Source: Euprymna scolopes (lineage: Eukaryota). Taken from it: 64,000 nt of DNA. The number at the start of each line of letters is the position of its first letter. The first letter of the stretch is position 1. Location of the stretch: the NCBI GenBank assembly GCA_053919585.1, contig CM132785.1; one strand, given 5' to 3'. Below, piece by piece: positions 1-64,000 of this stretch. The notes beneath the pieces were generated by a model. The model searched no databases. It was not told the origin of the DNA and worked only from the letters and a program-made list of their open reading frames with translations. The position numbers were made by a program, and so were the translations under genes.

Positions 1-103
1 GCCGGGCAAATACCGTAACCAGGGGCCGGAAAAACATCGTATTCGACATAACCTTTAAAAAAAAAAATACCTATCTTAGGGACACCGTATATTGGGGTAC
101 TAC
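1..103 (-). mobile_element. Truncated copy of the pogo/Tigger-like MITE family found at 53871-54055
   Basis: 1-100 (aaataccgtaaccaggggccggaaaaacatcgtattcgacat...cttagggacaccgtatattggggtactac) aligns by eye to the reverse complement of 53871-53965. Confidence 0.65.
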
Positions 104-280
104 TTTATATTATCAATAGAGAAGAATTCAGTTACATTGAATCTGTATTTAAAGGAAAAGTGGTATATTTAGCTTAATTGTGATAATTTTATTAATTACT
201 ATTTAGCTATTCTCTCGTATTTAGAACTAGTGAAGTAAATACTAAAATTTGCTAAATAAATATTACATCGCCTTTTTGAC

Positions 281-1250
281 TTTTTTTTTTCACTCTCGTT
301 TACCCCTAACAAGGCATATCGCCATTTGGACATAAGGGACTACTTTTTGAAAGCATGGCTAGGAGAGAAAAACAAGATGCTGGTTTACGTTACATTTAAA
401 CGCCTGCATATCAGTATAGCCAGGGAAGCAGGTAGCAGGAAGGGAACTTCAAAGTCGAGCTGTTCGTTGAAGTTTTGGGACCTAATCTAAGAGGGAGGGG
501 CAAGTGGTGGATACACCAGTCCAGATCTCGCAACAATACTCTGTGCACGATCGAATAGTGGTCTTGTAAAGGTAAGGATACTCTCAGGAGTGAGTCGGCT
601 AGCTCGATCGCGGAAACTCGCCTTCTTCGCAGCGAATTTACAATGTCCTCAATGTATTAGTTCCAATTCATATTGTCCGCAAATGTTAGGCCGAGGCGTT
701 TCAAGAATTCTAAGGTAAAGTGTCATTTGTCATAGATATGGGCGGCTGGAGAGGTGTCTTGTAATTGTTAAAGGAGAGCAACGTTGTCTTACTAGCATTA
801 AATGTTAGCATTCATTTGCGGCCCCATTCCTCTACGGTCTTGAAGTCATTTCTTACGATTCTACCATAATCTATTTATGTACATTCGTTCTTCCATCGAC
901 CATGTTATAGAAGGTTGTATCATCAGCAAATATGCCCATCTCGGACACAATATTATCAGGTAGGTCGTTTATGAATATCAGGAATAAGTGGACAAAGAAT
1001 CAACCTCTGACGCACTTCCGCATTAATGTGATGCTGCTTAGAGGTGCATCCATCAATAACATTCTGGATGGTCCTATTGTCTAAGAAAGATCTAATTATA
1101 TTTAGAAAAGTGCAGTTATACTGGAGCATTTAATTTTCATTTGCAGCTTTTCGTGCCAGACTTTGTCAAAGGTCTTGGATATATCAGGGGCTACAGCCTT
1201 GGTTTCGCCCGCCATATACAGTATATGGAATATGCGTTTGGAAGACTCTT
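281..1250 (-). mobile_element. Decayed LINE (CR1/L2/Jockey group) reverse transcriptase C-terminal half, 3' UTR and poly(A)
   Basis: Minus strand around 910-1010 reads FLIFINDLPDNIVSEMGIFADDTTF, matching the RT GVPQGSxLGPxLF/FADD motifs, with frameshifts; T-tract at 281-290 is the A tail. Confidence 0.85.
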
Positions 1251-1269
1251 AAAATATATGCAGTGTTAT

Positions 1270-1296
1270 ATGTATATAGTTATGTATGTATGTATG

Positions 1297-1343
<47 letters not shown>
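1270..1343. repeat. (TATG)n/(TA)n microsatellite
   Basis: Seen directly; explains the YIYIYI ORFs. Confidence 0.95.
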
Positions 1344-1348
<5 letters not shown>

Positions 1349-2865
1349 TATGTATAGGCCGTACTTTAATTTTTCTACGAGAGGGAAGGACCGGTTACCG
1401 GCGTTGCTCGGTCTGAGCATGCTCCCTCCTTTCGTAGAAAAATTAATACGGTTGTTTTTGTTGTCCAACCCATGTTAAGAACGGCTTTCCAAAGACACCC
1501 CATTTTGGCAGTGGGGGTGGTTGTAAAAATATTTGCCACAAATTTAACTTTGATAATCGCCCTAGGGATCCTCACACGCAATCACTATGAACCAACGAAG
1601 AAATTTGAGGGTGGCAGTGTCTGTTGGATATAATTGGATATGTTCTTCGCCCGTGTGTACTACTGCGGTGGCCAGTGAAATTTTTTTATAGTGCTTAATA
1701 CAGAGTATTATATCGGGTATCCACCACATGTAAATGAGATTTTCTCAAGCAGCATAGTGGAAAACCGCAGTCATATTTCAAAGGAAGATGTAGGTGTATG
1801 CAAGGTAAAAAATTTATCTTAAAATAATTGTCTATACTCCAACATGCCCCTCGTAAAAACAAAGTATACTTTATTGCCCAACCCTCCTTACCTCATCGTA
1901 AGAATGGTATCCTGCGAAGTGGTGGTGTTAAAACAGTTGCTCCAAATTAAACCTTCATAATCGTTGTCAGGATTCCTACGCGCAAATACTATAAACCAAA
2001 AGTTAATTCTAAAGACTATTTTATGTTTTAGGGGGTTTTTTTTTGGGGGGGCGTATCTCTGCGCAATATTGATGTGTGCTTAAGTATAGAAAAAAAGTAT
2101 AAATAAAAAGTATTTAAAAAAAAAAAACCGACCGTTTTAAAATAAACTTAAAGAAACAAGATTTTCTCCGTTTCGTTAAGGAGATTTAAAAGCGAAAAAA
2201 CGTTATATAGAATTTTTTTTTTTTTGTAATGCAGAGAGCCGTTGCGTGATGTATAACGTTTACTGAGCGCATATGTATGTAAATATGATTATTAGCGATT
2301 AATACTTTTTTATTTGGGTTAAAATTCATAAAACTATTGCTTCGTGTAGTCACCATATTTATTTGTAAACTCTGACGTTTTCAATTATGTAATAAGGTGT
2401 GTAATCCGTAATATCAAATTTTTAGCTGTCGGCTTATGAGAACTGCCGGGATTTAAGGGTAATATTTTCGAATCGAGAAATAGAAAGGTAGTTGTATGGC
2501 TGAGTGTATGATCCATTTATATTTTTGTCCAGAGAGGAATTTTTGCAATCGAAATATTATATAGGAGATTATGTGATATATAATGGTACGTAATGTTATG
2601 CAATACAGTGTTCGAAAATTAAAATACCGTTAAATAATACCACATAGTTTTGTATAATACTCCATACAATCATGTATGTTATATCCTACACCGTTATATA
2701 GTACATCTTCTATAATTTTTGTTATAAAATGTAGCATGGTGTTGTATAATATAGTGTAATTATATATTCAAATGTTTATATTTGCAGGTAACAATTCATG
2801 TTTTTCTATTCATATAATCGTATTCAATAACAAGTACAGCTGTTCGTAAGAATTTTTTTTATTTA

Positions 2866-3516
2866 CTAGTAGTTCAGCTTAGCTTTGCTCGGGCCCTATG
2901 TACTGTTCATAACTAACATTAAAACGTTTGACTCTTATCAAAGTAGCCTAAATTCAAAATTTCAAGTGTTTAGATCTGAAATTGGCGGAGGAGTTTAGTA
3001 GTCTGCAAAGGTCAACTCTTGAACTTTGACCACTTGACAGCCAAAATTTCGCCTGAAAACTGAGTAAAAAAGCTTGCCACTCTGAATATCATTTTTGTTA
3101 CATTTCAAATGACTAGAGGCAAGATTGGCTGAATTATTTGCAAGAGACTGATAACGCCAAATCTTTTTTTATAAAAATTGGCTGAGGTCAAATTTTTTTA
3201 TAAATTTGACCTCAATTTTGACCCCTTAACATTAGTTTTGGGTTCAAGCGAAGTTAAAGTTCAATTCGTGTCCAAGTAACCAACATGTAAAATTTTAAGT
3301 GTTTAAACCCAAAATTGGCGTAGTTTCAACGAGTTTTAAAAGCCAAATCGTTTAACTTTCACCGTTTGACACAAAATTCCTGGCTGAGAATTTATTAGAA
3401 AGATTTTTTCATCTCAATACCCCTTATTTCAAATCAGGAGTCTGTAGCCTGAGAATTGACCGAGTGATTTGGTAGGGAAATGTGCACACACAATTTCACT
3501 TTTATAGATATACAGA
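2866..3516 (-). mobile_element. Non-autonomous Helitron-like element, family A
   Basis: Minus-strand 3' end is hairpin + CTAG|T (ctagtagttcagcttagctttgctcggg); TC-tataaaagtg 5' end; internal subrepeats aaaatttcaagtgtttaga..aaattggc; homologous to 49822-50729. Confidence 0.7.
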
Positions 3517-6049
3517 CGTGCAGACATGTTTAAAATCTAGCTACAAACAAGCTGGCCGTTCTCTTTTCCTATCTACTGAATATATATGATATAATGAAAT
3601 GTCTCGTTCTGGCCGGTTATAACTAGCAAAACTCATAAAACAAATTATACTCAAGAACAATAATTAAAACGGTGTGTTTCTTATCTTTTTATATGCTTAA
3701 TCTTTAGTTACTATACGGAGACTTCTTATTGATATCCAAAATTGACGGACGGGTTAGAATATCTACCAGTTTTTTTTGTCTTTATTCCATGCAGGTTTAT
3801 AAATCTGTGCATGCGGATTTACTGAGATTTTGTCGATCTCGTCCAACGGAACACGTCTACAGACATGTTTTTGTAATTCTATAAATAGAGTAACAAGCAG
3901 CCTCTAAAATAGTGTCATTAAAGTGGCATCCAATGTTCACATTCTTTGTCTAATGCGCATGCCCGTGAGAGATGTTTTGTTTTTTCACCACGTTGTAAGA
4001 AAACTGATTCATTTAGCCTCATTTCCAAATCTGCCTGTTTATGTGCGCATTTTCCCCCTTTTTGAGACTTTCTTCCCTCTCCAAACTAACTTGTCACGTC
4101 GCTTTAACAACCATATTTTGTGCCTCCTTTTTATTTCAATATTGTTCTTGCTAACTTAAAACTTTTATTTTAAATTCAAAATCTTTTAACCATGTAACTA
4201 AAGAGAGATAATTACTTGAGTTTTAATATTTCTACTTGATACACCACTCGTATTAGATGAGAGCAAATCTACAAGATGTCCAATTTAAGAACATTGCCAG
4301 AAGTTGGAGAATTGCCGTATAGGTAGGATTTTTTTTCTCTATATTAATTTGAATTCTATTTTACGAAAGTTCGATATTCAATTTACTCCACATTTCGCCA
4401 TTATTTTTTTATTGAGACGCATTCTAAATACATTGTTTACTCTGACTCTTTGGACTAGTGATTGGACGATTCTAATATCTTTCTGATTCCAATAGAATTA
4501 TGAATTTCGATTTAAAGTTTACAATCGCCATATCTCGAAGTAGTCTTATTATATATATATATATATATATATATGAGATGGGCAAATTAACGAAGTCTTT
4601 ATCTACTTTTAAATGTAGATATACTTTTTGATTAGACTTCTTACTCGTTTTCTCTTTATGTACTGTAAGATTTTAATGACCCCATTACTACCGGGCTAAT
4701 TTTACTAAACCACCTCATCAAAGTTTGTTATATTTACATATATTTTTACTGCTAGCTTAAACTCGAACCTATAGGCTTTTATCATTATTACTAGCAATAT
4801 AAAATCAAATTTTAAAATTTAAAGAATTCATTTTGGTATCGGGAATTAGATTATATTTTTCGGATTACTATACCGATTCCTGTACACGCTGAGGAGTTCC
4901 ATTTTCCCCCGTTTTTTCAGTCCTTATTCAGATATTAATGGATGTCAAAACTAACTTACAGGAGTAAGGCTTCATGTGAATATCAAATTCACAAGTCGTT
5001 CCTAATCTTATATACCCCAGTCAGAGCAGATAACTACATTAGATTTTATATTATCTACAATAAAAAATAAATAAATTAAAGGTGGTTGTAATAAATGTTA
5101 ATAGTGATACTTCTGGCGGTAAAAATCTTTTAGTCTGGTCTCGCTACTTTTTCCAGGAGCATATTTATCTTACAACCGCATCATCCAGACTAGACACAAA
5201 ATGAAGGAATTGTGGCGCAACCATTTAGAAAAGTAAACATCAAGCAGATGTAGATATTCATTCCTGTATTTTGATTATCGATTTTGGTCATCTTATATTA
5301 AAATCGAATAAGACGTTTACTAATGCTACATCGTTATTCGCATGTACTTCAACGTATCAACCTTTATTCATAAAATAGGTGCGTACTTGACTTCATACAC
5401 TCAAGTCATAGGAAGTATATGAGGAATATTTTCCAGGGAATTGCCATGCTCCTGCGCGGCAAAAATATGCGCGCCCATGCGTACAATGATGGCTACCAAT
5501 TATAACACTGCTTAATACCTGGAAAACACCTTATTTGTGGAAAATGTTAATGCGATATTCGTTTCCAGCACACCTGAAACCTTATCAGAAACTTTAAGGT
5601 AGGTTTTGCGTTGGTCTACCAGGACACTATTACGAAATTAACATTCCCCCTAAAACACGACCACTCTTCCCAAAAAGATTGATAAGCGGCGACTCTATAG
5701 TAAAAAAAGGGGTTTTAGTAGCTGTTTTTCTTCATTTTCTGAACGAAGTAAGGTGACTTCATCTAGAAAATAAAGTTTTATAGACAGTTCATTTACAAAT
5801 TGCACACTAGCGGCTCTAGCAAGCTTTCTCCAAGATAGAAATGTATCCCCTGTCAAAGGAGATAGCAACATTCGGGTTTAAGTCACCTATGGCGCACCGT
5901 TCATAAATGTATTGTGCCATATAAATAGGAACTAATAGTGGAACGATAAAATTGTCGCACATGAAAAGATTAAATTGCCGTTTGATAAAAATCTTATTGG
6001 CCAGTTATGTACAAATCGCAAGAGAAAAAGGAGCTTCTATCATGAAAGT

Positions 6050-6708
6050 AACAATGTTCAAGGAGCGAGATCAGAGATGCGCCGCTGTACAAGTCACGCT
6101 CTCTACCGATTAAAGTTATGAAAACAGAACCATTGTCAGCACCTTCAAAATGCATCACTGGATTTCTACTAATAACAGGGGCATTCCCAGGGTGATTAAC
6201 AGTTTCTGGCCACTGTTATGGGATTTGGCATGGTTTCAAGTGAGGTTCACCTCCTGATACCTCACATCTTCCAAGTTGGCTTGAAAATCAACACCGAAGT
6301 GTACCTAGATATGCTGAAAAGTGATCTTTGTGCAATCATTTGGTTGCTGGTTTGGCTTTAGGATTGCTACGACTTTGGATCCTTTCTCTCACTGCCCCCC
6401 CGCCTCCTCCGACCTGAACGCACTGGACTAATTCATTTGGTCATACGTCGAGAATGTCAACATGGCTTCCAACAGCACCAAAGCCAGCCTGATCGCTGCC
6501 ATCCATCAAGTATTGGCCGAGCTCCCGCCAGCACTTGTGGGAAAAGCATGCTTTCAGTTCTGGATCGGTATCGAGGTGGTGATTGAGGCTGAAGGCAGCT
6601 ACATTTGAATGTCAGCTCTACTACATATTTAAGTTATCGGATTTTTTTTTCAAGAGTTTAAAATAAAGCTGTATTATTAGGGGGGGACAAATTTATCGTT
6701 CCATCCTG
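6050..6708 (+). mobile_element. Tc1/mariner-superfamily (DD37D/maT-like) transposase relic
   Basis: Degenerate C-terminal motifs SSDLNALD*FIWSYVEN and KACFQFWIGIEVVIEAEGSYI; ends in a TIR-like ...gttccatcctg|TA. Confidence 0.65.
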
Positions 6709-9466
6709 TATATGCCGTAGTACCAAACTATGAAGAGATTGAAAGTTAACACATTCAAATAAGTTTAGTTTATCCCCGATATCTCCAATATTATATAAAA
6801 ATAAAATGTTCGTTCTGTATGAACTTAGACACAGCTGGGCCGTCTTTCCTGCAATTCCACACAAATGTACTTCATGTATCTGTCAGTGATCTTAGATTGG
6901 TTTTGTATCTGAATACCTTTGATAAATATTATCCAATGAAACAAAAAGTCGATTTTGACCAAAGTTTACACCTTATGCAACCTAAAAACAAGTCAATTTG
7001 AGTTTTATTACCACACAAGAGGAAAGACCTGACATAAAATCACCAGTATGTTTTTTTATGACAGGGGGTGCGTTCGGAATCAAAGTTTGTTTTAAAGAAT
7101 AATTAAGCCATGATGCTTGACTATCGCGTTTTTATTATTCAAGCCATTGTATAATTTAAATTTTATAAAACCAACAGTCTGTTCTCTAGTGTAATGTAGA
7201 TAACAATGTATTGTGGACCAATTCATTGCGGTGAGGCAACCGCAATAGGTCCCCAACTAGATCTGGCAATTAATCGATTGATTGAAAAAATTGGCGAGTT
7301 CACCGATGTCGACGAGAATAAAAAATATGGGAGCGTTCAACATTCACTAATCATTCAATCGTGGACAACATCGGATCTCCCTGCTAGTTAATGTATAAAG
7401 TATATGTACATAAAATGAAAGTAACTTAATGTTCGTAGGAAGAAACAAATGCTTTAGAACTAGAATATATATTTGTTCTCGTGTTTCCATTTATCTGTCT
7501 TTATTACAATAAGAAAAATCTTCATTTGGATAATTCCGTCTAATATTCTTTAGGTTAATTTTTATTTTTTAACTCTAGAATCTGTACCAAATTTCGAACA
7601 GAACCATTCATTTAATCCACGAGGTTAGTATGCTTTCGTTTCGTCAATTCTGGGCAGGCAGAACTATTACTTCTGTTGTATCCATAGTATGGCTTGCACT
7701 GAGAACTAAAACTCCAAACTCCAAAAACGTCTAATAGAAATGAATTTTACTCAGTAATTTGTTTCTTAAGCTACGTGTCCGAAACGATAGTCTGAATAAT
7801 CCAAATAATCAATCCTCATTTCAGAAACCAAGAAATAGTAATTAAGGGAAGGGCGATTGTAAAAACATCCCCCATAGAACAACAAATCTCTTCTCGTATG
7901 CGAAATATAGTTTATATTGTGTTTATTTTTATGGAAGATTGACGACTATAACAGACGTCCAAATATGCTTAAGGGTTTTAGATTGAGCACAGAGCAATAC
8001 AAGAGAGCAGACAGTCCTATTATAAATAATGCGAAGTAGATTGTTTATTTGATCTGCAAAGAAATGGAAAATGCGTAAAAATGTTAGCAAAATAAGACTT
8101 GTATTTTGCCAACGTGGAACTACGTGTCAATTTCTTTCGTTTTCTTCTCTCTCCCCCCCTCTCTCTCTCTCTTCCTTTCTCCCGTTACATAGGAAGAATA
8201 AACAATGCGACTTTTTTCTCTTCTATTTCAGCCATATATAAAAATAAAATAATCGCATTTTTTTTCATTCATCGCACGAAAAAAACTTGCTACTATCAAA
8301 TTCATTGATAATACTGTTATATCCTCACTAAATCATCGTATGCTATATTATTGGATTTGTGTGTATATATACACTGAAATGACATGCTGCATATGAAGAA
8401 TGTGTATACGTGTCACTAAATGGCGATGGTGGTTCTTCACTAAATGAACCCTATGTTGTGTAGCAGTCAAGGTGTTAACATTTTCTCAGTGTATAAATTA
8501 ACTCTTTTCTGTAACCCTTTTAAACCTGCCATGATCGTTAGTGTCTACTTTTAGTGTGTTAACATAACACAAATACATAAACGTAGCATACCTGGTTCTG
8601 CTGCTACCTTTTGAAAGGGTTCTTCGATCATATCTTTATTCTCGTGAGAAAGACGCATGCAAGATACTCAAGACGATAGGTTTTTATTCGCTTCCAGGTT
8701 TTCTGTCTAGTAGAGGAGCGATCAGCGATATTTACTTGGGTGGTTAGTTTTTACACATCCCACGCTTGAGACCACCCCCTTTCAGATGATCTCCTGTTGA
8801 CATCCTCAATACAACTCCTCTTTTTTTTTTTTTCAACTAACCTGATTACGTGACAACCACGTCCTTCCGGGTCGTCTATTAGACGCTCTTCCAGTGCAAC
8901 GTGTCTAATTTGCAATTTTGACATATTTACCAAATATCTCTAAACAATAACTTCCAATATAGACTATTGTAACAATATCACTGCATATCGATTTAGATAG
9001 ATCAATAATACGCACAAATACATATATGAGAGACTAATAGATTACACATTTCTTGCGTTCCAAACTACATAACAATACTATATACATAGAAGTGAAAAAT
9101 TTGAAATTTTATTCCATAATTATTTTCAAATCATAATGTTCGCTATTCATTTGTAACTGTTATTTTTCTACATATGCAATACTTTTTTCGATAGTAACAA
9201 TTAAAATTAATGACGCAGGAATAAATCATCTCTTGGAAGATATTTGAATAAATTTGTAACGAGTAATTAATAAGCTAATATAACTAGCAGAAACAAATAG
9301 GCATTAGAATATATAAAAAAATTAGATGATTGACCCTCACTCTTCTGATAGTAAAATTTTCTTTGTTTCTGAATCCAATGCCATTTTTGCCCCCGCTAAA
9401 GTTTTTGATTAATACATCTGAAAGCGATTTCATGTTTCAATTGCTTAAATCCTAGTTATCGCCACA

Positions 9467-10235
9467 CTGGCAGGCATCCTGGCATTGCCCGGTCGTAAAA
9501 CACTCTTAAGTATGGTATTTTGATTAATGCAGATTTCTAATTTATTATATTAGACCAATATATAGTTAGTCTGTAAAGTTTTAAAGACTCGAGCGCTACC
9601 CCTTGGAATCAAACCCAAAGCGTTTAGCTTATGATTACATTTTTCCTTTGACGTAAATGCCCGAGCTACGAAGACATATTGGTAAACTAAAACTGAAACA
9701 TGAACCAATACCTACGTTACGCATTCATGTTCGTAATGCCGCCGGTCGACAAGGCAAATTCAATTTCTTTAATTTTCACACATTTACACTGATTTTTCCC
9801 CCCTGGCTAAACCCCAGTTTCGCATAGGTTCGAATACCCTATATATTAAGTTTCATAACGGAAGACCAAAAACTGACAAGAGGTTGGCAGGCAATTTTTT
9901 AAAACAATATATACGCATACATATATGTATATGGGAAGAGGTTTGTGACGTTTCTGATATTGTTTTTGTTTGTGTTTGCTATAATCTTTTTGTGCAAATA
10001 CCACGCAAGTATAAACCATATCTGCATGAATATAATTACACGTAATAGTGCACTAAAGATTATCATTCCATAAGACAACCCAAAAGATCTAATTGGAAAT
10101 TCATCAAAATGACTTTAAAAGAACTTGAAAATTACCCGGGTCTTCTGCAGATCAATGCAATTCCATGACCTATACGAGTTGTATTTTCATTTTAAATAAA
10201 CAGAAAAGGGTTTAATATGAATATAAATACACCAA
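9467..10235 (-). mobile_element. Non-autonomous Helitron-like element, family B
   Basis: Terminal ctggcaggcatcctggcattgcccgg hairpin end; colinear similarity over about 750 bp with 59518-60345. Confidence 0.65.
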
Positions 10236-11894
10236 AACCCTAAATTTATGGGAGTATAGGTAAATGTGTATGAAAATTACATATTAAATGACAGTGTTAA
10301 TTCTATAAAGAATACTCGTGTTTACAGGAAACATGAAACGTTTATTACTGAATTCTTCTCGGGTAAAACAATTCTGCGCGCTAACAAATCATAATTCTAA
10401 CAAAAAGTAATATGGTTAAGAGTAAACTTAGAAATGTAAAAGCAGTGATTAAAACAGGAAAATACATTCTAGTAAAAAAAACATGCATAAACTATGAAAA
10501 AATTCATGACTTAAAATATTGCAGAGCTAAGAATTATATAATGTTAAATTGAATTTTATAAAAAAAACATCTTAATACTGCAATACTTGAAGTTATAAAT
10601 TTAATGTATTTCTTACTAGAATACCTTGTCTTTTTCTTCTCCAATTTTAACTAGTTTTATTTTAAGTTTAATCTTCATCATATTATTTTTCATGCATTTT
10701 TCTATGCAATCCATGATTTTCCAGGCTTTGGTCTGTAATATTTTTTGTTCAATCGTTCTATATTTCCGGCAGGAATTGTTACCCTACACTGCTTGCGTAA
10801 GCATAAAACACTAGTTCATATGTTCATCAGAACAGTCGGGACTTGAAACACGCTCTTCTGACTGAATGTTGAAGTTGCTATGGTAACCAACATATATTCA
10901 CAAGAAACCGTATCTATAAAGTGTGAAAGTGGAAATTTGTTTTGGTAACGAACAACTAATAAGAATAAACGTAGCTCCGTTCCTCCATTTCCTGAGAACT
11001 TTTAAATAGTAATTTCATGTTTGTTTTATTGAAGGAAAATTGGATTTTTGTTCTTCAAATATAGCTGAAAATGTGACCTATAAACTGGTAAAAAAATACT
11101 ATTGTACCCAGACTGATGTTGGTAATTTTCCCTATTGAAACTCTGGTCTGATGTAAGACCTCAGGGTGAAACAGCCAAATGACAACGTTTTATGACGAAG
11201 CATTTATTTGAATCCCCTATTTAGACATGTATGAATTTTGAGAAAAATAAAAATTAGCCAAACGTTTTTTAACCCACAATTTTTCCAGGTAAAAATATTA
11301 CGTTTCTAGATTATATTCATATGGTCTTGCTTTGTGGTGATTGTCAACAAAATCTAAGGATTGGAAAAGATGAGACTGATAGTCCAATCAAAATTAATTA
11401 CAATCCACATCTCCAAATTGAAAACTTTATCTAACCGAAAAGTGATTCCCCCCCCACCCGTTTGACGCTTTCGTTCCTCTGGGAACGCAACCAAAATGTT
11501 ATCCCAACCCCAATAAGGTTACATTTCTTCCCTTGCCTAGTGTAACTTCGTGCAAAATGTTAGAAAAAAAATTAGTCGAAAATGTTTGTAACAAACGGGT
11601 GAACAGACAACGGCGAATTCTAAAGTTCCAATTTGATTAAGTCGATGGACCAATAAAAATTACTTGAAATTTGGTCGCCAATTGAGCGAGCTGTGAAGCA
11701 GTTCTGAGTAAACTAACTCTCGACCATAAATATAACATTCAAACACTACCGTGTTTGAATGTTATATTTACTCCACCTCGAACATAGACCAAATCCACTG
11801 AAGCGTAAAGCGACTAATTTTTATTAGACGCCAGGTTTAAAGAGACGTTCAAAGTAGGGGGTTTTACATCGAGATGCCTGTTAGCATTTAAGTT

Positions 11895-11897
<3 letters not shown>

Positions 11898-11932
<35 letters not shown>
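11898..11932. repeat. (TA)n microsatellite at a LINE 3' end
   Basis: Seen directly. Confidence 0.95.
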
Positions 11933-11934
<2 letters not shown>

Positions 11935-11936
<2 letters not shown>

Positions 11937-12563
11937 CAATGGTCACGACTTATCAAAGCCACTCAGGGATAAGGGTTATTGCAAGTACGTACATTATGTT
12001 AGTGTGGAGATTTGATGAAGTGTTTACTTAATGGGGCCGTTCATTAGGAATTTGTTAACGTTGGACTTGAACACATCCAAGTTGTAGTCAGGTGGGAAGC
12101 AGGCAGACGGAACAGTTCCACAGGCGTGCAGTTCTAAGAAGCTTTGTTCATGGAATCCACGTTTTGATTTAGACACAGATAAAGTGGGGGAAAGTTTTCA
12201 GTGGATTCGATTAGACGGGTGTTTTTCGTGAAATATTGGCGAGGGGGACCAGAGATTAGTTTAGACGAGCACCTGCCATGGAAATAACGATAAAACAAGG
12301 ATAGGCTTGCATCGTCTCTTCTGTGGGAGAGAGGTTGCAGGATAGAGAAAAGGGCATCCCCGCACTAAGCCACGAAGTCTATTTTGTACTGTCAAGGCAG
12401 GATAGGCTGTTTTTAGCAGCTCCTGCCCAGATATGGCAGCAGTATTCCATCCTTGGACGTACTTGGCTTTTACACAGAGAAATAGCTTTATTGGCTGCTC
12501 TAGTTGGGACTCGTCGTGGTGCACAGAGGAAGCTTTATATTCCTTCGAAGTGACTTCGTCCAA
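11935..12563 (-). mobile_element. 5'-truncated LINE (CR1/Jockey group) 3' end
   Basis: Minus strand encodes KSQVRPRMEYCCHIWAGAAKNSLSCLD; 3' UTR taacccttatccctgagtggctttgataag matches the copy at 21060-21825. Confidence 0.85.
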
Positions 12564-13903
12564 AATAGTGTAACTTACGTTGCACTCTGGAGAACCTTTT
12601 GATTTTAGAAACTTGTTTTTTTATATTTAATAATTTGAATTAAATTTTAAAGCGAAAATGTCAAGTAACTGACACGTTTGTGCTTTAAACGGAAACGTAC
12701 ATTTGGAATGAGTCACTGTTATATCCAAAAAATCTTATGCCTGGCCTTGATTCTTGTGTGATAATAAAACTTGTTATTGCTTGACTTTGATCAAAATGGA
12801 CTGTTCTCTTGTGATTATTTCAGTTATCCATACTTATCGAAAATATTTCAATACAAAACATATCTAAAAACACTGCCAGACACGATCTTGTAAAATTTAA
12901 AAAATCGGCTCGGTCGTTTTCGAGTCCCTAGGGAACAAACTCACGCATCCCCACAAAAGTAGACGTGTGTGTGTGCATGTATATTACCCAACGTGTTTGT
13001 TTTTTGTTTTTGTTTTGTAGTGTACTGATCGCAGCAGTCGATATAAAATTTAAAAGCCTTATTTTCTATGCAGTTTATAAAACTTTACTGAAGCTTCGTG
13101 TTGATATATGTCCCAAGAGCAATTATCTGCTGTAGATCTGTCATAACGTGTTAAATTTGATTGGATGGTGAAATTAACCAATGAGTTTACATTTGACATA
13201 TGTAAAACTTAGAAATGCCGGAGGGGATTGTTTAAATTGCAGGATTGTGTACAGAGAAACGTGGAACTTGTGTGTGTACACGTACGTTTTTAACTCGGCA
13301 TTTCGCCTTTCTCTTGCGGTCCATACTTATTGATGATTTCTCTTGTACAAACGTCTAAGATTTTATAAATCAATTGAAATATAATTTCCAATCCGAATTC
13401 CCTTGAACAATTATTTTCAAATGTGTCCGAATACCAGGTTTGTACATTATATTTTTTAGAAATTATATTTACTGCAACAAATGGGTCCATTTTATTACAA
13501 CGCCCTCTGCGATCTGCCTTTATATAGACAATATTTTCACCCGGCAGTACATATTTTAAATGATATGCTATTACAACCATCTGCCCTTTTCTTCTCACTT
13601 TTCGGAAACTGTGTCAATCTAACATTTTGTATGGACTTTTAATATGAAGATTCGGCGAATGAATATTATGGTATGTTTGATTCTCAACTCTTAGGTATTA
13701 GTTAATACAAGAATGAACACAAATTAAAGTTTTGCGTAAAGCACTCCTAAATCAACATAATTTAAACTATTGCACATTTGAGCTGGTTATTTATTTTAGA
13801 TGAACTAAAAATTCAGACGTAGCATTATATTTTACTATCTATAAGTAAGTTATAAATAACTTGCTTCAGTGACACACGTCGTAGATAGACCTACGATGAT
13901 GAC

Positions 13904-13950
<47 letters not shown>

Positions 13951-14799
13951 ACGTTTTTCCTTTCCGCTAGGATTCTTTTTAGCCTGTTTCTAATTTTGTT
14001 TTTGGATACTTTAACACTTGATCTTCTTTTAAACTAAATATACTCGTTATTATCTATATCACTAGCCGCAGTGCCATTAAGGATTTGCTTTTTGTAGCTT
14101 AACCATATTCTATTAAAGAAGGAAAAATTAGAAAGGAAATCAAAATATACTTATAAAATGTCTGCCTTCCATTATATTTAATTGGTTTAAAACCAAATTC
14201 AAGAAAAGGGGTAAATAGGAGGTAGGGTAAAAAAAAAAAGCTCGAGACGTGTTTCGCCCGACACTTTTCAAAATGAACGTCGGCAACGTAAGGAAAAAGG
14301 CGTCCTTTAAAAGCATTGCCAGAAGACCATAAATTATTAGCAAGACTAATAAAATATTAGTAAGGTGAAAAGAACAGGAAACAATCCGAACGAACAATTC
14401 TGAGTTTCAAATTGTTCTTTTTATTTACACAGAAGGTAATTTGTGGGATATCTCGAATTTTTAATTGAATTGAGCGAGCTTACTTTATAAGATAGTGGCA
14501 TCCGTGTATCCACTAGTGCATCTCTGGTACTCCTATAAATGTTCACTGTTGTACTTATCATTTATAAACGCCCAGATGTTGGCTTTTTCTCCCTTCGTAC
14601 CTTATTTAAATCCCCCTTTTTTTTTCCTTCATTATTTTTTTTTAAATAAGATATGGTTAAAATAAAAAGCAAACCTTCAAGAATTTATAATGGCAGTGCC
14701 AGTGCACCCAATGTTGTTCAAATGGTTTATATAAATGGTGCATACTGTATAGAAAGAAACATTTTCTGTCATGAAAATTTTTTCCTCTACTGACCGAGG

Positions 14800-15056
14800 A
14801 CCTCGATATGACTTCAAACTATATCCGACGGTGAGGCCCCAACTTGCGGGATTTGGGAGTGTGGAACCACCATTTAATTGCCACTGATCCCTGATCCACT
14901 CTCATCCGGAGTGGTAGTACCTGTTTGGGTCCCAACTATGGGTTCAATAGGAACCTACTTTAAAAAAAAAGCATTGAAAAAATTTTCAAAATCACTAGAT
15001 TTGGCATTAAATAATCTGAACATGGTTGATACGCCATAAAACAACCAACCAAGCCA
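14800..15056 (+). mobile_element. 5'-truncated SINE-like repeat, family S1
   Basis: Shares ccggagtggtagtacctgtttgggtcccaactatggg core and ggcattaaataa...aaaacaaccaaccaagcc tail with 21828-22121. Confidence 0.7.
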
Positions 15057-16404
15057 CTGACCGAGGGCAGAAAATGTGAAGTATATCAAAACGGATACTA
15101 CACATTCTTCCTAACAGCACACGCATCGAAATTAATATAACTATATTACTCTGTAAGTTCTGTTTTGTGTTTTTGTAAACTGGGAAATATATTTTATTAC
15201 TGTCTTTGATAGAATGCGTTTTTAACAAAAGCAAGTTATTCTGCCCCACCCTGTATAATGGCCTTCAAAAAAATGAAATATTAGTGATTACTATATATAA
15301 ACTCTGGTACTCCTTTTTAAGACTGAAAAATGCTCTTAATGTTAATTTTTATGTTCACAAATATCGGAAAGTATAACTTTTTTCCAGAAAATTCAATGGA
15401 AGATTAGATAATTTTTTCCTGAAACAAACGGCGATCGCAGAGGGAGAGAACGTAAATTTTATTTGTTTACTGATGCGTTTATAATCACAGCAATTGCACT
15501 ATAAAACGATTATTACGTAGACAGTATCTTGTTGCGGAATGATTCGCGAAATATTTCAAGTTTCCAGCCAGTTAAAATATGTAGGTCAAGCATTGTTTGA
15601 TATAAGGTCAGTCCTGGGGCGCCGATTAAATAGAAGACTGAACTATGAGATTCCATCCCTTTGTAGTAAACGTCCTGACCAACTTTGTTTGACCCGAATT
15701 TCCTGTAGCTGGCACTTGCAGGCTGTCCACTTGCACGTTTAATGCCTACTCAGCGTTTGAGTCGCAGGAAATGGCATGAAATAGTATTTGTCGAGTCGAA
15801 TACTTGCCACAATACCAGATATATAAGTTAAAATTGTATGGGGATAGAATACTTTTATTTGTCTACGCGGAAAATATTGTATATTCCTTATTTCAGATAA
15901 AAAATAAAATACTTGTAATGTTTCAAGAGAATATTTACCGGACATAATCGTCTTTGGTAGACGGCGAAATGTTTCTCCCAGACACGAATTCCAATTGTCC
16001 GTTGCTTTAGACGGGTTTATCTTCGCTGGAATATCGACAGATCTGGCAAGAGTCCGCTCTAAGGAAGCTAAGTGTTGTATTAAAACTTAATGTCGTAGAT
16101 TTAATTCGTGAGACAAGTAAAGAACGGAGTTTGTGTTTTGAGCAGTTACATTTCTATCAGTGTTCAAATCTTTTTAGGTTGTGGCAACTTGTATTTAAAT
16201 CTAATCTGCCCTTATTTCGTGGAGCCTGATATCACCCATATTAAAATTGGAGGTTTGTAAATAAATCGGTGTTTTAAACAATTCAACTATTTATAAATTG
16301 TTTATACATTTTCATAATTAGAATGCATGCACTAATGATTTTTGTATGATATACTTAATTACGTTCATTTTGTTTTTTCACCCAGATAGATTTTTATACG
16401 GTAA

Positions 16405-16920
16405 TAAGCGCTCTGGGATAAGGGCTAGTGAATGTAATGTGGCATTGTTGTAATTGTTACTGGTGTAAGTTAAGTACAATTAGATTATTTAAAAGGGTGA
16501 TTAATCCGGAACTTATTGACATTAGACTTGAAGCTTGCCATACTGTAGTGGGTCAGAAAGCAGGCCAATAAAATTGTATTCCAAAGGTCGACAGGTTTAG
16601 GAAATAAGCAGTGTTCATAGAATCTGCGTTTAGATTTAGACACAGTAGGGAGAAACTGTCGATAGTAGTTACAGGTAGTAATTTATTTTTTTTTGTGTGT
16701 GTGAACGTTTGTCAATAAGGGAACAGACTGAAGCTCAGATGAGCACTTGCCATGAAAATTACGACTGAGCATAGACAAGCGGCGTTGCTTCTGTTGGAAA
16801 ACTTGCAGAGAATAAACGGGTATCAGTAGGCCTCGAACTCTATCGCGGCAGGATAGGGTGCAACAAACAACGCTTGCCAAGATGCGGCAACAGTATTCCA
16901 TTATAGGACAGAGCCTTTGC
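16405..16920 (-). mobile_element. LINE 3' fragment (same family as 11935 and 21060)
   Basis: ORF 16683-16901 MEYCCRILAS...NFHGKCSSEL; 3' UTR gggataaggg. Confidence 0.8.
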
Positions 16921-17649
16921 TATGTCATGAGCTATTGCTCTAGAAACTAAGTTTTCATTGAGATTCACTATTGCCTGCAGTCAAGATTTCGCATGACGCT
17001 TGGATAAGAATGTATTGAGGGGTATCATCGATTGTAGAGAATGCTGTCTCACACTCCCAGGTAAATAATGATTATACGGCTGCGCAATGTCTACGGCATT
17101 GCAAATATCTACGAAGGTGCAGCATGATTTTTTTTTCAAACAGTAACCTCCAGACTATGGAAGGAACAAGCAGAATATTATAGATGGGGCGTTAAATATT
17201 TTTAGAGCAAGACAAAATATTTGTCATATGAAACAGTTTTTTATTCCTTATAAAATCGATTTGAAAATATTCCGATGGGATAAAGAATTGGTACTTAGTA
17301 TTTTAAATCAATTTTCAGTGGACGAAAATAAAGTTAAGAGATTATATATTTCATGTCCATCGATGGCTTCGTAAAATGTTATTAGAGACGCACCGTTGTC
17401 ATCTATTTACATGTGTGGAGTTTTTTCCATGTTCATGGTATCCAATATTTATTTGATACATAGCGTTTCAACTTTTTATATGCATTCACAAGTTTTCCTC
17501 ATTGTTCAACCCAAGTAAAATCTAATAAGGATTGTACAAACTGTAGAAAAACAAATGTAAGTTAACGAAATGTTTATTTCGATTGGCTTATACGAGCAGT
17601 CGCTGATAAGCAAAAATCAGGCGCTCAAAATATAAATGCTGGGGGCTGT

Positions 17650-18230
17650 CATGATTTATTCTTGGGACCACTCTTTCTGATCCTCAATGATCTTCCAAAT
17701 CATTTTAGGGCATTAGTAAAAAATAAAATATGCTGACGACACCACAATCTATGGCAAAAATTACATCTTTCAGACTTTTTTTTTCTGATCTTGGTCACGT
17801 GATGCAATGGAGGGGGGTGGATTTATTTTAATGCAGCTAAAACAAAATTTCTGTTCATCATAATCGTTTTGGTCACAATTGAAATGAATGAATATCGTTT
17901 CAGCATTGTCTTAACTCTTCTGGTAATAACATTTATTACCGGTCTGAAATGGAACTCAGATATGAAACCTATTGCCAAGATCACTAGGGAAAATGGTTGG
18001 ATCCTTCTATTGCTCCAGTACGAATCTCTCTGCTTACGCAATCTTCTGTCTTTTATAAAAGCTGCGTCCGTTTCAAAAGTATTTTGCTACATTTCGCCAA
18101 CTGTTAGGAGTACCCTATCCTGCGATCATATTTCAAAACCGGCTTGAAAACGTAGGTGATGAACTTTCTTCTTCCCTACAGCCTCTTTCCCACAGAACAG
18201 ACGTTGCGAGCTTCTCTCATCTTTATTTTC
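17650..18230 (-). mobile_element. Highly decayed Tc1-like transposase relic
   Basis: Weak motifs ERFVLEQ*KDP (HTH region) and C-terminal MP...IRKSGPK resembling SMPxRLxxVIKxKGGPTKY. Confidence 0.35.
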
Positions 18231-19009
18231 GTGGCAACTGTTCGTATGAGTTCCAATCTATAGTCCACTCCCTTGCCAAACCTTTGGAAAAAAACACTAG
18301 ACCAGCCACATTATGAACAGCGCCCCTACCGTATCTAAATCTAAACGCAAATTCCATGAATGCAGCTATTTTTACCGCTTCCCTGCCCACTACAGTATAG
18401 TAGCCTTCAAGTCTAATGTAAAATTCTTGTTGAGCCGTTACCTTACCTAAATTGTACTCAACTAGCACTATAAAGATTACTAAACTACTGCCTTACATTC
18501 ATTAGCACTTACCCTCGAGTAGCACTTGGCCTTAGCTAAGTGGTGACTACCTTGTAAAAAATATAAATGGCAATGTTTGATAAATATATTTTCAAAATTA
18601 TAGTCTTATATCAATAATAAATGTGACATGTGTTACTATTTTTATGTCGATATACGGTCAACAAATCTATTCATGAAATTATTTGGTTATCTTCCGTCGC
18701 AGTAAAATCATGCATGTCCCTGATTTCTTAAACTAATTAACCCATTGTTATGAATTTTTAGCAAGATCTTCCAGGCCTTATATTGAGGTTTATGCAAATG
18801 TTGCAGACTTCGAAAGCCCTTCATGAAATTGTATAATGAACAGCTTTTCAAAATCGTCATGCTATTGTTATCCCTTTTATATATTTCCGATTCTAAGATT
18901 TATTTCAGTATTTTTAAGGATTTTAACACAGAAGTACAACCTTCAATTTAAAAAAAAAATCAAATATTTCAGAATTGCATTTGATTAAGTTGTTCTGAAT
19001 TTGTATTTC

Positions 19010-20610
19010 ATAATACGACTACATTATCTTAAAAATAAAGTGCACTAATCTGACTGAAGAATGGTCCTTACCCCATTTTCAGTTCAAAGATTGGAAATTT
19101 ATATATGGGATATTCGGACCTATGGATTTTAGCCAGATAAATAGCTTCTAGGGCATACAAATTGAAAAGTTTAACTTGACTCTCGTAGTGCGACCTTATT
19201 TGCATGTTCAAATGGTTATTTAGTTCCGAGTTTTGAAATGCATAGCCCTTTAGCTAGAATATATGTGAATACTGCTAAAGCGCTGAATGTTTGGCTTCCA
19301 TTCTCTGGTGGCAGAATTTTTCATTTTGAACTCTCTATATTAGATACGATAAAAATCAATAGAATTGACTATAATAAATACGAAATCTGGATGAATTAAT
19401 ATATCTGTTTGGAAAAAAAACGTTTACTTCTGTGCACAGTTCGAGATGTTTTGCTGAATTAGTATCGTAATCATTTTCTCCCGTTCAGGTATAGTACTTA
19501 TTATTTTAAGATTTACCGTCTCGGTAAAATGAATATTAGGAGCATCTGAGACTTTGCATGCTATATGAATTAAAAACTCAGTTGCAGAATCTATAAGGAA
19601 TATTGGAACTCTTAATAGGATAAATGTTCTAAATGATAGAACATGTAAACGGTGGTTGGCTAAATTTTCTTCGTGGGACTTTAACATGTCAGCTCAGATT
19701 TTCGGGGAGGCGAAAATCAGTTGAATCCAAAGTTAATCGGCAGAGAATTAACTCAACAGTTTAATACAGCACACACCACAATCGTTTCATTCCTTCACGA
19801 GTTAGGAAAAATATCAAAACTAAGACACTGGGTTCTTCACGATTTGAGCGACGCTCATCGAAATCAGATTGTTTGCATAACCTTTTTTTTTTTTTTTTTT
19901 TTTTTTTTCTAGGACTCGCCAAGAACCATTATTGTAAAGAACTGTAATTGGAGATAAATGGATTCCTTCCAAAAATATTCAATGTAAAAGACGATAGTAA
20001 GACCGAAAGCAGTAAACAACCCGTTTCAAAACAAGGACTATACCCAAAATTAATGCTCTTTATAGTGGAGCATGACAGCTGATTGAGTTACTAGAACGTA
20101 AAAAAATCGCGGCAAAAAAATATCATTCGCAACTAGATGATCTAAGATGCTCTATCAAATAAAAAATGGGCAGCATTACTTGATAAGGGTGTAGTGCTTG
20201 GGTATGGTAACGCAAGATCTCGCAAAGCAAGATACATTCAGGAAAAGAGCAGGAGGCTTAATTGGGACGCTTTGCGACACCCGCCCTATTCACCTGATAA
20301 TCCTCCATCCGATTAAAATCTTTTCCGGTCCTTGCAAAATCATTTAAGCACTAAAATTCATGACCCCCACCCCTCGAACGACTAAAATTACCTGAATATT
20401 TATCTCCAAAATTGGATTTTATTTTTAGCAAGCATTAAGAAGCTACTGGATATTGTGACAGAAGTCATAGGAAATGAAGAAAATTAGGATCAAGAATGTA
20501 ATGTGAATGTTTACAATGAAATGAATGTGCTGTACAAAAACATTACTTTCTTTCCAAGCTGATATATTTAAACTTATTTTACAACCAGGCAACGCCGAGC
20601 GGCGTGCTAG
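19010..20610 (+). mobile_element. Helitron-like family B copy interrupted by a mariner
   Basis: 3' end accaggcaacgccgagcggcgtgCTAG at 20584-20610; 19090-19400 resembles the reverse complement of family B copies at 59518 and 61707; sequence is continuous once the mariner is removed. Confidence 0.6.
19404..20562 (+). mobile_element. Near full-length dead mariner transposon
   Basis: TA-flanked degenerate TIRs (tctgtttggaaaaaaaacg / cattactttctttccaagctga); transposase motifs EHLRLCMLYEL, RTCKRWLAKF, WVLHDL (WVPHEL), VIGDKW, HPPYSPDNPPSD (YSPDL), with stops and frameshifts. Confidence 0.9.
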
Positions 20611-21059
20611 GTTCAAATATTTTTTTTAGAATAAAGATTTTAGATTGCTTTAATTGTATGAGTATATTCATGAGGTAATAAGATATTTTCTTATTTAAAA
20701 TAGGAAATAAAATGTAGAAATGTGTTGGTTACTTGCGCAGAATACTAGGATATGAAATGCAAATGTTCTTGCGTTTTGTGTTGAAATTATAAAATCTAAA
20801 CTTTACGAAAAATGATCCAGTACAAAATAATTCAAAATCGAATTTATCGATTCCGAGCTTCAACGAATGTTTTTAATGTGACCTCCCCCCCCCACTGCGA
20901 TTAATTCTGTGTGACACTCATTTTCTTTGCTCACAATCAAAATCCGCCATTTTCAAATACAAAATTTCGGACCGATAGTATGTATGGCTTTTTATCTTGG
21001 GCACGTGGTACAATGGGGAAAAGTGGATGGTTACTTTTAATGCATCTAAAACCAAGTTT

Positions 21060-21825
21060 TTATCTTTACATCAACGCTCTGATCCCTATCTGGCATAAAC
21101 TGAAATGAATTACTCTCTGGGGAGGCCTCATGTTTTGACAAGCTTCTGGGCTTGACCTTTACTCCTGGTTTGTAATGGAACACGTACATCAAAATCCGTT
21201 GCCAAGGCCACTGGAAAAATGGTGGCATCCTTCTATTGATCCAGTAGATATCTCACTGCTGATGCAATTCTCTATCTAAGAGCCAGGTAAGTCCAAGGAT
21301 GGAGTAGTGTTGCCACATCTGGACAGGAACTGCTAGAAAGGACTTATCCTGCCTTGATAGTTCACAATAAATTTTGTAGCCTTGTAGATGTCCTTTTCTC
21401 TTCCTTGCAATCTCTTTCTCACAGATGTTGCGAGTTTGTTTTTGTTTTGTGTTTATTTTCATGTCAAGTGCTCGACTGAGCTTCAACCTATTGTCCCCCC
21501 TCTTAAAACTTTCACAAACCCTCATCTATCTGAAAACTCTATCAACCTCCCCCCATTATTTATCCAAGCCAAAATGTAGATTCCGTTAACAAAATTTCTT
21601 TCTTGGAACTGTATGTCTGTGGGACTCTTCCGTTTTCCTGCTTTCCAGCTGACTACAAAATGGTTGTCTTTAAGTCCAATGTAAGCAAGTTAACAAATTT
21701 ACAGAATTTTCAATACTATCGATTACTATATTGTCCAACTGACTACTGTACACTCTTTAACCCTTATCCTAGAGTGGTCTCTGGCCTTGATAAGTGGTGA
21801 GGCCTATGTAAAAAAAAAAAAAATA
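21060..21825 (+). mobile_element. 5'-truncated LINE (CR1/Jockey group) with poly(A) tail
   Basis: LGLTFTPGL*WNTYI, SPRME*CCHIWTG and YFHVKCSTEL motifs; A-tract 21809-21822. Confidence 0.85.
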
Positions 21826-21827
21826 AA

Positions 21828-22121
21828 GACTAGATCTCCCATATCCACTGGTCCTGGATATGACCTTAAACTATATCCAGTGGTGAGGCCTCAGCTTGCG
21901 GGCTTTTGGTGGTGTAGAGCCACCCATTAATTATCATTGCTCCCAGGTCAACACTGACCCGGAGTGGTAGTACCTGTTTGGGTCCCAACTATGGGTTAAA
22001 TAGAAACTGATTTGAAAAAAAAAACAAATATATTCTATTAAATTTTTTCAAAATCTTTTGATTCGGCATTAAATAACCCGAAAAAGGTTGATATGCCGTA
22101 AAACAAACTACTAACCAAGCC
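21828..22121 (+). mobile_element. SINE-like repeat, family S1
   Basis: Homologous to 14800-15056; sits directly after the LINE A tail. Confidence 0.7.
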
Positions 22122-22667
22122 ATATCCACTAGATCATTTTTCCTATGAAAAAAATCTTTCTGATTTCGACATAGCACGTAAGTACCTGAAATGCATTTGT
22201 TTAAAATTGAACTATTCTCAAAAAGCACTTGCCCTGTTTGGGTTATTAATGTTACCCGTCCTGGGATAGATATTCTAATATATTCTAAATTTGTTGATTT
22301 AAAGGCCTACTTTCAAGTAAGATAATTCGTTAGCTTAATTATTGAAAATATTTTCGAAAGAAATGTCTGATAATTAGATTAAGTGCAAGGGTGTGGTTTA
22401 TAAATCTGCAAGTTTTGTATTTTCCCACGGGTAATAGATGTCAAGGTAGACAAGAGGTTTCTTATTTCAAAAAGAAAATGGGTTGTCCAATATTTTAGGT
22501 CGCCTATTACTAGCACTGCAAAATATATACTAGCGAGTATAAATGTACTCTACAAGGACATAGGTCTAAAATATATTCCGTTTTTTTCCTTTGCCTATGT
22601 CTTTCTATCGCTTCCTCTCTACTACAATAGCAGCAAATGTTTGACATACTCTCTTTATCTTAAGTTT

Positions 22668-22701
<34 letters not shown>

Positions 22702-22750
22702 GTCTCATTCACTGTTCTTTAAAACTATTTGCATAACTAGTATCCTTTTT

Positions 22751-23160
22751 GTCGCTGTTTCCGATGCTCCCGGCTGGGGACGCGCTGTTTCCGATGCTCC
22801 CGGCTGGGGACGCGCTGTCTCCGATGCTCCCGGCTGGGGGCGCGTTGTCTCCGATGCTGGGGGCGCGTTGTCTCCGATGCTCCCGGCTGGGGGCGCGTTG
22901 TCTCCGATGCTCCCGGCTGGGGGCGCGCTGTCTCCGATGCTCCCGGCTGGGGGCGCGCTGTCTCCGATGCTCCCGGCTGGGGGCGCGCTGTCTCCGATGC
23001 TCCCGGCTGGGGGCGCGCTGTCTCCGATGCTCCCGGCTGGGGGCGCGCTGTCTCCGATGCTCCCGGCTGGGGGCGCGCTGTCTCCGATGCTCCCGGCTGG
23101 GGGCGCGCTGTCTCCGATGCTCCCGGCTGGCGGCGCGCTGTGTCCGATGCTCACCGCTGG
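22751..23160. repeat. GC-rich 30-bp tandem array, 14 units (tccgatgctcccggctgggggcgcgctgtc), unit 4 lacking 7 bp
   Basis: ccgatgct occurs at 22761, 22791, 22821, 22851, then every 30 bp from 22874 to 23144; preceded by (CT)n-AG. Confidence 0.97.
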
Positions 23161-26100
23161 CCTGAGCAGCCCAGTAATGTGGACTGTAGAACGGTTGTAT
23201 ACACACAAAGGCTACTGCTTATATTATTGATTCTGCAGAGGTCGGTTGGGCCGACATCTGTGGTTTTGCTCATCACAAATATTTAATACTTACACTTTCT
23301 ATGTTATCTTTGTTATATAAAGTACAGTTTTCTTCTATTTGTCTCGTTTTATTTCAGTTCTCAAATCATAACTTCTTCCTGGAGCAAACAATTGATCACT
23401 GAGAGATGCATAAATATTTGTAGATTCTATTACATTTTATCTTTTGAACGTTTATTAAAGAACTGAAAAACTGTAATTTTACTTTTGAATTATTGACTAT
23501 ACACTAGAATATAGTTTATATTCTATCGTTACTGTGTTCATTTAGTCTAGAGTATGAAACCTATATAAGGTGTTACCAGCCTTGTATAAATCTACTTAGA
23601 GTAGCACATGAGAGAATTTCTTAGGTTTCGAATATTGTTATTTTGAATATTTAGACAGTTTACCTGTAGAGGAAAGGATCATGCCTGTTTGTCCTGACAA
23701 ACGTCTGTATAGAGAACTTGGACACTGAAGAACAATGTCCAATGGACATTAAAGTTTTGTGTGCATAAGTGTAGGTTTATTTTTAGTTTGTGAATCCGTC
23801 TAACATATATAAAAATTATCCATTATGTTTATCCTAGGTTAGCACAGATTTTCAAGTTGTTTACCGGTTTAAGCATTTACAGTACTGAAGGAACTGTTTC
23901 TAACGAGAATTTTCTTTGTAGTCGTTCCTCATCAATTTATATAAGAATTTTGTATGTCCAAGGGCTACAATTATGAAGGGCTGTGAGAGGGCGGGGTGAC
24001 AACGGAGAAAGAGCATAAATACATAGCGATACGAACAGATAGAAGTTTAGTAGAAATGCTACTTTTGTATCGGGCAACGTCGGATAGCCCTACAAGTATA
24101 TAATAAAAAATGAGAAAACTAAGTATGAGTAATATTTGAGTAATTACAAGTGGGCAATGATTCAGATCTGGCATGATGCTTCTCTTTGTAAGAAATGAAA
24201 GCTGAATATGTATCTATAAAAGTTAGTTGACATAACGATATTGATTTTTGGATCTGTCTAAAATCTGAAGAATTTGAGGACTTTGGTTTGCATGAAAACT
24301 CGAGAGCAATCAGTCATGCAAAAATATTTTGGATTTAATGCTCAATTGACAGCATTTGTGATGACACGTGTAACTGCTAATGGGAGTAGAAGTTCATATT
24401 TACTAGTTGACTGGTATAAAATTTAAGATAAGCGCCATGCATAGCATTGTTAAAGAAAATGAGTTGATTACAAGAAAACATTAACAAAAGGTATATTTTT
24501 ACGCTAGGAAAAATGGCAAATGCTCGTGTAGAGAGGTTGCCATAATTACCTGCCAAACGAAAATGTGCCCGTATTTAAAAACTGAAAATTCTGTTATGAA
24601 CTTTTTATTGTTTTTTAAAGTTGATTTTAAATCAAATACGGTTAGTGGAAGAGACGGCATGACTAATTAGCTAATCGCCTTGGATTAAACTTGACCAAAT
24701 ATTTTTGTAAGTCTTGAATGGAAAGATTGGCCTTAAATCATAGTGATAAATGAAATTTTATTTATAGGATATTTGTCTGTAACCTAGTCTAGGAAAAACG
24801 GCTAATTCGAATGGAATAACATTTTTGTAAGAGCCATTGATACTTGAGCCTGCCTTTATAAGCAGACAAGATGACATATGATCATTTTCTAAAAATAGCT
24901 TTATCATTTTGAGGCGTCAGTATATCAAAATATACGAATTATTCTTCATGTACAAAAGCTAGATTAGATGAATCTGGGACGTCTTGTGATTTTTTTTCTT
25001 TTTTTTTTACGCCACTGGATTGAGAATACATATCACATGTGGATTAGCAGGTTATACTGAATTTTATTTTTATATAAAGCAATTTTGAGGGCATTTATTG
25101 CGGGAAGATTTGCCTTTTTGATTACATGTATAGCCTGATATTAAATTGTCAAAAGTATGGAACTGGCCAGGCTCAACTTCGTAACTTCGGCTATCTAACA
25201 AAAGTCGGTGTCGACGTCACTAATCTGTTTTATCATGACATTATTTACAAGACACGAAAGTAAGTGTTCCTCTTTTTATATGCCTTTCCTAATTGGACCA
25301 ACAGTTTGCCGTGGTTGGCAACTTGTGACGCTTGAAAATGGGATCTTGTTGGCTGAGCAGTCCATTAAGCGAAAAAGTAGATATGCACACTGCAACACTC
25401 AACTTTGACCATTATCCTGGCTAGACAGGCGCTGGGAGATGCCCAATTCGATTAATCGGCTCCTCGCGTCAAGCCGCGCCATTTAAAACACGTGTCGAGA
25501 TACTCGGCGTTCATATTCTAGTTACGATCCCCACGAAAAACTAATTGCCCCCCTCTCAAATACTGTTAAGCAGTAGCTAAGTCTTAAATAATTATTTGAA
25601 TATATAAGTAACTTGAAGAATAAAACCTTCAAGATGACTGGATTCGGCATGAAATAAAGTAAAAAAGCGTTAGTATGCTGCTACAATTAAAGGAAAGTTA
25701 TAATACTCTGCGGTAAAACATTGCAATTTAAGATTTTGATAACGCCACTGTTTATAATTTTTGTGTTATCCTGGAAAGTATATTGGATATATATCTACAT
25801 CAATTCGAAGAGTGTGTGTAGAATTTTAATGGAACATCTTCATTATGCTAAGATAGAATTCATTCGATGACATAATACTAGAAATCTAACGTAAGCAAAT
25901 TTGGCTATCAATTCTTTTTTGTCAAGGCTCGATTCTATATTAGTCTTAAATGTGATTGTTACTAACGGAGACTTAGCATCTGTTTGCATAAAGCTAAATT
26001 ATATTTTTATGAATATACGATTATGCCATATTTATCTTCTAGTTTACTATGTCAGACTAATATATTTTACTGTTCAATTCAGGGCAAGTTTAGCATCTGT

Positions 26101-28280
26101 TCAGTTTTCATGCAAGAACTATCCTAGGAATTTACTCTGTCTTCAGTGACAAATAGTTGCATACAAATAAGTGATAAGGATAATTTTCCTGCTAACCACC
26201 CTTTCAGTTGCGTGTTAAACATTCAGCAGTTAAGGCTTATCTCGGCAATGGCATACCCCTCACACTTCAAACTGTCTTCCATCACATAAAAATAGGATCA
26301 CAATTATCCTCACTTGTTTTAGAGCGATCTAGTCCATTGATTGCATACAAGATTGTAAGTGGTACTTTAAGACGTTGTTATTCTAGCTACAGCTGTGGAT
26401 GCACATTTTATTTGACTCTGAAACCTGACAAACCAACAGCTCTTTTTTATAGTTATGTAAACAAGTCTGGACTGTTATGTATATTGCCACAAGAACCAAG
26501 ATGATGCAAAATTAGTCGGGTTAAATTGCTCGACTTCAGCCTCTTATATACGCTTGAACTCATCGAGTAGAAGACTTGCTCATTTATTGTATATTATATC
26601 TTCGTTGGTATACAGCGAAAAGTAGACTACATGGAGCACATCAATGAAGCTGGTATATACCTTCTCATCGTCTAACAAAATATGTACACATAACTTAATT
26701 TTGCAGGTCACGTGAAGAAAAAAATAATCGGGTGCCTATATTTAGATCATTAATTCCATTACCCTTTGTAAGATTTTACAATTGACTAGGATAGAATTGT
26801 TCTTAGTGATCAATGGGAGAGTAAGTTTCTTGACTGAGGGTGTTGGATATAGTTAGAAGGTACTGTATAGCTCTTTTATTATGTTCATGCTCCCTTACAA
26901 CGCAGATTCGCCATGTAAGTATAGTATAACATTTCGATCTTAACATACTCTTGCATGCGTAAATCTGTCAAAACAATGGCAATTCTATTTTAGTTAAATG
27001 CGACAGAAATTGATGATTTTATATCGGGACATATGTAAAATTATCCGGTTCTTTAATTTGTGCGTTCACCAAGAATGATACTATTAAAACAATCATGATC
27101 TACCGACATATAATACTCCTCATAATTGTTTTGTTTTTTTTCCGCTCCCGTTCACCGACAAATGAGATTGAACCTAATAATTAACTCCTGTTCGTACTTT
27201 TATCAAAATCCCACCTTGAAATTTTTAAAGTGTCATAGTGAGAGTAAATTTTGCTAGAAGAGATTTTCCAAATAACACGGATTCCTCATCCCAGGGGCCA
27301 TTAGAGGTAAGCTTGCCCAAAAATCGTTCGCTTGTCCGCAATTTTATCCTTAATTTTTTTTAAGTTTTGCACAAACATTAGTCATGGTGAAAATAATTTT
27401 TTTCACTCGTGTAGTGGAACCACCTCATGCTATTTTTCTTTTATTCATTAGATATGTCAATTTTGGCGCCATCTATAGAAGAAACATTGGTTGAAATAAG
27501 TAGATTTAACTTCCATGTTGACAACTTTTACTTTTTGGCAACGGAATTTCCAGACGAATTACAAAAATGGAAAGTTTTTCGAAACCGTATTAGTTAGCTT
27601 ATGACGTAGGTATCGCCAATTTACTTTGATATCTCTTCATTTGCATCGCAGATTACGTTTCGTGAATTTACTTAGATATTTGATTTACATCTAGTATTAC
27701 AATCAAACTATACCAATAGCTAGAGAAATTCTGATTGGTTTCCAAAGAATATGATGATAAAAACTGAAACCTTGATTAACTGTTTCTAAAAAAAAAAAGT
27801 GTAGATATTTTTGTCCCTGTAAATATAAAGCCAGATTAGCATATTCGACAGCGTTACATCAACGCTTTTCACTGCTTGATATAGACACATTTAGCTTACA
27901 CGAGACTAGTTTTAATCTTAAATATGTCCAAATCCGGTGACGGCACGAGTGACTAGTGTCAGTCAGGTGACCTCAGTACTGTTAGATATAATTGTTATTG
28001 TAAGATATACGGTAACCGTGCAACAATATCCGGCATTAGGCTTAGGTAAATAAAATTGTCAATGATCTCCTTTTAAATGAATACATGGTACCTACAAAGG
28101 CGTTTACTATTTCTATATAGTAAGTGTATAACTTAATGATAATTAGTTCGTTGAACTCGCGTTTGAGACTTATATTGTAATGCCGAAGACTAATCACAGC
28201 TCCACGCGCTCTCTACACCGACTGCATCATACGTGTAGCTGCACTGTATCTTTTAATTACAAGTCTTGATGTATTTAAAT

Positions 28281-29702
28281 TGTAACACTAAAGAGAGGCC
28301 ACATCAGACCTGTAGGGTTGATGTGACGTTTCTTTTAGTTGAAAGTAATTTGTTGTTCCCGAACGATAATCGGGTTGAAGGAATAAAAATTATTAATTTT
28401 TATTTGTGAATAAAATCTGAGCTAAGTCTGTTGAAATGACGGCGGCAAGAGTGCCTTTGTAGTGAAAAGTTAAATTACAGACTTCAAAAGCTAAAAAGAA
28501 TGCATAAAATATGTTAGCCAAAATACACAGGCGTTTGATCTCCAATGGCCGAAATCATAGTGTACAGTAGCCGGAGGGGTGGGGATTTCACACCCGCAAT
28601 TGGCAAAACTATGAGCCAAAAAGTTGACCTGGGAATTTGACAAGTTGAAAAGTCGGGTTGTTTTTGATCTAAGAGAAACACACAGTGACTCGGCATCGTG
28701 TTCAGAACAAAGAAGAGGAAAAAAATGAATTGTCCGAAATTTCAAAACAATAAAATAACGTATCGAGAATTGTCATTTGGTGAATCAGGTCGAACGAAAA
28801 AAGGGAATTTATGAAATATTTTTGCTCGGATGGGAAAATGTTTTGTCCGATAAGTTCAAAGCGACAAATGCATTCTTGGTCTTTTGACGTAAACAAAATG
28901 TCTGATATAATAAAATGGCCGACAACCAGAACTTAATTCAAAGATAAACTAAAATCCCTTTGAATTATCAAAGCGAAAGGTGAGATCAATAATTTTAAAA
29001 CAAATAAAATCGCGTAATTTGCTTTAAGGCAAAGGAAAAATACTTTTCCTGGATAGGGGGAAATTCCATTAGTAAGCCAGGGAGGAGTTAATTAATACAA
29101 CGTGTAAGTTGGGCGTTAATTAAGGGAGGAGTCAATCCAATTTTGGAAATGGACCAATGAAAAAGGGCCCTGTCGAAGTATAATCAACTAAGCAGAAAAG
29201 GCCCCGTCGAATTATAATCAAGCAATTGGATTGGTCGATGACGAACATGGGTGTCGTCATCATTCCATAATTGTATTATAAAAGAAATGAAAAATCAGAG
29301 ATTAAGTCAGTAGAACAGAACAGAAGAGCAGTGAAGAACAGAACAGAAGAAGAGAGAGTCCGGAATCAGTCGCGGCAGAATCACCTCTCTCTCCCCCCCC
29401 CTCGCTTGTTGCCTGATAACTCAACGCTTATAACGTGTAGATTACTTAATGAGAATTACGCAAAGTCCGTGATACCGACCAGGTATTTCAACAACAGAAG
29501 CTCAGTTGTAGAACTAACTGCTTGCTTGAATTAATTGTCAACTATATGTACATGATGTAAATACTTTTATGAATTTCCGAAATATATATTATATTAACCA
29601 ACCTCCGGAGTTTTGTTGCTGATGTGCGTTGATCCATATATATGTACATTCTTTATTTGCCAAATGTGACCACGTTCAAAGGTCACACGTCAAAAGCTCA
29701 CA
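28281..29702 (+). repeat. 5' LTR (1422 bp)
   Basis: Starts TGTAACACTAAAG, ends ...AGCTCACA two bases before the PBS; near-identical to 33276-34635. Confidence 0.93.
29150..29312 (+). promoter_or_regulatory. LTR promoter: CCAAT boxes, 35-bp duplicated enhancer-like unit, TATA box and initiator
   Basis: TATAAAAG at 29277-29284, TCAGT initiator at 29307-29311 (A is 32 nt after the TATA T), ccaat/attgg motifs upstream. Confidence 0.65.
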
Positions 29703-29704
29703 TC

Positions 29705-29722
29705 TGGTGCCGTGACAAGGAT
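29705..29722 (+). other. Primer binding site, tRNA-His type
   Basis: TGGTGCCGTGACAAGGAT; the first 12 nt are complementary to the tRNA-His 3' end (..GTCACGGCACCA). Confidence 0.8.
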
Positions 29723-30227
29723 TTGGACCCTGAAAGGCTTCTACGGCACATCAACCGGGAGAAAACGTTTTTGAAGGAAATCATAAACTACAGCACAGCG
29801 TTATTGAATTGAAGGAGAAAACCAACCAGCCACCAAAAACTGCAACGGCTGCTTGCATTGAAGAACCAATCGACAACAAACACAACCACGGCACAACGTT
29901 TTTGAAGGAAACAAACCAGCAACAAGAAACTACGACAACGCGTCATTTGGAAGTGAAAGAAGAAAAAAATCACAAACTGAACAGTATAGACTTTTTTTCT
30001 TGCGCTCTGTGAGTGAGCGTGCAACCCCAAACTACGGGAACTCGACTCTCGGAACCTGAAGCGAAGCGAGATATAGGTGAGACCCTCTTATTTTATTTGT
30101 GATTTTTTGACTTGGGTATTTTTCTTTCCGCAGTGGTTTGGGGGGGGGGGGGGCTGGAGGCATTACTTGTGGAAACAGTGAGAAAGGGATAGACAGGCGA
30201 ATCCCCGTTTGATAAAGTTAGACAAGT

Positions 30228-31112
30228 ATGACGGAGCCGGTGGAACATAAGAGCGAGGCTTTAGGGGGAGCAGAGAGGGTGGTGACGGAGACTAGGACTG
30301 AGAGAGATTGGGCGAGGGAGTTACTCAGACTGCTACAGGAGGCAGCTGAGGAAGTGGCGGAACTGGCTGAGAGGGCAACTAAGGTGTTGTCGGAGGGTAC
30401 CCTGAAAGAAAAGGGGGCAATCCAGGCTAGGCCGGCCAAGGTGCTAGAGAAGGGTAGCACAGAAGGGAAGATAAGGGCAGACAGAGCCCTATCAAACGGC
30501 CGAGAATGGACACTGATCCACGCCACATTATCGGGAGAGGTGAGCACACAAGGACCACATCGGAGGAGGGGGCGCTCGGCCAAGCGGACCCGACAAACCC
30601 CGCCCCAGCCCGAAGTCGAGGAAGTTCGAGAGAGGAAGGTCTCAGATGTCCAACTTTGGGGGATTCAGGAGGATTGGGAGACAGAGGCGGAAGCTGATCC
30701 CAACATAAGAGTTGGGGAGCGCGGCAGGGGATGTGTCACTGCAGCCCCAGGAAAGAAGTACGAGGGCCAACAAGGGGCCCCAATCCGGCCGCTGTCAACC
30801 GACCCCTGATGAAGGTGAGTGGTATTGTTTCACTTACCACCCTGATGGGCACATAACGAAAGGATGTCCCACCAGGAAGGGGGAGCCGCCCGGGGCGGAC
30901 CCCAAAGAAAATGTGCCAAGAACGGACGGATCCCAAGGAGGCCTATTGTTGCCGGCCCCTATGTCCGCGGCGGTGGCAGGATACAGGGAGGACCTCTGAT
31001 GATAGAGGGCCCACTGGCGGGGGGCGCAACTGCCGGAGGGGAAGTTAAGGGAAAAGCGATCGGCAGCGAATTTGTTCGAGGTGCGACCGTCTATATTTGT
31101 CCTAATGAATAA
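30228..31112 (+). pseudogene. gag: Frameshifted gag-like region with a degenerate zinc knuckle and a possible protease relic
   Basis: CFTYHPDGHITKGC at 30826-30867 is CX2CX4HX4C with the second Cys changed to Tyr; downstream GEVKGKAIGSEFVRGATVYI loosely resembles the D(T/S)GA protease context. Confidence 0.7.
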
Positions 31113-31675
31113 GTGAGTACGGGTGGGCAAGGGCTCTGCCTAGGCGTACCACCATCGATGAGTGGGACGGTTTCACACCGGATCCTTTGAAGCTGAAGCA
31201 CCCTAGTACCGAGAATACCCCTGGCAGGGCGGCACGAGGCCAGTGTCCGGAGGAGAGTTGGGGGCGACAGGAAGTTGCGACCCGCCAACTCTATAAGCAT
31301 GAAGAGATGGATTAGAGAGAGAGCGCCCTAGGTCACGATGAAGACAGATTAGTTGGAACTAGGAATAGAACACTAGGGTAAGCTCTAGGACTAAATCTAT
31401 TATGAGAGATACGAGAATAAGTCGACCGAAAGCACGAGTATCGGCCGCTTAGTTAAATGCTAGTTGTCTGGAATACGCATTAGTGGAAAGGAAAATCTAA
31501 CAGGGATCGCATGTTAGGAAGAAGATAAGCACCCTTAACGTTTCAGAAGAAAAGCACAAGAAGGAAGAATTCTTCAGAATATCTTCTCGTTAATTCGAAG
31601 GACGCCAACTGTAGTGGTGTGCACGGGCGGAGACAACCTTCTGTAGCCGTCATAATTGTTGACGGGAGAAACTAT

Positions 31676-32936
31676 AAAATTCGGCAGAAAAGCCGGGAGG
31701 TCTGTCAAGAATGGTTGACTGGAGAATAAGTAGACTTGGAGGTCGATAGAGTGGGCGATAATACCTATGAAAGGTAGGGCTCTGAGAACTCTGGTGATTG
31801 CTGAGGAAAATGTCGAAAGTATCCGACAAGGATTGAGAGCCGTGGAAAACGGGCAGAAGACATTAGCCCAAGTGAATAAAGAAGGGCTCTCCATACTCAG
31901 CATAACGAGAAGGGCAGTAACCGAAAATCGAGTGGCAGTGAACACCACTATCGAACAATTTGAACTCCTGAAAGAAGGAAGTGAGTAAAATTCGGCAGAA
32001 AAGCCGGGAGGTCTCAGTCAAGAATGGTTGACTGGAGAATAAATAGACTTGGAGGTCGACATAGACGGGCGGTAATACCTATCATAAGTAGGGCCCGGGG
32101 AGCTCTGTTTGGTGTGGTTGCTGAGGAAAGTGTCGAAAGTATCCGACAAAGATTGAGAGCCGTGGAAAACGGACAGAAGATATTAGCCTATGTAAATGGA
32201 GCGGTTTCTCCATACTTAATATGAAAATAGACCAACACTTAAGCACCCTTATTGGGCGTTTTGCACGCCTGCAGGAGGAAGTGTTAAAAATTCGGCAGAG
32301 AAGCCGGGAGGTATATCAGTCATAAAGGCTGACTATACAATCTAAGGGGACACAGTGTGTGCCCCTTCCAAAAAAGCCACGGATGGGCATGCGCATTCTA
32401 GGGTTGAATGCCACAAACATGCTCAAGTGATTGAAGTCTGTTGTCTGACCGTCCGCAGTGCATGATTTGAAACCTACGAACCAAAAGAGAAAGATTACGA
32501 GATTAGCTCTATAGGGGTTAGAGCTGAGGTAACTCCGAAAGAAGGTGCTTCTTAGAATAGTCGAAAAGGGACAGTTAAGACTAGAGTAGTCTATCGGAAT
32601 CGCCTGATTATGATTAGACAGCTTACAAAGTCAGTTGGACCACATAATTAAGCAAGAGTCAACGAGCGACCCTCCTAACTTGGTGATGGTGGGGGTCTGA
32701 CGGGTGGAATAGGGGTTATAGCAGGGCTATTAGTGGTGGTGATGTGTTATTTGAAGTGAATGTATGGAATTGAGTGTTTGAAATGCCTCTTGGCGACCCA
32801 TGGCGCTGCGGGGAGCAGCCCTGATCAGGAATCACAAAGGGTCCGCATTAATCTGGCGAAGCTACAGACGAGAGACGAGGAACCCGCCCCAAATCCATCC
32901 CTACGACAAGAAGCTGAACCTACAGAATATTTTTAA
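31676..32936 (+). pseudogene. env: env-like (class I fusion protein) pseudogene
   Basis: Furin-type RHRR at 32057-32068 followed by fusion-peptide-like AVIPIISRARGALFGV and a heptad segment; LDSLQSQLDHII; TM-like LTGGIGVIAGLLVVVMCYLK near 32700-32756; in-frame tail to TAA at 32936; broken by stops and shifts. Confidence 0.7.
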
Positions 32937-33261
32937 ACACTATTAAGTGATGTCAATGTAGGACTAATTGCATGCTTAGTGTTTCAAAAGGAAGAAAAAA
33001 AAGACACTTTTCACTATTACCGATTTTGTTACACGAACTTTGTACTTATGAAACCACCACTACGAACTGTTATTGAACAGGCTGAGTTAAGGCAGTAGCC
33101 ATTTATATGAACTTTCAACTTCTGCGTGATTATTTGTTTTGCATGTAATTCAGCAAATTCTCGCTTCCAGAGTAGGCCAGAATTGTGTTATGAGATGAGA
33201 GAATCTCTTTGAGTGTTAACGGACATGGGGCGCCGTTATCCGGTGGAGAACGTCGCCCTAT

Positions 33262-33275
33262 GGGGGGGGGGCGAA
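33262..33275 (+). other. Polypurine tract
   Basis: GGGGGGGGGGCGAA immediately before the 3' LTR TG. Confidence 0.85.
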
Positions 33276-34881
33276 TGTAACACTAAAGAGAGGCCACATC
33301 AGACCTGTAGGGTTGATGTGACGTTTCTTTTAGTTGAAAGTAATTTGTTGTTCCCGGACGATAATCGGGTTGAAGGAATAAAAATTATTAATTTTTATTT
33401 GTGAATAAAATCTGAGCTAAGTCTGTTGAAATGACGGCGGCAAGAGTGCCTTTGTAGTGAAAAGTTAAATTACAGACTTCAAAAGCTAAAAAGAATGCAT
33501 AAAATATGTTAGCCAAAATACACAGGCGTTTGATCTCCAATGGCTGAAATCATAGTGTACAGTAGCCGGAGGGGTGGGGATTTCACACCCGCAATTGGCA
33601 AAACTATGAGCCAAAAAGTTGACCTGGGAATTTGACAAGTTGAAAAGTCGGGTTGTTTTTGATCTAAGAGAAACACACGCAGTGACTCGGCATTGTGTTC
33701 AGAACAAAGAAGAGGAAAAAAATGAATTGTCCGAAATTTCAAAACAATAAAATAACGTATCGAGAATTGTCATTTGGTGAATCAGGTCGAACGAAAAAAG
33801 GGAATTTATGAAATATTTTTGCTCGGATGGGAAAATGTTTTGTCCGATAAGTTCAAAGCAACAAATGCATTCTTGCTCTTTTGACGTAAACAAAATGTCT
33901 GATATAATAAAATGGCCGACAACCAGAACTTAATTCAAAGATAAACTAAAATCCCTTTGAATTATCAAAGCGAAATGGGAGATCAATAATTTTAAAACAA
34001 ATAAAATCGCGTAATTTTCTTTAAGGCAAAGGAAAAATACTTTTCCTGGATAGGGGGAAATTCCATTAGTAAGCCAGGGAGGAGTTAATTAATACAACGT
34101 GTAAGTTGGGCGTTAATTAAGGGAGGAGTCAATCCAATTTTTGAAATGGACCAATGAAAAAGGGCCCTGTCTAAGTATAATCAACCAATGAGAAAAGGCC
34201 CCGTCGAATTATAATCAAGCAATTTGATTGGTCGATGACGAACATGGGTGTCGTCATCATTCCATAATTGTATTATAAAAGAAATGAAAAATCAGAGATT
34301 AAGTCAGTAGAACAGAAGAGCAGTGAAGAACAGAATCAGAATCACCTCTCTCTCTCCCCCCCCTCGCTTGTTGCCTGATAACTCAACGCTTATAACGTGT
34401 AGATTACTTAATGAGAATTACGCAAAGTCCGCGATACCGACCAGGTATTTCAACAACAGAAGCTCAGTTGTAGAACTAACTGCTTGCTTGAATTAATTGT
34501 CAACTATATGTACATGCTATAAATACTTCTTTTATGAATTTCCGAAATATATATCATATTAACCAACCTCCGGAGTTTTGTTGCTGATGTGCGTTGATCC
34601 ATATATATGTACATTCTTTATTTGCCATTTGTGACACCGTATCCGTCAACGAACACCCAGGATAACTAGACGATCCACGGAGAACAGGCCTTGAGGACCG
34701 AGCATCCGAGAAGAATCCCCAACGCCTTAACGAAGAACTCACTGGGTGACGCGACGTACTAACGGTTGGCAGACCTGGTTTCCCAGTCGACATATCATAA
34801 CTGTACCGACCAGGGTGCAGATCATAACTGGGCCGCGATCAGGGATCAAGGACGTGTAAGGCCATACGCTGAAAGGTCACA
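33276..34881 (+). repeat. 3' LTR (1606 bp)
   Basis: TGTAACAC...AAAGGTCACA followed by AAAT. Confidence 0.9.
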
Positions 34882-37800
34882 AAATCATGTTACTTTATTT
34901 TATGATAACGAGTTTATCAAATTTCCTTTTTATAATTGTATATAGAATTCACGCCAGACCTAGCTTGAAGCTACTTGATATTAAGAATTAAAATACTATT
35001 TCAAGGTCAAAACCTTGCCAACAAATTCTAGATTCTCGGCTAGAAAATAGCGATTCCTCTTATCAAAAGCATGGTTCAAGGGGATTAATTGACAAACCGA
35101 AAGTTAATCAATTAGTAGTCCATTCCGTGAGTCTGACTTAAATTAGTTTAGTGAATTTATTGGAAAAGTCAAATTCACTATACGTATTTTAAAATGCATG
35201 ACTCGCCTGAAGACTGCTCATAGAAGTTGAAAACGTTTGCGACGATAAGTTTATTTTTTACACTCGAACAGAACGTTCGCACATTGGCACGCTAAAATGT
35301 CAAACACGGATCGCAAGAGAAACAAATATCCTTCTATTCAATTAAACATGTGTATTATAATAGAAAAATGCGATCATGAAGTTATATGGTTAAACTTAAA
35401 CATGGAAGGGAAAAGGACAATAAATCTAGTAAAAATGAATTTATAGTTTAAAATATTGCATCATTAAGAAATGATTGTTAAATTGAATTTATTAGAATGC
35501 CTTGTCCTTTTTTTTCATGTTTAAGCTTAACCATATTTTCATGCTCGCAACTTTGATGTAATACATGATTTCTGCAGCCCTCCAGTAAATGAAGTTGTTT
35601 GTTTAATTTCAGTCTATTTTGCCACCATAAACATAAGTAAATCAATGTACGGCACTCGTCTGCTTTCATTCTCTCCGTTTCACTTATTTTTTTTTCGAGA
35701 GCGCTGCATTAATACCAACACTAGTCGCCGATGTGGTTGCTATAGAAACCAGACAGAAAAACGTTCATTTTCTTTTTTTTTTTTTACTATTTTGGGCATC
35801 AGAAAATTCATAAATTTTTACCAAACGAAAATTGACTTTTTTTTTCAGAACACAGCTGTAATAATTGTTTGAAATTTGGTCGAAAAATGAGTGAGCGGTG
35901 AAGTTTTAAGGCGGTTTTCAATGACTAAATCTGTCACTTAACCATGCATGCATGAGCGGGTGCCTATTCTTAGTATCTATACCGCTAGTCCTCAATACGT
36001 GAGTAAATATAGGATTATTTAGAAAATGTGGAGAAATTAAGCTACATAATTATTTTACGTTTGATCCTTTAGTATTCGTCAAGCTATTGCATGGAATTGA
36101 TGGTATTGCATCTTATAGCCACATGATACCGAGTTTGCTACTTATCAGATCTTTTAATACATTTATAAACATTGTGTGACTAATAGAATCTGATTGACTA
36201 ATTAGCAAACACAATGCTATGTTTGTCTACAACACGTGGAAGCATCAAATCCATGCAATACTGATGGATTCTAACGTGAGTAAAACAGAAAATTCATGGA
36301 AACATAAGTGCCATATTTTCTAAAACTTGTATGCCTAAGCACTAGGATAATACCAGTACTAGAGAGATTTTAAATATTTAAGAACATTAATTTTAATAGG
36401 TCCACTTTTGTAAAGTAGTTTCGCTAGCGCTCACATAATAGTAACGTTTGTTAAAAAAATCTGCCAATAATACTGACAGTTTCCTAGAATACATATTCCT
36501 ACTGTATACCAGTCTATGAAATGGAACTTTGCGTGGGCGAGTTCGTTCCCTCTGGATTCCTAAACGGCTGGACCGATTTCAGTAAATTTTCAACAAATGT
36601 GCTTTATGCGCCTAGCAGTGTATTTAGATAGGTTTTGTATTGGTATGCATTCGATAAGTATCTACAATGGAAAAAAATCCGAACCAAGGGACGGGTGATT
36701 TTGATTAAATTTTACGACTTATACAGCCTAACCTAAGTGCATTTGAGAAGCTTTATCGCACAAGCAGAAAGATACTACATATAAAATATACAGTAGGTTC
36801 TTTAATATGACCGGCGCTTTAGAGCACCTACTTTTTATTGATACATTGCAATATAGATTACAATTTATTGTAGACTAAATAACTAACTGAAGGGAGAATT
36901 GAAAAATACACGATTTTATTTCTATTTCGATGACTATAAACATGGTAGGGAGAAACGATATAATTTGGCTTTAATATCTTTAATAAGAGCGCCAGTTCAT
37001 GGGGACGCATGCCCTATTTTCCAAAGTTCACAAAACCGTGCCAGTGTTAATCCGCATGTTCCATACGATATATTTACCCAAATTCAGATTCGTTCGCTGG
37101 GTTATCCTGTAAAGGTAATTGCTGCACATTTCGGCGTTTAAGACAACCCTTAGTTTTAAAAACGTCCTCTTTAAAAACCAATATTTCATAAGATACCGGG
37201 TATTGCAATCTCTAGCCTAGGCCAAACAATTTCGTGGTTTAGTATTCGTTTTCTACAAATTATATCATAAATATATGAAAATTTGCTTCAATTTTGTATA
37301 TCGACAGTCGCCTTTTACGCCGAAAAATACGATATATATTAAGACACGTGTTCATTCTTTGCTGCACTGACATAAAAAAAAAAACTTATTAGATTTGGCT
37401 TTCAGCTTGGATGTATTTTATTTTATTCCTGTCATTTTTAATTTTTTTTTTCAATATAAGTCTAAATGAAAATACCATTACCAGTATAGCAACCACTGTG
37501 TGTGTGTATTAATAATAGGTCTATTTACTCTTGAACTTTATTAAATAAACACTGTATCAATTATCCGGATTTATTCTACAATTACACGACAATGTAGTCG
37601 ATAAGAATCGATTAGCGCTTGCACATTTATTCCTCATAACTACAAGCGAATTCCATATTCAGTTTCTGACTACGAACTTCGATTGGAGTCCTGACGAAAC
37701 ATGAACATGTATCGATTCACGTAGACTAATTACAATGAATCGAAACACTGATTTTACCTTTTATTTATGTCAACATTCTATTACACAAATCTTATCTCCG

Positions 37801-38015
37801 GTGAGTTTATAACGAAGTTATTTTGGAGACGAAGATTATATCGATTTCATTTAAAATTATGTATTTAATAGCAAATTAAATAGATTTTATATCTATCACC
37901 AAATTCCGCCAAAATTAAGTTTATACGTAATTCTAGATAAGCTTTTATTTACTTTACTTTCCACTGGTGTATTATAATTCCATATCAAATTATATTCAGC
38001 TTTATCACACTCCTA

Positions 38016-38018
<3 letters not shown>

Positions 38019-38090
<72 letters not shown>
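38019..38090. repeat. (TA)n microsatellite
   Basis: Seen directly. Confidence 0.95.
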
Positions 38091-40658
38091 GACACGGTAG
38101 TATTACTAAAAGTAATTTTGGATGATTATTCTGGCAATAACCAGTGGTATCGTATGTCAATTGTCTTCATATGATCAGTTCCTTGCGTTACCCCCAACAG
38201 CTATTTACCATTAACTTCCAGCTTGCAAAATGAGCTCAAATTCTCTTAAATTGGACCGTAATTAAACATTGTTATACTCTACCATCTTTCCGGTTAATGT
38301 ATGGTTTCTTTCCATCCTGAATCTTGCTAACCTCCTGAAGTCTAAACAGCAATATGTAGCGTATCAGAAATGGATGGCGTCCCTTATGTGTCTTTAAACT
38401 ACCTTCCTATTATGGCCATCAACATTGGTTTCCTTTGATTTTTACCAATTCACGTTTGTGTTTAATAGATTCGTCAACGGTTATCGGCTTTGTCCGTCAT
38501 ACTGTCGCTCCTTTTTAGATAGGATTGTATCAGTTTGTAAGATTCGCATTTGGGCTTGGGTGTTTGCTGAAGAACATTACAAAGTGAATGGATGCGTGTT
38601 TAACATTTCCACGTTTTGTACCGACACATAATACATATTGTAAATCAGATCAAATGTGTACTATGGGTAGCCGTACCTAAGCATAAGGTGGTGCAGTCAA
38701 AACACTGTTGCGACCAGATTTTCGGAGGAGGATTTAGTTTTTAAAATAATTTTTTCTTGTAAAGCGTGATTTAATAATATACATTAGTTTGATGTTGATT
38801 GCTCCATTTGCATCTTTGGAAATGAACTAAGCTTCCAAATTCTTACGAATATACCCGCATATCACCATACCAAATATATTGCAACAGTATTTCAAAAATC
38901 ATTTCCCAAATATGACAGCAAAATCTGAGTGTATCAAGTTCGCTTTCCGATTAAATTTTTTTGGTCGTTTGATATTGTGAATCTGGTGTGAACTAAACTC
39001 CATATGAAATGAGTGTTTATAATGAAGAAACATGTGACATTAAAATAATACAAATCGATGCGTAATAGAACAATGCTTCTTTCGTAAAATATGTACACTA
39101 TATGCGTTTCTCAAACTATTAGAAACGAGAGTAAAATTGTTGGCTTTAATAAAGAGATCCTGTTTAGTTATTGTATTACTAGGGATACCCGATGGTGTCT
39201 GGGATCCGATAAAATTCAACGAATATTCCGCACTTAAAATACTTGTCATTGTAATCGGTTAAATCGATCATTTAAATATCAACTAGTATGATTGCTTTCT
39301 TTGAAGAAACCTAGTGCTGTGCACCAGAAAAAAAAATCTTTACGTTCCCCACCCCCGAAGTGTCCTAGTACACAATACATTGTTTTCCACATTACACTGT
39401 AAAGATTGCTTTTTATCAATTATTTTTTACATAATGACTTGAATTGTTTTAAATGCAAAAGTAGGTACTATAGTCTAATCATGCGTTGAACACATTCGTT
39501 TCGAACACGCTCCTACTTATCAAATAACCTAGTATTGATTTTCTACTCCGAGCCCTTCTGCTTGTATGGTGATAAAACTTTAAAATTCACTTGTGATTTT
39601 AGGCTGTATAAGGTGTTTATTTATTGTCAAATCGGACTTTTCCTTTAATTGACTTTTTCAATTATTGGTATTAAAATTTTATCGAAGGCATTCAGATATA
39701 AAACCTAAGACTCCCAGACACATAACGTACATTGTGATTTTTTTAAATCTGCCTAAGCGTTTCGGATTACATAGGGAACTAACTCGCACATTGCCTTTAA
39801 TATATATTGGGCGCATGTATGTAATTAAGTATATATTGGTCATATTTATTCAGACTAATTTTTTTTCTGCCGAAGAAACGTTCATTTTTCTTCCGCAACA
39901 GATCTGCTGTGACTACCGGATGATCAGTTGCATTTAATGTTTTTCTACACTCCGTTTTTAAAAGCAGATACAAAAATATAACTGCAAAGCAAGAGGAGAC
40001 TATCGATTTTCTGTCTTTTTTTTATCGCATATAGAGATAAAGGCAAGGTCAGTTGAATAAAACTGCATATCAAATCGTGATAAAATATTTAACAATAAAA
40101 AAACGAGTCAGTTATGCGAAATACTCTTCAAAAGAAAAAATATCAAATCGAGATGTTCATGGTGTCATAGGTCAAAATATGAATGTGAAAATTGCCGAAT
40201 CACTCGCGTCTACGATAAACAAAATCGAAAAAAAAAAAAAAATTGGCGGTACTTTCAGTTTAACTTAGTGTCTATATTTTTCAATATTTCGTGGATGCTG
40301 ATTCATTATTAGTATTATTCGTGTCTCGCACAAATTACTGTGCTTATATTAGATGGTATTCTTACGTTGCGGCCAATATAACCTGCGAGCCTCTAGCTTC
40401 GTTTTATCACACTTGGGAATCTCTACGGAATTTTCGAATGGAAACGTTTAAACTTCAGTAACCTATTCTGTTTTTGTTAGTCATGATAATCTAGCAATGT
40501 TAATAATTCCATACTAGCGGGGCTTGTGGAAATTCCACAAGGGACTGATTCATGTGTAATATATTGGTGTGGAATTCTGTAGATGTTTAGCGTAAATGGA
40601 GACGCTTTGATATTATTGTAGCTATTTTGTTAAAACTGTATAAAAGTATTTATCCAAA

Positions 40659-40960
40659 CTAGCAGGGTCGCCCGATGTAGCCTGGTCGATTAATACGCTT
40701 AAATATATTTTAATTCTTGCAGATGTCTTATATATTATAGTTAAAATTCTATCGATTTTTATATCATAAAATTGCGATTTCAAAAATAAAAATATTACTT
40801 TGGTTCCCCAGCTTGAATCGAAACCGAATCCCAAACTTATATCATTAAGTTCCTTCAGCTACGACCGAAACTAAAACTTAATTCTTTTTAAAATTTATTT
40901 TTTTTTAAATAAATTAATGTGCCATCAGCTAAAACCGGAACTAAGACTTATGAAGAATTC
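40659..40960 (-). mobile_element. Helitron-like family B variant, terminal fragment
   Basis: A|CTAGcagggtcgcccgatgtagcctggtcg..atacgcttaaatat end; related fragment at about 48370-48520. Confidence 0.55.
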
Positions 40961-42499
40961 TTGTTAAAATTATTTATTACAAGAAAAGGAAGTATGACAA
41001 ACGACTCGGGTGTGACACAGAAAATAAGACACACGCTCTCGTATTAATATATAGACTGATATTGTCCATAATGGGATATATGAACTTCAAATTCCAGAAG
41101 CCCGTTATTTAGAATTGATTGCAAGCTAATTACTTTATCTGTTACGTCAAGCTTCCATCTAGTATACATCTGTGGAAAGCTGGCTGGCTGGTATTTCGAA
41201 CAAAACCTGAATATAACATTTAAGTTGATAATAGTCAGATTAGTTAAAATATTGACAACTTTGATGTTCATAAACTTCTCATTTTTTGTTTTTAAAATTC
41301 CCCTGCAGATTTGTTAATCTACGTCCATTTTAATTCGTGACATTTTCCATTTTGCACGTGCTTGTCTCTATTTCCTTTTAAAGTAGCTATACTTTTCTAT
41401 AATTCTTTTGTTTGTCTTTCTGTTTTACTTTTTTGAAAGGTTGCGATGATTGTCTTTTTTGGTCTTGCCACATTAGATTGTTTAAGAGAGGCTTCATGAT
41501 CTGAAATGCAGGAAATATTCGTTATCTTTTTCTTTATATTTTATAAAACCTAATTATGTTCTACAGGGCCAAAAGAAATCTATTTTCGTTCACAAAACAC
41601 CTAAACCAAACAAACCATTAAATATTATAAAATATGAAGGAAAAACTTGAAGCTTTCAGCAAATGGCCAAAATCGGCATTAATTCAGTTTAGATACTGAA
41701 AAACGCAAGCAAACTAAACTGTTTGTTATTGTTTGTATCCTAGGTTCTTTTCTGATTTTCTATTACGGTTTCGTTCTCTGTATTCCAGTGCGTATCTCTT
41801 TTTCATCTTTCTCTCTTTTCGCCCGTCCGTGTCTGTTTATCTACTAGTGGATTGATCACTGTATGTCAATCTTTATCCACTATTCTATGCATCTCTGCCA
41901 GCTTTCTTGCCTGTCTTCCCCTCCCTATGTCAACATATGTAACTCTGTCAGTTCGTGCGCCGGCTCAGTTTCCCACTGACCTCAGCAAATAAATTTCCCA
42001 TGCGGTTAATATCTGTGACTAGTCACTTGTGAGCCAAGAAGTTATGTACGATCCTAGAATCATGCTATGCTCTAGGATCGTACATAACCTGTTGGCTCAC
42101 ACCATGCATTAAAGTAAATCATTAAACGCGTTACAAGAATCTATTTACGGGAATCAGATATTAGTTTGCACAAGGCTCTAATAATTTTACCTGGGTATAT
42201 TTTTTCTTTTTTATTCTTGCTCTTGGGGTCTCTGAGAGTCTGGTCTTATTTCTTTTTCTGTGGAGTATCACTCGTATAAAGCCATAGATTAGTTGATGTT
42301 AACGTGATCTTTAGCTAAAAATGATCTAGTACAACCCTTCTCACGCATCCGCTGCCGTATATCACTACCACATTCACTCAGCCGAGGTACTCTGTCTCCT
42401 GCAATCACCATCTCGTGTTCCGCATGCCGTGCCCTGTCCGTCTATACAAACCCACTCATCTTAGTAAACAGCCCCTTCTCCAAACCACCTGTCGTATTT

Positions 42500-42527
42500 T
42501 CTCTCTCTATCTCTATCTCTATCTCTC

Positions 42528-42560
<33 letters not shown>

Positions 42561-42597
42561 GTATCTCTGTCTGTATTTCTCTCTCTCTCTGTATCTC
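42500..42597. repeat. (CT)n/(CTCTAT)n compound microsatellite
   Basis: Seen directly. Confidence 0.9.
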
Positions 42598-45500
42598 GTG
42601 TGTGGGCGTCTTTTACTTATATTTTACCTAGCTAATTTATATAAACATTTCAGCTAAAATCTTTCTCTTCCAACCGGCTGTCTTATTTTCCCCTCCCTTT
42701 CTCTTCTGTCACTGCACTCGTTTTATAGTACAACAACACTAGTAAAATATCAAAAATTTGTAATGCATCAAAGTATATGAAGATCTCTGAATTATCTTTA
42801 CTGGTTTGTAAATCAAGATTAAAAGCATTGTGTTCACTCGGACTATAGAATGTATTCTTTCTGCAATGTCAGCGTTTCGTTTTGGAAATTAAGTTTCAAC
42901 GCATTTGTTTATTTTTATTGCGAAATAAATGACATAATTTAAAATTTTATTAACTCTATTACTTTGTGAGTTAAGATAGGGGGCAAACTAAAGTACAGTG
43001 CTCATTTATAACCGATAACACCGGTGTCACTTTCGATAGTTAATTTAATTTCAACTTCATAATATAATCTGCTGTAAACTAAAAATGTATTAAGCATGGT
43101 CTAAATTTTGCAATAGAGGAGTTAAGTGTCCGTTGTAATCACAATGACGTAGAAATATCTACAATAGTATGATGGATGTGTTTGGTTGACCGTCAGAAAA
43201 TCGCGTAGGCCTATTCTACGAAGAATGACGATATGAGAATGGCTAGTGTCGCACAGAAGTTATCTGTAGAAAGATTCCGATTTCTCATGCCAGAATTACC
43301 AAAGGAATGTCATTGAGAAAATCTTACATTCATTTCCGCAAGGTTCCTCATTCTGATTGACAGAAGAGTATGATTTGCCATTCGGATAGCCGCTTTTGTA
43401 CGCTCAGTTTCGTTTAAAGTATTATATTCTCAGATGGATTTGATATTAAACGTGTCGTATGATATATGTTGGGTATGAGGTTTTGTTAATGGTATTTTCT
43501 TACCACATCTCTATTAATCGTATGTATATTTGTTTAGCCAGGATATGATATTGACGTAAACTGAGTCATGTTGTATCCGTTATCACACGGGTATATGTTT
43601 CAGTTCATATATAAGAATAATATAATCTTTATACTTTTTTTCTTCTTCTCTTGAAGAGTTCTTGTATCTTCACTTGCTGGACTGCGTGGCTCACTCATGA
43701 AACGACCAACACCATATAATTGAGGCATCTGTTCTTTCTTTGTTAACTCACAAGAAGACTTTATATTTTTATAATATTAATTTATTCAGTTGTATCAAAT
43801 TTATTTGTCTCCCAGCCCGCTCCCTGACCGTCTTTTGTTTATCTTTAACCTAGATAATTAATATAAACATTTCAGTTGAAATCTATTGTTACACTGAATT
43901 CTATAAACAATATATAATTCCCAATAAAACTGTTAAGAATATACTTGAATAGATAAATATAGGCAGTTCGATAACTAATTAACATTTACAATGTAAATTA
44001 CCTAACAAAACAAGTCTTCCTATTTGCAAACTGGCGTTTATCTTCTCGTATATTTATTAGCTCGTATATTTATTAGCTGGTTTAAGCAGTTAGCTATCGT
44101 TTCTTAACATTCATTACTTAGAATACTGTACTGTTGTGGATTCTGTATAAGATGGGATGCAAATCATGTATTTGAGTTTATATTATCGCCTTGCAGTGTG
44201 ACTGTATAAACGTGTGATCGCCTATTTAAAGCTCATTGTGTGTGCATCAAATAAATACAGGTCATGATGTGATAATATAAATTAATACCTTCTACAACAC
44301 AACGGACAAATATTTGAGGATTCACATCTGGCCAATCGGGAAATATCTGTTCCATCTTGGTTCTAGTTTTGACGAAAAAGATTGCACTTGAAAATTAAGA
44401 TCATAGCCGCTGGTTTAAAATTCGGTAACATTCTATGCCAGTTTTTTTCTTGGAACTTTACACGCTGATTCTAGTTATCGCCATTTCTGATGCAGTCTAG
44501 TCAGAGCAATCACAATCTTTCGACCGTCTCTGTTCCTCTCTTAACTTAGATTAACTTTCCTCTAATTTCCTTTATCTCGAAAAGACCTTTTCCTTCTAAA
44601 TGACGTAATTAGTGTACGTCACTAAAATAATCACCTGATGGATTATTTTTTAAGTTGCCAACTAAATTGTTATAACAATGTTTAATGTAACATTCCCAAA
44701 CTAATGTAAATTTTTTGATTATTTCAAATATTAAATATTTTAAACTATATTTTAGATGACAACTTTTTAGCTTGAATAATTATAATCGTCGATTAGCACA
44801 TCTCGGCGTTGCCCGGTCAATATCTAACAAGACCTGCAACCTTGACTAAAAGTATTTCCTGCCTTAAGTTTTTGTTACTAGGAAACTAAATCTTTCATTT
44901 TTTTTCCCCCTTAACCTAGAGAAAAACCAACAAATGTTGGTTTTTCTCTAGGTTTAGTGAGGTGATTAAAAGGAAAATTGATTTCCTTAAAACCTGTTTA
45001 GAAAAAGTTTTAAGGTTTTGATCCATTTGGAGAAAGGTCATGTGAAGACTAATGCCAAATATTTGTCCAGGAAATAAAATTTAAATTACCTTAAACACGC
45101 CGTACATAGGACTCCCTTCCTTACATTTGCTCCGAGGTTCTACACAGCCATTCAATTCATTTTCCGCTCCATCATCTAGAATGTTTTGACTCGATCTGTC
45201 ACGTCCACCATTCGAAAAGGGAATTTTTTTCCGAAATATATTATGGATATTGTCAGACTGATTTGTAAATCGCCACTTGTTATAGTCTTCTTTCCCCAAC
45301 ACAGACTATATCTCATTTCTCGCATCGTGATAGCCTTCTAAATCTCTACTACATGCATTTTTCGTTTAATGAACCAAATACTTATCTCAAAGTATTTTAA
45401 GTCTGAATGAATAACAATATTAAACAAGTTGAAATATCTTTTAAAACAAATATATAAATTTGTTCAACTTGACACTGATATCGCATGCGCACAGACATTA

Positions 45501-45769
45501 TGTAAACTAATATATATGTATGTGGATCGAGTAAAAATCAGTATTACATGTGTATCACGTGATCTTTAATCTGACACCAAAATACAGCTGTATTTCTCAA
45601 CATAACCCGGGAAACTGGAATTTAATCTCGCACACCAATCTCGGTAGATAATTTTGTAATTTGTACCGAACGAGGTATTAAATCATTTTTGTGCCTGTAC
45701 AAAACGAATATCATAATTTGTAATGTTAATAATATTTCTTATTTCATAGTGTTGATAATTTTAATATTA

Positions 45770-45963
45770 CGAGGGCCGTTCCAAAAGTTATCCCTCTTTT
45801 TTTTATTCCGCGCGAATGCATAAGTGGAGATTCCAAATTGCAGTGTGATGAAGGAGCATATGCATTCATGACCTGAAAGTGCTATCTCTTACAGATATGG
45901 CCAGCCTTAAACTACTTTTTTCGATAAAAAAAAATTGAGGCTTAACTTTTGGAACGACTCGCG
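45770..45963. mobile_element. Mariner-derived MITE
   Basis: TA|cgagggccgttccaaaagttatccctc ... gaggcttaacttttggaacgactcgcg|TA; TIR matches the mariner end at 60686. Confidence 0.85.
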
Positions 45964-46303
45964 TATGAAGAGATATAGGCATCCTTATTTCCTCTGTCTG
46001 TAGAAGATAATGACTATTTCATACACCCTAAAAAAGGAAATTGTATTACTATCTATCCTATTATTCTTTTGTGTATTATTCATATAAAAACTAGCCGATT
46101 TATTATACTGGTCGTGGAATTGCATTCATCTTCAAAAGATCTAATTAAAATATTCTTTGAAACATTTGAATTAATTCCTATTTTTGGTCTGCTTATGGGG
46201 TGCTCATTAGTTTACTATTAGGTGTAATATCTATGCAGATATTCTACATGGTTTATACTTGCGTGATATTTGCGTAAAAGGTTATAGTAAACACAGACCT
46301 CTT

Positions 46304-46769
46304 TCTATATATTTGTGTGCGTATAAATATATTTTTGTAAACGAAAAAAATTGCTTTCCAAAATCCTGTCAGTTTTTTATTTAGACATTGAACTTAATAT
46401 ATAAAGTATTCAAACCCATGCAAAACTTAACATTTGGGTTTTAGCCTGGAAATATCGGTCCAGTAGTGAAAAATTGAAATTTTCCAGATGTGCATGCGTA
46501 ACATAATAGCTATTGGTTCGCGGTTTATTTTTAACTTTGCAGCAACCATGTCTTCATAGTTCAGACATTATATTCAAAGGAAAAACCGTAAGCTACACAT
46601 TTTGATTTCGATTCCCGGTGGTGGCGCACGTGTTTTTTTTATTTTTTTTTATTTTTATTTTTTTTTTATCATTACTATATTTGCTCCAAAATAATATAAA
46701 TATGAAATCTGAATTAATGATCATGTTTAAGCGTATTTTACGACCAGGCAATTCCGGACGGTCTGCTAG
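46304..46769 (+). mobile_element. Helitron-like family B copy
   Basis: TC-start; 3' ttaagcgtattttacgaccaggcaattccggacggtctgCTAG|T; reverse complement of the 59518 copy. Confidence 0.7.
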
Positions 46770-47055
46770 TTCATAATACTTCAATACTCTTTATCGGATA
46801 GGATATTGTATCATCTATAATATTGGATAATCATCAGTGTGCGTCAAACAAACATGGATGAAGATTCTTAGAAAATAAAACCTTTTCAAAAAGAGATTGT
46901 CCGGTTGTATACGTTTGGTATGTTTCCTCTGCTTCTCCTGGAGGTAAGCCACAAGGTCTAATTGAATTTGATCATTCCCCCCCCTGTAGAAGCGAGCTTC
47001 ATTTTTACTCGACACCTGCAGGTTTTTGTTAGTGTCGTTAATTACTTAGTCACTA

Positions 47056-47112
<57 letters not shown>

Positions 47113-47138
47113 GTTTGTCGTTAATTACTTTGTCACTA

Positions 47139-47167
<29 letters not shown>

Positions 47168-47173
<6 letters not shown>

Positions 47174-47231
47174 TGTGCGAAATTAATTTTTTTAACGCAT
47201 TTATCTGATAAAACATTTTGCACCAACCTAA
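47168..47231. mobile_element. Tiny mariner-type MITE
   Basis: tatgtttgtgcgaaatt ... cattttgcaccaacctaa are imperfect inverted mariner TIRs. Confidence 0.55.
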
Positions 47232-47748
47232 TTGTTAGCTTACATTACTGAATCTAAATATAAAGCAACTTACTATGTTGACATTACTACAATATGAAAC
47301 TGTCTAGTTCAACATTTTTAAGATCTAAACTCTTAAGTGGATAATTAAAGAAAATATACAAACGGGAGTCTTTCTCGGCTAGATCTCGAAAAAGTACTTA
47401 CAAGGCTATATGCCATGAATGTTTATTTTTTTTTTTTTTTTGGGACTATTAATTGAACACATTTCATCAGGAACGAAGTTACACCAGCATCTCCGTTATA
47501 TATAATAACACCAATTTCAGTAGACGGCAGGTTTTGTTTCGTCATACATCCCGTTGTTGTTATCAGTATTGAACTAAAAACCGATCGCCTAATTAGCCGA
47601 TAAAATACCAGTGTATATCTATTTCCAAACCTTAGGATGATTACATTCGCTATGAATTCTGATCACGGCAAAACCATGCTTTGATAAACTTTTCGTTTTG
47701 CACGTCGAGTTGTCCTCCCAACATTTAGGAATCCACGTGCAACACATA

Positions 47749-47950
47749 CGAGGCGCGTTCTAAAATAATGCGTCATATTTTTATTCCGCTCGAATCTATC
47801 AGAGGGATTGTAAATTGCATTATGACTAAACTTGTACGTTCATCGTCTGAATGTTTCGCCTCTGTAGACATTTACAGTGTGAGACTCTAACAAAGCAATC
47901 CTGTCATGTGCATGCTTCGGCAACAGGTGCGTCATTAAATTCCTGGCAAT
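47749..47950 (+). mobile_element. Left end of a mariner (same TIR family as 45770 and 60686)
   Basis: TA|cgaggcgcgttctaaaataatgcgtc, ttttattccgctcgaat shared with the MITE; start of transposase-like RCVIKFL. Confidence 0.6.
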
Positions 47951-48186
47951 TGCATTATGAATGATTGTGACTGTAGAAAAATATATCCAGGAATAGAATG
48001 TCAGTTTAAATGGCACTAATCCCGTATTCCTAGCTTCAAACTTTGGAGTAAAAATAGTTTACTTTGTATTCTTCCTCCTATATAAAAATATACCTAACAA
48101 CATAATAAGCTACATGACAAATTCGTTGGATTTTCGTGAAAAATAATCGGGCGAATTACTCTACTTGATTTGAATAAATCTCTGAA

Positions 48187-48193
<7 letters not shown>

Positions 48194-48232
<39 letters not shown>
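48194..48232. repeat. (TG)n microsatellite
   Basis: Seen directly. Confidence 0.95.
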
Positions 48233-48236
<4 letters not shown>

Positions 48237-48639
48237 CAAAAATGCCGTAGATATGATTTTATTGACATGGAACTAACATATTTCAACTTAGCAGTTTAAA
48301 AATGTTCGTTTTTTTTCTTTCTTGTAACTCCACCGATTAATTCATTTCTATATGAATACAAGAAGGCCGCCCGAATTTGCCCGATTGTAAATATATTTTA
48401 ATTTAATGTAGATTACGCAGAAGACAATTCTCTATATTAATTTAATATATAGTAGTGAGATAAAAAGAAAAATAAAGTTGTATGCAAATTGGGTGCCATC
48501 AGCTAGAATCGAAACAAAAATACACAACTCTCCACCCTTATTTCTTAGCCTCTGAGTCACACCCGTTCGTATATGATCTTAAAATATATCTGAAATCTTT
48601 AGTCCCAAAATAATTTTATTTTTTGTAATGTACGTACAT

Positions 48640-48970
48640 TTTATATCGGTCTTAAATAATAAATCGACAAATGTTTTTTCATCATTGCTAACACACGACT
48701 GTAGACTTTCACGAAAGTTTTCAATAACTCGATGGATCATTCCCGGTGGAATAGCATTTGAGAACGAATAGCTCATTTTAACTAGAGATCGAGGGCGGTG
48801 GCTGAATGCTGACTTCAAACATCCCTACAAGAAAAATTTGCACGCGATCTTGCGGACCAACCAATATCATAACGCAAAGAAATCAAATGTTTCGGAAATA
48901 TTTCCGTTAAGTCTTATTGCATATATAGAAGTATGAGATGTTACACCGTCTTTTTGAGGCCCTACACTTT
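48640..48970 (-). mobile_element. Tc1/mariner-superfamily (rosa/DD41D-like) transposase C-terminal relic
   Basis: WSARSR (WPARSPDL-like) and IPPGMIHRVIENFRESLQSCVSNDEK..DLLFKT. Confidence 0.6.
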
Positions 48971-49821
48971 CTAGAGTTCCTACAGTTTTGCTCTCGGAAA
49001 ATTGTTTAACATGACAGAATATTACTGAGAAGTAACTGCAAGTGTACCATTTTTATATTCGAAACACGTATGTGAAATTTCGATATTGCTCACTATACAA
49101 GAACTTGAGGACTATGCCATGCGCGTTCATGAATGTAATGAGGCTTATTAGCGATCAATAATAAATATTGTATGATCTATTTAAGCGGGATAGTGTTTCG
49201 TCACTGAAAATTATGAAATCGCGTTAAACTTGCCTGTTTATCTCCATACACAATCTACGATTTTCATAATTTTTCACCAACTTCCTGTTCAAGCAACATC
49301 TAATATGGATGTAATTACCCATCTTTTGTAAAGAATTCTATTCATCTGGCTTTTCGAAAAAAAAATCACTAAGAAAGTGCGTTTCAGAGACTTTACTCGA
49401 GGCATTTCCTGTATAGACATTTTCCGGAGTTCTCGTAGTCATAGGACGGTGAAGTTTGTATTAATGTCGATCCGCTAATTCTAAAGCTGGCAACCGATAA
49501 TAAAATGGTGTTTCGGGTCGGTATGAACTATTTAAACTTAAGTTTAAAATGTAGAAGGAATGGTCTCGATACTGTGGTCACCGATCCGTTGCTTCTGTTT
49601 TGTTTTGTTTTTTGTTTTTTTTCAACAGGTTATGCAGGAAAGGCTCGCTGTTCAACAGTCTAATTTATAAGGATAATTGTATAATTTAAAAACATGCATA
49701 AATAGATATAAATGAGCTTTGTCCTAATTAAAATGAAATGGCATTCTACGTAATTAAAATATTTCAAATGAAATTTAATTTTTTTTTTCTTTAGCTACAA
49801 ATGTCTGATCGTTTTGGGGCA

Positions 49822-50728
49822 CACATATATAGATAAGTGAAAATGGTGTGTGTGTGTACCAAATAACTCCCAATTTTCGGTCTACAGACGTGAGATTTGA
49901 CATAAGGAGTACTGAGATTTGGAAAAATCTTGTCAATCGGTTTTCGCTTAGAAATTTTTCTCTTAAGGTGTCAAAGTTCAATGATTTAACCTTTTTAGAC
50001 CTCTACTAAACTCCTTCGCCAATTTGCGACCTAAACACTTGAAATTTTAGATATAGGTTACTTGGACATGGATCTAACTTTATAATTTTATTCGAGCAAT
50101 AAACAAATGTTCAGGACTGGTAATTCGGGTCAGTTTTGAAAATATGTGGTCTCTACCAAATTACTCAGCCAATTTTTGGTCTAAACATTTGAAATTTTAC
50201 ATAGTGTATTCAGACATAGGGCAAGCGTTTTAATCGTTTTTGAAAATTTGGCTTACAAGCTGTCAGTTTAGGATTTTTTACTTTTGCGGTCTCTAGCAAA
50301 CTATTCAGCCAATTTTGGGTCTAAACATTTGAAATTTTACATAAAGGTATTCAGACATGCAGCAAGCTATTTAATCAGTTTGAGGGCAAAATTTTGGATG
50401 GCAAGGTAAAATTTTACAATTGACCTTTGCAAACTCTACCTAACTCCTCCGATTTTGGTTCTAAAAACTTGCAATTTTAGATGTCTGTTACTCGGACATG
50501 GATCAAACATTTTAATTGAATTTGATCCCAAAACATATGGGGTCATAATTAGGGTCAAAATCTTAAAAAATAAATTGACGTCTGCGGTCTCTACCAACTT
50601 TTCTCTATGGATGTTAAGGAAGTCTATTATATAGAAAGGCATTACCGTATTCACATTTTGTAATATAAACATATGCACATAGATCTGAACAGTACATAGG
50701 GCCCGAGCAAAGCCGGGTGGAGTTGCTA

Positions 50729-50729
<1 letters not shown>
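49822..50729 (+). mobile_element. Non-autonomous Helitron-like element, family A
   Basis: 3' hairpin cccgagcaaagccggg then CTAG|T at 50726-50730; internal subrepeats; homologous to 2866-3516; followed by (TA)n to 50781. Confidence 0.75.
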
Positions 50730-50785
<56 letters not shown>

Positions 50786-51984
50786 TGCGAACAATGGCGA
50801 AATTATTTTTCCGTTATTTTCCCGGGACCTGTACGTTAGCAAATGATACAAACGAATGAAGTAAAGTCGCAACGTTTAAATATAAAGAATTTCACTTAAT
50901 GCTTTCGAAATTTCGGAAGATTTAATTTGATCTTTTGAGTGGTATTTCAGTCCGTCCATATTTGTAATGTTCAGCATACCGTGGCCTCTTATGTTATTCT
51001 TCAAAGGGAAATATATAGATTTTATGGACGTACATGCATCGCCTCTTGTAGCATCTAGGTAGACATAAGTGCACTTAATTCCTTACATATGTTGACAAGT
51101 TGTGTGTCTCAGCTTTATGTAGGGACATGTCCAACTACTATGAATGATGTGTGCTAAGTGAACGACACTGTATAATGGATGTTCCATTCGGTATTTCTTG
51201 TTCGGACACAATGTAATCAATGAATATTGCCAACAAACCAACAGCAAAGTGAACAAAAAAGAAAATTATATATATCTTGGAAGTCCTCTAAAACGTTATT
51301 AACCATCGTCGCGAAATGTCTCTGTAAATATTGCCTCATGGTAGAAGGGCTGTCCTCTGTAAGAGAGGAAAATACCGCTAATAAAACGACTTTATAATGT
51401 TAGTATGTATAGGCCTCCTTTTTCAATTTTCGTATTTCGTATTTGTCGTGTAGAAACGAATAAAAGCTTTAATATTGAAGAGGAAATGCATAAATATACC
51501 AAGTCAATCTCTAAACATGTTAATGTTCTGTAGCAAAATATGAAAAACTTCAGCCTAACCAATAATGCGGTTTTTGTTTTCCTTTTTCAAATGGAGAATT
51601 CTGACTCAAAAATATGCCACTCATTTAATACAGCCACTTGCAAAAATGTATATAACCATGCTGATAATTCGTGGGAAAGTTAAACTTGTATGTCTATTGA
51701 CATTATTTTCTAATTTGCGTAGTATAGGTAAGAGCCGAGAACCAGCTTTGTCTTCACGATGATTCAAACCCGCATAAACTAATAATTTAACGCTACCTAA
51801 ACATTCATATTAAACAGACAATAGTGATACGAAATATTTTGAACGTTGCTTAGTTAAATTGTATGTTTAGTAACATACAGAGAATCGCAAGGAATCCTTC
51901 CATGGAGGGAACATGTATATCCCCTTCAGCGGAGATAAAGACTTTTTTATTTATTTAGCTTGTAAGGTGTTGTCTCCGTCCTCT

Positions 51985-52087
51985 TACATACAACGCCTGC
52001 TTTTCTAGTCATCCATCGGGTAGTTACTAGGCTCAACGTTGCTCAAGTTTGATGTAATGAGAGTCGGTGCTTCAGCGCGATTATGCC
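51985..52087 (-). pseudogene. Degenerate 5S rRNA-derived sequence (pseudogene or SINE3 head)
   Basis: Minus strand ggcataatcgcgctgaagcaccgactctc...cttgagcaacgttgagcctagtaactacccgatggatgac follows the 5S consensus order (A box, intermediate element, C box) with many substitutions. Confidence 0.55.
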
Positions 52088-53139
52088 TTATATAAAGGAA
52101 CAGTGCTTATAATTTAAGTCAAGCAGTATGAGAAGAAATATATAACCAACAAGTCTAAAATTATCCTATACCTGTTTATAACTAAGACGAGCATCGTACC
52201 GGAATTTATTTGCTATTAATGGGTGCCGTGGTGAATGCAGACTGCGATGTAATATAGTATGTTATACTGAAATGATAGTACCAGACAGTCTGCTCTAGGA
52301 ATATTTTATAATTACGTTCGCAAGTGTATTTTGTTCGCAAGGGACAAGGGAGATTCATGTATCTCGATTATAGTATAAATACCTTTTTATTAAAATTTTA
52401 TAGATCTGATTGAAAAAATATTTTAAAAAAATATAAATCTAAAAATATGAAATCAAATATATAAATGCGCAAATACATAAGTTATTGAAAATGGATACGG
52501 CCAAACAGTATTAGAATACGGTACTTTTGTAAATAAATCCTCTTGGACAAATTCAACCAGACTGTTAGGAAACTGTTTAAACAACATAAATAGCTTACTA
52601 AAAATCAGTCTACAATGAAAACTGAGGCCAACATTTCGAACATTTTTTTTTTCGTAATTTAATAAGCTGGGACCGTTTGATCAACACTGAAAACCATCAA
52701 CTAAAACACTAATTTGCTTTTATTCCGCAAAACGGTATTCATGATAAACACTTGTCTCTAAAATATTTCGACTAGCGTAAATTTTTGAAGCACATCAATA
52801 GTGATTACACTCTATTATATAGATTTGTAAGTCCTCAGTATATCGTATGAACCCGTATCTTTGTTTAGCATTGGTTTCCCTGATATTTTTGGAGTCGGAA
52901 CTATTTCTCCAAAATTCATCAGATACTTACGGGGTGACCACGTGAAGGTTTCCAACATAAGTGAAAGCGGTATTTTTGGATTGGTCGTAAGTGCCTATCG
53001 TTAACCAATGAGTCAGCGTAACTTTCCCATGCTTGCAAGACAGCGTTTGTCAACGGGTGGAATTACAACTGTTTCTCAGTTATAATGGTTGGGGGGAAAA
53101 ACTAAGACCCATCTATACGTATGCGCGCATATATATATC

Positions 53140-53390
53140 ATTAGACACTAGTGTTCCATCCTTTCGGGAATCGTCAGTGCAGGGTTTCACAATAAACACA
53201 AGTCGATAGATTCGAACCCGGCAACAAGTCCTCTTCGGCTTCATTAGCAAGGACCGTATCCATTTAGCTACCGTTAACCGCGTGAAATAATGTTGAAATT
53301 AAACATTTTAAAATGATTTTTTTTACGTCAGCCAGTGATCTAATCATATGATCTATGCATAAGAGCTAAATTGGCCGACTTAATTCAATT
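53140..53390 (-). mobile_element. tRNA-promoter/hammerhead repeat, copy 1
   Basis: A box TAGCTAAATGG (53260-53270), B box GGTTCGAATC (53209-53218), hammerhead-like core at 53144-53183. Confidence 0.7.
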
Positions 53391-53870
53391 GAAAGTGTTC
53401 AACGATAAGAAACGAGTTTCTTAAAGGGGCTGATATATATATATATATATATCCCCATGTTTACAATAATTTAAAATTTGCTGTGGATCATGTGAACCAA
53501 TTATTCAGCTCTAGAATGTTCAATATGTATATACCAATTTATTATCAGTGTCAATAATAATGAAGGGCATTGATTGATTGCAGGCATATCGTCAATTAAT
53601 ACTGGCAATCACCATTCGATTTGCGCCTCATATGTTGAACGGGTATGTCTAATAAAACGAAACGACACCATTTCGATTAAGCTAAAAACTTCAGTTTTAA
53701 TTGGATGGCAAGCAATTCATTCACGGTACAATTGAGAGGCCATTATACACGCGACCCCACACCCATAAATTAATCACTTCGTAACGTTATATTATGTTCT
53801 GCATTTTAGTATAGTTTATATTGTAATTAAGAAAAGTTTGATCACATTTACAGTTACGTCAAAATAACTA

Positions 53871-54055
53871 CAATAGAACCCCGGGATACGGGGGCCCTAG
53901 GATACGGTTTTTCAAGTTAAGATGTAGAATACGATTTCCCAGCCCCTGGTTACGGTATTTTCCCCGTCTTACGGTGTTTGATTTTATTCATGTGCACTAT
54001 ATACTCTACTGTATTTTGCGACTAATTTTTAATGCCATATACCTGGGTTCTACTG
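53871..54055. mobile_element. pogo/Tigger-like MITE
   Basis: TA|caatagaaccccgg ... cctgggttctactg|TA. Confidence 0.8.
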
Positions 54056-54142
54056 TACGTAGATTTATGAAATTCTGTCTGCACATAGTTGTCTTATGTA
54101 GTTTTTAAGTCTAGATTCCTTTCGACAATGTGAAAGTTGATA

Positions 54143-54410
54143 TTTTTTTTTATACCTGTACACACTAGTGTTTCTTCCTTTCGGGAACCACTAATGCAGG
54201 GAGTTATGATTATAGCCGGTCGGGAGATACGAACACCGCCACGAAACCATCCCTGAGTTCATTAGCAAGGAACAAATCGCACGACCAACGTTACTCGCGA
54301 GAAATACAGTTGAAAATATATAAAGAGTAAATGTCAAGTCGCGAGAATGATCTTCTGGTTATAACATTATCTGTGCATGTAAGGTGTATTGTGGATGGCC
54401 GATATGGATT
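54143..54410 (-). mobile_element. tRNA-promoter/hammerhead repeat, copy 2
   Basis: Colinear with copy 1 (cactagtg, ctttcgggaa, tgcaggg, ttcattagcaagga, cgcg.gaaata..gttgaaa); A-rich tail at 54143-54151. Confidence 0.65.
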
Positions 54411-54515
54411 AATTTAATAAGGATAATTATTTTAATGACTCGATCTCTGAAGTAAGGGTTGTTATGCATTTTCTGTAAATACATATAAAAATAATTCGGA
54501 AAAAGATGTGATTAA

Positions 54516-54679
54516 GAGGGCTATGACAACAGCATATTTTTTCATTGTTTTTACTCCCGAATTTCCGGCACATACTCCATTAATCAACCGGGAACCACAT
54601 CACTATACATAAAAACATATCAATCGATATGTATCTGATTATTAAAACAAGGAAAAAATATGCTGTTGTCATAGCCCTA
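54516..54679. mobile_element. hAT-type MITE (164 bp)
   Basis: Perfect 27-bp TIR agggctatgacaacagcatattttttc; 8-bp TSD GTGATTAA (54508-54515 / 54680-54687). Confidence 0.92.
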
Positions 54680-56729
54680 GTGATTAATTTAGTATAATCA
54701 ATATGTGCGGCTTTATGTGCCTCTTCCATCGTTTTGCAGAGCTGTAGTTTTAAATTGCCGTAGGAGTGAAAAGTTGAAAATAAACTCTAATATTTGATCA
54801 TTATTTCTGTTGTTTTTAATTTTTTTTTTCTCATTTTTTAAATAAAATTACTTTGAACTTTATTTTTCTAAGATAAAAACGACTAAATTGACAAGAAAAA
54901 TGTTAACTCTTAAACACGTTGATGGTTGACGCAATAACAATGATTGCATCATACAACATATTATAACGCAATACATTTGCAAACAATAAGCTGAAATAAT
55001 TTGTTTAATGTTTTTTCTTTTTCTTGTGCGTAGCAGGCCTGAAAAGTAACAGGAGGGCAGTAACAATTAAATTCTAAACAAAAGAAAGCGTATATTTCTA
55101 CTGCTATTACCATTTATCTTTCTGCCGGGAGTCTATGCACTGTCTGAAGTCTTCTGTATTTCTCAGCTCTCATTAGTGTTGATTATCGCCACGCCTAATT
55201 CCATCCTCATGTCTGAAGTTATGAATTAAATAAATCACGTTGAAAAAGATGAGTAAGGAGGTTGATCAAATTCGTTTTTGACCATTTGCTTAATGCTCAG
55301 GGTATTTTTGAGCAGGTATGTTGCCGTTGTAAATATGTGTAATCAAAATGATTCGAGAAATATATGGAACTAGCCTGGCTGTTTGGAGGTATGTTGAGGA
55401 AATAAAAGCATGTAGTAGCCAGGCTGGCTCCAACCCGTACTGAGAAAGAAAAGAATGTGAAAAAGACGTGACATCTTTGCCGTTGCGTCCATTGCCAAAC
55501 CTGAAGGGTGAAGGTTTAAATTAAGGCGAGTAAATCGAAAAGAGGGAATGACTTCCGAAAATATCGGCGAAAATGCGACCCCTTCTTGTAGAAAAGTAGC
55601 GAGGTAAGGGTGAAGGATTAATGCTTTTGGCCAATTTTTCGATATTGTTGTGCGAAGTGTCAGCCTCAAAACGATACCGATCTCTGAAAAATCCGCCGCA
55701 CCTGTCGAAAGTTATAGATAGACATACATACATTTAAACACAGGTGATATATATATATATATATATATATGATTGCAGAAAGTTCAGATTAGTTACATAC
55801 ACATAAAATATAATTCTAGATGACAACACAATTCGCTATCGTTATTTCTTTGCAAAAGTTCATAGAACAGGCATTAGAATTCAATTCAGAAAATTCCTCG
55901 TTTTTCTCTTCAAAGTAAACAACTCTCAATTCTCATTCATTTTCTCAGTTGATTGTCAATTTTCAATGTCTTCTCTAAAAACTATTTGGATTCATCCCAG
56001 CTCTGTAATTACCGGGTTTTGGGAGATCTTAAGCATGTAAAATCCGTTTTTCTGACAACCCTTCAGTTAAGGGGGAATATAACGAGTTAAAGGTTAATTA
56101 ATGAAATTGGTTCTTCTAGTTCCTGGCACAGAAGGACATTGCAACAGTCATCTGCCGTGATGTCGAACAGATAAAAATAAAGGAACATGAAAACGTGTGC
56201 TTTCCTAAAGATTATTAATATACTCCAAAGATATCATGATATTCATCAATCGCCTATGGCACACCTAATTCCGTTACCTTATAGACACTGCTCAGCATAT
56301 GCATATATTATGACTAGCAGGAAGAGACAACTTAGAGAGGGATTGAGGATCAACAACTGTTTCACTTTCATATTTTATCGTCATTAGCATCTGAAATCTC
56401 CCATTATTTTTTTCCAATCAAATCGATTAATTGCCTGTTCAACTTGATGTACAGAAAGGAAACATCGCATATTTTTCCGCAGTGACTTTGCCCACAATGC
56501 ATTGTAGTTGGCATTGAACTACATCAAAACATATTTTTTATATTATAATCGCTTAAAGTTTAAAATACACAAGTGGAATATCCTGGTTTGTGTTCAGTCC
56601 ATAAATTCCAAAGTAGCTAAGCAGCGGTTTAGTTCCCATTAGTTTTATCAAATACCAAACGGTCCTGAACAGAAACGTGTGCTCAATCCCAACCATCACC
56701 AATAGGCATTAGGTAGTCTCGTCAGCATC

Positions 56730-57145
56730 ATAACTAAACTCTTTGCCAAGAACTTTGCAGCTAACTCTACCCTATGCGACCAATGCTGTCACCCCCCCGT
56801 ATTTTAGTCTGTATCAAATACGCGCTATGCAATATACAAATAGCTGTGTGTTATGTTACCAAGCAGATTAAAAACCTTGATTCCAGTAAAGCAACTGGTC
56901 CTGACAGCATTCCAATTATAGCGTTGAAAAAGCTTAAACCAGAACTAGCTCCTATACTTATAAAGCTGTTTAAACGTTGTCTTAATGTAAATTGCTTCCA
57001 ACACTCTGGTAACCCTCATCAGTATGCCCTGTATTTAAGTATTCAGGTGATCGATCATCTCCATCAGTAGAGACTACTAAGTCTCCTATGCGTCATAAGT
57101 TGTAATTTGTTTAATAGAGTAGTAGTCAAACGCCTTAGCAAAAAA
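56730..57145 (+). mobile_element. LINE ORF2 fragment (RT N-terminal region, CR1/Jockey group)
   Basis: IKNLDSSKATGPDSIPIIALKKLKPELAPILIKLFKRCL in ORF 56774-57070. Confidence 0.85.
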
Positions 57146-59517
57146 TAACATGTACATTCGGGTATCCGCGAAGCGAGTACCTAAGCACACAGCAAAGTCC
57201 CGCTGAAAGAGCGGGTATCTTTGCTACTATTTATATATTATATCTTTGTGTACCAGTCCTGGGCCAGGTTAATCAGAAAACGAGGCAAAATCGACTGACA
57301 TCAAACGACAAACACTAAAATGCTGGCATGAGGAAACCTGTTAATATATTTGAGTAGGGAGGGGTTAAATATTCGACTTGTACGACAAGTTATATTTAAG
57401 GGTGTAAAATTTGCTGAATGAGTATTTTCAGTCTGACTTACCAAATATGAAATATCTATTTAATATAAAGTTAGGTTCGATTTTGTTCGAACGTCTGTGT
57501 AGTAAACTCTCAACCTCATAATTGATCATTACGAACTTTGAAGCAGACTTTCTATGCATTAGGGTGCCAAATATGAACTACGGATATCTCTTTAGTTTAG
57601 AATCTAAGAGTAAACATTCTTCGTGAAAATTAGAATAGACAATTTTAAAACTTTAACCATAGTCATTAGACATCAGTTATGTTTTTTTTATTTATTTATT
57701 TTTTCTTCGTGTATTTTAAACGAATTTTAAAGGGCTTAATATAATTAGAGGCTCTCACTTAAAAAAAAGTGTGCATCTTATATTTACATAAACGTAATAG
57801 TTATTAAATCTATCGAACAATTTAGTGCTTAACAGCCATGTTGCTTAAATCTCTGATCAAGGCTAAAGGAATCGATGGGAAGTTTGCTGTACCAGCAAGT
57901 TTCCGTGGCATCTTCAACTGGTTACCCTGTAATAACAGCGCCTTTCCACGCTGTAGTTGCAATCACTTGATCAATAGCTGATTATTGCTCTTTTCTTCCG
58001 TGTTTTCTTTGGGATTTTTTTTTCCTATTGTTTATATAATTACCGTCAAACTTTCTGTTATTCCATCTAGAATCCTTTTTCACCCACAACCATCGTTGTA
58101 TGTGTTACTGTTTCTGGACCTTTTGATATTCTCAACTAGCTATTAACTCCATTATAATTGTTAATGATCTTCAGTCCATATATCTCGATTTTGCACAATC
58201 ATATGGCAAACTAGAGGCTAAATAAACATACTTTTCGAATTTACATCTGTCCTGGTTACGTTTATATTTGCCGGCATCAACATTCTCCTTTCCTTCAAAT
58301 TTCAGATCGATTTAGATTCCCTGAATCACACCCCTTTAAGATACTTTGTGCTTAATCGCTCTTTTTCTAAAATCAAATTTTTCCAAAGAGATTTTATCAA
58401 CAATTTATTTAGGATTTTAAACATAACATCGAGTAGCGTATATAGATTAGCCTCCATTCGTTCGTTTTGTATGCGTCACATGATTCTATTTTTGGCATTT
58501 GATTTTATGTCGTTTTAGTCAGAATTCCTTAAAAAGATATCGAGTATTTTAAAGGGCGATCGCGTGAACGTTGCAAACACATGAAAAGTTATGTTTGAAC
58601 TTTAAAACTATTCTCACTCAGATTGACAGTTCGTGTCGGAAACCGCTTACTCATCGTCACCTCCCATAATAGTGGTGAAAAATTGTTGTTTAATATTTTA
58701 AATCTCAGAATATCAGCTCTCGGACGAATTTTCTGCTACTTGACTAAGTTTTTTTTATGTATTGAGTAATAGATTTTTTTTAATATTTAAAATGAAGTCC
58801 ATTATTATAAATCTGTCTTTGTACGAAGAGTAGTTTTTGTAGGAGTCCCATATTATAAATTGTAGGGTGGGCCAAGACGCCTTTGCACTGTCACTGTAGT
58901 AATATGACTGGCTCACATGTTTTAGCTGCGCGGGGTAAAGTAGGTTGATATAAACACTGAGGATGCGAGGATGACCCGCGAGCGAGTTTGACTAAAATAA
59001 ATTCAGTTCATGATGTCTCTTCTGCTAGCAGGGTTTTTTTTTTCTCTCTGGTGCGTACGTGCGCATGTGTGTATGACCTTTATTTTCTATGCAAATGCCA
59101 CTGTCTTTCCCTCTGTGTAAAATAAAGTGTCAGTCAGTGTCTTTTATTTATTTTTTTTTTTCCTATTTTGTGTCGCTTGGCTTTGCCCTTATTCCGATCT
59201 CCCAAATCGACGCGTCTCTTACTGCAAACAGATGAAGAGAGCGCGCTTGGCTGTTTGGATTCCTTTTCGCTAAACTCCTGCTTCGCTTTTTATTTATTTA
59301 GTCTTATTTTGTCTGTCTATCTCGCTCGGCGTTTCTTTCACCAAGCTTATTTTTATCCGTGTGTGTAGGTGTCTATGTGTGTGTAACGCATGTAAACTAG
59401 TGAAAAAAAAAACATGCGTACGTAAAAATTATATTGACATTTATTTCTAAATCTTTCCTTCTTAGATACCGCCTTCTCCTTGTCTCACCACCTTAGTTTA
59501 TCTAAATATCTCGACTA

Positions 59518-59993
59518 CTAGCAGACCGCTCGGCATTGCCCACTCGTAAAATACGCTTAAATATTTTTGGAGTTATGCAGAATTCGTAATTCGAATATAT
59601 TAAATTCGACCAACAATATAGTAATGCATTAAGACTCGTGCGCCACCAGAGAGTCGAAACCAAAATACTTAGATTTCAATTGACTTTTTCCTTTGAATTT
59701 AATGTCTGGGCTATGAACTCCTTTTTTTCTGCAAGGCTAAAAACTAAAATATGAAGCAAGCTATTACGTTACGCATACTTATTCGTAATGCTGTCCTTCG
59801 AGGATAACCAGGCAAATTGCATTTTTCCCCCACGTTTGTGCCGATTTTAACGGCTAAAACCCAAATATAAAGTTTCGCATTGATTCGAATACCCTATATA
59901 TATATATGAATGTATCTGTAGACCAAAAACTGACAGTTTGGTAGGCATCATTTTTAAACACACATGTATGTATATAAATCAATATACAACGTG

Positions 59994-60069
<76 letters not shown>

Positions 60070-60345
60070 GGGGGGAGACAGTTATGTGTCTACTATACAA
60101 TTTTTAAGCAAATATTACGCAAGGATAAATATAGAATATCTGCATAGATATAATTACATGTAATGGTTAACGAAAGATCCAATAAGAAAATCGAAACATC
60201 TAATGTGGAAGTTATCAAAATGAATGTTTAAAAGAATATGCAAATTAGCTTTATCTTTTGCAGATAAATGAAATTTCACGGCCCATATATAACAGTTGTA
60301 TTTTCGAGAACAAATAAAGGGTGCCTTATATGAATATCAACATAC
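59518..60345 (-). mobile_element. Helitron-like family B copy containing a long (TA)n
   Basis: A|CTAGcagaccgctcggcattgccc terminus; colinear with 9467-10235; (TA)n 59999-60067. Confidence 0.7.
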
Positions 60346-60685
60346 GCACGCACGCCCACACACAAAAAATATTTTTACCCCCTTTCTTTTCTTCTCAGAC
60401 TCTGGCAGTCCATGTCTATTATAATCTCTTAAATCTTTCTCTGGGTATGGGATCAATCGCTTTATGATTGTATTCTCTCATTTTTAGTCTGCAATTATGA
60501 AATCCGTGGATCTGTTTTAAGGGAAGGTTAACACTAATATAGACGATCATAATCGGCTGTCTTTATCGACTCACTATAGAAAATAAAATCATTAAATACT
60601 AATGTAAAAGGGTCGGTAAATATAGGACTTCTTTCCTCCTTATGGATCTTTATCAAATCTAAAATAGCGTCGTTAACTTTAATTT

Positions 60686-61650
60686 CGAGGATCGTTCCAA
60701 AAGTAATCCCTCATGAACTCAAAGTTGAAGAGCTGAGAATATGGAGTAGTAACATTTAAAACGAGCGATCTTTTTTATTCTCAAAACTTTTGTTTTTCTG
60801 TATTGTCATTACCTTTCTCATTGCACTTTTGTCAGTGATGACGTAGTAAGTTGGCGCCTGCCGAGGCGGTCAATTTTTTCCCCGCAGTTGCAATTACGAT
60901 GTTATCGAGAATTCTGCACGTGTAATGCACCCTTCAGATATCTTAACATGTTGAAGTCTGATGGTGACGGGTGTGTTCCGTACAGTAGGTGAGACAGCAC
61001 CGTCCAACCAAACTTTTTCACATATCCTGATCTGGAAACTTACTGGGTTACAAGCGGAAGGTTTCCTTTTATTCTGGCCTTAGAAGGTGCAATCTGACTC
61101 CTTTAAGAGCGCGCATTTCTCGTTCCAGTAGACGGTGCACATTAATTGTCCTTGAGATATCTGCGTCTGGAACATTTTTAATGCTGTGGAACGTGTTGGG
61201 CCACCGGTTCATAGTGTTGACAACGTTTTGTCACTAGTAATGATGCGGACGAAAAATCAGTCACCTTTGACTACGTATTAATTCCACAAGTTCTGGCGGA
61301 ATTTTGTCGCTGGTAATTTTGGTTCTACATGAGCATTCGTGCAACCAATCTACTACACGTTCTAGGAATGGCAATATTGTTTCCAGTGCGATAACTCTTA
61401 CATTCCACTCTGCACGCATTTCATTTACCGTTATCCTCCGATCAGTGTAGATAGGTTAAGTGTAACGTTTTCTGGGTTGGTGACACTGGGCGTCCGAAAC
61501 GTACTCTGCAACTCCTTTCCTCGATGCAACTTTAAAATCGAACCCATCTAGCTGTACACGTTAAGAAAACGTCACTGGATATTGATCGGCTTTATTTTTT
61601 TAAGCCTGAGGGAATTCAATGACATGTCTTTGCTTCTGGCGTACGTTCAT
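60686..61650 (-). mobile_element. Dead mariner transposon
   Basis: TIR cgaggatcgttccaaaagtaatccctc; minus-strand motifs CSRLVARML (WVPRLL), RIITSDKT, GWTVLSHLLYGTHPSPSDFNM, QKCNEKGNDNTEK. Confidence 0.8.
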
Positions 61651-61706
61651 AACATTGGTTGCTTCGTTAGTCTCACAGTATTATCTAGCACATATCTAGC
61701 ACATAT

Positions 61707-62170
61707 ATAGCAGTCCGTCCGGCATTCTCCGGGCTTAACATACGCACAAATATTAAGTTTTAATTCACGCAGTTCTTTTCTACTGAAAATTATTCAATAT
61801 ATAGTAATGATTTCCAAGTTATAAAAAATTACTTTGATATCATATGCTAGAATTTTACCAGAACGTTCAGCGTTTCAGGCTTAGTCGGTGTTTAGTTCTC
61901 CAGCGTTGTGACCGTTCGACCTATCGACAGATACACACAAATCCTAGAAAATTGAGTTTGAGCTATGAATGTTTAATTTAGAGCATGTGCAAAAGAAACA
62001 GCTGGCGTAAAGTTTTATTCAACTTTCCCTGACAAGGTCACGTGTTATATTTTAAAAAAAATCCCGACTAAAGCTCAAATCGAAAGTGTGCTACAGATTC
62101 AAATACACTATATATCAAATTTCAACTCGGTAGACCAAATATTTATAGAGGAGTTCTGATAGCGACTTTT
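61707..62170 (-). mobile_element. Helitron-like family B copy
   Basis: atagcagtccgtccggcattctccggg terminus; shared internal blocks (aaatacactatatatcaaatttcaactcggtagacc). Confidence 0.55.
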
Positions 62171-62470
62171 CGCGACTATGGCACTTATCTAATATATTTC
62201 CGTGTACTAGAACGTTTTCCTCTTAAATTCTAAGCAATCATACATAATCTATAATCGATGCATAAATAATGCAGACCAATAATCAAATAGTACCAGACAT
62301 CTAAGAAACCATACAAATGAATAATTAAAGCTCCTTTTTCAAAGTAATATGAATATTCGTTTGTAATGTTGGCCGTATATTTATGACCGAGTATATTAAA
62401 GTTTGTGTTAATAATATAAATTGAAAAAGTAGGCATTAATAACAATGTCAGATCGAGAAGAAAAAAAACT

Positions 62471-62527
<57 letters not shown>

Positions 62528-63431
62528 CTTTATTTCCATCGTGACACCACGGATACATTCAAGTAGAGAATCACTAATATTTTCCGATACAAGGTACGGA
62601 ATAACTATTGAAGAACCATACAAACGTATATAGTACAAGCTTAGAATTACTGAACTATTTCGAAGTTGTCAAAATGTTTCATTTTAGACGTGTTTTCCTA
62701 AAACGTTAGACTTGCCTCTTGGTCAATTCATAACTGTTAGAATGAATTCTTACACTTGTCACGGATATTAGTGAATATGATGCAGATAAAACCTTGATTC
62801 GACACGCCAGACCAAAAACATACGCCAATAAGCATCAATAAAGACATGATATATAGAGGCAGGTCTGATGGAATTTCAATGTTTGATCTATTTATTTATC
62901 TCGTCAGCATAGAAACGTCCATTAGTTTCATATTCTGAGAATTACTTCAACATGAATCCCCTGGATCGTCATCGGGCAGTTATTATAGGTGTGTTGCCTT
63001 TTTTGTGAGTTTTTCGAGCGGAGCAAGAAAAAGGGGGGGGGTAATTATATTTATCATTTGATTATTGGTCTCTATTAATTTTGTTTGGTTATATCACTTT
63101 AATTATGTGCATATAAGCCTATATAGTTACATAGTTTGCTTAGTAAACTGATATGTGTATATGTACCTTTTTAATAGATAAAATGTTGAAATATTTATAC
63201 ATCACGTGTTATAGCTTAATACAAAATTAGGTTAAATGGTAATGTAAGAAACTAGATTTGAGATTACGTTAAACTCTAGACATAATAGAAAATTTACTTC
63301 AATCGAATCTGTTTAGCTTTACTCTGAACTTCGTCCATAAACTTTCGTGGTATAAAATCACCTGGAATGATCACTTAGAAAGACAGTATATGCATAGGTG
63401 GGTATACATATATTAGGGTCGTGCAAAAGTA

Positions 63432-63471
<40 letters not shown>

Positions 63472-63639
63472 TTAAACGTCGAAAAAATGAAATTTTATTT
63501 TACAGACTTACTATAGTTGGACATGCAGAAGAAATATATGCATTCTAATTAAAGGCCATGTTTTTATGTCAGACCTTTACCTTCTGTTCTAGAAATCTAT
63601 ACACCTATTTTCCATTTTTCCCGTCATTAAAGAGTAATT

Positions 63640-64000
63640 GTTTGCATTTCTATTGAAGTTTTATCATCTGGTAAATTCACCAGGTAGTTTTTTCAAATTA
63701 TATTTTCATGCGCCCGGTTGCTGCTATAAACAGATTTTCCTAATATCCCGGTTTCTTTTAATATTGTACGTAAGATGTTGGTATTTAGTTATCTACTTGA
63801 TCTGTAAGCTATCATCAAAAGGGTCATTTACTTCGACAAGGATGATTACTTTCTTTCTTGCTTCATATTGCTACCAAGTTTACCAGTGTTTACTATCACC
63901 CATGTCACTTTTTTCTTCGCATGAAGCTGTAGCTATTGAATAGTCATAAATGATGTGTATAAACTTAGTTATTTCTGCGTATATCAATTTTATTTCAGTT
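63640..64000 (-). mobile_element. Relic of an RLE-type non-LTR retrotransposon (R2/R4/NeSL-like endonuclease)
   Basis: Minus strand reads DYSIAT...RKKVIILVEVNDPFDDSLQIK*ITKYQHL, matching the E/D-V..P.D...K..KY..L pattern of the restriction-like endonuclease. Confidence 0.5.

Follow-up and report, generated by a model that had tools for sequence, protein, structure and literature searches.

The LTR element at positions 28281–34881 of the window (the whole 64,000-nucleotide stretch of Euprymna scolopes contig CM132785.1, assembly GCA_053919585.1, that was analysed) raises the question of how an element without pol could be copied and inserted. Judged from its sequence, it is a non-autonomous satellite in an errantivirus-like Gypsy family and lacks copying enzymes of its own. 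Its anatomy is best explained by a multi-copy family of pol-less LTR elements, for the RNA of which related gag-pol-env elements probably supply the proteins for packaging, reverse transcription and integration.

Structure of the element

The hallmarks of Ty3/Gypsy LTR elements are present, namely TG...CA LTR ends, a primer-binding site (PBS), a polypurine tract (PPT) and a short target-site duplication (TSD); the last three, which the earlier note had described as intact, were all located. The TSD (28277–28280 and 34882–34885) is 4 bp long, as seen across the family. Between the 5′ LTR (28281–29702) and the full-length 3′ LTR (33276–34881), both of type A and on the forward strand like all features between them, lies an interior of 3573 bp. 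Near its 5′ end lies a PBS for tRNA-His(GTG) (29705–29722), which has 1 mismatch in this copy; the family PBS matches host tRNA-His(GTG) genes at each of 12 loci that were scanned from among 449 pattern matches. The leader (29723–30227) is 82–97% identical to that of type-A pol-bearing copies and is followed by an internally deleted mini-gag (30228–30999) and by a spacer without a pol domain (31000–31610), which is shared with type-C satellites (76–79%) and from 31233 on matches one type-C pol-bearing copy at 77%. Env survives as three relics: the post-cleavage-site region (31755–31976), nearer to the A/B env group; the furin-like site and fusion-peptide region (32000–32197), nested among type-C relics; and the membrane anchor and tail (32614–32933), with 90–91% DNA identity to type-A pol-bearing copies. 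The start of a third, partial copy of an env repeat of about 310 bp is found at 32273–32334, and the PPT at about 33260–33275. Altogether, the interior forms a mosaic whose pieces derive from different sublineages.

Loss of pol and candidate helpers

When the family's own pol was used as tblastn query against the interior, the best E-values (0.16 for RT, 0.12 for RNase H, 0.54 for integrase and 0.025 for protease) were noise, while family gag and env did match, with E-values of 1e-26 to 1e-35. The earlier description of a 3.57-kb interior without RT, RNase H or integrase is therefore upheld. A Pfam search of ten window ORFs and six read-through frames gave nothing above cut-off, but this result weighs little because gag and env were missed there as well.

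Pol loss is a property of the family and not of this copy. With an interior query that favours pol-less matches and with 40 of 174 candidates scored, two LTRs around mini-gag and env relics were found in 19 of the 38 loci examined, with different 4-bp TSDs, a gag-protease-only structure was found at 3 further loci, and family RT was found in none of 39 stretches. At least three satellite designs exist in the genome (mini-gag with env relics, mini-gag with long env, and gag-protease only). Neither substantial pol remnants nor a deletion unique to this copy and younger than its insertion, either of which would have spoken against a satellite, was encountered.

Pol-bearing relatives provide candidate helpers. 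One of them, L120, has the Ty3/Gypsy pol order PR-RT-RNaseH-IN, a Baculo_F env and an LTR with 92–93% identity to that of the element, and the type-A pol-bearing partners L120/L121 and L191 have LTRs 91–93% identical to those of the element, with LTR, PBS and PPT in common. The env of the relatives, downstream of pol, scores above cut-off for Baculo_F (E 9e-14, 8e-9 and 7e-14) and matches a fusion protein in PDB (E 6e-4); the env relics of the window are 67–81% identical to this F-type env. A search for env homologues gave two unnamed proteins, and the database proteins nearest to the family are 54–68% identical and mostly unnamed. Because many loci have the pol-less structure and gag-pol-env relatives are present, among them two that share the LTR type, the element is placed as a non-autonomous satellite of the errantivirus-like Gypsy family, in agreement with the earlier note, which had proposed a satellite of an env-bearing invertebrate Gypsy lineage.

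The further suggestion that a helper may still be active is unsupported, because each of the 19 pol-bearing loci found is broken; none of them, nor the pol-less copy studied here, combines gag, pol and env in intact form. RNA reads are likewise at background level: three raw RNA runs contain 145–158 matching reads per 10–18 million, on both strands and mostly in the LTR, of which 3–11 are at least 99% alike, and no pile-up of read starts and no evidence of specific transcription was seen in these runs. At the insertion site, one contig, from one of four runs, spans the left junction with an overhang of only 29 nt; the matches listed include no empty site.

The LTR pair and the age of the insertion

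The LTR cores are 98.6% identical over 1345 aligned columns (K2P 0.0143), with 19 substitutions (8 transitions and 11 transversions) and 5 indels, close to the earlier estimate by eye of about 20 substitutions and a few indels over about 1.35 kb at some 98% identity. The label "recently inserted" holds only in a relative sense: the median divergence in 17 sister pairs is 0.0117, 11 of these 17 copies have closer LTRs, and none of 32 LTR pairs has K below 0.005.

The two LTRs are of unequal length, which the first reading had overlooked. The 5′ LTR stops 41 nt past the shared core, where the 3′ LTR has a U5 block of 255 nt (34627–34881) with a second hypervariable zone at 34852–34872, adjoining the U5 end. 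The short 5′ end, unlike that of other copies, is not a subfamily marker, since it has 1 exact match genome-wide and occurs in 1 of 30 loci read, of 38 with the same junction motif. Nor is the 255-nt block a separate solo LTR: in the loci that were read, and likewise in each of the two LTRs of sister copies, it is attached to the LTR core. Derivation of the LTR cores from two different parents was also rejected, because 16 of the 19 differences are private and both module strings (see below) begin alike; the U5 end alone disagrees. In 5 of 16 pairs the U5 ends of one insertion apparently come from different templates, and LTR dating therefore needs caution.

Origin of the satellites and probable exchange of modules

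A satellite RNA that keeps all cis signals (LTRs, tRNA-His PBS and PPT) would be packaged by helper proteins, reverse-transcribed and integrated. Co-packaging with helper RNA would presumably permit template switching, which could produce the mosaic interior and move LTR types between helper and satellite interiors. Several observations on the LTRs bear on this model. Types A, B and C are barely alignable, in patches only, and yet sit on RT DNA that is 90–99% identical across them. By sequence identity and by an env tree, without a formal topology test, LTR type is not congruent with interior type: in this tree, which has 274 columns and strong support for 8 of 39 inner branches, the helpers of type A are placed within those of type B, and two relics of the present copy fall in different groups. 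Three barely alignable LTR types on near-identical pol and shared satellite interiors point to an exchange of modules.

If U3 evolves very fast, satellites could instead have co-diverged with their helpers without any exchange, and variation of U3 within families is indeed known from crapaud (part of PMC10787394). This is quite unlikely, because A and B helpers are 95–99% identical in gag, RT and env although most of their LTRs do not align, and because type-B satellites combine B-type env with a mini-gag 91–94% identical to that of type C. Still far less probable is that the present copy was once complete and lost pol and decayed after insertion. Its gag frameshift is private, as are 16 of its 19 LTR substitutions, in line with such decay, but the same structure at half of the loci examined, with different TSDs, refutes this reading, and the mini-gag has 36–40% protein identity to helper Gag against an LTR identity of 92%. 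The earlier claim that coding decay, with heavily broken gag and env frames, preceded transposition thus stands for the loss of pol and the fragmentation of env and fails for the gag frameshift. The mini-gag frame of this copy ends at 30809 because of a frameshift near 30705. This frameshift is private, since 10 of 23 type-A sister copies can be read without interruption from their start codon through to one and the same stop; the replicating lineage carried an open frame of 258 or 325 codons. The mini-gag could function as an accessory or interfering capsid protein, contributed to particles by the satellites: besides the open frames, its sole large shared deletion is in frame and it closes with the same C-terminus in types A, B and C. 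We regard this role as unlikely, because the capsid region is mostly deleted, a 201-nt zinc-knuckle segment is missing in 15 of 23 copies (including the present one), RNA reads are at background level and codon-level constraint is weak. The uncorrected omega is about 0.5–0.6, the third-position share between lineages is 0.41 (p 0.03–0.06) with 0.42 (p 0.15) in a non-coding control, and no third-position excess was found among shared variants within type A. The lineage probably kept its mini-gag open more for the sake of the reading frame than of the protein sequence.

A copy-specific module string behind the promoter

In the 5′ LTR, a TATA box and an initiator-like motif (29277–29311), equally spaced in types B and C, place the predicted transcription start at about 29309. 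Starting about 30 nt behind the TATA box in all three LTR types is a string of short AG-ending modules, which occupies 29307–29378 in the 5′ LTR and 34304–34339 in the 3′ LTR. Each of 63 loci has a distinct string. The same arrangement is found in 6 of 1953 between-locus pairs as against 14 of 17 within-copy LTR pairs, and for type B (0 of 91 against 5 of 7) and type C (1 of 136 against 4 of 6) the pattern is similar. Because the string differs between loci and is common to the two LTRs of a copy, it likely arises during reverse transcription.

On balance, the string is somewhat better explained than not by out-of-register re-priming at the first strand transfer. The end of the cDNA would re-prime at the start of R, using short AG microhomologies, small modules would be added or dropped, and each insertion would receive its own string, copied into both LTRs. 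In favour of this, adjacent identical modules are in excess (56 observed against 22.9 ± 4.2 in shuffles). The satellite reading would also hold if the string were simply an unstable AG-rich repeat of the ordinary kind, subject to slippage in the chromosome or in internal copying and unrelated to strand transfer. This is possible though doubtful. Purines make up 72% of the strings, AG units are frequent, and strings have changed within copies: the 3′ string of the present element is shorter by 5 and 31 nt, and 2 of 7 type-B and 2 of 6 type-C pairs are exceptions, so that plain slippage contributes. Slippage does not readily account for string lengths that are equal in both LTRs of all 17 type-A sister pairs although they range from 41 to 82 nt across loci, for the sharp left edge, where sequence diversity jumps at 34305–34308 and which lies about equally far from the TATA box in three different promoters, or for the polarity of the variation, which peaks on the 5′ side (best partners share a suffix of 45 nt and a prefix of 13 nt).

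Re-priming at strand transfer, if it writes the string, would provide a per-insertion tag for counting replication cycles and for separating retrotransposition from duplication, and would allow strand-transfer errors to be studied from genome data alone. More tentatively, and with somewhat less than even confidence, the LTRs may carry a polar replication log, reverse transcriptase adding or removing a module of a few bases at the RNA 5′ end in most cycles. Such a log would record the descent and co-packaging partners of every insertion, among them those of roughly a thousand LTRs of the genome, where type A has 991 candidates, and would expose a network of module swapping between helpers and satellites in a mollusc errantivirus-like family. 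No earlier description of such a string in LTRs was found in the open-access papers searched.

Comparison with known systems

Non-autonomous LTR elements such as VL30/ETn, LARD and TR-GAG have lost pol, keep their cis signals and are mobilised in trans. The present satellites resemble them in anatomy, from which their own mobilisation in trans is deduced, but differ in having an interior recombined from gag and env pieces of the helper family itself, with mini-gag open in many copies; LARDs are defined by a non-coding interior, unlike satellites in which mini-gag is open in 10 of 23 copies. In soybean, an autonomous and a non-autonomous element reportedly form a partnership with LTR swapping. 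Satellites and helpers here similarly share LTR types, apparently by exchange, but unlike the plant partnership they involve three LTR types, an F-type env and at least three satellite designs. For short modules at an RNA 5′ end, the tag strings of HeT-A are a precedent, although HeT-A is a non-LTR element and the present family has LTRs.

A biochemical route for adding such modules is offered by the two-base "clamp" strand transfer described, for retroviral enzymes, in the relevant part of PMC3035444, a reaction observed in vitro, unlike the genomic strings. In crapaud, a Gypsy family of Podospora, several LTR subfamilies sit on shared interiors, as here, and 5′ and 3′ LTRs are unlike in 7 of 150 copies (PMC10787394). 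Crapaud is fungal and without env, whereas the present family has env, a satellite class and a start-site string, the latter two not being mentioned in the part of that paper used here.

The family also resembles the "ancient errantiviruses" with F-type env, which are reported from molluscs too (main text and master table of eLife 2026, PMC13524379). The likeness concerns two features of the pol-bearing relatives: their pol has the Gypsy order, and behind it lies an F-type env that has a furin-like site, a fusion peptide and a membrane anchor. According to the same source, PBSs of insect errantiviruses are mainly for tRNA-Ser, -Lys or -Leu, unlike the tRNA-His PBS found here. No row of the master table contains the term Cephalopoda, though 15 cephalopod assemblies were screened, and "non-autonomous", "nonautonomous" and "lacking pol" are absent from the main text. 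Few descriptions seem to exist of satellites that belong to env-bearing Gypsy elements in hosts other than insects, and where that survey, as presented there, covers intact gag-pol-env copies, the present family includes pol-less satellites, with three designs and LTR exchange in one genome.

Structure of the element

The element occupies 28281-34881 on the plus strand, is bounded by a 4-bp TSD and TG...CA ends, and retains on the same strand a PBS (29705-29722) and a PPT directly before 33276. The cores of its LTRs differ by 19 substitutions and 5 indels over 1345 aligned columns (98.6% identity; K2P 0.0143), which agrees with the roughly 20 substitutions and few indels over about 1.35 kb counted by eye in the earlier note. 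The LTRs are unequal in length (5′, 1422 bp; 3′, 1606 bp): the 5′ LTR stops 41 nt past the core, and a 255-nt U5 block is present in the 3′ LTR only, while sister copies carry it in both. The 5′ LTR terminates at a U5 insert of 63-70 nt resembling a second LTR end; this insert occurs in 38 LTRs genome-wide, 30 of which were read. The PBS of the family matches tRNA-His(GTG) genes of the same genome (12 of 12 scanned). Matches to the tRNA-His 3′-end number 449 genome-wide, all 12 scanned loci (from contigs C2 and C3) being tRNA-His genes, and form arrays on contig C40 of the assembly (G000) from about 48.03 Mb, with a period of about 284 bp, and on C3 at 12.68-12.99 Mb. Elsewhere in the window, a GC-rich tandem repeat (22753-23160) comprises 13.8 copies of a 30-bp unit with 94% matches.

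Loss of pol and pol-bearing relatives

The genome searched spans 5.9 Gb, and the window also occurs in sequencing runs labelled 'mollusc metagenome'. With the interior as query, 40 of 174 candidates were scored and 39 stretches, representing 38 loci, were fetched; the window LTR gave 991 candidates. Short gag and env relics between two whole or partial LTRs were found at 19 of the 38 loci and gag-protease only at three, and the remainder are fragments. RT of the family was found in none of the 39 stretches, the sole match (35%) belonging to an unrelated element. Because the interior query is biased toward pol-less matches, these counts express multiplicity rather than proportions. The 4-bp TSDs differ in sequence from locus to locus, and the copies are therefore separate insertions; the absence of pol is thus not private to the window copy. 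The interior itself was rightly described as lacking pol, since the family's own pol yields only noise-level matches in the window, while its gag and env match at 1e-26 to 1e-35. Four LTR matches of equal score, mostly 54 kb apart (L071-L074; C5, 60.53-60.74 Mb), probably represent a segmental duplication.

Searches for relatives took a sister gag-protease frame, an env relic and RT DNA as queries; of 405 candidates, 40 were scored, and 19 loci among these carry RT of at least 84% identity. One of them, L120, encodes PR-RT-RNaseH-IN followed by a Baculo_F env between LTRs 92-93% identical to those of the window, and kinship with an env-bearing Gypsy lineage, as proposed earlier, is thereby upheld. 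By LTR type, the 16 fetched pol-bearing loci (helpers) divide into two of type A, to which the window element belongs, eight of type B and six of type C. A continuous gag-pol frame is found in none of these 16 (longest frame, 1192 aa), the other three loci have stops within gag-protease, and family RNA reads are at background level, so that the suggestion of a helper still active finds no support. Nor is the window insertion especially recent: in 17 type-A pol-less copies (satellites) the LTR-pair distance is 0.005-0.028 (median 0.0117), 11 lying below the window value. Both type-A helpers give 0.011 and 14 further pairs 0.005-0.053; L065, a tandem duplicate (0.0012), was excluded, and no identical pair occurs among those measured. 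Because these distances overlap, satellites and helpers were mobile over the same period, and there is no sign of present activity in either. A U5-PBS junction judged by eye to be of type C is crossed by 15, 5 and 2 reads in RNA runs X24, X23 and X21; most of these reads share one orientation, weakly hinting at transcription of some type-C copy.

Other pol-less designs were also seen. Four type-B copies (L136, L146, L203 and L205, on C8, C41, C25 and C24) combine an internally deleted gag (mini-gag) with a near full-length F-type env region, which in L136 contains a 575-aa open stretch; they represent a second satellite design, which may have supplied envelope in the past. In a third (L043, L141, L140, L062, L064/L065, L157 and L158), gag-protease is fused in frame to about the final 70 residues of pol, with RT, RNase H and the integrase core absent, and the open frames reach 744 aa (L043) and 743 aa (L141). 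About 19 tandem copies of a 131-bp leader unit lie within the gag-protease element L158 (14-2514), and in L068 (3958-5598) a Tc1-type transposase (DDE_3, HTH_Tnp_Tc3_2) shares one open frame of 547 aa with mini-gag.

Mini-gag and mosaic interiors

The mini-gag product is 36-40% identical to helper Gag. Of 23 type-A copies, 10 have a frame that is open all the way from the start to the common stop, and the only large shared indel, a 201-nt deletion of the zinc knuckle present in 15 of the 23, is in frame. Frameshifts in type A, including that of the window, are private except for one 1-nt column in two copies; the idea that gag was already frameshifted before the last transposition therefore does not hold. 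Over the stretch examined in types B and C, an open frame is seen in only 2 or 3 of 11 copies, and several of the indels shared there are out of frame. Constraint at the protein level is weak. Judged from sequence, the pattern is read as a lineage that would have retained a translatable frame, a working protein being unlikely.

The three LTR types are barely alignable, type A aligning with B along about 700 nt of its 1606 (77-89%) and with C along about 220 nt. RT DNA is nevertheless 90-99% identical between types, and gag and env of A and B helpers are 95-98% identical. A tree of env (42 rows, 274 columns; strong support on 8 of 39 inner branches) places A helpers among B helpers, and the second env relic of the window, but not the first, among type-C relics. 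The interior of the window element is a patchwork: the leader and env tail resemble A helpers (82-97%), the mini-gag and spacer resemble C satellites (71-79%), and 31978-32540 resembles type C (84-88%). Template switching between co-packaged RNAs is the established origin of such mosaics (PMC6894440, PMC5668417) and may, by inference, have produced this one.

A variable string behind the TATA box

In each window LTR, a TATA box (29277 and 34274) is followed by an initiator-like motif and then by a string of short modules, each ending in AG, which in the family is 41-82 nt long. Among pattern-matched type-A loci, counted after removal of known duplicates, all 63 strings are distinct; an arrangement is common to 6 of 1953 locus pairs vs 14 of 17 within-copy LTR pairs, and lengths are equal in all 17. 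The pattern recurs in types B and C, about equally far from TATA boxes that lie in different contexts, with arrangements common to 0 of 91 pairs between loci vs 5 of 7 within copies for B, and 1 of 136 vs 4 of 6 for C. Being common within a copy and unlike between copies, the string must have been made before integration.

No other 60-nt stretch of the LTR varies as much as the string (0.00 of pairs alike; median, 0.50), and site diversity goes from <0.3 to >0.5 at 34305-34308. Its diversity is polar, the best partner sharing a suffix of 45 nt vs a prefix of 13 nt, and adjacent identical modules are more frequent than in shuffles (56 vs 22.9 ± 4.2). The position of the string suggests that its source could be priming out of register during the first strand transfer, a step for which reverse transcriptases have a known two-base clamping activity in vitro (PMC3035444). 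Against such an origin stand the start site, which is a prediction, and the indels between the LTRs of some copies, that of the window included; on balance, we lean slightly toward strand transfer. The U5 end forms another variable zone: in 5 of 16 copies the LTR ends are discordant, with at least five differences between the two LTRs in the last 24 nt, and the window copy behaves likewise (34852-34872). Use of a second RNA template during plus-strand transfer may account for such ends, as may gene conversion.

Comparison with known systems

In the open-access literature searched, such satellites were not found described for any mollusc errantivirus, nor was a start-site string. Satellites and LTR swapping were reportedly already known from work in soybean. 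Outside this family, satellites, swapped LTRs and LTR subfamilies on common interiors are all known, the last from crapaud (PMC10787394). F-type 'ancient errantiviruses' have been reported from molluscs (PMC13524379), and the helper works as they do and fits that description in pol order and env, the features on which the two were compared. The window element, itself no complete errantivirus, is very probably a satellite of such an errantivirus-like element.
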